Below are positions 1 to 64,000 of a stretch of 64,000 nucleotides of DNA, piece by piece. Both the position numbers and the translations under genes were made by a program. Below the pieces are notes generated by a model. That model did no database searches. It worked only from the letters and a program-made list of their open reading frames with translations, and was not told the origin of the DNA. The stretch is taken from the NCBI GenBank assembly GCA_053919585.1, contig CM132794.1; one strand, written 5' to 3'. Within the stretch, counting starts at the first letter, position 1; each line of letters begins with the position of its first letter. The stretch comes from Euprymna scolopes. Lineage: Eukaryota.

Positions 1-1552
1 ATATTCGATAGGATACATAAACAGAAAAAATGAAAAAAATTGTCAAACAAAAACAAAACAGCTCAATTCCACACCTTCAATGCGATTTCAATGTTTCAAT
101 GCGATTTCACTTTTTCATGCCAATATATAAGAACGCCTTAAAAACTTGTCATAAACAATATAGCTTAAAAGTAGCAATCCACTTCGTGTCTAGAAGTCAG
201 ATAATAAACGCCTATCATGTTTTTTAGTCTCAGTTTCGTTTTTTTTTTTTCACTAGTTTGAACACATGGAGATCAGCAATGTATTCGAATAAAACACAAT
301 TAATTGGATAAGTTATTAATGTAATGTGTGTCATGTTAACAGTTTGTTAAATTGTTATTCATAAAAATAATCTTATCATTATGGGACCGTTTAAACTATT
401 CTGTACTTTCACACAACAATAAAATAAACACCGAAAACATTTAATTTAATTTGAACATCGGATAAGACTTAGTATGATAGATATAATTGTATAAAAATCC
501 CCGCCTTATGTAACAGGCACTTCCCTTCCAATAACTGAAAATCCGGGTGGTAATACAATTAAAATACTTTATAACAAAAGACAGAAACGGTGTGTGCTGT
601 GTGGAAGTAACAGGGCTATTAATAGTCAATTTGTTATGAACTTGTTGTGTTTATTTAACTTTCGGGAAAATGCAATAATAACAATTATTTTAGCAGGCAG
701 ACTGGGACATGTATTTTGCATATAAATTTAACATAAAATGATTTCCCATGAAATACCGTTCTTACATTTTAGGGCAATTAACCAATTAGTTTTTTTTTAT
801 CTTTTTTTATAAGTGGAAGAGGGGTTTTGACATTTCAACCGATTATCTGTGATTTTATGTCTTTTCCAAAACAAAAACATTATTACGTATTTTGTGCCAT
901 GGTGAAATTAGGATAAACTTTAAATATTACCAAAATTAGTAGAAGAATAATTGCAAGTAAAAAATGAAGTTTTCGAATTAGTGATTTCATCGTAAAATTT
1001 TAGGTTTTGCAATTGGAGAGCTGACATCTTACATAATGACTTATCAGCTTGTTTTCGTCGCCTCGTCCATTTCGTCACTAACGTTAGTCTGTAACGAAAC
1101 ATAGCTCTAGCACATCTTCTACTCGATCATTTTTTTTTTTGGTAATTTTGGGAATTTATAGTAATTTTGACATGCCACTAAGTAGGTAATACCTTTTTCT
1201 CAGAAGCGAATTTAGTTGAATGTTTATGACTTTATATTATTCTGCACAAGCGCCCGAGGTTTAAAAGAATAGATTTTTACTAGAAATGGCTGAATATCGA
1301 GTCTTATGACTGATGGTGATATGATTATATTATATGAATTCACATAAACTAGCAACGGTGAAAGTTTAAAAAAACTTATTATATTTACCGAGTGAGTAAT
1401 ACTTTTAAAACTATTCATTTCAAACATGGAGGGGCGTTTCGTTCCTCTGTTAAACTATATGAGTGATCACCTAACACTCACATTAGTTCGAATACCTATT
1501 GAGATAGTAATTTTAAAATTCGGCTGTGAGAGCTTAGGCATATTTTAACCTA

Positions 1553-2478
1553 GTGAGGAAAGGGCTACTCCCGGCACTTATACAACGTTCCTTATTTAGT
1601 GTAACTAAAGTGCAGTTTATCTGTTTTTACCTTTTACCATTTTTACCGGATTACTTTTACCCTGTGTACGAGCATTTTTCAAGCCTCACACAAAAACACA
1701 CATTCACATTTCAAGCTATGTCATATACATACGCGCACACAAACATACGCGCCCACGTCCACACACGTACACATATTCACGTTCGCATACATACACTCAC
1801 ATTCACGTGTATATACACACGCTAACGCACACATATGTACTCACACAGGCGCACACGAACGCACACATGAACGACGTTACTTCCGTTTTCTAAGGAAATA
1901 TACACATGCGCAAAAGACCACTGGAAACAGGTATAAAAGAGTAACAACCGGCTCTTCCTTTTCCGGCCCAGCCTCCGTGCTGGTCGGTCGGTCTTCGGAC
2001 AGCCCGCGTGCGTCACGCCCACTTACTACTATGTATAGGGCACGAGCTAACAGACTGTATACACACATTCCCACTCTTTCTCTCTCTATCTACCACTGTT
2101 CCCTGAGAACACCTTCGCGTAGCTGACTGCTAACAGATGTCAACTCTCATATCCTCTTCTTTGTCTACACGCTGGACTATCATTCTCAATTTTCACTACA
2201 GCACTTATTTCTCTTCCCACGCGTGAACAAACGATAGTGACCCGAACTTGAGATGAAAACACATTTCCTTTTCTTGCTACAACACCAGTCGTGCAACGAA
2301 CATTGGTTACATACGCGCGGACATGAACACATGTTATAACTAAAACGTCCATTCTTTCAACAGCAAATAAACAGCGTTTATCTTATCCATCAATTGAGTC
2401 TTTGTTTCCTTCAATTCTATTCGTTTCATTATTCTTCTGTAACGGGATTGGGGTATTTATATATCCTAGTCCTTTACA
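1553..2478 (+). mobile_element. Probable solo LTR
   Basis: GC-richer ~920-bp block with TATAAAA (1932) and AATAAA (2366). It ends ...TAGTCCTTTACA, imperfectly inverted to the start (GAAAGGGCTA), and has a CA-rich tract at 1690-1870. No TSD seen. Confidence 0.5.
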
Positions 2479-4516
2479 CCCTCATTTCTTTAGTGCAATT
2501 TTACCGAGCACTAAAAACGCATAACTTATAAATATCAGAGTAAAATATTACATAATATTAAGTTTTATATAACTTTGAAGAAAATATTAATTTCTCATTT
2601 AAAACTAGCGTAACATTATAAATAACTCTTCAGAACAGTTTTAAATCTATTTGCAAAAGTATGAAGCTAAATATTGTAAATTCCATTACCCATGAAGGAA
2701 TATGGGAGTGTGATAATTGAAAAGAGTCTAGAGAGAGACTGACCAACGAACCTAACTTCACCGCTATTTTAAATTTCTTTTGCCTAATTTGTTACAAAAT
2801 GTTATATATGTTTATCGAATAAATAATTTAAAAAACTGTACTGATGATACATTTTGTCGTATATCTCTACTGTCAATGAAAAAAATCATTCTAGACTTAG
2901 ACAAGTTTCATTGTCGTTCCAATCTATTGACTCCCCCCTTTGGGAAAATATGGTTGCCCATATTAAATTTGACGTTGTGTCTAACTCTGACTTTCGCGTA
3001 GGGGGTTAGAAGTAAATAAAACCACATGTTAGTAAACTCATGCACCCCAGACAAAACGAGATTCAAAAGTTTATTCGATTATGTGAACATATGGAAAGAA
3101 ACATAAGTTTAGTGTATATATTTAAAGTAAAACTGTATCTATTTCCTAGCCATTATAAATGTTGCTCTTGTTCATTAATTTCTTTTACAACGAATGCAAT
3201 ATTTGATTGGTAGATTCATAAAACTCGCATATTATTACTATGAAAAAAAAATCACAGACACAAAAAGAAACGTAAAGAACTGAGCTAGTTTATCACTTTT
3301 TGGGTAAGTGCTCTAAAACACTAGACTTCACTGGATATAGACGCTCATTTTACGTTAAATTTACATGTAAACCCCATACTCTAAATGTCTTATTACATTT
3401 TTTTTCTGTTTATTTTTTCTGCTCTGGCACATGATGTTTAAGAATAACTATGAAAAAACAGGGCGAAAGAAAAATATACAACGAATAAATCTTATCAAAA
3501 ACAACCTTAGCTACTATTCGTACTAGCTGGATATTTATTTCATATCTTGCATTTTAACTTATTTTGGAGTGTTTTTTAAACTTAATAAAATGATTAATGT
3601 GTAAAGCCTATTGAGCTAAAACGAAAAACAAAATAGTGCTTTAATATAAGGCATAAGCGAGCCTCGATAATAGATCAGAAATCGAAAATTCAACAAAGAA
3701 ATATAAGAAACGCATGTCAGGAATGTAGCCATGTTAAATCGCTATTATGTGAGAACAGAAATGGCCAACACGTGACTTTGCAATCTCCGTAATGGCTAAA
3801 AAAATCGAAAAACAAAACAGTATACTGGTACAAAAAACAATAAATATTAACAAAGACATGATAAATTACTCTTCAACCTAGTAAAAGATTACATTTTACT
3901 TTTTCAAAAAATAATCGACCTTCCACATTGCATCAAAATAAATATCAAACAAAATAAATAGACTTTAGCAAGTCATTAATTTTCAAATAATTAAACATAT
4001 ATTGAATATCTTTAAAATGCTCTTGTTAAACAAACACACACATTTGTACGTTTTTGAATTTTCGTTATCATTCGTTAGTAGTGTCAGATAATGAGAGAGG
4101 TGAATACCAAATTGCCAAAGCCAAACGGTATCAACTATGTTAACCATCAAAAATACTTTTAGTATTCTGGGATTTTATAATTCATACTTTTGATACATAA
4201 GACGTGAGAGTGCTCGAGCTTCACACGATTTCGGGCGCTGTAGGAGTCCTTAAGTCTAAGCAAATGTAAATGGCACAGGCAGAATCCAAGAGAAATTGAT
4301 GCTACAATTCTTTTTTTCACACGGATGCAGGAATATTCACAAATTGATTTCCAATTTCCTTCAAAACTACACTTTTTTTAAAAAACCTTTTGTCCATTCT
4401 CTGTAATATTTGTTAGTTCTGTTTGAGGTAGCAACAAATACTACTGGAAAAAAACCAACTGAACAAAAGCATATATTCATAAAATAGTTTGATGTAGATG
4501 AAGAAAAAAACACAGC

Positions 4517-5252
4517 TTTTTATTTTTTTATTTTATTTTATTTTTTACACAGTGATCACCACTTATCAAGGCCCGGAAGCCACTCAGGAATAAGGGTTAT
4601 TGCAAGTAAATTACGTTAGTGTGGAGATTTGATGGAGTGTTTACTTAAGGGGGCGGTTCATTAGGAATTTGTTAACATTAGACTTGAAGACATCCAAGTT
4701 GTAGTCCGGAGGGAAGCAGGCAGACGGAACAGAGTTCCACAGGCGTGCAGTTCTAAGAAAGAAGCTTTGTTCATGGAATCCGCGTTTTGATTAAGGCACA
4801 GATATAGAGTGGGGGAAATTTTTCACAGTGGATTCAGCTAGACGGGTGTTTTTCGTGAAAGATTGGCGAGGGGGGACCAGGGATTGGAGTTCAGACGAGC
4901 ACCTGCCATGAAAATAACGATAAAACAAGGATAGGCTCGCAACGTCTCTTCTGGTAGAGAGGGGTTGCAGGGTAGAGAAAAGGGCATCCCCCACTAAGCC
5001 ACGAAGTCTATTTTGTACTCTGTCAAGGCATGATAGGCTGTTTTTGGCAGCTCCTGCCCAGATATGGCAACAGTATTCCATCCTTGGACGTACTTGGCTT
5101 TTATATAGATAGAGAATTGCATCAGTAGTGAGATATCTTCTGGAGCGGTAGAAGGATCCCACCATCTTTCCAGCGACCTTGGCAACAGACTTGATGTACG
5201 TGTTCCATTTCAGATCAGGAGTAAAGGTCAACCCCAGAAGCTTGTCAAAACA
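4517..5252 (-). mobile_element. 5'-truncated CR1/Zenon-type LINE (RT C-terminal region, 3'UTR, A-rich tail)
   Basis: ORF 4791-5231 has LYKSQVRPRMEYCCHIWAGA and RRDVASLSLFYRYFHG, typical of CR1/Zenon ORF2. A T-rich tail lies at 4517-4546 on +. Confidence 0.9.
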
Positions 5253-5519
5253 CGATTACAATGTACGTTTGATTTAATTAGCAATCATTTTTTTTATAAT
5301 TTTTAACAATGTGCTCGATGTCTCGTAAATAAATTGCATTAGTCTAGCGAGTTATTGCAATGTTTCTTGATTTGTTTTGTCTATTTTACGCAGATAAAAT
5401 AACTACATCTTATTTGGATGTTGCTATTATGTATGAAGTTAAGTTTTACTTGTCGGTCTAGAAAAATATAAATATTATCATGAGTAAGAGCAATCGAAAA
5501 TCAGATTTTGAAATATTAA

Positions 5520-5626
5520 AAGAATCGAGTTTGAAGTCGGAAATTGGGTACAAGTTTTTTCAATGTCAATATTGATTCCGGAAGTTTCGATTTTTTTTCC
5601 TATTCCGATTAACCATCCTAATACTA
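5520..5626 (-). mobile_element. Fragment of hAT-like MITE family (same as 13319 and 62122)
   Basis: TTCCGATT subterminal repeats and terminus ...CGATTAACCATCCTAATACTA, matching the reverse complement of TAGTGTTGGGACGATTAATC at 62122. Confidence 0.55.
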
Positions 5627-5631
5627 ACACT

Positions 5632-5855
5632 NNNNNNNNNNNNNNNNNNNNNNNNNNNNNNNNNNNNNNNNNNNNNNNNNNNNNNNNNNNNNNNNNNNNN
5701 NNNNNNNNNNNNNNNNNNNNNNNNNNNNNNNNNNNNNNNNNNNNNNNNNNNNNNNNNNNNNNNNNNNNNNNNNNNNNNNNNNNNNNNNNNNNNNNNNNNN
5801 NNNNNNNNNNNNNNNNNNNNNNNNNNNNNNNNNNNNNNNNNNNNNNNNNNNNNNN
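5632..5855. other. Assembly gap (others 10860-11117, 13082-13217, 30512-30659, 35472-35699, 45060-45242, 59276-59458)
   Basis: Runs of N. Confidence 0.99.
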
Positions 5856-6275
5856 AGACATTGTGTAAAGAAGAATATATACTCCGGTATTGATGCCAGT
5901 AAACTGAGTAGTATATAGCAGTTATTATGTTATGAAAACGGACAGGTTCCAATAGTTAAGAAAGCAAAACAAGAAAAGTTATAACATGATCTTAGGAAAA
6001 AGCTAGAATCGATCCCAGAAGGCAAGTGTTAAAAGATAATATATATTGAAATCCTAGATTCGCATTGTTCTCGCAAATTATGAAATTTTATTAATGTTAA
6101 AGATGGAGCAATTGTCCATTCTTTTTAAAATAACTGGATATTTAAAATGTCAGTTAGTAAATGGACAATAACAAATTTGAAAATATTATGTAACAAATAG
6201 GTTGAATGATATAATTTAATTCATGGATTTCCTTCTTCATGAGAGACTAGCGTGGGGTACCCGGCGTTGATAGGG

Positions 6276-7100
6276 TGTTGGGGATGTGTGGGGGGGTTAA
6301 AAAAAGTAAGTATGAGGATCGAACCCGAACCGGTTAGGCACAGTTGTGAAAAACAAACGTGCGACGTTAACGATTGCCCTACCGCGACATGTTTACGGAA
6401 ACATGTTTGCATTTATGTAATTACATGGATTTAGCAGGTGCTCGTTTTAATGAGGAAATGAGATCGAGTTTGACTGCGGGGTTTCATTTATTGCTGAACG
6501 CTTCCCCCCCCAAGATGTTATAGGAAAAAGACTAACCCACATGCGGCGAGCGACAAATATTGAGTATTTATCTTCTCGAAATCGAGCAAATTAAATACAC
6601 AGGCGAGCGGCGTTGTTAAGTGTGAGATATTACGATTTATATGTGATAAAAAAAGTTGTAAAAAGTTGTGAACTGACCGACCGCTTCTCTGAAGAAGCCT
6701 TATGTAGACACACAGAAAAAGCGAACACACATACATACATAAAACGCATTTTCGCTTTTTTATTTATAGATGGTAGATGCATGTGCAAAGGGCCCGAGTA
6801 AATTGAAAGTAGATAATGGCATGTTGGTTGGCAACACGTCTGACGTCATTAAGAAAGGAGATTTTCAATACAGTAAGACAGGGTCGAAGTTAGATATAAT
6901 CAGATAATCACAGAGTCAGTTAGAGACGAGAGTCGGACTAGTTATTAGTGACACTGATGCTCTTAGAGGATAGGGGATAACAGTAGACCATGTTGCCATA
7001 CAAGTTTGAATTCCGGAGGCGTAAATCAGCCGGTTGATGAATAAAGTAGTCACGATCTATATTTTGTAACTGTTTGTCTTCGTTTCGTCATTCCAGCAAC
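6276..7100 (+). mobile_element. Probable solo LTR
   Basis: Starts TGTTGGGGA and ends TTCCAGCAAC. TATA-like motif near 6895 followed by a CAGT initiator-like site, and AATAAA at ~7040. No TSD seen. Confidence 0.5.
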
Positions 7101-7772
7101 TGAAAATGGAATATGCGTTTTGTCTATCATCATCTGAAATGCACATTGTACACACCACTCCCCAGTATTGTGCTTGCTCCATCATAAGTAATGATTCACA
7201 CCATCTGATATAAAATAACTGTTTAGGCATTCCTCCAATAATTAGTCCGTGTACCTTTCAGCTCTGTTATAATTGTCTCTCTCAGAATATAAATGTTATT
7301 ATCATCCTTTGTTCTGAACCCTGGATATATTTTGTCTCAATATGTACCCAAAAGTTAACAATGACATAAAGATACGTAACAGGAATACAAACTAAGGTGC
7401 GAAGTCAATATAAGTTAAATACTGCCTAAACCATAATGCAGTGTAGATTAAAAGTGGGCATAATTTAAAAAAATCTAATGAAATAAATGAAAAACACTAT
7501 CATGCACTCTGAGTTGGCATATATTAAATAGCAAACTGTACAACCCAACTTGCCACGTTGTATTCATCCTCTTCATTTTCTTTCTACACAACCCCCTCTT
7601 CCCCTTTTTCTCTCTTGAGTAAATCAAATGATTTATTTCATAGGCAAAAATATAGATTACTTAAAAATAGTTTTAAAGTATATAGAGCGGGATAGGGCTT
7701 TATCTATAAATAAGTTTCAGCTCAATCATAGATGCACATACGTAGTCAATAACTTTCATGTAGATACAGGTA

Positions 7773-7775
<3 letters not shown>

Positions 7776-7820
<45 letters not shown>

Positions 7821-8013
7821 TTGTATGCCTTATATGTTTACTGAATAAAACTACTAAATTCATGCAACTATTACAAATTAATTCATCTCATGCTAAACAT
7901 TATTGCTTTTATTTTAAATTCATTATTTCGCGCTTAAATGTTCGTCAATCAAATCGATAAAATTTTATCAATTGACGCATACAAAAAATCAAACATTTTA
8001 TGTGTGCATATAA

Positions 8014-8102
<89 letters not shown>

Positions 8103-8677
8103 CTTACATTTGCATCTACATATATATCTATATACGGGAAACTGCAAAACTTATGCGAAAAATAATATCAACAAGAAATATTTCGTTTTTTGCTAGTATA
8201 TATAATTTGCAACACCTTTATTTGTGGTTCTTTGTTAATGCTAGATTTTCCATTTCTATTGATCTTTCTAGTTTTGTTTTGATCTTGCCCTTGTATTTCA
8301 TTCTCACGGTCTAGATAGTCAACTCATCTCAACATTGCAACAATGCGCATATCCCAATTCATTTTACCGATGAGTTTACAATGCCATGTTTTATTTCATT
8401 TTAACTTAATTATCGATCGTAAGAAACGGTAGGAAAATGTTGAAACTTTGCAAAAATTATAATACTATTCATTTATCACAATTTTATGATATTGGGAAAA
8501 AGAGGCAGTATTTCCAAACGAATTCAATATGCGCAAATTTGCTTAAATATTAAGGCATATAGTGGCTTGGCAAGCTAGTTTTACTTCTGTTGCTTTGGTA
8601 TTTACTTTGCCTGTAGTTTTTTTTACTGGATTCTGTTTACTGTTATTTTGGCAGGCTGCAAATATCAATATCAATAT

Positions 8678-8750
<73 letters not shown>
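7776..8750. repeat. Cluster of (TA)n/(CT)n microsatellites (others at ~10350, 13735, 14900, 32150, 34245, 35025, 38883, 42536, 44150, 46786, 60352)
   Basis: Directly visible; these produce the YIYIYI and SLSL ORFs. Confidence 0.95.
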
Positions 8751-8753
<3 letters not shown>

Positions 8754-8800
8754 TGATGATCATATTTATTGGCACGGTAAAATAAAAGTTAAATTTTGTC
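8751..8800 (+). mobile_element. Tc1/mariner-like terminal inverted repeat (single end)
   Basis: TA|CAGTGATGATCATATTTATTGGCAC directly after a (TA)n run, resembling Tc1-type CAGTG termini. No partner TIR found. Confidence 0.45.
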
Positions 8801-8927
8801 TAATAAATTCTAAAAAAGGGATTAAATTAAAGAAAATAACAAAGTATATTATGTATTTTTAACTGGCCTTTCCGATGCAGCAATCGGATTTTAGAAAAAA
8901 TAAATAACAAAGGAACAACAAACATAA

Positions 8928-10345
8928 TTGCAAAAAACCCTACCTACAGTAGGCATTTCTAGAGGTCAAGTTGACCCTAGATATGCTTCCTGGAAAATTG
9001 GCCCTTTAAACCAAGCAAGGTGGTTAACTTTGGCCATCAGGCTCATGTGTTTATGGACTCGTGGCGCATACCCACAAAGACTCACAACAAAACTGCAGAG
9101 TCTTGTAAATTTTGTTGTAAATGTGTATGCGACTTGCTGGTTTGAAATTAAAAGATATAATAAATTACACAACCAGCAAGTGAACATTTTTAATATGATC
9201 CAGAGGATTAAAAAGCAGCCTGGTGAAATCCAAAAGATCACATTAAGAAACATTCAATGGAATGCATTTTGTTTACTGCCCTAAAACTTTTTATATTCCA
9301 TGCTCAAATCTGAGGAAGTTGAAGTAAGAGAAGAAGCTTTAAAAAGAATTCTAGCCATTAGGTAAGTAAATATTTAGTTATATCACTGATTTAATTATTT
9401 ATTTTAATCTATAGAATCATTTTATCTATTTTCATCATAATTATTAAAGCAGTGAAGATTAGAATTTTTTAATAATTCAATTATTTAATTTTTATATTCT
9501 TTCAGGAATGCAGAACCAACCGGGAAACGATTGAAAAGAATACCGATTATAAATTTTGATGCCACTCATTGGACAGGGTTAATAAATTTAACTCTCATGT
9601 GGAATTTATGAACCAGCAATGACGGAGGAATTTTCTGATTCCGAACTTCGTGATTGTTTAATAAATGGAACTAAAGTGGATTTGCCAGATTTGCCTTCAC
9701 ATTCTCAGGGTGTGGAACGGGCAGTCAAATTAACAACAGAAGCTTCACTGAGTGTTTATGGTTCTGAGGCAAGGCATAAACAGATAATAGGAAAATTATT
9801 GAGTCAAAAGTTGAGACCGTCATTTTTGTCGAAAGGCTCATATATAGAGCAGTTTGACTGTATTTACTAAGCTTTATCAAAATAGTGTTTGTCTATCCTT
9901 ATTTGTTTGTATGTTATATTTTCACTTGTAAAAGTAAATTAATTTTTAACCTATTCAAATATTACAGGTTAATTCATTATGTTAAATGGCAGTTAAAACA
10001 AATACTGAAAATGGGGGGGGGTAGATTTTCAATTTCAAGATTATCATTTTGTTTTTATTCATATCATTTTTATATAATAAAAGGACATTTTGTGATGTAA
10101 ATAGTAAAATTATTTGTGATGTAAATAGTAAAATTATTTGTTCTTTCACACAATAATTCAAGCGAAATTATGCAGAAAACAAGAATTTTCTGTATTTCGT
10201 TGTTTAGGATCTTTGATGTCAAATGCTCAAAAAAACGCTGAAGCATTTGATCTAATTTTTTGTATGAGTACTTAATATAGTAATATACAACTTTCGGTGT
10301 ATACCTCTTTTTAAAATTTTAAAAAAATTGAAAAATCGACCTACC

Positions 10346-10349
<4 letters not shown>
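8928..10349 (+). mobile_element. 3' half of a hAT-superfamily (hATm-like) DNA transposon; transposase pseudogene with an intron
   Basis: Motifs GPLNQARWLT (hAT RW), LP*NFLYSML, and PSHSQGVERAVKLTTEAS (catalytic E). GT-AG intron 9362-9505 preserves the frame. One stop (9282) and a frameshift near 9600. Terminus ...CGACCTACCCTAA (TTAGGGTAGG in reverse) runs into (TA)n. Confidence 0.75.
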
Positions 10350-10398
<49 letters not shown>

Positions 10399-10409
10399 AT
10401 ACACACCAA

Positions 10410-10859
10410 TCTCTATCCCACTGTGTTGTGGGTCCCCTTGATTGGACGAAGACTAATCAAACACCACTGCCTTGTCGGCCTTATCACAGCAAAAGTCTAA
10501 GAGGAGCGAACTCTGACTTCAAATCCTACTGCTGCCTCGCAATTTTAATTAAAAGGTCATAGAACCTCGCCCAGAAAGAAAAGGTGTAGTATGGGACACG
10601 GTAGGGCGACTGTTAACCTCACTGACGTCACCATCGGCCGGAAGCTGCGAATTCCTCTGCTGCCAGTCGTCGAGGATTCGCCCCACTGTACACGAGGATG
10701 TTCAGAGGGTATCTATCTGATGCACAACAGGTACTGCACCTAAACCGTGCAAACAAGTCAGGAGCCAAGGTGGGGAGTCCTGTGGCGATAGAGTGAGACT
10801 ACACCAACACCGAGGGATAAAGAAGTGAGCTCCCAACATCTAGTCACCGTCAAAACTGG
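10410..10859 (+). mobile_element. Probable 5' region of an RTE-clade LINE, running into a gap
   Basis: GC-rich block whose GCAAAAGTCTAAGAGGAGCGAACTCTGACTTCAAATCC segment resembles, from memory, RTE 5'UTR sequences. No ORF evidence. Confidence 0.35.
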
Positions 10860-11593
10860 NNNNNNNNNNNNNNNNNNNNNNNNNNNNNNNNNNNNNNNNN
10901 NNNNNNNNNNNNNNNNNNNNNNNNNNNNNNNNNNNNNNNNNNNNNNNNNNNNNNNNNNNNNNNNNNNNNNNNNNNNNNNNNNNNNNNNNNNNNNNNNNNN
11001 NNNNNNNNNNNNNNNNNNNNNNNNNNNNNNNNNNNNNNNNNNNNNNNNNNNNNNNNNNNNNNNNNNNNNNNNNNNNNNNNNNNNNNNNNNNNNNNNNNNN
11101 NNNNNNNNNNNNNNNNNATAATTTTAGTCCTTCTCTCTCTTTGGCTATTTCTCCATTCAAGATTTTCTCGAAAACTACAATACCTTATACTAAAGGCCAC
11201 TTTGCACCTTACGAAGGAATTGTAGACTGATAATGTGCATTAAAGTAAATCTTATGATATTATTCGATTCACATTAATGTGTAATATCTCTTAATAGGGG
11301 TAATTATATACGTGTTTTTCTTTTTCTGTGGACCTACTTAGCTGATCTGTCTGAAATCTGGTATGTATAATTTTATGGTGAGGTGCAAGTTATAAGATAT
11401 TTTTGATAGAAAAATATGGATTCATAAGCGTTTATAATGATAAAGATAATTAATGAGTGACGTTCCTCCAGTGGGATACCATAATGGTTTGTTCGGGCCA
11501 TCTTATTATAACATACTACTCATAGTTATGTAATGCATAATATTATAATATATCATTAATATTTATTAATAATGATTAATACGTTATTTAGTT

Positions 11594-11684
11594 CACACTG
11601 GTTCTCGCCAGGTCACTGTAGTTAAGCAACGATAAGCCTAGTCATTAGTAGATGGGGTACCATTTTGGAATACCCGACGCTGTA
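11594..11684 (+). pseudogene. 5S rRNA-derived sequence (probable SINE3 head)
   Basis: CACACTGGTTCTCGCCAGGTCACTGTAGTTAAGCAACG...GATGGGGTACCATTTTGGAATACCCGACGCTGTA is colinear with metazoan 5S rRNA, including the A and C box regions. It is diverged and lacks an oligo-T terminator. Confidence 0.8.
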
Positions 11685-13318
11685 TATAGTGCCGGGTTTG
11701 AATGCACTTCCATCATCAGAGGCGTTAAAGTCTCTCTTTACACTAACCGGTGAAATACTATTGAACTAGGTTTTGTAACCACTTCGCTTGCCGATCGGAG
11801 TACCGGAAAGAACGAAAGGTAGTCTATTGATTAACTTTTAAGCAGCCGATCTTGAATTCGTGAAATCTAAACCGTGTTACTCAGATACTACTGCTTCATA
11901 TACAATAACTAAGATTTTCTGTATTTTGTAAGCACTGAACGTAATTATAACCTACTATAGACTCTATACAGAGAAGAATATCATTCTGAACAAGCAACTG
12001 CAGAGGGTGCTGTTGAGCTATGCTCATCGATATCTGCAAAAATATACCTGATACACGAAAGAAGAAAATATTATTGATTAGATTTTTTTACGGTATTCCG
12101 GAAACTGCTGTACGATCTGCATTTCATTTTATGATCATTGTCATTACAAGTGCAGTGAACTATGTATCTGTTCAGTTCGCAGTTAGGTAATTGATGTGAT
12201 TATCAGGGATAATAATCTGTTGTGAAACTGAATACAAATTTAACCATGTTTAGCAATTATTTTAGCATAAACGCCCCATGAATACTACACGTGTTATAAG
12301 TTTTGGTTGTTTGTTAGGGGTTAAAATTAAAATATATATGTAATATTACTTGCACTTTCGGTATTCATATTTTTCGTTACAATACGTATTGCTATAGCAT
12401 TTTATCGATCCACGAAGAGATTAACGTATATCAAATTTAAATTGGCACTGTGTCTATTGTTATATTCTCTAAACACACGCGTGCATAATTTCATTATTAA
12501 ACGCGCAGATTGAATTAAAATGCATAGGAAAATCTGCGCTCGCTTTTGAAGTAAGAGCGTATTATGTGCTGGGTCCGAAAATTGATAATGTATTAGTTTG
12601 GTCTTAAATTGTTTATATTACCATGCTGTTTGTCTATTTGACGTTTCGTTTAATGTCCGAGTAATTTTGAAAAGAATTGAAAAATGGCGACTACATTAGT
12701 CAAACTGATTTGTTTTGTAGGAAAAACATGCGACAAACAACATTTTTGAGCGAATAGCGTGACGTGAACAGTCGTATTTTCTTTCATTAATTTGTATGAA
12801 TTTAAAATAAAAAAAATAACTCTTTTTTTGGTTCTATTGAATCGATGTTGTACAAACTAGACAGGCAATTCAGCAAGCATCCGTAATATTCGACCTCAGC
12901 TCAGAGTGTTCTGCAAAACATTATTCAGTTTTTGTTGACATCAATAAAGCGACAATAAAGATGAAACCTCGGAAGTCTTACTAAAACACAGATATCAGAA
13001 TATATTACATCAGTGTAAATATACAGATATATGTATATGGTGCGAGAATCAGCTGGATATTAGTCATAGCGCCGTCATGTCNNNNNNNNNNNNNNNNNNN
13101 NNNNNNNNNNNNNNNNNNNNNNNNNNNNNNNNNNNNNNNNNNNNNNNNNNNNNNNNNNNNNNNNNNNNNNNNNNNNNNNNNNNNNNNNNNNNNNNNNNNN
13201 NNNNNNNNNNNNNNNNNCAACGCAAACAAGCATTTTCCGATGAATTTATACAGCAAAATCAAAGACAACTATAAGCGTGTAATAACTAATTGAAAGTATT
13301 ATATTGAAAGTAATTGTT

Positions 13319-13731
13319 TAGTTATGTGACGATTTCATTATATTTCCCTATTTCAATACAATTACCGATTCTGAAATAAATTACCAATTCCGATACAGTT
13401 ACCGATTTCGATTCCGATTCTTTATACATCTCTTAATATTTAACTATATGATTGTTATTTCCCCAGATTTTCGTAAAACATAAATAAAAAATACACTTGT
13501 GGAGAGTGATCTATGGAATTTAACCTACCTGTTATATTAACAACCAATAAATATTTATTATTTTATCATTATTGCAAGCAATGGATGATTTTACTTTAAA
13601 CGAATCATACAAAAATTAAAAATTAAAGAGATCGTGTTGACATCGGAAAATAGGCATCGATTCTTCCGATTCCGATACACTCAAGTCTTCCGATTGTTCC
13701 GATTTCTGATTTCGATTAATAGTCTTTACAC

Positions 13732-13733
<2 letters not shown>
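13319..13733 (-). mobile_element. hAT-like non-autonomous element (MITE) with CCGATT subterminal repeats
   Basis: Degenerate TIRs TAGTTATGTGACGAT / CGATTAATAGTCTTTACACTA. Inverted homologue of 62122-62590. Confidence 0.65.
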
Positions 13734-13775
<42 letters not shown>

Positions 13776-14099
13776 TCACGGAAGAGAATGGGCAACTACC
13801 AATTATATTCAGCCAATTGTTTGTGATAATGAGAAGGAAAGCAGTCGAAAATAAAAGAAAAAGAAAGGAAAATCTGAGATAAATATAGAGTATACTCCAT
13901 ATCAGTATTCTTCGTTTATTATTCGATGATTCGATTCAAGAAAACTTGATGATTATATGACATTGCATAAAAATACAAATAAAAAAAATTAATATTTCAT
14001 GATCCACCATAAGCTATTTACATCAACAAACATCGTATGTCAGAATTAGTTTAAAGTCACGAAAAACTGAAGAAAATTTAAGAAGAGTAAATTGTGCTC

Positions 14100-14620
14100 T
14101 GTTTGAGATAGAATGATGGGCAATTGAAACAATGATAACAATGGGATCTCGGTGAAATTACGTAAGGACTCCTTTAGAGATCGCCAAAAGTTGAAGTTCC
14201 TTCACCTCTGATGACTTACCAACAATCCGTAATATTTAGTTTAGTACTGATTCGACAAGCCCTTACAACCATCAAATCGATGCCTCTTTTTGTGTTTGTT
14301 ATAATATCCTGTAACCAACGCCGAACACATTTTGCTCTATCCTGGGAATAAAATCATTGTTTTCAGTGTACTGATTTCCACATTAAATTGTACATTCATT
14401 TTATTCACCTTTAACTTTACGACTTGATTTGTGGGAGAGCACAGTACTTTCTTGGGGTGTGGCTGTGTATAGCTGTCCAGACGGTGTTTTCTCAGTTATG
14501 ACTTTGGCGCTACTTTGAAATCAACCAACATAACCGGCTGTGCACACTTCACAGCTTCATAGTGTGTTTAATAAAGAGTAGTTCATGTTGATCTGTTCTA
14601 TTTTTATCTGCATCTAGGAA
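14100..14620 (-). mobile_element. Highly decayed Tc1/mariner transposase remnant
   Basis: Minus-strand fragments TVWTAIH, CVRRWLQD and SSEV..FNFWRSLKE occur in mariner motif order (cf. SPDL..DF..WG.LK). Confidence 0.35.
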
Positions 14621-14898
14621 TTCAATTACGCATTCCTGTTTCTGATGGACGTCAATAGCAGTGCTTTTCTTGGGGGCACACACCGTCAGAATGTGCAAAA
14701 GATTTAAAGATGCCGCCTTTATGTAATTATGGATAAGTTCAATATTTTGGCATCACTATTATCTATTCGCGTGGAATAGCATAGTCTTACTTACTAATTA
14801 CTTACTTTACTATTTATTTTCTTTTATAAATCACTAGTCTTTTCTGCAGTTCACAAGTTGGTTGTTGTTCACGTCATACTTTAAACTTAAGTAAAACG

Positions 14899-14945
<47 letters not shown>

Positions 14946-16287
14946 TTCTAACAAAAATATTTTAATTCAATTTACACAGCCTTATTATAGCGATGCGATA
15001 AATCGTTTCACTGCCGAAAATAAGTAACACATAGAACAACATACTACTAAATATGTTCTACAACCTAATACTCTAGAACTTTGTGCACCTAAAATTATAA
15101 CGCGTACTCAATTTATTAAGAACTACATTCGCTCAATATAAATGTTTTTTTTTTCGAAAATTATCGTCCGTTTGTTCTACTGATTATTCTACAAAACGAT
15201 CGATGATATTACATTATCTAATGGCCTTCTTATATTCGGCCGGAAGTAGAAAGTGTCAATATAAACATAGAATGATAATGTATATTTTTACATATATTCA
15301 CCGCGTTCTATATTCATACCAGATCAATTGTGATTATTATTATATGGGTATAAAAATATTACGATTTTATGACATAGTAAATTTTCATGTACTTGAGTAA
15401 TTTACGAGAGACACTGAAATGCGTTAGATTTGTATTGTTCAGATAAAACCAAGATTAATGTAAATGAATGATACACATATGTTGTTAAAGTTTTATTTTG
15501 CACATATATTGGTTAGATTCTGTTTTACTAAAATAGTATGAACTCAACTTCAAAACAAATACTGTTTTCTTGATTAAACCCATGAACAAGTCACACGGGG
15601 TATATGAATTTAGTTCCATCTATGTTATTTTTTTTACATACTTAAGTTTTTATACTTACTGTCATCCGTCTGTTCTGTATGTGAGCTCTGCAGGTATCCT
15701 TGAATCAGATCCGCAGACACCTCCTTTTTTTTCAGAAAAAATATAAGTCACTTTGAATAAACCTGGATTTATATTCTGATAATATTGTACACACAGTAAA
15801 TTCTTAGAGGATAATCAACAATGTATAACTGTGGAAACATGTTTATATTTAAAAAATTTAAAAGAATTAATCCATCCTTTAATTTTATTAAACATAGAAC
15901 GTCTCGATTTCAACTGTATAAATTTGGACACGTAATTTTGTTGAAGAATAAATTGGCATTTCTTATGTAAATTTCGATGAATGAAACAAACGTTTGACGC
16001 ATTTGGTTTATGCGAGTAAGGTGCAGTGTTATTTGCACGAACTTACTGCCGATGTAACTCTTTAAGTGCTAAATTAATGCTGCCTGGGTTTTACTTAATT
16101 GCTTTAAAGATTTAGTTTGTGTATTTTGTTATTAAATAATGTATACTATGCTTTAATTTAGTTTCCGATATGTTGCATTCGCAACATTTGTCTTTTAATT
16201 AGTTTTTTTTAAGAACTTAGGATTGGTTATGACGTCAAATGTGAATTCTTGCTTCTTTTTTAGGAAAATAATTAATAAATTAGATCC

Positions 16288-16350
16288 CTTTTTTACATGG
16301 AGTTCACCACCTGTCAAGGCCCAGTGGCCACGGGGATAAGGTTTATTGTG
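16288..16350 (-). mobile_element. 3'-end stub of the CR1/Zenon LINE family
   Basis: TTTTTACATGGAGTTCACCACCTGTCAAGGCCCAGTGGCCAC...ATAAGGTTTATTG matches 4541-4602. Confidence 0.65.
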
Positions 16351-17249
16351 GGTACAGTACTCAAGGGATATTTTTATTTATTTATGCTTTATATTTCTAA
16401 TGATTTATAATATTTAAGAATGTTTCTTAAGTAAAACATACAGTGGAAATCCACTGAATATAAAGCAAACCCACTTTTCTTTTGTCAAACATAACGACTT
16501 ACAAACTTTAGAAGATTATGCCGAGCAGCCCGATGTGAAAATAAAACTCAAGATTGAAAGATAACTTTGATTAATCTAATTAATATACATAATCATCCTG
16601 AAAATAGAGAAAATAGGTAGGAATTCTTGTTATCATTTAGTGTTGTAGTTAGTTGTCACAATACGCTTTTCTTTATGAACTTGCTTGCGTCCTTGCCCAA
16701 TTAGCTGTCATATTATTTTTGTCTTTATTTTCTTCTTCGTTTTCTTCTCAACTGAAAACAAACTCACATTGAAAAGATAATGCCGCTTCTATGAATAAAA
16801 AAAATACAAAAACATCCCACAAAAAAAAACACGCGTATTTTTATGATTTCACCTCCGATACCGATAGCCCTGTCAATTTTATTTGTCTTTCTTTAATTTC
16901 ATATTATGTGTATCGGACGGGCTCCAAGTTCGAGTGTCAATGTAAATATACAGAGACCGCTGACGCCTCTAATGGTTGCTTATTTCTATTACCCTCCCCA
17001 AAGTTATTAAACTTTTCTGATTCCATGCGTTTATTAGAGGTAATCGGTAGGGGTCATTTTAGTCAATTATTCTTTGCCATAATTGGACTTCTCTAGAATT
17101 ATGTGTTTTCTCGAACATGTTTGTTTCGACATCAACCTCATGAAAATCTTCCAACTATGTTTCATGGTCGTCGAATGCTAAACTCTCTGACTCGCCCACT
17201 GGAGATAGTATACTGTCAGAGTTTTCTGAAGAAAAAAAAAGGAGCGGCT

Positions 17250-18930
17250 ACACAGGTTCCTCACGTGTCGAAATATCCGACGGATCAGGAGGGAATGTGG
17301 AATTATTCTCATTTACCTTACCTTGGCAAAACTACGACATACAGCGACTTGTCGGTGCTTTTAGGCAAACACAGTCTTTAACCTGGCAGATACTGAACTT
17401 AGGATCTGATGATGGTTTCATAATATTAGCTGAGTTCATCCAGACCTCTTCACTGTAAATGGTATTAATATAAGAGTCGATATCTTTTTGGGTCATATTG
17501 TAGAAGGAGAGATACTCTAGTGTCTACCAGCGTATATAGGCCGCGATTCGTTTCAGAGTACGATTGAACCGATCGGATAAACCATTCCCGACCGTGATAT
17601 ATACACAATTACATCCTGTTCACAACTTATTTCTTTGAAATGTTCTGAATTCCTGACTGAGGAAGATTGTTTTATCCTGGAGTATTTCTATCTATTTCAA
17701 CATAACCACTTCCAGTTTACGAATCATGCTCACTGTGCCCTGCCGTTCTAATTTTCACCACTCGGAAAATCACGACGGACCACAATATGTAATAGTAAGG
17801 ATATGGTAAGTAGCGAACCGCGTAATATTAATCCTTAGCAGTTGTTTATCACTACTCACTACTAGTTTTCCATTCCCAGCGCACGCGTTTTATAGCAAAT
17901 CTGGCAGATACTCTCGTTGTAGCAGCAAAAATGTGGTACGTCGCACTGTTCGGTGCCCACTGTTTCTGTGTATGGTCATGATACGGAATGTTTCCATCTC
18001 AGACAAAAGTAATTTACCGATAAGGAGATTGAGTCCCCCGCCTTTCCTCATGGCATCAAGCTACCGATGTGTCACGCGCATGAATTTGTCTCCCATATTT
18101 TTTTTAATTGACGCAACCAAGATAACGTTCATATAGAGCTTGTATTTCATTTACAGGTGTGTGCATCCCACTGGTGCATTGCCGTCCCATCTCTTTCCAA
18201 TGCAACTAAACCTCAAACTCCACTTGTCTACCACGGACTACCAGTACGTTGTTTAAAACATAATCGCTTCCGTTTGTGAAATAATAATGATACCCCTGCT
18301 ACAACATGCAGTGATCGTGCCTCCAATCGTCATGACATACAGTTTTCTGTCTTCTTAGATCGACAAAGATTTGCATCTACTATTATGATCTATCATAATG
18401 TGCCGATTTATACCGAACGATGCATTTAATCAACATAGACGATAGTTTCCGGGACTGCCACATTTACACAGTGTGGGGGAATAGCATGACTAAAATCTGT
18501 TTCCCTAATAATCGTGGACTTAATGTGCGATTTTTTCGCAATGAAAGCAATGAATTAAAATTTAGGGAGACTCGCTAGATTATCTTGCGACCGACTCTGT
18601 AAGACTTTACACCAGTGCTAGGATTCATATGGAAGCAATCGAAGACGTATTACTGAGTAGACTCACGGCTGCGACCATGTAGTGAATTTCATCCCTTCTC
18701 GATGTCAGCACTCAGACTTTCGTTATTGTAGCTCCCCTGTTTATGGTCTCGATATTTGGCGGCTGCTTATGTCCGGTGAACATGACATCAGAAAAAACCC
18801 TTATTAAAACATCTTTAGCTTAACTCTCTCGGAACCCGCCAATCCGACCAACAATATGGTGGTGTTTGCGTAAACGTCGGCCTGATACTTGCCCATAATA
18901 CTACGTTAACTTTTTTATTGGCAGTGACCA
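17250..18930 (-). mobile_element. Decayed, internally deleted Ty3/Gypsy internal region (gag knuckle and integrase)
   Basis: Minus-strand motifs: CKCGSPGNYRLC (knuckle-like, ~18450), IHRNSGHRTVRRT..CQIC (integrase HHCC, ~17900-17980), LTITYCGPS*F, GNGLSDRFNRTLKRIAA (~17560), FYNMTQKD, and VKDCVCLKAPTSRC. Confidence 0.75.
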
Positions 18931-18937
18931 CACCATC

Positions 18938-19012
18938 TGTTATATAGGGGTTTCATTAAAAGAGAGTCTTAGAGAGAGAGAGAGTCTTATAAAGAGTTTG
19001 TTGTTGAGTCTT

Positions 19013-19048
<36 letters not shown>

Positions 19049-19701
19049 GGAGGGATGTTGTTAGAGATTGTTCGTATTATGAAGAGATTCATATTTATAA
19101 AAATGTTCATGACTTAGGTGTTGATAGAAGCTCTTTGAGTGAGGAGATAGGGTTGAGACATTGTGGAGACAGTCTTAGTGTTCATGTTGTGTATGTAAGA
19201 TGTGTATGTAAAGACATTTTACAACACAGATATATAGACATATAATAACAATTTTCACTTTACCTTTTGGTAGAATTACACCACAAAGACGACGTTTATA
19301 AAAACACATGATGTGTGTATTTCTTCTCACGACCGGCCGTGGTTTTCTGAGTCAAGAATTCAAAGCTTCACATTCAAGTTTCAAAAGTGACCGTCTCGCT
19401 TTTAGACGTTCTTGTGTCCATGTTTAGAATGTCGGCTGTTATCTTCAGACTCTCTCTGACTCTCCCAGTTTCTCTCAAGTTTCTAACTATATCTAGAACT
19501 TCCCATTTTCAATGACGTCATACACATGTTAAAACATGTGTCTTCTTTCACGTGTTCTGTACATGCGTGTCCAAGATTTTTCCTTTGTTTACAAAAGGAA
19601 TGTTAACCTATATTCCCAGTAACCTATTTTCCAATATGTTAAACACATGTTTATTAAATTATCTTGTATAGTTGCATTCCTCAATTTAATTTTTCATAAC
19701 A
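18938..19701 (-). mobile_element. LTR (likely 5' LTR of the adjacent Gypsy element)
   Basis: TGTTATA...CATAACA termini. A TGG-starting PBS-like sequence follows on the minus strand (~18920-18935). Confidence 0.65.
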
Positions 19702-20295
19702 GAATTGAGAGTGCACATTCTTTTCTTGAAACTATTTTATCTCTAAGTAAAAAAATGGTTTGATTTACATTCCAGTTTCTAATTCTCTCTCGTAATCTAT
19801 TTCTAAACCTAATTTACGAGATTCGAATTTCGTCTATTCTATTTCATTTTCATTTTAACTAAATCACTCTATTTTTATACTTACATGAAAAGGGAACAAC
19901 CCTTATCATGTAACACATCCACGAATGCCGCTTCAAAAATTATTCTATCTACTCGATGTCTACTTTGTCTCTTCCTGTCTATGTCCAACTAGAATGGTAA
20001 TGCACTACACTCCAAATACTATGGGAGAAGGTTCGCCTCATTATCCGCCTTTTGGAGTCTCGTTCCCAATCTCAGTTTCTACAGCGACGCAATCACATGT
20101 CTCTCGCTGGTAATCGACTTCACCATATTACTGCGGATTTATATTTCCGTCATAACAACAGCTGGAATATTCTGAAAGCAGGATGAGAAAAAAAAAGTTC
20201 CGAACATTTCCTAATTCTCAGCGTAGTACTTCGCCGGCATAAGAGGCTTTTCTCTTCCACAACTCTCTTCGACGCTTAAGCCGCCGTCGTAATAC

Positions 20296-20302
20296 TTCTT
20301 CT

Positions 20303-20333
<31 letters not shown>

Positions 20334-20372
20334 CTTCTTCTTTTTCTTCTTCCTCTTCTTCGTCTTCTTCCT
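20296..20372. repeat. (TTC)n microsatellite
   Basis: Directly visible; it explains the poly-K ORF 20211-20462. Confidence 0.95.
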
Positions 20373-22889
20373 TACAGACAACAAACTCAAACGAACGAAA
20401 TAATGTATTTGCAACGGAATAAAATTTAATTTTTCAGCCTGCTCGAACACAACTTGCCTCATGACTAGAATATATTTTCTTATTTTTGTTTACATTTTGT
20501 ATCGACGAGTTCCAGGTTCGAAAGCCAGTGCTTCTCTACGAAGGGCACGCATCATGCAGGGGCGCGTATTGTTTTGACTCCCACATCGTTATTTCAAATG
20601 ACTTATCTCAAAATTGTAAATTTGTAATTTGTGAAAATTTGTAAAATGTATTTTCATACAGCTGGGCTTACAGAGTAATTTTACAATAAGTGAGATTTTA
20701 ATTAAATAGCATTTATTTTCTGTTTTTAATTTAGATTCCCACTTAACTTTCACGAGTAAGGATTGTTTATGCATAAGTATTAGCAAGCAGTTGATTATTT
20801 ATGATTGAATTTAAAATGAGAATGAATAGCTTATCATGTACGCAGGTGGATCGTTTACAAGGCGATAAAGTTATAAGGAGTTGATCGATTTTTACGGCGA
20901 AAACACACGTATTCAATCAAGATATGCACATGGCAATTATAATTGCAAAGTACCTCACAGCATTCTGGTGAGTGAAAAATGTGTCATGCACTTAATGTAT
21001 ATACGAACATGAGGACTTCTTATTAATTTCCGTGAACAGTATAAGAAGATTGCTTTATAAGAGAAAGATGACAAAATGAAGCAAATGCATTCATATGTAA
21101 AGAAAAATATAAGGTTCCTTGCGTACTGATTACGTAAAGAAATGCATTATTGCAGTAGGAATTTATAGGAAAGAAAAAAAAAGAAAACAAAAGAAACAAA
21201 TAAAAACAAATTACAGCATTTGAATATAATGATAGTTGAAAAAGATTACTAGCGACATTTCATTGAATATAAAGGGCAAATGTAAACTTGCTAACAACTT
21301 TGCAGAAGAGTACATGATACAAAAAATAAAATGGAAAATGACGGGCACAAAAAAACAAAATTAAATAATGGGCGGAAAGAAATAAAGTATGCATTAAAGT
21401 AAGCTTCAGAAAAATAGAAAAAAGGAACGAAAAAAAAAAGAATAAAGGATCACTAGGTAATAGAAACTGTTTGTAAATATAGGAATAACAAAAGTAACAA
21501 TGAGTTTGTTTAAAAAATACTAAGAGAAATATGAAGTGAACTTATCGAGAACATATAACAAACGAGGAGGATAAAATTACTAATAATAAATTAGGAAGAA
21601 AGAATTAACTATAAAAAGGAAATAAAATAATCAGGCGGTAATAACTACAACAGTATAATTCTGGTAAATGTAATAAAAATTGCAGGATAATATAACAAAT
21701 AAAAAAAAGAGTGGAAGGTGTTTCAAGAAAAAAATAAAAAGCAAGTAAGAGAGTAAAAACAAAACAAGTAAATACATCAGAAAGCAAGTTTAATAGAAAG
21801 AGATACGGATGTAGACGTTCATAAGAAACAGGTAATTAAAACAATATATATATATATATATATATTTGTATATATTTATATATATATATGCTTAGTAAAA
21901 TAATATCTTGAGTTAATTACAAGGAAATTAAACGAATAATACCAAACAAACATCTACTTAAACTTTATAAAAATATAAAGACACAGAATATAAAATAACC
22001 ACTCTCGAAATTGTCGTCGTCGTAAATAGAGTTAATATGTTGTTTTTTTTTTCCTTTCAAGTGATATCTGCTTTATAGTTTTTGCGCCAATGACGTGTTT
22101 CCTTACGTTATAAATGTAATGCCGGAATATATACAGTTAGCTAGAATCATTGCCTGTGTAAGAACAATACGTTCATTCTTAAAAATATATATACTAAAAT
22201 TTATGAATGAGCATTGATTGCAGTTTAAGGCACAAGGTGAGAGGAATATTTAAAATATTAGACGGTAAACCGGAAGTAATGTCAAACCTACGGTTTCATA
22301 TTTCACGGAGGCAAATGTCCTCATAAGGTTTCCTCACTTTCAGTACATAGATTGCTATGTTAACATTAGGGACGTTTTCCTATTTATCAAAGCTAATTAA
22401 ACAGTTTTTTAGACACTCTAACATTAAGCTAGTTCATTTAACAATATTAGGATGGTCCTTCGTATAAGATTTTACATGGTATCAAATTCGTCAAGTGAAA
22501 ATTCATCCGAAATCATGTATTTAAGTAGTTATAGATTTCCAAATAAGAACATGAAATTATGTTTATGCAATATTTGTCATTGCTTCCGATGAAGTCGGTT
22601 TTAACAGAGTAAAAAACAGAAGAATGCAACACGTATATAAATCTTGTCCTCTTTGACATGGCAGTATTTAGCAATACCAACTTTTATTTGTGCAATTATG
22701 TCTAGAACAGAAAGGATTACATAGACAAACGATCCCACACAAACACACAGCAACAGATTTGTGAGAGTTATATAACAGATATGCATATAATACACGTATA
22801 CTTAAAAGAAGAATCTGTCGGAGAACGATATTTAAACATCTTTATTTATACCATCATACATCTCATTGATTTTTTTTTTCGCTCAAAAA

Positions 22890-23450
22890 TAATTTTAGTC
22901 TCCTTCAAGGAGATGTGTGACCTGTAAATTCATCCTTGTCCATTCGTCCGTTCGTCCCTGGGTCTGGCCGCATATTTCTCAATGTTTACACCTTGGATTT
23001 TTTCGAAATTTTTCACAAACATTAAACATGATATAGGTTAAAAAGTAACAGAATTGATTTTGTGGGAAAACTCCGGTCGCCCCGTATGGGTGCCTTTTTA
23101 GGTCAAATGGCTAAAATTGACATTGTTGTGCTTATAAAAAAAAGTGATGGCTTGATTTTTATAGAACTTTGTAAAAAGTTGTAACAAACTGATTTTTTCT
23201 TGTGTCTATATTTCGCTATAATTCTTTGGTGTGTCCCAGGGTCTCTTTAGGGATGATAAAAACACTCCATTTTGGGGATTATTTTACCATATTTGTCCAA
23301 AATTGTCTGTGTATGTTTATTTAGCAGTTTTGCATGGGGCTGAGCAGAAATTGTAATATGTTAAGGCCTTGGGGACTTTTGGGTATAATTAAATGGGCAA
23401 ATAATAGACTTTGTCATTTTTTTTCTTTTTTTTTGCATGGTGAGGAAATC
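22890..23450 (+). mobile_element. DINE/Helentron-like non-autonomous repeat
   Basis: TTTTAGTCTCC..GGAGA short inverted repeat, then (GTCC)-like repeats and CATATTTCTC, the usual DINE-type 5' layout. Confidence 0.45.
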
Positions 23451-25865
23451 AAATGAACACATGGTAAGTCTTAAAATTGCACCACTTATTTATTAGCACC
23501 AGGATTTTACGCCCCCTCGAGACTTTGGTGCTAAGTATGTGGGGAGCGCAAATGCTGAACGTATCCATTTCCTTTATGACCTCTTTACTGGGCACTCACG
23601 GGTGGCCATGCATTATTTACTTGTTATATTTGGTTCTTTAAGCCTCGTAGATTATAACAATTTTATTAGTTTAAAGATATTTTATTTATATTTTATTTTA
23701 CTAAATTTCGTTCGATATTTGCTTTTTTTGTCGCTTTTAGTTTTGACTTATAATTTTAACGTCCTTTTTGTACAATATTCAGCTAAAGTCTTTATTTTAC
23801 TAGTAGGTTTAATGCTTGTTAATTTATTTGCCCCTCTTTTGTGGTTGTTTAATCTTCATGTTACACTTGTCCTTCTTTCTGTTTTCTTTGTCCGCTCGTT
23901 GATTTATTTACCTCATAAATCAATCCACACCTCAAAAGAAAAGGAGAATAATACAGCATGAAAATCAGCATCAACCCGGACTGAGTGACACCGTCTATTT
24001 ATTTATTCTATTTAGATAAGGATTGGATTATTTTTTTTAAGATTCTGTCATGTTAACAACAGAGAAAAATATCGCACGAGTTGTTATTGGACAAATAACT
24101 TTCACGCGAGAAATTTCGTTTTATTTTGCTGTCTTGGACAACATTTCCTTCGGTTCAAAAAATGGAGAATATGAGGATCTGATTAAACCACAATACACGC
24201 CAAGCTCTTATCGTGAGGTATTACCCTATTTCTTTGATGCAGTTATTTGTTGTTGTTGTTGTTGTTCATTAATACATTTACATTGGGATATCTGTTCCTA
24301 TCTGGACCGATTTAGTAGATTTTGTATTAAAATATTTTCCTTCACGCACCTCTCGTTTATTGTGTCTATTAATTTCGTCATGAATATATCCTTATTTTCG
24401 TATCTATAAATTCAAGGATTAAATGGTTCCTGTAAGGCAACACATCATACCATTGCGTTTTCCTCTTGCATATTTTTATACACACATCATTTGAGAGTAT
24501 AATTATAATGGTTCTATGTACGGGTATTTGTTAGAACAACCTGTCACTAGGATAAATTTCTCAACCACTAAACCCTGATTAGATAATCTAAATCATATAG
24601 ACTTATGTGCGCATATAATATCACTTCGCTATGGTAAAACAACCATGTATTTTACGAGAGATGGTACACGCTCTCCAAATGTATGTTCCTCAAATAACAG
24701 CATAAAGTAAGATACTCAACCAGACTTGATAAATATTATTCTGGAATACATTAAGATGAAGTGATCACAAGAAAATATATATAATATTTCTTAAAGTTCA
24801 ATTAAGAAGGGATAAATAGTTCTCAACTTTTCTACGAACTCAGTTGTCTATATGTAAAAGTGAACTTATATATTTCAGTACCATTGCATCTGGTTACAAA
24901 AAAGTAATAGATACATTGCCTGAAATAACAGGAAACAAAAATAAACACCGCCACAATATTTCAACCAGAATTTATTTTGGCTCTGACACTATAATAAGGC
25001 TAATGTAGGTCCAACACTATCCATTTATTAATTTCTCTATCTACTGACATAATTTCCTAGAACTCTACGAAATAGTGTTCATTACAATGATTAAGTTTTT
25101 ATTACAATATGCATTGAATCACCAAGATTAGGGAATATTTTATTTAACTCACTAAGATACAATAAGTTATTTATTGTCACAATTAGATTCACCACTATTG
25201 AAGAGTCACACCTTAAGTGTTAAGATTTTTCAAATACTTATAGATTTTCTATTAATTCATTTTGGATTCATGACAATGAAATATTTAAGTGACCAAAAAC
25301 ATAAATCGCAGTTTCTTATAAAACATAATCTGCATTTACATATGTATATTGCATTGCCAACTTTTGCCGAGACATCCAAGAACCATCTGAATAAATACTT
25401 TGAATACTAGACAGCAAATAACTCTCTAATATACAATAATATAAAATAATTTATACAGAGGTTTGCAGGATATTCCTCATACTTGGAGGGGGGTCCTCAC
25501 ATCTATGCAGAATTGTGAACAAACACACCTGCAGCTGGCATGTTTAGAAACTTCACATTCTTTCCTATCTATACTGGAATATTCAAACTTACTGTCAAAA
25601 TGTAAAATGTTTATATTTAACGGCAAGCATTAAACTAGCAAAAACTATTATCAGCAATTTCCGTTTACATAGCCGTGCTTAAACCTAAGTGGAAATTTTA
25701 TGAGCAGAGTTTATTTTGCTAAAACTGCATATGTATTTGACAAAATCCCGCAGACTTACTGCTTGGCTGAATATGAGATAATCGTCTTTAATTTCAACAT
25801 GATCAGGTTTTTGAAAAACCGTCTTTTAAAATAAATTATCAGATTTATATGACGGTTCGTATGGA

Positions 25866-25915
25866 GCCTTACGTTGAGTGGCTTCCGGCCATTAATAAGC
25901 GGTGATTATATAAAG
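25866..25915 (+). mobile_element. 3'-end stub of the CR1/Zenon LINE family
   Basis: CCTTACGTTGAGTGGCTTCCGGCCATTAATAAGCGGTGATTA matches the reverse complement of 4553-4595. Confidence 0.6.
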
Positions 25916-26324
25916 TAATATAATTCTCTCTATCTGTACGTGCAAATAAACTACAACTGTTTGTCGAATTTTTGGCTCTTGTAATTCAATTTACCGCTTA
26001 CACCTAAATACGTATATTTTAAACATTGAGTTTACCGATACAAAGCATTTTATACAAAAGATGTTTAAATAATACACTTTTTTTAACTTGTCACCATAAT
26101 TTGCACAAGATCTAATAATTTTTTTCACTATCATCACTAGAAAGTTTTTGTAGAATTTAATCTATTTCGAGACCTAGTAATTTAAACATATATATTTTAC
26201 TCCATTTTTAAATCGGTGGATTTATACAGCATGTCAAAAACGTCACTAAAAGGTGTTGAACTTAACTAGATTCTTTGGTTTTGATAATATATTTCTGTAA
26301 ATTTCACACAATCGTAGTAATCCA

Positions 26325-26690
26325 TTAGGGGTTCTTAACAATGCAAATTTCAAACAATATTTATTCATGTAAGATAATGTCTTTTAAATGTTGCCCATTC
26401 TTTGCTCCGCAGATTTGTGTTCTTTCCCAAGCATTGTTCATCGAAGATTTATGAATCTCTTGATTTGGATCATACTCCCGTATTTCGTTGACGTCGTTTT
26501 CTTTCACTTCTTATAGGGTTTGGGAGTTGTTAACATAGACTCTTCTTTTAAGATATCTCTCCAGGAATAAGGCTAATGAAGTAAGGGGAACGTGGTGGCC
26601 ATTTGACATTGCCAGAGCAAGATATAACGTTGTCGCCAAAGCACTGTTTTATTTAGGTAACACAATTTCATGACTTGTGTACGTTCTTCA
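26325..26690 (-). mobile_element. mariner-family transposase C-terminal remnant
   Basis: Minus strand reads FGDNVISCSGNVKWPPRSP...FLERYLK...CGAKNGQHL (cf. WPPRSPDL...LWGYLK...GGHFE). Confidence 0.75.
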
Positions 26691-26910
26691 ATGCTATACT
26701 TTTCCATAATCAATTTTTAAAAAAAAATTATCTATAAAATATCTTACATAGAAAAAATAATCATTAATTGTAAAATAACAAAGATTTTCAACTCTTTGCC
26801 TTTTTACACAACATTTATATAAAATGTTCTATATCTTGAGGCGCTTATACAAATTTGGCTTGTTTTTTATTTGTCTGTAACACGTACATTAACTAGTTGA
26901 ATCAATAACA

Positions 26911-26988
26911 TTTATATAGTACTCCATGCTCAGTTATCGGCTTTTTCATTTTTAAAAGCCGATAACTGAGCATAGAGTACTATATAAA
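26911..26988. repeat. 78-bp near-perfect palindrome (35-bp arms, 8-nt spacer); probable miniature MITE
   Basis: TTTATATAGTACTCCATGCTCAGTTATCGGCTTTT / AAAAGCCGATAACTGAGCATAGAGTACTATATAAA, with one mismatch. Confidence 0.9.
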
Positions 26989-26989
26989 C

Positions 26990-29900
26990 GTTTTTTCACC
27001 GACCATGTGATCATTATCATCATGGTATTGAACTAACCCTCTTTCTCTTATATGCGAGGGAATATATAACCTAGTTATCGGTTCGTCGTCGGGTAGCGGC
27101 AAGTGATATACTACATCGTCCATTATTATGTACTTTTTTCGTTTCATCTTGGACGCTTTACCGTTTTTCATTCGCATCTTTAAACATACAATCTCCCTAT
27201 TTGCTTCCTGTTCCTTACGTACATGTAAACCCGATAATGTAGGACGCTCGTGTGTTACCGATAAGTCTTCAGCATCCTTATGTGATGCAACATCTTTTGG
27301 CTAAAAATTATGTGAGTTTATTGCACTCACCGTGTAATTCCTACTGTCTATTGCTACATCATTGTTTTGGCCCGAATCTACAGCGCATGACAAGAGATCC
27401 GCACAGACGTTGTCTTTCCCCTTCAGCTACAGTTTGGTGCAATTATAGCCAGTCATACTTAAAGCCCACGTCTATATTTTCCTTTTTTGAATTAGTGAGT
27501 TTGATAAATACTCCAATGGTCTATTGTCTGTATAGATGGGCAACGCACAACTCTGCAAATAGTGTTTTAATTTATTCAGGGCATAGTGTATCGCATATGC
27601 CTCCTTCTCTATTGTTGACGATTTGGTTTGAGTATTACTCAACTTATGGGATAAAAAGTAAATAGGGTGTTATACCTCTTTATCCTCCTTTGCATCATAG
27701 ACCATTTGTGATAAACATGCCCCAATCGAATGATCAGAGGCATCCGTATACTGTCGGTAGTCCTTATCCGGATCGGGATACGCCAGTGTTGCCATATCTG
27801 CAAGCTTCGTTTTAGGCTATCAAAGGCAGATTGACATGCGTCGTCCCAATAAAATCGTGCATGCTCCCTCATTAATTGGATTAATGGCTCGGCGATATCG
27901 GAACAATGTTTTATAAAACGCCGATAGTACGATTTCATACCAATGAAAGCTCTTACTTGCTTTACGGTGGTTGGAGTCGAAATGATTTTTATAGACTTGA
28001 CTTTTCCATGTCTGGCTATATACCCCTCTCACTAACTTTGAACCCCAGATACTGTATTTCTATATCAAAAAAGTCACACTTTGTTGCTTTTACCCTAAGA
28101 TTGTGCTTGCGCAAACTACATACGATCTTATCTATGTGTTTTATATGTTCTTCCTTTGTATTTGAGAATATTAAAATATCATCCAAATACGGTACAGCGA
28201 ATTCTTCATGTCCTTGTACTACTACGGATATCAATTCCTGGAAGACCCCGGGCGAGTTCGTAAGTCTGAACGGCATTACATTAAAATGGAACAACACTTT
28301 GTGGCAGGTGAATGCAGTTTTTTTCCTTATCGTTCTCATTCAATTTGACCTGGCAGTACCCTGACTTCAAATTTAACTTTGAGAAGTACTTTGCCGACCC
28401 AAGCGAGGCTAAAATATCATCAATAACTGGTAACGCTCAAGAATATTTCTTTGTTATTTTATTTAGTGCCCTAAAATCTACACAGAACCTTTTAGTTCCC
28501 TCTTTCTTCTCTACTAAAACTATCGGAAAACTCCACGGGCTGTTTGATCTTTCGATTAATCCAGCCTGCATCATTTCCCATATTGCAGACTCTAGTTCTT
28601 TTCTTTGCTTAAGTGGTGTCCGGTACGGGCATTTTCGTATGGGCTCATCTGTTCCAGTATCAATACGCATCTCTACCGTATCGGTACTGCTCAAGTTCTT
28701 ATCTCTCGTAACGAACAAGCCCTTTTTTTCGCTTAAGCACCTTATTGATCTCTAACTTGAATTTTTCGGGCACTTTTATCCCTTCCAAGGTTTCTTCAGA
28801 GATCTTACATCTATGTTTCTTTGTTATGGTAATCTCCATTATTTTACCAGCCGCTCTACACCTAATTATCTTACACCCTCTTCTTAAGGTAACAGTCTGG
28901 TTGGTGTTGTTCATTATTAAAAGCGGAACACTTTTTGATCCTATACTTTTTTACTACGGTATTTGCTACTGAAATACCACTAAGATCACTAAGAACTCCT
29001 CTATCTATTTTCTCTACCTTATACTCTAGCACTTGACCATTTTTAATACCCGCACGAGCTGTGCACGTATGCAAGTGCTGGGGTTTTAATGTTATTTTTC
29101 CCCAGTCTTACTATAACTGAGATAGGAGCATCCTCTTCTAACGCTATATATTCATTTCCTATTTTTATCGCGACTAAGTCAAAGTAAATCCTCACCCCAT
29201 TAACCTGGCCTAGTATTATGTTTCTATTGAAGTTTTTCGACACAACGAAATTGTGGTGGATGAATTGACTTCCTATCCTTATCCTTAATCGAGCGATGCC
29301 TTCTACAGTTAATGGGGACCCATTAGCTGTCCTTAAATTCATTGATTTACTATGTAGCTCAGGTCTCTGTATCAGTGTTTTAAAAACTCTACTTAAACTC
29401 TGCGCTTGTATCTACTACAGCCCTGAGACTATTTCTATCTATTCTAATAGAAAAGGAATTTGCAGCGCCTATGTTACCGATTACATGCGTCGGTATGCCT
29501 TCGTTCCGTCCGTCTGGCGTTGTATGAACGGTGCGTTTCCGTTTCTCTGCCTGCGGTGTCTGCAATCTCTCCATATGTGGCCCACCTTACCACAATTGAA
29601 ACACCTTATATCCTGTATAGCTTTTTCCCTTTCTCTAGTCTTATATACACCCCCTATTCTCTAATCTTTTCCACCTATCTTGTTTTGGGAATTTTGCTGG
29701 ACCTACGGTTTCGACTCTAACCTGCCGTCTCGCATGACAAATCCCCATGGGCTCATCATCGTATTCATGATTTGTGTTGAGCCGAATTTTCCATCTTACT
29801 TTTGCTAAGGCTTTCTCATATGCTGCATGGAGATCCGTAGGTTCATCCCCCATTACGGCCATTTTCACACCTTATCTCTGAGGCCTTCTATAAAAAATCC

Positions 29901-30912
29901 TAGAACATGTTTTGTACTAATTCATTACTTGCATCTATGGCACTATATGCTCCTTCTGCTAGTCTCACTATTATCTGCATATAGTCTTGAATACTTTCTT
30001 CTCTACACTGTCTTATATTAGCTAAGCCTATTGCGTTCTTGTTGGGATTTACGACTATCCCATAATAATCTTCTAAGGCATGTTTCAATTCTAGCCAGGT
30101 TAACCCTTCATTATTTGTCATTAATCCTTTAATGAAGAGTCCAACCTAGCCCCTAGTGGCCAATAGTGATGCCTGTCATTTTTCCTCGTCCCCAGCACCG
30201 ACTATTCTAAAATAGTTTTCTATCTCTTGCAACCACACCCTATATCCACAGTCCTTTCTATTTTCGAAAGTTCCTATTTTATTTAGAAGGGACTCACCTC
30301 GTAAAGTTTTTGAGATGGCCCCCCAACGCGTTCCTAAGCTCAATGCTTAAGCCCTGTACGAAATTGGAACAGACTTGCTGTTCCATCTTTTTTTTTCCAA
30401 CTTAACCAAAACAACAAAAAAAAACAACGTCAGATGAGAAAACAAAAGTACAATTTAAAAGACAAAAAAGAAAAAAAATCACAAGTTTTTTGTCAGTTTG
30501 ATAAATTTTGCNNNNNNNNNNNNNNNNNNNNNNNNNNNNNNNNNNNNNNNNNNNNNNNNNNNNNNNNNNNNNNNNNNNNNNNNNNNNNNNNNNNNNNNNN
30601 NNNNNNNNNNNNNNNNNNNNNNNNNNNNNNNNNNNNNNNNNNNNNNNNNNNNNNNNNNNCAATCAAAGAAAGAATCGAGTACGACTTACCTCGTTTGTAT
30701 TTTCCTCATATTTTTTTCTTTCTTCTTCTCCCCCTTTTTTAATTTGACAGTTTTGAGTTGGGGATTTTTTTTCAATAATCTGTCCGCGGTAATAAGTTTT
30801 TTTTTTTTAAGGACCCTTTTTTAGTTGTGTTTTCGTGGTATTGCTCGTGTTTGTAATTCCTCTTTTTTTTCTTTTATTTTATTCTTGTAGAATAAAAATT
30901 GATACGGTACCA
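26990..30912 (-). mobile_element. Ty3/Gypsy LTR retrotransposon internal region (gag-PR-RT-partial RH-start of IN), frameshifted and 3'-truncated
   Basis: Gag fragments, protease AVVDTSA, and RT motifs SPWSFPIVLVEKK..RFCVDFRALN, MPFRLTNSP, PYLDDILIF and YYRRFI. The integrase N-terminus LYIP...YHD..DH is at 27000-27070. PBS-like TGGTACCG at 30905-30912. Confidence 0.95.
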
Positions 30913-30917
30913 AATCT

Positions 30918-31653
30918 TGTATATGTTATATACTGGGTTGTATGACGGTGACGTCTATTCTGTTTTGTTGTTGGTCGTCCTAGGAAGAGTCTTACTGTTT
31001 CATCTAGCCAGGGTACATTCTATTGCATAAGCGGCAAGCCTGTAATTTAACTATCAAAGATTTTTGCATATCTCGATGGATAAAAAGATTGTCTATTTGA
31101 TATTTATAGACATATGCTTCTTGTAAGCCTCTCTGATTGGAATCACCCTGTTCATTTATCAAAATATAACGAGCAACCTTTATAAACAAAACTTGGTGTA
31201 TTTATCAAACATTCATATTTACACAATGCAGCGGTGGAGTGAAGAGGTGGTTGGTAGGAGAGAGTGTAGGTGGGAGAGGGTGTTGTTGCGAACGTGACAG
31301 GCAGTTTATCTTCGTCTGTCCTCGTTCCTCTCTCCGCGTCTTTCCGTCCGTTTTTTGTTTATAATTTCTCTTTTATGGATTTTCGACCTCGTAACCCATT
31401 AACCAATTTACGTCATCGACCTATATTCTGACCCTCTCGGTATTTGCTTTTGGTCTTACCTGCGGCCGAATTACGTCATCTCATTCCCGGGTTTCATTTT
31501 TGCCGGCCAGTGTTTAAGTTCGTTCGAACTTTGCTCCATTCAACGGCCTGCCCCATAAAACGACTTGCGTCATAGGACCAGGCAATCCAATTCCAGGTTT
31601 CATTTTTGATGGTCCGAGTTTCGAGTTCATTCGCACCTTTCCTCTCCCTAACA
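30918..31653 (-). mobile_element. 5' LTR of the Gypsy element
   Basis: TGT...AACA-bounded block adjacent to the PBS, with an internal ~108-bp diverged direct repeat (31484-31535 vs 31591-31642). Confidence 0.6.
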
Positions 31654-32339
31654 GTGCAAACTACAATATACAATTAAAGATAATGTATTTTATCCATTGT
31701 AGTTAGAACTACTAAATGGCATGTTGATAAAAATCATAAGACTAAAATAATAAAGAAAAAGTACTTATTTTACTAGACTACTTATAAAATGTGTAAAATA
31801 AAAAAATAGACAATACAATAGTAATCAAAACGTATGAACGAAATAACAACACGGTGTTTACATGTACACACATACATGACAAAACGGTATCTTTTAACAA
31901 TGGAAACTTATGTCCGGAAATATGAGAATTAAAAGACTAATGAAATTATAAAAAAAACGAACTTAATTGGCGATGTTTTGTAGCCTTTCAGTGTATTATT
32001 ATTTATAACGAAATTTTAATCCTATGATGTTGATTACATACGCGCAAGACCCACGCACACACACACACCCACACACACACATATATATATATATGCACAT
32101 GAGTGTATGCATGTTTTTATATACCAGTGTGTATATATATATTTATTGACGTGTTCATATATAACTACATATAGATATATGCATATATATATTTATATAT
32201 ATATATATATACATATATATATGCATATATATGTATATATATATATAGAGAGAGAGAGAGAGAAAGAGAGAGAATATGTAATTGCATGAGTACAGAAAAA
32301 TATTAGAAGAGGTTAAATAACATGAGTACAGAAATGCCA

Positions 32340-33900
32340 CCCAGCTTCACCACATTATTTATAGGTATTCCCCAGATGGAGTGGCATGACATCTAACTCT
32401 AGCTTTCTTTTCTTTAAAGAAAACGATTAAGATGCACAACTCCCTCAAAGAAAACCAACTTTTGTACGATCCTCCAAAGAGTTGATCACTTAACAGTTTG
32501 GATAGGCCAATGATTCATTTGTGTAAGATGTTTTGGTTTTTGCGCTTCTGCAATTGTCGAGCACTGAAAATCATATCCTGATTGCCACGCCTTGAACGAA
32601 AACCACACTGTAACTCCAGAAGTGTTCTATTGGCAATTGTGTGGACTAATTTATTAAGAACTATCCTCGAAAAGAAATTACTAAAAATAGATATCAAGGA
32701 TATTCCCATAAAATTGCCAAACTCCAAAATTAAATATTTCTTTATACACATACACATGTATCAATGTATTTTAGTAATCAACTAATGTACACCATTTGAA
32801 AAATTGCTTTGAGAGATCGGCCATTTTCTCACTACCATTCTTTTAAATCTCTGCTGATATGCTATCTATCCATTGCATGTTGATGTTCATTTGACTCACA
32901 TATACATATTCAAGGAAGAAATCATTAAGGGCCATGACTGGTTGACGTTGCTTAATTAGAGTCAATATAAATTCGTCAACCACTGAATAGTGATCAGGAG
33001 TTCTTTATAACGTTCACGCCAGTGCTTGTTGCAAACGGCCAGTTCGTTTATATTGGAACCGTATTTCGTTTTGAAACGAAGAACACTCGATCTTTGAGGC
33101 CCATAGGTCTCTTTAATTATTTGGTCAAACAGTCTCGAGTTTTCGCTGCTCGCTATGAATTGTGCTACTTCTCTCTGATTTGGCCACCACTGATTTTGAA
33201 TTTCACGCATGCATGGTTGTATCACTTTTTGAGAATTCTTGTATGTTTTTGTAACTTCCAATTTCGCTTGTTTATATAGAATTGATGAAAAGGTTTTTCA
33301 GAAATTATAATTATAAAGAGTGCATCACAATATGTAGACACTTTGAGAGCACAACTTTTTTTGCACGTGGTGGCATGTGCTTTGAGAAAGATTTTGAGTT
33401 CAATTCTGGCTCTTAGCAGGCAAGGATCCGCGTAACATTCAGCACATTTCATAGTTCAAGCATGGTGTTAATCCTATAAATATCTCGCAAACAATAATAT
33501 AATTTTAAATATTCCACTGTCTGGAACGTGTGTGTTTTCAATTACCTCTGTACATTTACGTATTACATTTTTGGGATATTTTTTTGGATGAACTTCCTAA
33601 TGCGTGTATTGATTTCATTTGTGGGTTATTATCCTCCTCCTCATAATTGTTATTTTACCTGGTTCCGTGTGTCTTCTTCTATTATGCTGGCTTTTTCCAG
33701 GTGGTTCACAGAACAGGAATGCTGAGTCTTGTACCTTCATATTTAGGCATTACATCTGTTATGTTGTTCTTGTATCATCACGTTTTAGCAAAATAATTCT
33801 CTTGCCTGCTTTTAGGAGGATGTTAACCGTTTACTTCAGACAATCTGGTCATTTGATATTTTCCGTCCCTTTTTTCGCGGCATAAGCAGGTCTCGTATAT
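32340..33900 (-). mobile_element. Decayed RTE-clade LINE (EN-RT fragments)
   Basis: GISLISIFS..IVLNKL, QCGFRSRRG..DMIFSARQLQ and REIQNQWW..IKETYGP are RTE ORF motifs. Confidence 0.85.
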
Positions 33901-34242
33901 AATTTTTAAAACATATAGCGAATATGTGTTATTACTTCCCAACCATTATAAAGAATTTATTTAAAATATATACGGATGACAAATATAGGTAACCGTACCT
34001 AAAACAGAAGAAAATGCGATAGAATTCTTTGAAAGTAAAATATTAATTTAAGGCTTCTGATAACACGAAACAAAAAAATATGTCAAATGCTTTTCTGTAG
34101 AAAAAAGAGAGTGAAAGCTCTTCAAAATTATTTTAGAAAGAAAGAAAACTATGATGTAGAGAGAAAATAAATTAAAACATATTTAGATAATAGATATACA
34201 TATAAGAAACATACAGTAAAAAGCTAGAGAAATGAAATGATA

Positions 34243-34277
<35 letters not shown>

Positions 34278-35020
34278 AGGGAGATTGAGAAATTGATAGA
34301 AACAGATAAAACACACATACGCACACACGCACACATATATATATATATATATATACACACACGATGTAGAGCTATACAATATTTTGTACATAGAGGGGAA
34401 AAAAGACAGAACCTTTGAATTATTTGAGAAAATCTGAATCCAAAGCTAATCAACTGAACGCCATCTGTTCAACTCTTCATGTCAGACAAAGAAGCAAATC
34501 CTGCCATATCAATTTGCACGGCTGCCTCTGGCTGGACGATCTGCCATCTTGAAAAAAAAAAGAAAATAGAAGAAAAAGCTGCTAGTCATGCCTCAAACAC
34601 ACAATGGCCGTCTGTTCTTGATGAAAATAAACAAATCAGAAGATAAGTTCCATGAAGTAACTGAAGCTAGCGGTAAGAACATGACGTCCAACTCGCTGAG
34701 GCGGATTCTCTGCGTTTGGCATGCGAATAGAAAACTATGTAAAGATGGCAGAAAACGAGAAGGGAATGTTCAGCGTATTTACTTTCCATCAATGTTTCTT
34801 TACTTAATTGATACAAATAAATACTTAAAGCTTTTTGGCTTTCTAAAAGGGAAATAATATATACAAAAATATCAATTTATAAAGAGACACATAGATTGGT
34901 ATATATTTATCTTACGACATCTTCCTATCTGTGTTCCTGTCCGTCTGCCCATCTAACTCCCCCCTTCTCTCTCACTCTCTTTCTCTGTCTATCTGTCTCT
35001 CTATCCCTGTGCCTGTTCCT

Positions 35021-35084
<64 letters not shown>

Positions 35085-36144
35085 TCTATCCTTGTTAAGC
35101 TATATACATATAGAAAGAGTAAAAAAGACATCATATATATTTAATTATATGAGGAACAAATTACCAGAAAATGTTAATATAATCAGTTTGTCTGTTTTGC
35201 ATTTTAATATAAGGAGTTTGGAGTATACTGTATGCACTGTTCGCTGTTACGTTGTACGTTAAGAATGTTAATTAAATATTAATATCCAGTATTATACTCA
35301 AGGTTAAACAATGAACCTGTTGGGTTACACTTATATATTTGTATTATAGTAAGCACATGCTGAGATAGTTTGGTTGGTTTTGTGCTTCAGTCATTTTTTA
35401 AAATCAAATACTTACTTTTCTAAAAAACGTAACCTTTAATTTTACCACAAACATACTCATCTTCTACTAAANNNNNNNNNNNNNNNNNNNNNNNNNNNNN
35501 NNNNNNNNNNNNNNNNNNNNNNNNNNNNNNNNNNNNNNNNNNNNNNNNNNNNNNNNNNNNNNNNNNNNNNNNNNNNNNNNNNNNNNNNNNNNNNNNNNNN
35601 NNNNNNNNNNNNNNNNNNNNNNNNNNNNNNNNNNNNNNNNNNNNNNNNNNNNNNNNNNNNNNNNNNNNNNNNNNNNNNNNNNNNNNNNNNNNNNNNNNNT
35701 CCCGCATTTTATATATTACCCTTTCCGCATTTCGTACCTATCTGTCTTCATTAATGTTAATAATACACGAAGGTAATACAACTAATCATACATAAGTTAC
35801 TGTAAGAGGGCATTGTCCACAGTGATAAATAAGATAAAAATACATTCCTAACATAATAGGTGTAATTCCATAGAAGACAAGTGAAATAACAATACGGCAA
35901 GTCTGCTGAAACAATGGAAAATGGTATGTATCAGTAAATATATCTTGAGTAAGAAAGTGTGTAGCAGTGCGGTAAGTTATTATTTAGAAAAATAGTTATT
36001 TTTAAGGGGACACTAACAATTAATTTCATACTTATGCCGGATGTATAAATATTATAAAACTAGCCATGATATTTTCTTTGAATTATGAATGTTAAATTAA
36101 GTATGTTCATGTGTGAACCGAGACTATAGTGAGAAATGAAGTTT

Positions 36145-37400
36145 ATTTTGTTTTTTTGTTTTTAACAAAGGAGTCACCACTTACAATGTCACTGATGCCA
36201 AGAACATCATTAGTGGGTGTACATTAGTCAAGGGATAATATAAAAGGAATCGTTTGTAATGGAAATTTGGTAAATTCGATAATTTAAGAAGACAGTTCCT
36301 CAAGGCTTTCCTTGTGTTAGAATTTAACACTACTAAATTGTAGTCAGCATGAAAGCAGCCTAAAATACAGAGTTCCACAGGCGTGAAATTCTAAGAAAAA
36401 AACTTTGTTCATGGTATCTCTGTAAGGCATAGACACAGATAAAGAATGGGGGAACAAATTTAGAGTTGTATCAGTTAGGCGAGTGATTTTCGTTAAGGTT
36501 TTATAAGGGATAACCAGATCAGGCGAGGATTGCTATGAAAATAACCATAAAACAATGACAGTCTCGCAACATCACTTCTGTTGAAAGAGGGTGCGCCGAA
36601 GAGAAAAGGGCATACCGAACTGGGCTACGAAGTCTATTTGTAACTCTGTCAAGGAAGGATGACCTTTTTTTCTCGTTGCCCTTGCCGAGATGTGACAACA
36701 GTCCTCCATCTTTTTACGTACCTGGTTTTTCTTTAGGTATGCAATTGCATCAACAGTGAGATCTCTACTTGATCGATAGAAGGATCCCACCATTTTTCCA
36801 GCGTCCTTGGCATCGGATTTGATGTGTATGTTCTATATCAGATTAGCAGTAATGTTTAAGACCAGAAGCTTGTTAAAACAAGACGGGAGCCATTCATGTC
36901 TAGATGGAGATCAGAGCGTTGATAATGTAAAGAGAGAAGATAAGTCTAGAAGCATTAAACGTAACCAGACACCTCTTTATCCATAGATCCAAGGAGATAT
37001 AACCAGAGAAAACTTGATCATTATCGACCTTTTATGTGTTGTCATAGATGGTAGTGTTGTCAGCATAAATGTCTACTTATGATCTTAGGATGTAATTTGG
37101 AAACACATTTATGCAGATCAGGAAGAAAGTGGCGCCCAGGTGGATCTCGTATGGACTCCAGCATTGACACTGTTAGCTTCTGTTTCTATTCATCAACCAC
37201 TACTTTTATGAACCTATCCGAGAGAAATGATTTAATCATACTCAGCTATACTGTAGCTGGAGATCTTGTAAAGTAGACTGTTATGGCGTAGCTTATCAAG
37301 GACCATCGATATGTCAAGATTAATTGCCTTAGAAATGAAGCTAATCGTATGAGAGGTAACCGTTAGCACATCCAGTGCACGCAATAATAACACCAGAACT
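36145..37400 (-). mobile_element. CR1/Zenon LINE copy, decayed
   Basis: KMVGSFYRS..MEDCCHIS, LDISMVLDKLRH and IYADNTT; the 3' end matches 4541-4600. Confidence 0.85.
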
Positions 37401-38879
37401 ATCAAAAGAAAAATATACCGCGAGCAGAGGCAATCCATTCATAGCAGATAATGCTACAAAAGATGTAAACTGGAATAAATTGCAGTGAAAAATATAAATC
37501 ACCTTAAAAGCATAACATCAAACAAATATAAGAGAAACCAACAATGTAGATATTAAAAAGATTACTTCAAGGCTACGACACCGATCAAGTTACCTGATAT
37601 GATACTTATTTAGTCAGACAGGATAAAAATACCGATGATAAAGAATATGATACAACTTACTATGTAAGTATAGGGTTTTCGTAAAGTTGAAAAGATAATG
37701 CAGTAAATTGCATTCAGTTTGCTGTTTACTTACAGTTCTGTAAGAAGTTTTGTGATTATGTCTGTTTATTAAATTAAAAAAAAACAGTGAATATAACTTT
37801 AAATATAATACAGATAGGACAACTGCGAATATCTCAAGCACAAACGAATGGGAGTAATATGTGAGTTAATAATTATCTGATAATCTGGACAGCCCGTTTA
37901 ACAAGTAAATAGAAGAATTGGCGTAAATATAACCACAATTAAATGAAATGGAACTGTGATCCGCTTATTAGGCGTGTAAAAGAAGTGACAAAACGATTAT
38001 TCTCAACATGTCAATGCACGAAAACCCAACTACGGAGTGTAACAATAAGAATATTGTACACAGAGTATTAGTAAATAGTAACTAATTGAAAAAAAAAGCA
38101 ACAGCTTGTCTGATTAATAACACGAGTGGAAAGGTTTGTCGAAAGGGAAGCTACACTAGAACAAGAATGAAAACTAGTATATTTTTAAACACACCCAAGT
38201 AATCTGTTGCAAAATACAATCGATTATTAAGCATAGTTCATGCAAAATACAGTCGATTATAAAGCATAGTTCATGCAAAATACAGCTTGACACATCTCTA
38301 CTTCTTTATAAAATAACCTTTCTGTGTGTTTAAGTACTCGTTATATATGGACTTTAAAAGAGATTAACCTACTTGTTTTAATTTCACACAAATAGTACTT
38401 GATGTTTCTAGGTGTGTACGTTCGTTAGTTTGTATAAGAATGCTTTCGATACGTATCGAAAATCGATAATCATAGCAATCTGATTAACGAAAGATAGTCG
38501 AATTTTTACGAAAGCAAAAACTTTGATACCATCACACATGTATGTCAGACTATTAAATACTGCACAAACATAAACGCCTAGTCTATAAAAACAACTGTAT
38601 TTTGGTTTTAATACACGGACGTGTACAGTACTTATGTTTAATTTTGGAGCGGAATTGAACCATGATAATTTTACGTTTTAAACATTAGATATAATTGCTA
38701 TGAATTAACAGAGGTTTCTTCACGTTGAAATGTTGACAATAATGTAGGAAAATATATCATACTTCCTCCCACTAGTCAATAAGGGGTACACAAGAATAGG
38801 CAATACTCGTCCATTTTTAATTATATTTAAACCAATCGAAGTAGAGAAGGCGTTCTATCCGAGACAATGTATGCCATAC

Positions 38880-38955
<76 letters not shown>

Positions 38956-39089
38956 CATGGTTTTCTTGGGGGTACACATCTTTATTAAGCCAATTATGAA
39001 GGGAAGGTCTATTCCATCGGAATTCATTGTATATTTAAAAAAAGACCGAAGAGAAAAAGAAAATGGATAGAGACTAAAAAATAAATGTA

Positions 39090-39660
39090 GGGGAATAGAA
39101 AAAATCAAAACGAGCCAATTGACATGTTTCGCCCTCACTCATCCAAATTGGAATCGAGGGATTTATTTTTTTCCTTAATGATAAAATCTAAAAAAGAGAC
39201 GGGAGAAAGAGCAATCGTATGGGGATGAATTTTAGAGGCCGATCACGTTCAAACCCCACAATCAGTCCTTTTGCTTACAAAGGGAAGGCTTCCTAAGGCG
39301 GACGTGAACAGTCTCCAAGAATTTTCATGATATACGGAGTGAGCTCGACACAATACAGAGAAAGTGTCGATGCTGAAGTTCGTAGCACAATCTCGGTATT
39401 TAATAAAGTGGTCCGTTATAGCGGATCCATATGTGTTGTTTACAGCGTCGGTACGTAGGAATGTTCCATTCCTGATTTTGCTCGGTACATGTTGTATGCG
39501 ACTTACCAATTTTAAAGACGTTCGACCTACCTCATCGGCACCGCAACCACATTTAAATGAAGAAATGGCATTAATAATATGATGAGGGGGTAGAACATCT
39601 TTTTTATTATAGCTAATTTTTCGATATCTGTAATCCGAACGGCCGACCTTCAAAATCATA
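39090..39660 (-). mobile_element. Penelope-like element 3' part (GIY-YIG endonuclease and pLTR region)
   Basis: KDVLP..FKCGCGADEVGRTS..RIQHVP..SAITDH..C..FSVL matches PLE GIY-YIG. A hammerhead-like motif lies downstream. Confidence 0.85.
39115..39151 (-). ncRNA. Degenerate minimal type I hammerhead ribozyme
   Basis: CCAATT-tgGATGA-GTGAGGGC-GAAA-CATG-TC-AATTGG: perfect 6-bp stem I and palindromic stem III, but the CTGA box is mutated. Confidence 0.7.
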
Positions 39661-39959
39661 TCATATCTCGTGAAAACCTGCCGTCTCTGTCAACAGATTT
39701 TGGCAGACATACATACAAGCATACCTACACATGCACATACACACATAGATACATTGTGAGATGTATACAATATATTAAGTATTATATGCGACTAGACATG
39801 TTTAACTGCGTGTGTTGGATATATGATTATTATCAGAAAAAAACATGCTGAATTCATTGATAGATGAATATCACATATTGTGATTGTATGCACTTTTTAT
39901 TTCACATAAATAATCACAGGGAACTTTTAGGAACATATAATTTGTTTCGTTATTTTTTC

Positions 39960-40990
39960 TACTACCAATATGTAAATATACAGGAGAATACAAAGACATC
40001 TAAATATTCACATCAATAGTTATCGGGTTCTCACCTAGTTTACACCTATATTCCGGTATCTTTCGACAAGTTACTTATTTTGTTGGAAAGATCCGGCCCA
40101 TTTCTTGAGTATTAGTGAAAATACATATTTCAATGAAAGCTAAAAAATTTATATAAAATGCAATGTTTGCTATGTGCACGTGAAATCTTTCAACGTTATC
40201 AAAATTAAAAATGTTTACTCAAAGAGAAATACGTTCTAAACTTAAGCAAAAGAGGAACCGTATTTAAAATAAGTGTCACCTACTATGATTAAACAATATT
40301 TACCTGATCTATCGAAATCAGCAAACGAAAGCATCACAAATATTACTTAGAAAACTTAATGCCACAGATAAGCGTTGTTAAGATTGTATGTGAATTTTAC
40401 GAAGAACAGATAACCCTGAGTGTACTAAAGAAACGTCGTTTCTAATTCAATCCGCCCATGTTTATTTAATTTTGTTACCTAAGTATAGTCAATTATATTT
40501 GTTTTCTTTTTCATTTCGTTAAAAAAAGTCGGTTTCATTTAACCACGCTAAACTTTTCAGCAATCATTATTACTATTGCTAACAAATTATTTAAAAATAT
40601 GATATCATTCGAAAATAATTTATAAACACTTTTGGAAAACTTATGCAGTAGGTTTTCCGTCCCATATGTGACCTCTGTGTGTTAAAACGTTTTATGTAAA
40701 ACTATTTAAAAAAAAGTTTAAGTATTGAATATCAACTATTATTTCTATAAAAATTGATATTAACCGAAAATTTGGAAAAAATATTGCATAAATTTAAGCA
40801 AAAAAAATTATTCATACATGAATTCCTATAAAACAAAAAAAAAGTTTAAAAAGATGACAACAGTTTTATGCAACAAATAAAGTGCCCAAGAAATTAATCA
40901 TAATCAAGCTATGCTGATGAGGAGTAAGGCTCTGAAACACGCGTGTCCGTAGATTAATGTTTTAAAAATAAATAAATAAATAAATAATAC
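39960..40990 (+). mobile_element. Heavily decayed second Penelope-like element 3' half
   Basis: Scattered motifs in PLE order (VGK..FL, FNHAKLF, ICDLCVLK), ending with a hammerhead and an (AAAT)n tract. Confidence 0.5.
40909..40952 (+). ncRNA. Minimal type I hammerhead ribozyme
   Basis: CTATG-CTGATGA-GGAG(TAAGG)CTCT-GAAA-CACGCGTG-TC-CGTAG: full catalytic core, stems I and II paired with G-U wobbles, palindromic stem III, and GUC cleavage triplet ending at 40947. Confidence 0.9.
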
Positions 40991-41130
40991 GTCCAAATAA
41001 AAAATGGACGACTTTCTAAGAAAAACACCGGTTCTCTAGGGCAGATACATAAACATTACTATCGATTAAAAAATCAAAACGAAAAGCATTTTAACAAATA
41101 AACGATGAAAACGAAGCAGTAAATCGTCTA

Positions 41131-41235
41131 TGGCAACATAGCGGGGGGATTAGGGCGCTAGACTGAAATACATAAGGTCCAAAGTTTGAATCCTACCAAC
41201 AGTCAAGCTACGCTGATTGGGAGTAGAGCTCCGAA
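41131..41235 (+). mobile_element. tRNA-derived SINE head or tRNA pseudogene
   Basis: A-box-like TAGCGGGGGGATTAG, an anticodon-arm-like segment and B-box-like GTTTGAATCC at tRNA spacing. Confidence 0.5.
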
Positions 41236-41239
41236 TTGT

Positions 41240-42420
41240 TTACAATAAGAAAGGTGTACACTAAAATAAATATAAATATTATACATATATTTATGTAATA
41301 AACAAAATAAGATGAAAAACTCAATAAATCCAGCAATATTAATAGTAACATTAACAAAGTTAATAACCCACCCCAATTTTCTTTTGGCATCATTCTACCA
41401 GTAATCTCTCTTTTGAATATATATCAAATACCCAAGCAAAAATTAAATCTTTTATTGCTAATAATAATAACCCTGAATTAAACCGAATCCTACACGAAAG
41501 CATTACCTAAAGCCACATACAATTAATATTACACTAACGCCGCTAATATATACACTTATATTGGCGCTACTGCAACATTAGTAAAGTTTAAAATATATCA
41601 CCATAATTCTTCCTTAAATAATGAAGTCACTGATAATAACCAGGAAACATTCATAACCACTTTAAATCGATATACAGCACTATCTCCATAAATCGGCATA
41701 TTATTAAGAGTCGAAATTATAAACCCCAGGTGCTAAGTCTTGTCACTTAAGTCTACATTAAAATTAATCACCTGAATTATATTCATATCTGGGTCAAATT
41801 GACCCTTTCTGACCTATTTATATATGTTCTTAAAATAGATTTAGAATTGCGATTTTCTACTTCAACTCTTTCCTGTCTTTTTTACCCCATTGCCTATTTC
41901 TGTCTGTCCACCCTCTCTCCTCTTGTTATTTAATATACTTTCTTCCTGCTTTTTACTCTTTTTCACACTTTTATCGTCTCTTTTGTACCAGCATCCGTTT
42001 TTCTAACATACATTCTATCTATATTTCAAGGTCCTTCTTTTCCTTGCTCATAAAATTATTTTCTTCTCAAGAAATTGTTGATATTTCTGCGAGCTCCAAA
42101 TGTTAACCTGCCATTAATATGACTATTCAGATTTCATTTATCCTATTGATTAACGATACATTTTCAACCGGTTTTTCCTGTTTTTGATGTTGCCATTATT
42201 ACAATTTGACTTTTACCATATCCTTTTCCTCTCCTTTTCCTGCCCCTTACTGTACCATTTAGCATGAATCCTTATGAACTGTTTACTGGCATTTTATGCA
42301 ACTATTATTAACTTCATATTATTTGTATCTCCTAATGCATTAACCTGCAAAAAGTATTGTAGATTTTGCGAAACGCTTCACTCGGATTAGAAGTACATTC
42401 ACCAAAACCTCGTGGAAAAG
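41240..42420 (-). mobile_element. Possible very old LINE remnant (ORF1 and endonuclease start)
   Basis: Purine-rich minus strand with weak APE-like fragments (INFNVD, GG.I). No clean ORF. Confidence 0.3.
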
Positions 42421-42531
42421 GTTTTTCTTGTCTTGTTTGTACTCCTTGTCTAATAAATACAATTTTGTAGACCTTGCTTACAGTTTAAAAAGGGTTTTTG
42501 AACATTGGAAAAAAAGAATTTTCAACTTCAA

Positions 42532-42581
<50 letters not shown>

Positions 42582-43229
42582 ATGAGGTTATAAGATGATA
42601 GTTTATAAAGTTACTTTGACAAACAAAATGATACATCGCTACGTGTTTATTTTTGTATTTATGCCTTTTCATGCTATGCAAGTCTTCGTTTCTCATCCAT
42701 GTCTTGATCTCATGTGGAATTTTAAAAACAACAACATTCCAAAGAATATAACACATTCTTTAAGAAAGCAGTGCGAAATCTAGTGTCTCATTGATGACCA
42801 GGTGACAAAACACTAACCATCTGTCACAGTTGTTTTTTCTCATTATGTCTACGGCGAGAATATATGTGAATTGTATAAAGAAATGCCTTCGGAATAGTCT
42901 AAATTCTTGATGAACATTTATGCCAGAACAAGTATTTGTAGGCACATGTTTCGCTATTATACAAATACATTATCCTTGGGAGAATATCATAGTAAACGCT
43001 TCTCTAACTTGGCAACCAAGAAAGTAAAGAGAAGGAAAGATGAAAAAGAAAAAAAAATGATATACAAAATACTGAGGATAGAGTTTGACTCTGAAATATA
43101 TTCAAAATATAAATTTCAATCAAGAAAAACATTTGTTTATTATATTGTACTGTACAGCTTAAACACAACAAATCTACTAAAGATAGGAATTTAAAGAAGA
43201 TTAAGTTTATTTAATTGAAAGGAGGGTGT

Positions 43230-43830
43230 CTCGTATTTGGGAGATTGCATATCACGGGAAGCTTCTTTGTCTCACCTTCTCTCCGAATCTTTCAATGAGA
43301 ACATATAAAAGATTCATTGTAAAAGTCGTTGGAAACATACCTATGTCATTCTCCCGTATCAGAAGATATCTCACTTTCAACGCAATCATCAACCTGCATA
43401 AGAGTCATGTACGTCTTAGGATGGAGTTCACTTTCCACATATGTGTACGAGCTGCCTAAAGCTGGCTAGTGCCTTGGCAACGTAATTTCGAAACTTAGAG
43501 GTAATATCTATTTCTCTTTCCTGAAATCCCGTTCCTACAAAAGAGATGTTGTGAGCTTGTCTCTGCTCCATAGTTATTTTCATTTTCTGATCTTCTGAGC
43601 ACTAATATGTGTTCCACTTTACAGAACGTGTACAAAGGCATGAATATAACTGAAACCACTATGCATAATTGTCTCTACAGTCTATATGTGACTACACCTA
43701 AACGTGAATTCTGTAAAAAAAAAATATTTCGCCCGTAAATGCTTGTATGTGGAACTCTGTTTCCCTGGTCTGATTTCTTGCTTACTACAATATAGTCGTT
43801 TTCAAATCCAACAAAAACAAAATATGGTCG
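43230..43830 (+). mobile_element. CR1/Zenon LINE copy, old
   Basis: KLLCLTFSPNL..RRYLT..INLHKSHVRLRMEF..HIC, homologous to ORF 4791-5231. Confidence 0.8.
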
Positions 43831-44153
43831 AATTGTCAACTTAAATAATCAAATTACAACAAATATCTACTATTAACAATGAATACTATTAACAAATATC
43901 TACTATTAACAATGACTACTGTACACATATTAACCTTCATATTCTATGGACGTTAGTAATTGGTAATCCTTGTATAAGAGAATATAATTTATGTTATTCA
44001 TGGTAAAAGTTAAGAATATTTCCACATAGTTAATAATAGCATATTTGATAATGACTCATAATAAAATAATTATGCATTTTACACAAGTGTTTATCCATTT
44101 AACGCTTCTTATAGCTAGATACTGCGTTAAGTACATATATATCTGTATGTATG

Positions 44154-44207
<54 letters not shown>

Positions 44208-44464
44208 ATAATATACATTGCTAAAAATCACCTCCGAACTAAAATACCGTAGGTTTGAAACAACATATGTCACACATAAATTTATTACGTTCAGCTTATT
44301 AGCCACTAGCTTATGTAACTTTATAGATACTTTTTCTGGCATATCCAGGTGTTTAAATAAACTCCTCCATTACATCGGAGGTGCTACAGCAGCACTATCA
44401 TACTGACATATAGAGTAAATGCCCCGATTACCAAGTAAACAATAATTAATTTACTCACCGAAGT

Positions 44465-45016
44465 ATTATATATCACAAATTGAAGATAAAAGACCAATAA
44501 ATAATATATTTAAATTAAAGATAAATTAGAGTTTTTTAGAAATTTTCCTGTAAAGTCCGAAGTTTAAAACTTTTTTTTTATTTAAACTACTTTGTTTGTT
44601 TTTTCTTTTTTCTTTTTTTTTTTAAATGAAACATTGGTCGATGGTCCTTTAATTGAAAAAAAAATAGGTCTTGAATTACATTTTTCATGTAGTTGTAAGC
44701 TTGGAAAGACAGGGGGTCGAATGATTTCACGCCCCCTTATTTTAAAATTTCTAATAAAAAAATAAATAATTAATTTTCTCACCAAACTGTTATATATCAC
44801 AAATTGAAGATAAATGATCAATAAATAATATATTCAAATTTAAAACAAGAAAAGTAGTGTTTTGTAGAAATGTACTTTTAAAGTCCGAAGTTTAAAACCT
44901 TTTCTTTAAAAAAAAACCGTGTTTTTTTTTAATGAAACCTTGACTCCCTGCTCCTTTAATTTAAAAAGAATAGGGCTTGAATTACATTTTTCGAGGAGAT
45001 ATAAGCTTAGAAAGAC
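44465..45016. repeat. Diverged tandem duplication, period ~323 bp
   Basis: TATATATCACAAATTGAAGATAAA...AAAGTCCGAAGTTTAAAAC...TTGAATTACATTTTTC...AAGCTT.GAAAGAC occurs at ~44467 and ~44791. Confidence 0.85.
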
Positions 45017-45682
45017 GTGTTGGAATTATTCAATATTTTTCACGAAATTTCTGACACACNNNNNNNNNNNNNNNNNNNNNNNNNNNNNNNNNNNNNNNNN
45101 NNNNNNNNNNNNNNNNNNNNNNNNNNNNNNNNNNNNNNNNNNNNNNNNNNNNNNNNNNNNNNNNNNNNNNNNNNNNNNNNNNNNNNNNNNNNNNNNNNNN
45201 NNNNNNNNNNNNNNNNNNNNNNNNNNNNNNNNNNNNNNNNNNTCTTTTGACTGTGAGGAAACAGCGACATTATTTAAAACTAATTTAACCGCATGTCATA
45301 TTGTGTATATCGTAGTGTTCACTGTTTAGACCACTTATTTTTAGTTAAGCTTGTGTATTGCTTTATTATCTGTGATATGCATTATTGCAGAATCTCAATA
45401 TAATTTACGACAATCACAGAGATCTTATGAATTAGGAGCAAACAAAGGATAAAAAAGATTCTTTGTAACTGCTCAATTTTAAGCGTTGTTTTAGTAAACA
45501 GTTGTGTTCTACATATTTAATATAAGATAGGGCTGTCTATTTTCTTTGTCTATTTCGGTGAAAAATTATAGCTAAATATTTTATAGGGGTTAACTTATTG
45601 AATTTACATCACATGTTATCTAAAATACAAAGCTGAGTAGGTGTGTGTGTGTCTGTGTGTGTGTGTCCGGTCACGAATAGGC

Positions 45683-45727
45683 CACCTTCCTTGCCTTCGG
45701 GCCAAGATCAAAGTGTAGTATCTGTTC
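45683..45727 (+). pseudogene. U2 snRNA 5' fragment (3'-truncated)
   Basis: CCTTCCTTGCCTTCGGGCCAAGATCAAAGTGTAGTATCTGTTC covers stem-loop I and the branch-point pairing GTAGTA. The Sm site and 3' domains are absent. Confidence 0.85.
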
Positions 45728-46352
45728 CAGATGATACTGCAAGCAAAGAGCCTATGTGGGGGCAACCCCACAAATAAGTCCTTGGTCAATGTATGCTTTT
45801 TTCCTTGTTATCTGAATTGCACGTGGCACTCTTTCGAAAATAGATAAATAGATAAATAATAAAAAAGAACGTTACTTGTTATCGGGTAATAAGAAGTGGG
45901 AATCCTGCTCACGTGATTTCGTGCCATTTAACACCATTTCCATAACCGTTTTATTTTTATTTATATATCTGTTTAAGCTTTTTTTGTCAGTGTACTGGAA
46001 AGAATTCAGATAATTACAACCCTTTCTGTCTTCTTTACATTACAATAGTACAACTCTGAATACTACACCGTTCAATACTATAAAACTGAAACAAAGCTGT
46101 TCTGCTGTAAAAGGGCACAATTTTCTTCTTATTCATATTTATATCAATTCGTTGCTTTAAAAAACTAAAGTAATTACGTGTTTACTTTTTTAATATCCCA
46201 TTTTGCTGTTTCGGATTATTTGACTAAAGTAAGTAAAACTTCATTATTTTTTAAAACTGTTTTTTGTTTCTTTTTCGATATTTCGTCGATATTATTTAGT
46301 AAGAGTGTTTAGCAGAAAAGCCAACAAACGATTATCCGAAAAAATAAATAGA

Positions 46353-46782
46353 CAAGAAATAAATGTTACCATAGTCAATAAAAGTTCAGCTCATGTATTT
46401 TTTTTTGTTTAGAAATAGATTCTTAATGCTCTTTACTTGAAATAAATTCAGCGAACAGAAAAAAAAACGAAATTTGAGGCGATAACTACTTAAAGGTATT
46501 TTATAAAAACTACACATGGCATAATCGAATATTCCACAACACAAAATAACAGAAAACATTAAAATATGTTTATAAATATTCCTTACATTGGCGGCCCTCT
46601 CTGAAATTGTTAACACAGAATGCTCAGGTGCATCCCCTTCAAAACGGGGGTAAAGTCCCGTCCATTTTGATTTTGTTAAACCGGTTCGTGAATTAAAAAA
46701 AATACAAACTACTAAAAAATACAAACCAACGAACTTTTCTACCATAAAAGTAAGTTTTATTTACTATGGTAACATTTATTTC

Positions 46783-46785
<3 letters not shown>
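46353..46785. mobile_element. MITE with ~34-bp TIRs (Tc1/mariner-type, TA target)
   Basis: CAAGAAATAAATGTTACCATAGTCAATAAAAGTT vs AAGTTTTATTTACTATGGTAACATTTATTTCCTG; the right end abuts (TA)n. Confidence 0.8.
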
Positions 46786-46838
<53 letters not shown>

Positions 46839-47523
46839 CATTTTCTCTTTCTTAGAAAACATCATTTGGTTGGTCACTCTTGGCTACGAATGGAACAAAG
46901 TTGATATAAAAATATATTTTCGCGAAGTTATCTTTACTTTCATAATATTTTGCTTAGGGTATCATTTTTGAGTTTCAAAACCTATCTCTTTACCACCACC
47001 TCTTTTTCATAACATATCATACTTTCATCAATCACAGCCCATTTTCTGTCGGCTGTTATTGAACCCAGTGAATAACGAGTACTTCTGCTGGTAATATATA
47101 ATTTAAATATGTAGAAAGAAACATATTGTTTTTATATTCGATCTCTCTTTACTTCCAGTCTTATAATATATAGTATTTCTGAGAGATGGTCAGGGCATAT
47201 GAGAAAGAGTTTAAAACTATATTTTTATTAAATAAGATACAGTATTTAAGCATATGAGATTAGTTATTTGCCATTATATTATTTTGATAAGTGTGTATTA
47301 TTTTTCGTTCCAACAGTGTTAAATGTTTTACTTATATTTATGTAGATATTGAAACTGGCATATTTCATAATTGTCAAACCAATTAATCTCTCGCTAGTCA
47401 AACAATGAGTATTTATTATAACCCTAAAGCATGTGAATGATCAATTACAATAAAAAAAACATGACAAGGTATAAAGTTTTAAAAACTAATATAATGTATG
47501 TCATATTGACATTAATAATGTTC

Positions 47524-47749
47524 TGTCGTGGAACGTCATTTAAAATAAGAACAATCAAGTCGAGGTTCCGTTACGGAACAAATGTATTAACGATAATGTA
47601 CAAAGAGAAAAAAGCCTGTATATCTGCTAAGCACTCGGCTAGCAGTTGAAGTGCAGTCGCATCTCTCTCACAGGTGTTGAAATTACAAGCGCTATTTATA
47701 GTGCTAATAATCGGTGTAAATTACTCTGTTCAAGGAAGGTCGGTATACA
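47524..47749 (-). mobile_element. 3' LTR of a Mag-like Gypsy element
   Basis: On minus it runs TGTATACC...CCACGACA, with TATAAATA and a preceding PPT TAAAGGGGG. Confidence 0.7.
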
Positions 47750-48880
47750 AACCCCCTTTAAAAATATCCCGTCTGGGATTAATAACGTTTTTGTTTTAGG
47801 TTGACCCTAATCAATTCTGCTGGTTTCTGTTTTCTGTTTAATCTTCTGTTCTCCGGAGCTGTCTCTGGTATGGGCACATGAAAAGTATCAAACACTGTGC
47901 CCATGATGTCCTCCTCGGGCGATCTGGTCACCTCACTGTTCGAGTATCTTTTCCGAATTTGGTAAGCGTGACGTTTGTGCGCCATGTCTGGTCCCTTAAT
48001 CATGTAGACTATGTTGCCTATTTGTTTCTCAGCAATGCCGGACTCCCAAAAAGTATTATTATTTTTGTGAATCGTGTAGAAGACTCTTTGGCCCACTTTA
48101 TACCGTTATTTTGTTATCGGTTATTTGAGGTTTGGCCTATCCTGGTTTGGTAACATCTTGTGGAAAATCGATCTAATCTTGTGTCTGGACATAGCTTGAG
48201 CAGGTGTCTTCAGCGTTTCGATGTTTGCATTCGAAGTGACTCTGCAGACTTGTAAAAACTGTTAGATTGCCTTATCCGTCGTCGACCTACTAGCTTTTTT
48301 TTCAGAGCTCTCTTTGAAGTGACAACGAATTTCTCTGCTTGTCCATTACTTCTTGTGTGGTATGGCGGAATGTTTATATGCCCGATTAGATGATTCGCGC
48401 AAAAATGTCTAAATTCGGTAGACGTAAATTGCGTTCCATTTTCTGTAATAATGCAGTCTACTCCCCCAAACCTAGTGAATAGTTTATACAGGAAGTTGAT
48501 ACTTACCTCGGATGTGGAATTCTTACATTTCAATACTTCCGCCCATTTAAATAGGCTGTCTACAACAATAAAATAGTAGAACCCATTTAGCGGTCCTGCA
48601 AAACTAAATGATTCCTAGAACAAGGTCGGTCCGCTATTGCCCACGATCAGAATTGAGTCGGAGGAGTTTTATAGTTAATGAGCATCCTTTACACTCCCTG
48701 ATTTCCTTCTATATCCTCATCAATGTTTGGCCAATAAAAGAAAGAGCGCATAAGGCTTTTCATTCTTGATATACCTGGATGTCCTACATGGAATTTCTTG
48801 AGCATTCTTTTCTGTAATGTCGCAGGAATTACTACACTGTCGCTATATAACAGAACGTAATCTCAAATTGAATTAATTTC
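47750..48880 (-). mobile_element. Ty3/Gypsy integrase remnant (Mag/K02A2.6-like)
   Basis: FHVGHPGISRMK..MRS..YWP, FAGPLNG..VVDS, TENGTQFTS, PPYH.RSNGQAEKFV..KRAL, and KRHAYQIRKR. Confidence 0.9.
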
Positions 48881-49386
48881 TTCATCCAGTGTGTTATTTT
48901 TAACACTTTTCTTTCGTGCATGAAATACATTCTTACACCTCTTCTTTATTCTTAATTAAGATGCGAACAATAACAAAACAAAATAAGGGATGACAGAGAA
49001 AATTAAAGAAAACCTAACTTAATTGAAATTACCATATAATTGATAAAAGTATACATGTTAAATCTTAATTAGATAAATGAGTTGCTAACATTGCAAATGC
49101 ACACGAAGTATGCTTGTTTCCTCTGCTTGATCTGAGAGCCAGTAGTCACTCTTTTTTCAGTATAAACTATCAAGCACATCTATTTTATTTTATCTATTTT
49201 CATGATACTGTTGATTCAAAAGTGTTCATTATTTAATAGTTATCACATTTTCCAAACACTTTACTTCGTTTAATTTCATAATTGCTTATACATTTCTTTC
49301 ATTCGTATACGAGAACACGTTTCGTAAATAGAATGCTGGATTTTTACAAAGTAATTTTCGTATAAACTGTGTTACCTTATCAGAAT

Positions 49387-49422
49387 CAGCAGCAACAGCA
49401 GCAACAGCAGCATTAACAACAA
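49387..49422. repeat. (CAG/CAA)n microsatellite
   Basis: Directly visible; not within a credible ORF. Confidence 0.85.
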
Positions 49423-50199
49423 CATTGGTGTAAAGCAAAAGTTTTAAACGCATTCTTCATTGGACTTTCGTTTCACGCCTAAAACGGAGGGCTTTTCGAT
49501 ATATGCTCGCTTTATATTTGTCAGTATGATTTTAAATGTATGTCTCTTAAATTCTGTTTCATGATTGTCATGAAATAGAAACAATCCACATACTCGCTGT
49601 ATGCTTTTTTCTTGTTATCTGAATTTTTACGTAATGAGAATGTTGATATCGATGATTGTCACTTTCCTATTAAACAAAAACACAAATCTTTCTCCTACAA
49701 CAATCAAAAGGAACGGTCGTATGGAGTTTCTTCTCTCTATCTGAATTATTTATGACGGATTCAAGGCTCGTCAGGCGTTCATTTGCGGTTACGATCACAA
49801 GTCGAAATCTTTTCTAATGTTGCATACTGTTATTATTTGTTGCTTATATACATCGTGCCAATTTATGTCAAATCAGCCCTTCGATGTTTCAAACAAATCT
49901 TATTTCATATGAAAGCGGCTATATAGCATGTGATTCGAGTTTTTAGCAGCTTACGCTACGTTATACGCTGATAGGAAAAGTGATAATTACAAAACAAAAT
50001 ATCGTGCAACGTAGATCGTGTTACTTATTCACTAATGGTCGCGCAGCTTCCTGTTAAATTACGTTTATTCCACCATTCCCCACTCTCCGTAAAGACCTTT
50101 TTTACACGATAATATTAAGCTACATTTATGTTTGTGCACTTCTTGATAAAGTTTGTTTTTATTTTTACTAACCGCAAGGACGATGATTTGTCACAATTT

Positions 50200-50750
50200 A
50201 TCGCTAATTTCTCATCTTAACGGAGTGGAGTATAACATCCTTGCTACATTTAAAACGCAAGGTGTGTTTCCTCTCCTTAAGTACACATTCGTTGTGTGCC
50301 CTCGTCGCTACCACAAAACACACTCTCTCCGCAATCTTACTTCTCGAACGTGAATCTCGTTGCAAATCCACGCAATTTTTCAATGAGCTATGTCCAGCCT
50401 CTATTTGCCCGTCACTATTTACTTTTCTGACTTGCGCAATGCACTTTTCATTGTGACTCGGCTCTGTTTGAGATATGTTAAAAACACACATAATCCTGAA
50501 CAAAAAAATATGGGCTCGCTACACAATTATTTCCTAATGTACTAATTAAGTCTCATTTTGACACTTTAAACCTACATTACATAAAATATTTCATTAAAAT
50601 TGAAATTACACTCACGTGTTACAGCTGACCAGAGAAGTGGAGATAAGCCCACACCCACACTGTTATCAATTCGGTCAACTGCGACAATGCCCATAATTTT
50701 CTAGCTAGGATATCTATCCCTCTGCCAAGGGCATGCCGTGAAAGGGTTAA
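50200..50750 (-). mobile_element. Possible piggyBac-derived non-autonomous fragment
   Basis: TTAA|CCCTTTCACGGC terminus at 50735-50750 (minus), and a decayed Cys/basic segment RVCFV..RKHT..C resembling the piggyBac C-terminal domain. The other TIR was not found. Confidence 0.45.
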
Positions 50751-53700
50751 ATTACTGCACGATTAATGTCAGCTCTTGCGTACAATCATCACCCTTCAAA
50801 CAACATTAGCGGCCACTAACTTGCATCTAGCACAAAATATCCAAATCTTCAAATCCTTATGAACCATCGATTCCCCGGGTATTAAACTCCTCTCTAGCCG
50901 TCTTATTCACACACATATTTTCCAGTTCAACAATCAAATCGATCCCATAAACATTTTCACACTTTAATATAATAAGGGGATGAAAACAGAAACCTTACTT
51001 ACATTTTCCTAATTGGTCAGGCATTACTATTGTTTCAAATGTACTTGTTTTATGATAGTGAATCATTCGGACAGCTTAGCAGCTTCGTCACAGATCCTGG
51101 TAAAAGTTCCCATCTTCCTTAAAATTACTCTTTCGTCGGTGGAAAACAAAAAAAAATATCAGCTAAGCATAATATATTAATAAGTGCGATATAAATTATG
51201 ATTTCACTGACAACAAATAATTATTTAATGTTATATGTTCAGGCACAAAACAGTGTATAGAATTTTCTTTTTAAAATTATTTTTGAATTACCTAATAGCT
51301 TAAAAACTGTTCAGATATTCTCCGTGTAAAATATGTTGCCATTAGATATTAATTTTGTTTATTTATTGTTTATTTATACAATTACATTGAAATAACACAC
51401 TGAAAGATCGTCCCCGCGTCTAATACGTTACTACCTGCAGAAAAATTACCTACAAAGCGCAGAAAAATACATTATTAATTGCTTTGTCCTTTCAATATTT
51501 TAGCGATTGTGGTGAACCGACAACAAGAAATTGTAAATACATTTAAAACAAAATTACTAACGCAAATTGCAAACGGAGTTAAAACATGATGAACCATTTG
51601 TTCAATTATCATTTTGAGCTCGGGATACATCCATTACAAAATATTAGTCATGTGAAAGCTAGTCTATGCATACACTAGAATACGATTTAAACAATGAAGA
51701 CACATACATACCTCTTCTAAAAAGTAGGTAGGAGTAATAATGACTTATGTAATCCCGTTAAGGTGTATCACATAATCATCAGGATAATAGAAAAAAGCGT
51801 TATCGCCAAGTTTCAAAATTCATCCCAAAAAATTAAAAAATGAACAACGAACATATCTCGGTTATGTGTGCAATATATACTGTAGATTAGAGTCGCTATT
51901 TCTAATAACACTACGTAACAGTATACGGAATTTGACATGCCGATTACCACACTTTGGCAAATACAAACTTTAGGCATATCTAAGATGTATTAGACGAGTA
52001 CAGATAAATACGATACAAACGTGGTTAAAATATGCGAGGCTTATAATGGATTAGCAACATCAGCTTACATAATGTTGAGAGCCTGACTAAAAGTTACCGA
52101 TCGTTGTTCACATATATTCTTTTGCCTTATTAAGCGTTATATATAATCTCAACGTGTTTAACAATTAAAAAATATATTTGGAAATATAGAACTGTATAAT
52201 ATAATAACTCATAGAATGACTGTATTTTATGTTTTGATATGAATATCTGCATACTAACTAATTAGTAGCTTTTGAACCCACTTATAAATGGTATATATAT
52301 TTTTGTTTTAAATTTGACAGAACATATTACGTATTAATATAACAGAAATATATATTTTGGGTTAAAAGTAAATGATCCCGGGTACTAATTACATATTATA
52401 TACGATTGTTTAAAAAATAGCGATTATTTTTTTAGAAAGGTACCGAATCAAAACGTAAAAAGTGAGGAGAAATATGGGACAGCCGTAAATAATTAAAAAA
52501 AAAACTACTATTACACGTATACCATAATTGTTACTACAATGAAAACCCGTAACATTATTTGTTAGAAAAAATGAGTTTGGTACTCTTTGATGCAGTTGGA
52601 TAATTCATTTAAAATTCAAGGATCGCAGAATCTATTCTTAAGTTTAAGAGTGTGATATCCTTTTACCTGAGAATATCAAATATATTTTCCTCTTTAATTG
52701 TTATATTGGGAATATTAAAACATTTTATTTTGTTGTTTCCGTTACGACATTTTAATAATAATGGGACTAAATATAAATTACTTGCGTGTTAAATGAAAAC
52801 ACCCCTCCCTATAATGTACAAAAAACTGAATAAGCACTTATTACAAGTCTATTTAGCTATATGATTAGTTCTATAGCAAATGAGGTCAGGTCAGGTCAGG
52901 AGGATTATTTCTCCTTTAAGCAAAAAGTAAACACTTATTGATAAGTAGCCTTTCCTCTATTCTCAAATGTTATCTGTGTAGTCTTTACTAATTGGTGCAT
53001 TCTATTTCGCAGTGAAAAGGCAGTCAATTCGAAACCTTCTAAATGTATCGCGGAATGTGTTCTAATTTAAACATAGAAATAAATAAACTCATTCGTTTTC
53101 TTTAAAATCGTTTTAAATTTGGACTTGTAATGTATTATCGCTCGAGTTAAATCAATTGAAATTGTTGGCACACATCTATGCGAGTATGTTGCAGTGAGAC
53201 CGAGGATACTATTTGTTATAATTTAATTAAAAGAACATGTCATGGAGTTAAAAGAAGTAAGTTATGTGATTGTTTGAAGTATGCAGACATATGTGCAAAA
53301 AACAAAACAAACATGCAACAATATAAAAAAAAACACACAGACTAGTATCACGTAGATTTGTCGGATGTAATCGTGAAACCTAATGCAATAAACTTAGTTA
53401 ATTTAAGGATGTTTCTCTAAATACTAAATATATTACACACACCTTTTGCTCGAAACGCTGCGAAGAGAGAGTAGAAACAAACATACTAACTTACTTTTGT
53501 GCAATAATAAATGTTTTTCACTGTCATGCGGTGCGGTGGATTAGAGGCAAGATCTGTCATTCAATTAATGGCAAAAGTGTGTTGCAATTAAGAGAGAGAG
53601 AGAGAGATGGAGAGAGAGAGAGTACGTATAAAAATAAAATATCAGGCTTAATTTTTAATGCCCATCTGATGTCTATCAATAGTTACCATTAGCCAAATTT

Positions 53701-55068
53701 CTAAATATTTATTTTTTAAGAATATATATTTTCATTTTAATTATTACAATTATTGGGTTTCCTTTTTCTAAGTTTTGTGGCTGCCAGTGTCTTAATACAT
53801 TTTTTTTAATATAATGAATGAATATATGTTATTTTTAAGCAGAGTGCGGGCAGAGAGTTATTACGAGTATATATTAAGGCGACTTATAGAAATAGATGAC
53901 AGAATAAATATATTTTCATCTATAAATCAAAGATAATATACATAATGTAACTTATTAAAATAACCAACTTACTATGTTACATGCAAACGAAATTATTTCT
54001 ACACGTCTCTGATAATTACCTTGAGTCAAACAGTAATAATCAATCAAGAACAATTATGAAATCGTACAGAACAATTATAGTCCTTTATTAACTTAAGCGT
54101 TACAGCTTAATCCGTATGTTTTTGATACAGCACTGTAAATAGAATAATACAATCTATTTGAAAAGATAACATGAAACAAATCCTAAAATTATTTAAGAAA
54201 TTTAGCACGAAAATAAAAAAGAAAGTTCTTCTAATGAAAAATTTACAGACGAAGAAAAACTTTTTTCGAAGATGAGACTAATCGGGAAGCATATAATATC
54301 CCACATCTGTTTGGGGTTTAACAACAACACGTGATTATAAAAGTTTAACTTACAATACCAACGAAAGGAATGTCTTACAGAAAATGTTCACGTGGATAAA
54401 GGATCACAAATTTAAAACTTAAGCGTGTTAGACTAAAAAGTACGACGTTAGATATGCTCACGAACAAATTATTTTTAATATAGAACTCTGTACTTTCGAT
54501 CGACAAATCTTGTAATACAGTTACTATGAAGCAGAAATATTTAGCAATATATCGTGTTACAGCAAACACAATCACTACTTATAATTCTAAGATGTTAAGA
54601 CTAACAAATGATGTGAAAGTCGTTATTTACTTTTATCATCTGAATTAAATCCAATTATTATTAGACACCATACATAGAAATGATCAAACGGAAATCAATT
54701 TTATTTATAATTACGGTGAAATGATGGCATATATACATAGATAACTTTCGTATCAGAAAAGGCATGAACAACAGTTGCATTGAATGAGACAATAAAATAA
54801 AGACTTTATTTATTTATATTATAGTGGTCGAGAAAATTCTATGTTTCAATAAATCCGTGAACCATGTTACTATTCAGAATATATTGTCACTGTAAAATCT
54901 CTCACATTTATTTTTTTCATAATCCAAAAAGCATATTGCCACTTAAAAATAAGGATCTATCCATTCAGGCCGGCCGCAGCTGAGATTGAACTCACTAGAC
55001 AAGTTTGTAGTGTAATTCTCATCTTGTCGGTACCTGAATATTTGATGCCTCTACAGGACTATCACAGG

Positions 55069-55291
55069 TTTTTTTTTTATTGTGACACGATCAAAAGATG
55101 GGGTGCCGACCACGGATTAAGACCGTTTCACTGACCCTCGAGAGAAAGATAGACCGCGATAGTTTCTTAACCTGGTAGTTTACCTCGCGGAACATACAGC
55201 GTCTCGGCTTCCCCAATAGTCACCCATCTGGTACTGTCAAGCTCAGCGTTGCTAAACTTCGGTGATCTGACGATAACCGGTGTATCAACGT
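55069..55291 (-). mobile_element. 5S rRNA-derived SINE (SINE3-like): 5S head, ~115-nt body, poly(A)
   Basis: Minus 55291-55195 reads ACGTTGATACACCGGTTATCGTCAGATCACCGAAGTTTAGCAACG...GATGGGTGACTATTGGGGAAGCCGAGACGCTGTA (5S). A non-5S body and an A10 tail (55069-55078) follow. Confidence 0.8.
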
Positions 55292-55355
55292 AATTGATTA
55301 TTATTTATGATTATCTTAAAAAGGGAAACTTTGAAAATGCTGTGCAACAATATAT

Positions 55356-58300
55356 ATTTTTTACACGGAGGCCACTCGAGAATAAAGGTTAAACGGTATA
55401 CATTAGTCAATGTGATTATAGCGCGTTAACCACAAGTAGTGGGAATTTCGTAAATTGGAGTATTTAGTAAGACGGTTCTTCAGGAACTTGTTTTCGTTGG
55501 ACTTGAAGAAAACCAGAGTGTAGTCAGCTAAATCGGGAAATCGGAAGATAGTTCAACAGGCAAGCAATTCTAAGAAAGAAGCTTTGTTCATGGAATTTAC
55601 CTTGAGGTTTTGGACCAGATGACGAGTGTGGGAAATAATTTATTACGGTTTTGATTAGACGGGTGTTTTTCGTGAAAGTTTAGCGGAAGGGGGGGCACAG
55701 ATTAAAGCACAGATGAGCACCTGCTATGAGAAAAATGATAAACCATAGACGTGATCGCAAGGCCTCTTGTTGGAAAGAGGTTGTGAGGAATAAAAATGGA
55801 ATTCCTCACTACGAAGTCTATTTTGAACCCTATACAGGCAGGAAAAGAAGCTTATTGCAGCTCCTGCTCAGGTTACTTGAGCGGTAGAAGGATCCACCAT
55901 TTTTTTCATGCGACTCTGGTAATAGATTTGATATACTTGTTCTATTTAAGATCAGGTGTAATTTTCAAGTCCAGAAGCTTGTCAAAACATGGAGCCTTTC
56001 CAAGACGACAGTCGTTCATTTATATTGATGCCAGCTGGGTATCAGAGAGTTCATAATGTAAAGATAGATGGTTGGTTATAAATAAATAAAAAGTAACCAG
56101 CCACTTATTTCCCCATTGTATCACTTATCAAGAAAAGAAGAGAGAGTATCAAAGAGAACTTAATCGTTTACGGTATTTGATGTGTTACCATAGATTTTAG
56201 TGTCGTCAGCATAAATGTCCACAAATGATGTAAGGGTGTTATTTGAAAGATCATTAATGTAGATCGGGAAGACAGTAGGGCCCAGGATGTACCCCTGAGG
56301 GACTCTAGCATAAATGCTGAGAGCTTCTGAGTTCTGTCCATACACATATACTCTTATGAACCTATCAGAGAGAATTGATATAATAATTGAGAAGACATTT
56401 TCAGCTATACTGTAGCTGGAAATCTTGGGAAATAAATTGTTATGCCATACCATATCAAAGGCCTTTGATATGTCAAGAACCCTCGATCTAGAAAGGAAGA
56501 CTCCGTCGAGAGATTCGGTAATCCTATGAGATATAACTCTGAGCACGTCTGCTGTATATCCAGCAGAGCGGAAACCATATTGCACGTCACTAAGAAGGTT
56601 ATTTTTGATGAAGGTTAACTACTTTTCACGGATTCCAGCAGATTACGCATCGCGCACATGATACATATTGGTTTGTGCTTAGAGGGAGATGAATTCTAAA
56701 GTACAGGGCATACTGATGAGAGTTTCGAAGGGGTTGAACAGCATTTCTCCGTAAGACTTTGTAAGTATGCGCGCTAGTTCTGGCTGGAGCATTTTGAGCA
56801 CTATAATTGAACTGCCGTCAAGGACAGTTGCTTTACTGGAATCAAGGTTTTTGATTATCTTGGCAACATCACGTACATATATTTGTAAGTCGCATAACGT
56901 GTTTTCAGATACATGGGGAAATACTGGGGGTAGACGGCCTTGGTCATAAAGGGCAGAATAAGTAGCAAAGATATTGACAAAGGTTGATGGTGGGTGGGAT
57001 AGAGAACACACGTCTGTTTAGTATTCTGTTTGCTACTTCTTAACACTGACCGGAACCATGCCGCTGTTCAGCTACTTTGGATTTGACGAACTGAGCATAG
57101 AACTCTTTCGCATTCTGTATTACTTCCTTACAGTTGTTGTTGGCGGTCCTGAAGGCGTTTTTTTTCAGTATATCTATTACGTTGGAAGCAATGGAAAAAA
57201 GAATGTATGTGTGAAATCGCAGTAGCACATTCTGGATAGAACAACAGCTGGGTGTAAAGTTTATGCATGGGCCATTTTCGAGGGTATGTCGCGGTCTGTA
57301 CTTACCATTAACCATTCTATCAGGTCTAATACTATAGAGGACACATCCTATTGAAACATTGTACGCAGAGGGAGATCTGCCATACACGTGCGGAAGCTAT
57401 CCCAGTCAGCCATATTATATCAATATATTATACAATGGAGAGGTATGTCTGAGGACTTCTTTCATTTCGTGTTATCTTAACTGATACACAAAGTGAGCGG
57501 AAGACCCTAGTCAAGACAGAACGCAAGAAGAGCATAGCTCAGAGCAAATTGTGAGGAAAAGGTCTAAGATACTTGCATGCTCGCCGTCAGTGTCGGTGAC
57601 ACGGGTGGGGTCAAACTGAGTGAGGTCATGAGCAATGGAGAATTCGATCGGTATTGTTTGAGTGGCTTAACTATTTTACATTGTAAATATTTACGTTTCC
57701 ACAGACGTGAACATTTGCTGAGGTGTACGCAAACAGGACGTGGTCAATATTTTCAGATACGCGTTAAAATATTGTATCCGCAGTTGTATGGGCGAAAGAG
57801 TACAAATATAAACGCGGTAGTGTGAGGAAGTGCAATCCGAAAGTATATATAGGGTAAGTTAGGATCTTATCTAGTCGTCTTTAATGTAGGCACATATTCA
57901 TGCCTACGACGATTTTGGGGGTAAGATTTAGTGGGTAAGTTAGATCATCCTTTAATTATGAACTCATCTAAGGAAGTAGTTGACCTAGGGCAAGGAATAA
58001 TAGGCCAGCTTCAGTTTCCTGTTATAGAGATTGAACCTCTGGAAGATTGGAACGTAGAACCCTGATGTTTGAGAATGATACATGGTAATGGGGGTCCGTG
58101 TTGGAAGTAGGAAATCTGGGTTTAATCGAGTATTTTTTTTCCGGAAAACTTTCATGATTGAGATTTGCGATTTGAGGAATAGGTCGACAGATTTGCTTAG
58201 AGCAGGGCAGAGAGGAAAAGTAACAGAAAAAGAAACGAAGAGAATTTGATAGAGCCGTATCTATTACCCACTTATATTTTATCGAGAGGTCCCACCAGAA

Positions 58301-58600
58301 GCAACTACATGGTCGAGAATCCATTCACCAACTGGTAATACAGCAACCCCTGTACTTTGCATCTGCTGATTGGGCAGTCTCCTTAGTTGATAATCCAGCG
58401 TTCGGGTTCCGGACTATCAGGCTGATAAGGCCCGCCCAATTAAAACGTCTACCTTCAGCAGCCTTACTAATTACATGGTCACAAGGATAGACAAAGACAC
58501 ATAATTTCCTACATCTCAGGCCACTGTTCACACAAAATACTGCAAAACTTAGTATACATCTTTATCTTCTCCTTTCGTCAGAAAAAAATCACTCATTAAA
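55356..58600 (-). mobile_element. Near full-length CR1/Zenon LINE (5'UTR, APE endonuclease, RT, 3'UTR), decayed
   Basis: SFSNIRVLRSN (APE start, ~58060), LDSSKAT..D, QYGFRS, LDISKAFDMVWH, VPQG.ILGP and YADDT; the 3' end matches the family. Confidence 0.92.
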
Positions 58601-60346
58601 AAATGAGGACTGAGGGACAAATAAGGAGAAGCCAGAGAAATGAGAACCGCCGACAACACATCCACCATGCATCCATTAGAAAAAAGAATTAAAGGAACTT
58701 ATTTATATTTACTTAGTTTAAGTTCGTAGCACTAATTTGAAATTAAAGATATTATTTGTTCATAGTTTCAATAAATTCCAGAAAGTAAGTACATAGAGGG
58801 AAACCAGAAGCAAAGTTAAGCAGTCTGAAAAAATAAACTATGAGGAAAGAAACTTTCTGGTATTTAGGCACATTTAAATTGAAAATGGTAGCATTTTTTT
58901 TTATGGTTGGTCTTGTTATCATATATATAGAACAAGCATTAGCGTTGTGAGCTCGTCAGAGGACATTCAATAATACTAATTTTTAAAGCCACAAATATGC
59001 GTCACTGCGACATCTGTGTCAGTCAGGAATTAATGTAAACTTTCGTATGGGAGTTAATATAGTTTAGTATTGGTAGTGAGCATTATTTTATAAGGAGAGT
59101 GTGTCGCCTGTACGATTTTAGACGGTGTTTCTTAAAGCAATTAGATGGGTTGAGGACAAAAGTATAAGATGTATATGTAAGTAATGTAGTCTAATTTAAA
59201 ACGGAGTTTGTCTGTTCGTCTCATTATAGACTGTTCTTTAAAGTAAAACCAAGAGTGACACTGTAATATATTGGGNNNNNNNNNNNNNNNNNNNNNNNNN
59301 NNNNNNNNNNNNNNNNNNNNNNNNNNNNNNNNNNNNNNNNNNNNNNNNNNNNNNNNNNNNNNNNNNNNNNNNNNNNNNNNNNNNNNNNNNNNNNNNNNNN
59401 NNNNNNNNNNNNNNNNNNNNNNNNNNNNNNNNNNNNNNNNNNNNNNNNNNNNNNNNNNCATACATTATATAATAACTTTTACATTATTGTAAATGTGATA
59501 ATTCAGGAATGTTCGTTGTGGATGCAGGTGTTTCTTTATGTGCACGTTTCTCGTCTAAGATTATATATTCAAGAACAGTTTAACAAAACATACATTAAGC
59601 ATAACACGAATAACTCCTTACGGGTAATAAAATAAAATATTCTGGGGGTTAGCATAAACGAACTGAGACCCATACATTCTTCATATTTTTGCAGTTTCCT
59701 CCATTTTAACTTTATTTGTTCTCCCATATTGCGTATTTCTTTTTTTTATTTTTCAATTTCGCTTCAAAAATATCAAAACACAATTTTTCTCATATATGTA
59801 TAACACTTATTTTTACTCACTTATGTTTGCGACGGCTACATCTGGAAAATCTCACTTTTCCCATCTCCCGGACGCGCAGACACACTCTTTCGATGCTGTT
59901 GCAAGAAAGCCTCCAGTCTCTTCTGTGACCTATTTTATCTACAACGTGCGTGTACATGTAAATCCTTTTTCTGTAACATTACGTCACCAGCTACGTAACC
60001 AAAGAATCAACACCAGTTGAGGAAAACTGTCCGTCTTTTGTTGATTACAAAATAAATGTCAAGTTAAAATTCCTAATTTATATATTTTGGTTCCTTACAT
60101 TCATTTTCATAAAAAAGCATTTTACTCTGAATATTTTCGGCTACTTTACATTAAACATTATTTATTACAACAATAAATCAGGATTTTTTGGAGTTGACTC
60201 GCAATTTATTACGAATAAAGACCCTTTGTCCGTGCATATATCTTTTGGAGAAAAGTGGTTTAGTTTATGCTAAATATGCATGCAAGTATATTATAATTTA
60301 TGCTAAATACACATGCAAGGGCATTCTATATAAATGCACATACAAG

Positions 60347-60401
<55 letters not shown>

Positions 60402-62121
60402 CACATGTAAGTACATTATATATAAATATACATAATATAATGTATGCTAAATACATATGCAAATATATTATAAATAAATACACATAAAAGTATCCTAAAA
60501 ATCGTGTAATTATAAAATGGTTAGTGTCTCGCGTAAACAAAATTAAATTATTGTAGAACATACCTTCTCGCGCGCAACATCATGCGTCTAGATATTATAT
60601 AACCGTATAGGTTCAACGATATTGCTTATGCCGGAAAGAGAGATAGTAGTATTGTAAACTCAGAAAACGAATATTTTCTAGTGAAAAAATAGCTGAAACT
60701 CGCACTTAAGAGAACAACAATCTTAAGATAGTGTTATTTGGAAGAAATAGCTTACCTTACATTTATGTATATAATCATGTTTATCAGATGTTCTTACATG
60801 TAAGGTAATTCATTTTGGTCTCCAGATCATGTCGGGTAGTCATAAAAGAATGCGCCCCATTTCGATTTAAATATCTCCCTGTAGAATTTTATATAATGAA
60901 CATTATTATTTTTTGTTTTGTTTTTGTAGAGCAATCCATTCTGATACAACTACATTCAGATTGTCAGTAAGGACTAAGTGTTGTTTCAGGGCATAGATCT
61001 ATCTCTTTCTCTCTCTCTCTTTCTCTCTCTATCTCTCTTTCTCATTTTATAATGCGTGCATTTATTGTTGTGTATTAAAACACGTTATATAATGTATGTA
61101 CATTATATAATTCATCTTTTTATTTTTATTTATTCAGTATTCAAACAAATAATCACTCGATATAGAATAAAAAATATGACACGTATTTATGAAACCAACA
61201 AGAGAGAAGTACGTACACACTACAAAAAAGTGTTTCTTTTTGAAACGAAACGTTCTTCTATCTCATTACCAATCTTGTTATGACTTTTATATGCGGAGGT
61301 TTTTTTTTCTCTTTCTCACAAATATCTAAACGTAAATACAAACTTTCTTGAGATGCTTTAAAAGGAGCTACTTAAAAGACATCGGTAGCTTTTCACTTTG
61401 GAAAAACATGTATTTTACTCTCACTAGTGGGAATATATTTTCTTCTATGGCGTTACCTTCAATCAAATATACGAACTGAATTTGTATTTGCCAAAGTCGT
61501 TGAAAGTTTTTTTTTTTTTGTCTGATTTATATTCAGCTCCAGGATGCAACGTCGAACTTTACCTTGGCATTTAAGAGGGGAAAATGCCGATCTATTGAAG
61601 CGCGCGAGTCGATGGAGATACGTGAGCGGCCATCACTTGATATTTAATGCAGCTTGGCAAATGGATCAAAGGTGGGCCATTTTGGAAGCCGGGGAATCGC
61701 CAGACGGACATAGGAAGTTCGCGTCTCTTTCTGACAGTCTTGAGGATTAGAGTTCTAAGTTAGGAAGTAGCTGGCCGGCTCACCCACTCAACATACTTTC
61801 CTTTCTTTCTTCATCTCAGCACGTTCCCTGTCAGTGAAGCGTTCTTTACCTTTTAGGTATCTTTGGTTTCTCCTTTTTATTTTTTTAGCATATCCTTTCC
61901 AGTCGATTTTCATTTCTTTTTTTTTTTTTAACTATTTAAGTAATAATCTTATATATTTAAATAACTCTTTTCCAACATTTTTCTTTGTATTTTCTATCGA
62001 CGATTTCGGCTTATCTGATTATTTAAAGTGTTAACGTATTTATTATTAATAATGAATTTTCACTTTCTTCTCCTTGAAAGAACCCAATTACTTGCACTTA
62101 TAATTTGTTCTATACAAAGAT

Positions 62122-62590
62122 TAGTGTTGGGACGATTAATCAGAATTGGAATCGGGAATCGGAAAAAAAATCGGATGTTTTGGGGGTATTAAAATCCGTA
62201 TCGGCACCGGGAAAAAATTTAGCCTATTTTCCGATGCCAAAACCTATTCCTTAAATTATCTTTTATATTTGATTTTGGTTTAAGAAGCATCGCCCACTGC
62301 ATTTAGCAATACTAAAATATAAATATTGCTTAATGTTAAACTTCCAGTAAGAATAAAATCTCTAGATCATCCCCTCAAAAATGTGTGTTTTTTTACGTTT
62401 GAGAAAACGTAGGAACGTTCAAGACACGTCTTTACAATAATCGGGACAAAATAACACTTTTATGGTTTAATATTTTAAGATTTATAAAGCATCGGAATCA
62501 GAATTGGTAATTGTATCCAAATTGGGAGTTTAGTACAGAATGTGGAACTGTATCGGAAGCGGGAAGATTTTTAAGCCGTCCCATCAGTTA
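62122..62590 (+). mobile_element. hAT-like MITE with AATCGG subterminal repeats
   Basis: TIRs TAGTGTTGGGACG / CGTCCCATCAGTTA; homologous to 13319-13733 and 5520-5626. Confidence 0.7.
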
Positions 62591-63713
62591 TAGATACACA
62601 TATCTTATATTTAAAACTGTTTATTATTTTTTACCATAAGCTCTTCTCCATGTTCTTTTACAAGTTGTGATTTATTTCTCTTTTCCTGTATAATGTTTAT
62701 TGTTATGTCTTATATAAAATAAGTCATATTGTCATTTTAAAGTACTATGCTTGTATTAAAGATTGTGGCAAAAAGAGCAGTGCAGAATTGAGCAGGGAAA
62801 TATATTTTACCATTACATTTATGTTATTTATTATTTATTTATATCATAGGCTATTACAATCAAAGCAGTATTTAAGAATTGAAAGAGTTACGAACTCAAG
62901 CATGTCACCTGTAGAAACAATTAGAGTTGAAGTTTTTTCTTGCATCGAAATAGTATTTCACGGCTTATCCTATTAGTCAGAATCATGTACGTTGAAAGGA
63001 TGCTGTGATTTTTTTTAGAAAAAAGTTATATTAAACTCTTCATTTAACAGGAAGATGGATGCGACAATGCAGCGATTAGACAGAGTAGAATATGCCCGAG
63101 AGTGTAAAATTAAGTGAACTATATAAGTGGTATTGTAACAAGCCCAAACATGCCCACAATATTTAATGCATATACAACTTGTGACATAAGGAAATTAAGG
63201 ATCCTCTCCAATGAAAGAAATATTCCATAACGGCGGAGAGACTTGTTGTTGTTGTTTTGTTTTTTTACACAAGCCTTGGTCCTCCTAGGTTTTGTTTCAA
63301 TTCATAAAACTTGTAAATATTACGCTTAAAAGTAGGCCAAACAGGAATAATATTATTGACATGACAGTCTGGTTTTAATTGTATTTATACGTTGTGTAAC
63401 CGTTTTATTTTTTCACACATCAAATTCTTCTGGTGTACTCGTTTAATTAATGTTCTTTAGGCAAATGCTTTATTTGAGATATTTTTTCTGTAAAGTTCAA
63501 TTTAAATTTTATATCATTTTATATCTATTAATTAAAAAAAAAATCTTTCAAAATAAGGCACATTTTATTTCACACTTTATCCGTCTACGCCCCACTTAAA
63601 CTGCAGCAAAGCATGTTATTATAATGCCACGGGAACACATGAACGTCACACACCTTCAGTTTTATAGAGATATAGAGTATGTTCTATGTTCAACATTGTT
63701 TTTCTTTTTGCAG

Positions 63714-63827
63714 ACTCAATTGTGTAAATTGCGAGAAGAGGCATCTGAACTGCAGTCCAAGCAAGTCATGTCCGATTCCATGATCAACACACTTAAAATG
63801 GAAATTACCGACAATTCCAAAATCTGA
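63714..63827 (+). pseudogene. Candidate coding exon with coiled-coil character (host gene or pseudogene)
   Basis: Strong acceptor TTTTTCTTTTTGCAG, then TQLCKLREEASELQSKQVMSDSMINTLKMEITDNSKI*. Confidence 0.4.
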
Positions 63828-64000
63828 GTAATAGAAAAACTTAAAGATGAACCGGAAAATTTAAGAAATTTCATCCAAATCTTTAAATATTTATGCTAAA
63901 TAGTAATAGGTACGTTGCTAGGTCACATAATAGGGTCATGGAGATCGGCAAGTATGTGCTGCAATGTCATCTCAATCTAGAATCTTACGCTTAATATTTT

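What the first reader, a model, noticed from the sequence alone, without database searches (positions are those of the whole stretch)
40909..40952. Intact minimal hammerhead ribozyme surviving in an otherwise eroded Penelope-like element
Seen: all core nucleotides (CTGATGA, GAAA, GTC), paired stems I and II, a palindromic stem III (CACGCGTG) and an (AAAT)n tract just downstream. Known: PLE pLTRs carry minimal type I hammerheads that typically cleave as dimers through a palindromic stem III. Inference: the upstream coding region is barely recognisable while the ribozyme is complete. This may be chance, spread as a non-autonomous retrozyme-like unit, or host retention as an RNA-processing site.
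Basis: partly seen in the sequence, partly recalled or inferred. Interest (0 to 1): 0.75.

Follow-up and report, generated by a model that had tools for sequence, protein, structure and literature searches.

The report
Hammerhead ribozyme in short retroelement
The hammerhead ribozyme motif is real, but it sits in one decayed copy of a very abundant 299-base non-coding mobile element (a tRNA-promoter-plus-ribozyme "retrozyme" that inserts the way Penelope-like retrotransposons do), not in the broken Penelope gene nearby, and nothing suggests the host keeps it for its own use.

Summary
The motif at 40909-40952 (+) is as described: full hammerhead core, stems I and II, a palindromic helix III, and an (AAAT)n tract downstream. 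It is not a chance match. The genome holds 1,704 near-identical copies, and reversed controls give 0.

It does not belong to an eroded Penelope-like element (PLE). Homology with other copies covers only 40904-41235: one 299-bp non-coding unit plus 33 bp of a second, dead hammerhead. The only PLE remnant (38877-39608) lies 1.3 kb away on the opposite strand and is a separate 5'-truncated insertion.

Family copies carry tRNA-type A and B boxes just 5' of the ribozyme. They form partial tandems and inverted pairs, and their 3' ends sit at two fixed A-rich sites abutting (TA)n. These are PLE-style insertion marks. The kind is known (Schistosoma Sm-alpha, animal non-LTR retrozymes).

The window's ribozyme is no better kept than the rest of its unit (3/44 versus 18/208 changes). 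About a third of unselected copies still have an intact motif, and the stems show no covariation. Host retention is therefore unsupported. The same ribozyme is shared by subfamilies with diverged bodies, which points to selection on the element itself.

Expression could not be tested. This scan has already met this family on other DNA of this genome.

The parts
40904..41235 (+). One copy of the repeat family: a full 299-bp unit (u1-u299 = 40904-41202) plus the first 33 bp of a second unit. Non-coding (longest stop-free stretch 43 aa), GC 0.37.
   Evidence: BLAST against 29 loci found through the ribozyme and 29 found through the body. Coverage is 26-48 loci deep inside 40904-41235 and zero outside.
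40909..40952 (+). Type I hammerhead motif. Stem I 40909-13/40948-52, core 40914-20, stem II 40921-24/40930-33 with loop 40925-29, GAAA 40934-37, 10-nt palindromic helix III 40937-46, predicted cut after C40947.
   Evidence: It differs from the family's commonest sequence at 3 of 44 positions. Two are CpG-to-TpG changes that turn C-G pairs into wobbles; one is in loop II.
40953..40986 (+). Spacer with a T-run (T4 here, T5 in most copies) followed by (AAAT)n. Position u83 (40986) is the commonest 3' end of family copies.
   Evidence: In one search, 35 of 87 arrays end at u81-90, almost always directly abutting (TA)n.
40987..41128 (+). A/T-rich body of the unit, including the second preferred 3' end of the family (u181-190, about 41084-41093).
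   Evidence: 23 of 87 arrays end at u181-190.
41129..41202 (+). Decayed tRNA-type promoter module. The box A remnant is at 41139-41149 and the box B remnant at 41183-41193. Neither still matches the consensus in this copy.
   Evidence: Most copies read TAGCGGAGTGG, then 34 nt, then GGTTCGAATCC. The A-to-B pattern is found 18 times in 58 loci, 0 in reversed controls and 0 in the window. ARAGORN and the Rfam tRNA model do not call it a tRNA.
41203..41235 (+). Start of a second unit: stem I 5' strand, a mutated core (CTGATTG instead of CTGATGA), and stem II, cut off after GAA. This is a dead, truncated hammerhead and a possible PLE-type 30-40 bp 'tail'.
   Evidence: 3 differences from the commonest sequence, two of them in invariant core positions G8 and A9. 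The tail concept comes from PMC8557442 and PMC11167929.
38877..39608 (-). NOT part of the element. A separate 5'-truncated PLE copy (C-terminal endonuclease region and 3' UTR) ending in (TA)n at 38883-38952.
   Evidence: 18,123 first-look candidates in the genome; longer copies hit RVT_1 weakly.

Best explanation
The hammerhead is the ribozyme module of one old, inactive copy of a short non-autonomous retroelement. The family unit is 299 bp and non-coding. It reads: tRNA-type box A and box B, then the hammerhead, then a T-run, then (AAAT)n, then an A/T-rich body. My reading of the life cycle is as follows. Transcripts longer than one unit are made. Two hammerheads pair through the 10-nt palindrome ACACGCGUGU and cut after GUC, releasing unit-length RNA. 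Multimeric or circularised RNA is then reverse-transcribed and inserted by the enzyme of a Penelope-like element, starting at internal A-rich sites and landing in (TA)n microsatellites. Shown here: the anatomy, the copy number, the insertion marks and the decay pattern. Inferred: self-cleavage, circular RNA, Pol III transcription and the PLE partner. The window copy itself is most likely dead. Both promoter boxes are mutated. Two stem pairs are weakened to wobbles, including the conserved 10.1-11.1 pair. The neighbouring hammerhead it would need for dimer cleavage in cis is mutated in the core and truncated.
For: Repeat limits are 40904-41235 with nothing shared outside. The unit is 299 bp and occurs in tandems with that period (L008). 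Near-modal hammerheads number 1,704, the tRNA-like 34-mer 895 and a body 34-mer 513, with reversed controls 0. First-look candidates for body queries number 1,866 and 3,212. In 87 arrays from 58 loci, 45 exceed one unit. The 5' starts are spread out. The 3' ends cluster at u81-90 (35 arrays) and u181-190 (23 arrays) and almost always abut (TA)n, and inverted neighbours are frequent. These match published PLE insertion hallmarks: partial tandems, an inverted 5'-truncated copy, a 30-40 bp tail, (TA)n targets (PMC8557442) and internal initiation of reverse transcription at two sites (PMC11167929). The window's own PLE fragment also ends in (TA)n. The A-to-B box pattern with canonical 34-nt spacing occurs 18 times against 0 in controls. 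The helix III self-duplex is -16.1 kcal/mol, whereas the monomer helix III is destabilising. Decay looks neutral. In the window copy the changes are 3/44 in the ribozyme and 18/208 in the body. Intact 3' ribozymes occur in 10 of 29 body-selected copies. Non-modal bases are 0.066 per site in the ribozyme against 0.038 in the body. There is no covariation. The permissive core position 7 is split roughly 50:50 between T and A. After correcting for how often each segment is structurally present (85:70:59), the ribozyme 34-mer is retained 1.6-2.3 times more often than neighbouring segments. On contigs C1-C14 only 9 of 98 exact ribozymes adjoin an exact tRNA-like segment. So subfamilies with diverged bodies share one ribozyme.
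Against: Rfam does not recognise the motif at its thresholds. The tRNA origin rests on promoter boxes only; ARAGORN finds something only at 70% stringency, where 13.5% of shuffles also score. The T5 run 12 nt after the cut site should stop Pol III, yet copies read through it, so Pol III may not make the transposition template. No autonomous PLE with this ribozyme was found. The abundant PLE family sampled here carries a different motif, and only 1 of 58 loci has any PLE-like ORF nearby. The window copy is atypical: its 3' end is at u33 and is not next to (TA)n. The body-selected sample was chosen on the body, which biases body divergence downwards.
Confidence: 0.85

Rival explanations
1. The hammerhead is what remains of the pseudo-LTR of an autonomous Penelope-like element whose ORF has eroded.
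For: PLE pLTRs do carry minimal hammerheads (PMC4209133). A PLE endonuclease remnant lies 1.3 kb away. Animal retrozymes are thought to derive from PLE pLTRs (bioRxiv 10.64898/2026.07.22.740005).
Against: The PLE remnant is on the opposite strand and ends in its own (TA)n. No PLE homology exists between 39720 and 40903 or beyond 41235. Fifteen PLE loci hold no copy of the unit, and their 3' UTR has a different hammerhead-like motif. Of 58 unit loci, 57 have no PLE ORF. None of about 200 listed ribozyme sites forms a same-strand pair 2-5 kb apart.
Confidence: 0.06
2. The family is a plain linear Pol III SINE: a tRNA-like head, a hammerhead that trims the 3' end, and a T-run terminator. On this reading no circular or multimeric RNA stage exists, and the tandems arise at the DNA level.
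For: Intact A and B boxes with tRNA spacing sit directly 5' of the ribozyme, and a T5 run follows it. Short copies made only of the tRNA-like 3' part, the ribozyme and the tail exist (L002, L020, L022, L030).
Against: Most copies include 140-230 bp lying beyond the T-run and before the boxes. Forty-five of 87 arrays exceed one unit, with permuted starts. Copies ending at u181-190 read straight through the u83 end and the T-run. There is no cluster of 5' ends at the expected Pol III start around u225.
Confidence: 0.07
3. This particular copy has been retained by the host as an RNA-processing site.
For: The core is complete, and the two stem changes are wobble-preserving transitions.
Against: The ribozyme is as diverged as the rest of the unit. 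About 34% of unselected copies are equally intact. The partner ribozyme and both promoter boxes are dead. Both stem changes are ordinary CpG-to-TpG decay and cost about 4 kcal/mol. There is no covariation.
Confidence: 0.02
4. The motif is a chance match in A/T-rich DNA.
For: Rfam gives no hit, and the fold z-score is 0.22.
Against: There are 1,704 copies against 0 in the reversed control, and 1 against 0 with the strict descriptor.
Confidence: 0

Closest known systems
Sm-alpha / Sj-alpha SINE-like retroposons of Schistosoma (Ferbeyre et al. 1998; Laha et al. 2000; as summarised in PMC6765202)
   Same: A short (about 300 bp) non-coding unit in tandem and dispersed copies. A Pol III-type promoter sits directly upstream of a type I hammerhead, so that the promoter ends up at the 3' end of the cleaved RNA and at least two units are needed for propagation.
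   Different: No sequence comparison with Sm-alpha was made. The present family has a longer palindromic helix III, a T5 run right after the ribozyme, and explicit PLE-style insertion marks ((TA)n targets, inverted partners).
Metazoan non-LTR retrozymes (Cervera and de la Pena 2020, PMC7229834; Li, Clavereau and Pollet 2026 preprint)
   Same: 170-400 bp units, low GC (0.35 here), a type I hammerhead per unit, tandem arrangement, no ORF, and co-occurrence with PLEs. The proposed route is self-cleavage, circularisation by a host ligase and reverse transcription into tandem cDNA.
   Different: Circular RNA and expression were not shown here. A tRNA-type promoter module is not part of the published description. 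Most copies here are dispersed 1-2 unit insertions rather than long arrays.
Minimal hammerheads of PLE pseudo-LTRs (Cervera and de la Pena 2014, PMC4209133; Lunse et al. 2017)
   Same: A hammerhead with a short palindromic helix III, expected to act as a dimer. Helix I is 5 bp. It is massively repeated in an invertebrate genome.
   Different: It is not in a pLTR: there is no adjoining RT/endonuclease ORF. Helix II is 4 bp as in canonical metazoan type I motifs, not the 6-8 bp with a bulge described for PLE min-HHRs.
Plant LTR retrozymes (PMC4918200)
   Same: A non-autonomous element with a hammerhead in each terminal repeat. A full-length copy here (u1-299 plus u1-83) also has a ribozyme in an 83-bp terminal direct repeat.
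   Different: Plant elements use type III hammerheads, true LTRs, a PBS and PPT, and Gypsy machinery. None of these is present here.

Membership tests
Hammerhead ribozyme, type I | Conserved core (C3 U4 G5 A6 N7 G8 A9, G12 A13 A14, A15.1-U16.1, H17) | tested here: met
   All present at 40914-20, 40934-37 and 40946-47. Across 72 family copies, position 7, the one permissive position, is the variable one.
Hammerhead ribozyme, type I | Three helices around the core, with helix I open | tested here: met
   Helix I has 5 bp and helix II 4 bp. Helix III is stable only as an intermolecular 10-bp duplex (-16.1 kcal/mol). In the family, 92% of cells pair, against 15-53% for slid controls, but there is no covariation.
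Hammerhead ribozyme, type I | Rfam RF00163 gathering score | tested here: not met
   No hit on the window copy at E<=10. A better copy scores 14.1 bits against a gathering score of 34. The model expects a hairpin helix III.
Hammerhead ribozyme, type I | Self-cleavage after H17 | tested here: inconclusive
   There is no assay and no reads. The indirect evidence is modest: among about 44 (TA)n-adjacent 5' junctions, 4-7 start exactly at the first base after the cut, and two loci do the same at inverted junctions.
Metazoan non-LTR retrozyme | Short non-coding unit (170-400 bp), low GC, one type I hammerhead per unit | tested here: met
   The unit is 299 bp with GC 0.35 and a longest open stretch of 43 aa.
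Metazoan non-LTR retrozyme | Tandem arrangement of units | tested here: met
   Forty-five of 87 arrays exceed one unit, and L008 has about 3.4 units with a 299-bp period. The window copy has 1.11 units.
Metazoan non-LTR retrozyme | Expressed as unit-length linear and circular RNA | not testable with these tools
PLE pseudo-LTR | Flanks an RT plus GIY-YIG ORF on the same strand | tested here: not met
   the only PLE stretch in the window is 38877-39608 on the minus strand, and 57 of 58 unit loci lack a PLE ORF.
Sm-alpha-type SINE-like hammerhead retroposon | Pol III type 2 promoter (boxes A and B) directly 5' of the hammerhead | tested here: met
   Met for the family: 18 intact A-to-B pairs with 34-nt spacing in 58 loci, against 0 in controls. 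Not met in the window copy, where both boxes are mutated. Promoter activity was not tested.
tRNA-derived SINE | Recognisable tRNA-related head (cloverleaf or tRNA model match) | tested here: not met
   ARAGORN finds none at default to 80% stringency. At 70% it of 5 copies, but 13.5% of shuffles also score. The Rfam tRNA model gives no hit at E<=10 on 166 nt.

The most novel reading that the evidence does not exclude
The family may be a true SINE of Penelope-like elements. On this reading it is a tRNA-promoter head fused to a hammerhead-plus-tail module, and that module is what the PLE enzyme recognises and where it starts copying. This would explain why the ribozyme stays constant while subfamily bodies drift by 15-25%, and it would give a natural system for finding what PLE reverse transcriptases need in their template. 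The unit boundary u1 coincides with the 3' end of the tRNA-like module, so tRNA-processing enzymes might also shape the RNA.
Probability: 0.3. Interest if true: 0.5.

Novelty: new member of a known kind. Interest (0 to 1): 0.25.

Why it matters
For this locus it matters little. It is one decayed copy among thousands, and the idea of a ribozyme preserved by the host does not hold. For the family, the combination of features is a compact natural example linking Sm-alpha-type SINEs, animal retrozymes and PLEs. Those features are a tRNA-type promoter, a dimer-dependent hammerhead, two fixed internal 3' ends and (TA)n targeting. The family could be used to ask what PLE enzymes recognise in an RNA template. 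This scan has already reported the family several times in this genome.

Tried and rejected
Rfam at gathering and at E<=10 gave no hammerhead on the window copy and only a sub-threshold hit on a better copy.

ARAGORN and the Rfam tRNA model did not call the tRNA-like part.

Pfam on the window ORF 39249-39659(-) gave nothing. Its PLE identity came from longer genomic copies instead.

I looked for an autonomous partner. Fifteen PLE loci lack the unit and carry a different motif. The flanks of 58 unit loci share only unrelated repeats.

Covariation in the stems was no better than in shuffles.

Clustering 29 ribozyme-selected copies into subfamilies was too noisy, because truncated copies gave many singletons. 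I relied on genome-wide 34-mer counts instead.

I tested for 5' ends at the cleavage site. The excess is only modest and is confounded by microhomology with (TA)n.

For the non-coding unit I used only column tallies and commonest short words that exist as natural copies. N stretches were left untouched, and I met no human-like contig.

Full report
**Observation**

The sequence at 40909-40952 (+) reads as a complete type I hammerhead.
- Stem I is CTATG paired with CGTAG.
- The core is CTGATGA.
- Stem II is GGAG paired with CTCT, with a 5-nt loop.
- GAAA follows, then the palindrome CACGCGTG, which with its flanking A and T makes a 10-nt palindrome.
- GTC ends at 40947.

A T4 run and an (AAAT)n tract follow.

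A relaxed core pattern hits once in the window, against 0.03 expected. A stricter descriptor of my own requires stem I of at least 4 bp, stem II of at least 3 bp and a palindromic helix III. It hits once in the window and never in the reversed window.

Rfam does not report it at gathering or at E<=10. A better-preserved copy gets a full-length but sub-threshold alignment to Hammerhead_1: 14.1 bits against a gathering score of 34. As a monomer, the hammerhead fold is worth -2.6 kcal/mol against an alternative minimum of -9.5. The 10-nt palindrome pairs with itself at -16.1 kcal/mol.

**What the motif belongs to**

The genome is 5.9 Gb. It holds 506 sites within three mismatches of the window's 34-mer and none in the reversed control.

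I aligned the window against 29 of these loci. Homology is confined to 40904-41235 and stops sharply on both sides. That stretch is one 299-bp unit (u1 = 40904, u299 = 41202) plus 33 bp of a second unit. The second hammerhead is mutated at two invariant core positions (CTGATTG) and is cut off after GAA.

The unit is non-coding, with GC 0.35. A query made only of the body finds 1,866 first-look candidates. A body from a more distant copy finds 3,212.

**The nearby Penelope-like element is a different insertion**

The ORF at 39249-39659 (-) is the C-terminal part of a hugely repeated protein, with 18,123 first-look candidates. Longer copies of that protein weakly match RVT_1.

In the window only 38877-39608 on the minus strand belongs to it: the endonuclease region and 3' UTR, ending in (TA)n. 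It lies 1.3 kb from the ribozyme unit and points the other way.

Other evidence separates the two:
- Fifteen loci of this PLE family contain no copy of the unit.
- Their 3' UTR carries a different conserved hammerhead-core-like motif.
- Only one of 58 unit loci has any PLE-like ORF nearby, from another family and on the other strand.

The picture of a ribozyme outliving its own element's ORF does not apply.

**Anatomy of the family**

In most copies the 75 bp before the hammerhead carry TAGCGGAGTGG, then 34 nt, then GGTTCGAATCC. These are perfect matches to the Pol III box A and box B consensus at tRNA spacing, with an anticodon-loop-like CTGAAAT between them. The combined pattern occurs 18 times in 58 loci and never in reversed controls. 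ARAGORN and the Rfam tRNA model do not recognise a tRNA. I therefore call this a tRNA-type promoter module rather than a proven tRNA derivative.

After the hammerhead come CTGTTTTT and then (AAAT)n.

Across 87 arrays in 58 loci:
- The 5' starts are scattered.
- The 3' ends cluster at u81-90 (35 arrays) and u181-190 (23 arrays), both A-rich.
- The 3' ends almost always abut (TA)n.
- Forty-five arrays are longer than one unit.
- Inverted partners are common.

These are the published marks of PLE integration: partial tandems, an adjacent inverted 5'-truncated copy, a 30-40 bp tail and (TA)n targets (PMC8557442), and reverse transcription starting at two internal sites of the RNA (PMC11167929).

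Copies that end at u181-190 read through the u83 end and the T-run, so the template must have been longer than one unit.

The window copy is atypical. It ends at u33 without (TA)n. This is either a PLE-type tail or a later truncation.

**Is the ribozyme specially preserved?**

In this copy it is not. It differs from the family's commonest sequence at 3 of 44 positions. The body differs at 18 of 208. Two of the three ribozyme changes are CpG-to-TpG transitions that turn C-G pairs into wobbles, one of them at the conserved 10.1-11.1 pair. Together they cost about 4 kcal/mol of stem stability.

I also looked at 29 copies chosen through the body alone.
- Ten still have an intact 3' hammerhead by the same test, and 15 have an intact core.
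- Non-modal bases are 0.066 per site in the ribozyme (position 7 excluded) and 0.038 in the body. The sample was chosen on the body, and the ribozyme has 5 CpGs in 44 nt, so this shows no excess conservation rather than faster decay.
- Stems show no covariation beyond shuffles.

**Selection acts on the element, not on the locus**

Genome-wide, sites within three mismatches of the commonest 34-mers number as follows, all with zero in reversed controls:
- the hammerhead, with position 7 free: 1,704
- the adjacent tRNA-like segment: 895
- a body segment: 513

These segments are structurally present in a ratio of 85:70:59 in the sampled arrays. After that correction the ribozyme is retained 1.6-2.3 times more often.

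On contigs C1-C14 there are 98 exact ribozymes and 48 exact tRNA-like segments, but only 9 adjacent pairs are exact in both. Copies found through the ribozyme have bodies only 70-90% identical to the window's.

One ribozyme sequence is thus shared by subfamilies whose bodies have diverged. The only freely varying core position is N7, which is known to be permissive. This is what selection on active master copies predicts, followed by neutral decay after insertion.

**Mechanism and its status**

The anatomy, abundance, insertion marks and decay pattern are shown. The following steps are inferred from the literature on Sm-alpha (as summarised in PMC6765202), animal retrozymes (PMC7229834) and PLEs:
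- transcription (perhaps Pol III)
- dimer self-cleavage after GUC
- ligation to circles
- copying by a PLE enzyme

There is weak indirect support for cleavage in vivo. Among about 44 (TA)n-adjacent 5' junctions near the site, 4-7 begin exactly at the first base after the predicted cut. Two loci show the same at inverted junctions.

One point is unexplained. The T5 run 12 nt after the cut site should stop Pol III, yet inserted copies include what lies beyond it.

**Comparison and verdict**

The closest known systems are the Schistosoma Sm-alpha/Sj-alpha SINE-like hammerhead retroposons and the metazoan non-LTR retrozymes, which a 2026 preprint (10.64898/2026.07.22.740005) derives from PLE pLTRs.

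The family is a new member of that kind. The locus is an ordinary dead copy.

Earlier notes of this scan on other pieces of the same genome reached the same reading. I had formed mine before looking and checked each element here.

Noticed in passing
window 39108-39150 (-), and L062-L076: The 3' UTR of the abundant PLE family carries its own conserved hammerhead-core-like motif: stem I CAATT/AATTG, TTGATGA with U at core position 3, GAAA, palindrome CATG, TC. The 8 nt between the core halves cannot form a helix II hairpin; an upstream CCCTC could pair with the GAGGG inside it. The window copy is mutated to TGGATGA.
   Followed up: partly
window 38883-38952 and the 3' flanks of most family copies: Both the PLE fragment and the ribozyme-unit copies end directly against (TA)n microsatellites. 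The genome is full of (TA)n, and many repeats insert there.
   Followed up: partly
window 55191-55308 (-): A 5S rRNA-like sequence above the Rfam gathering score (46.6 bits).
   Followed up: no
genome-wide list; L011, L012: A subfamily has GTA instead of GTC at the cleavage triplet (H17 = A, still allowed) and CATG-type variants of helix III.
   Followed up: no
family coordinates u1-10 and u244-263: The 5' starts of arrays cluster at u1-10 (14 arrays) and at u244-263 (14 arrays). The first cluster coincides with the 3' boundary of the tRNA-like module; the second lies inside it, just after box A. The cause is unknown.
   Followed up: no
family coordinates u56-60 (window 40960-40963): A T5 run (T4 in the window copy) sits 12 nt after the predicted cut. 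It looks like a Pol III terminator, yet most inserted copies read through it.
   Followed up: no
L073 6242-6279 (-): Another hammerhead-like motif with palindrome CACTAGTG lies about 800 bp upstream of a 435-aa PLE ORF fragment. It failed my strict stem test.
   Followed up: no
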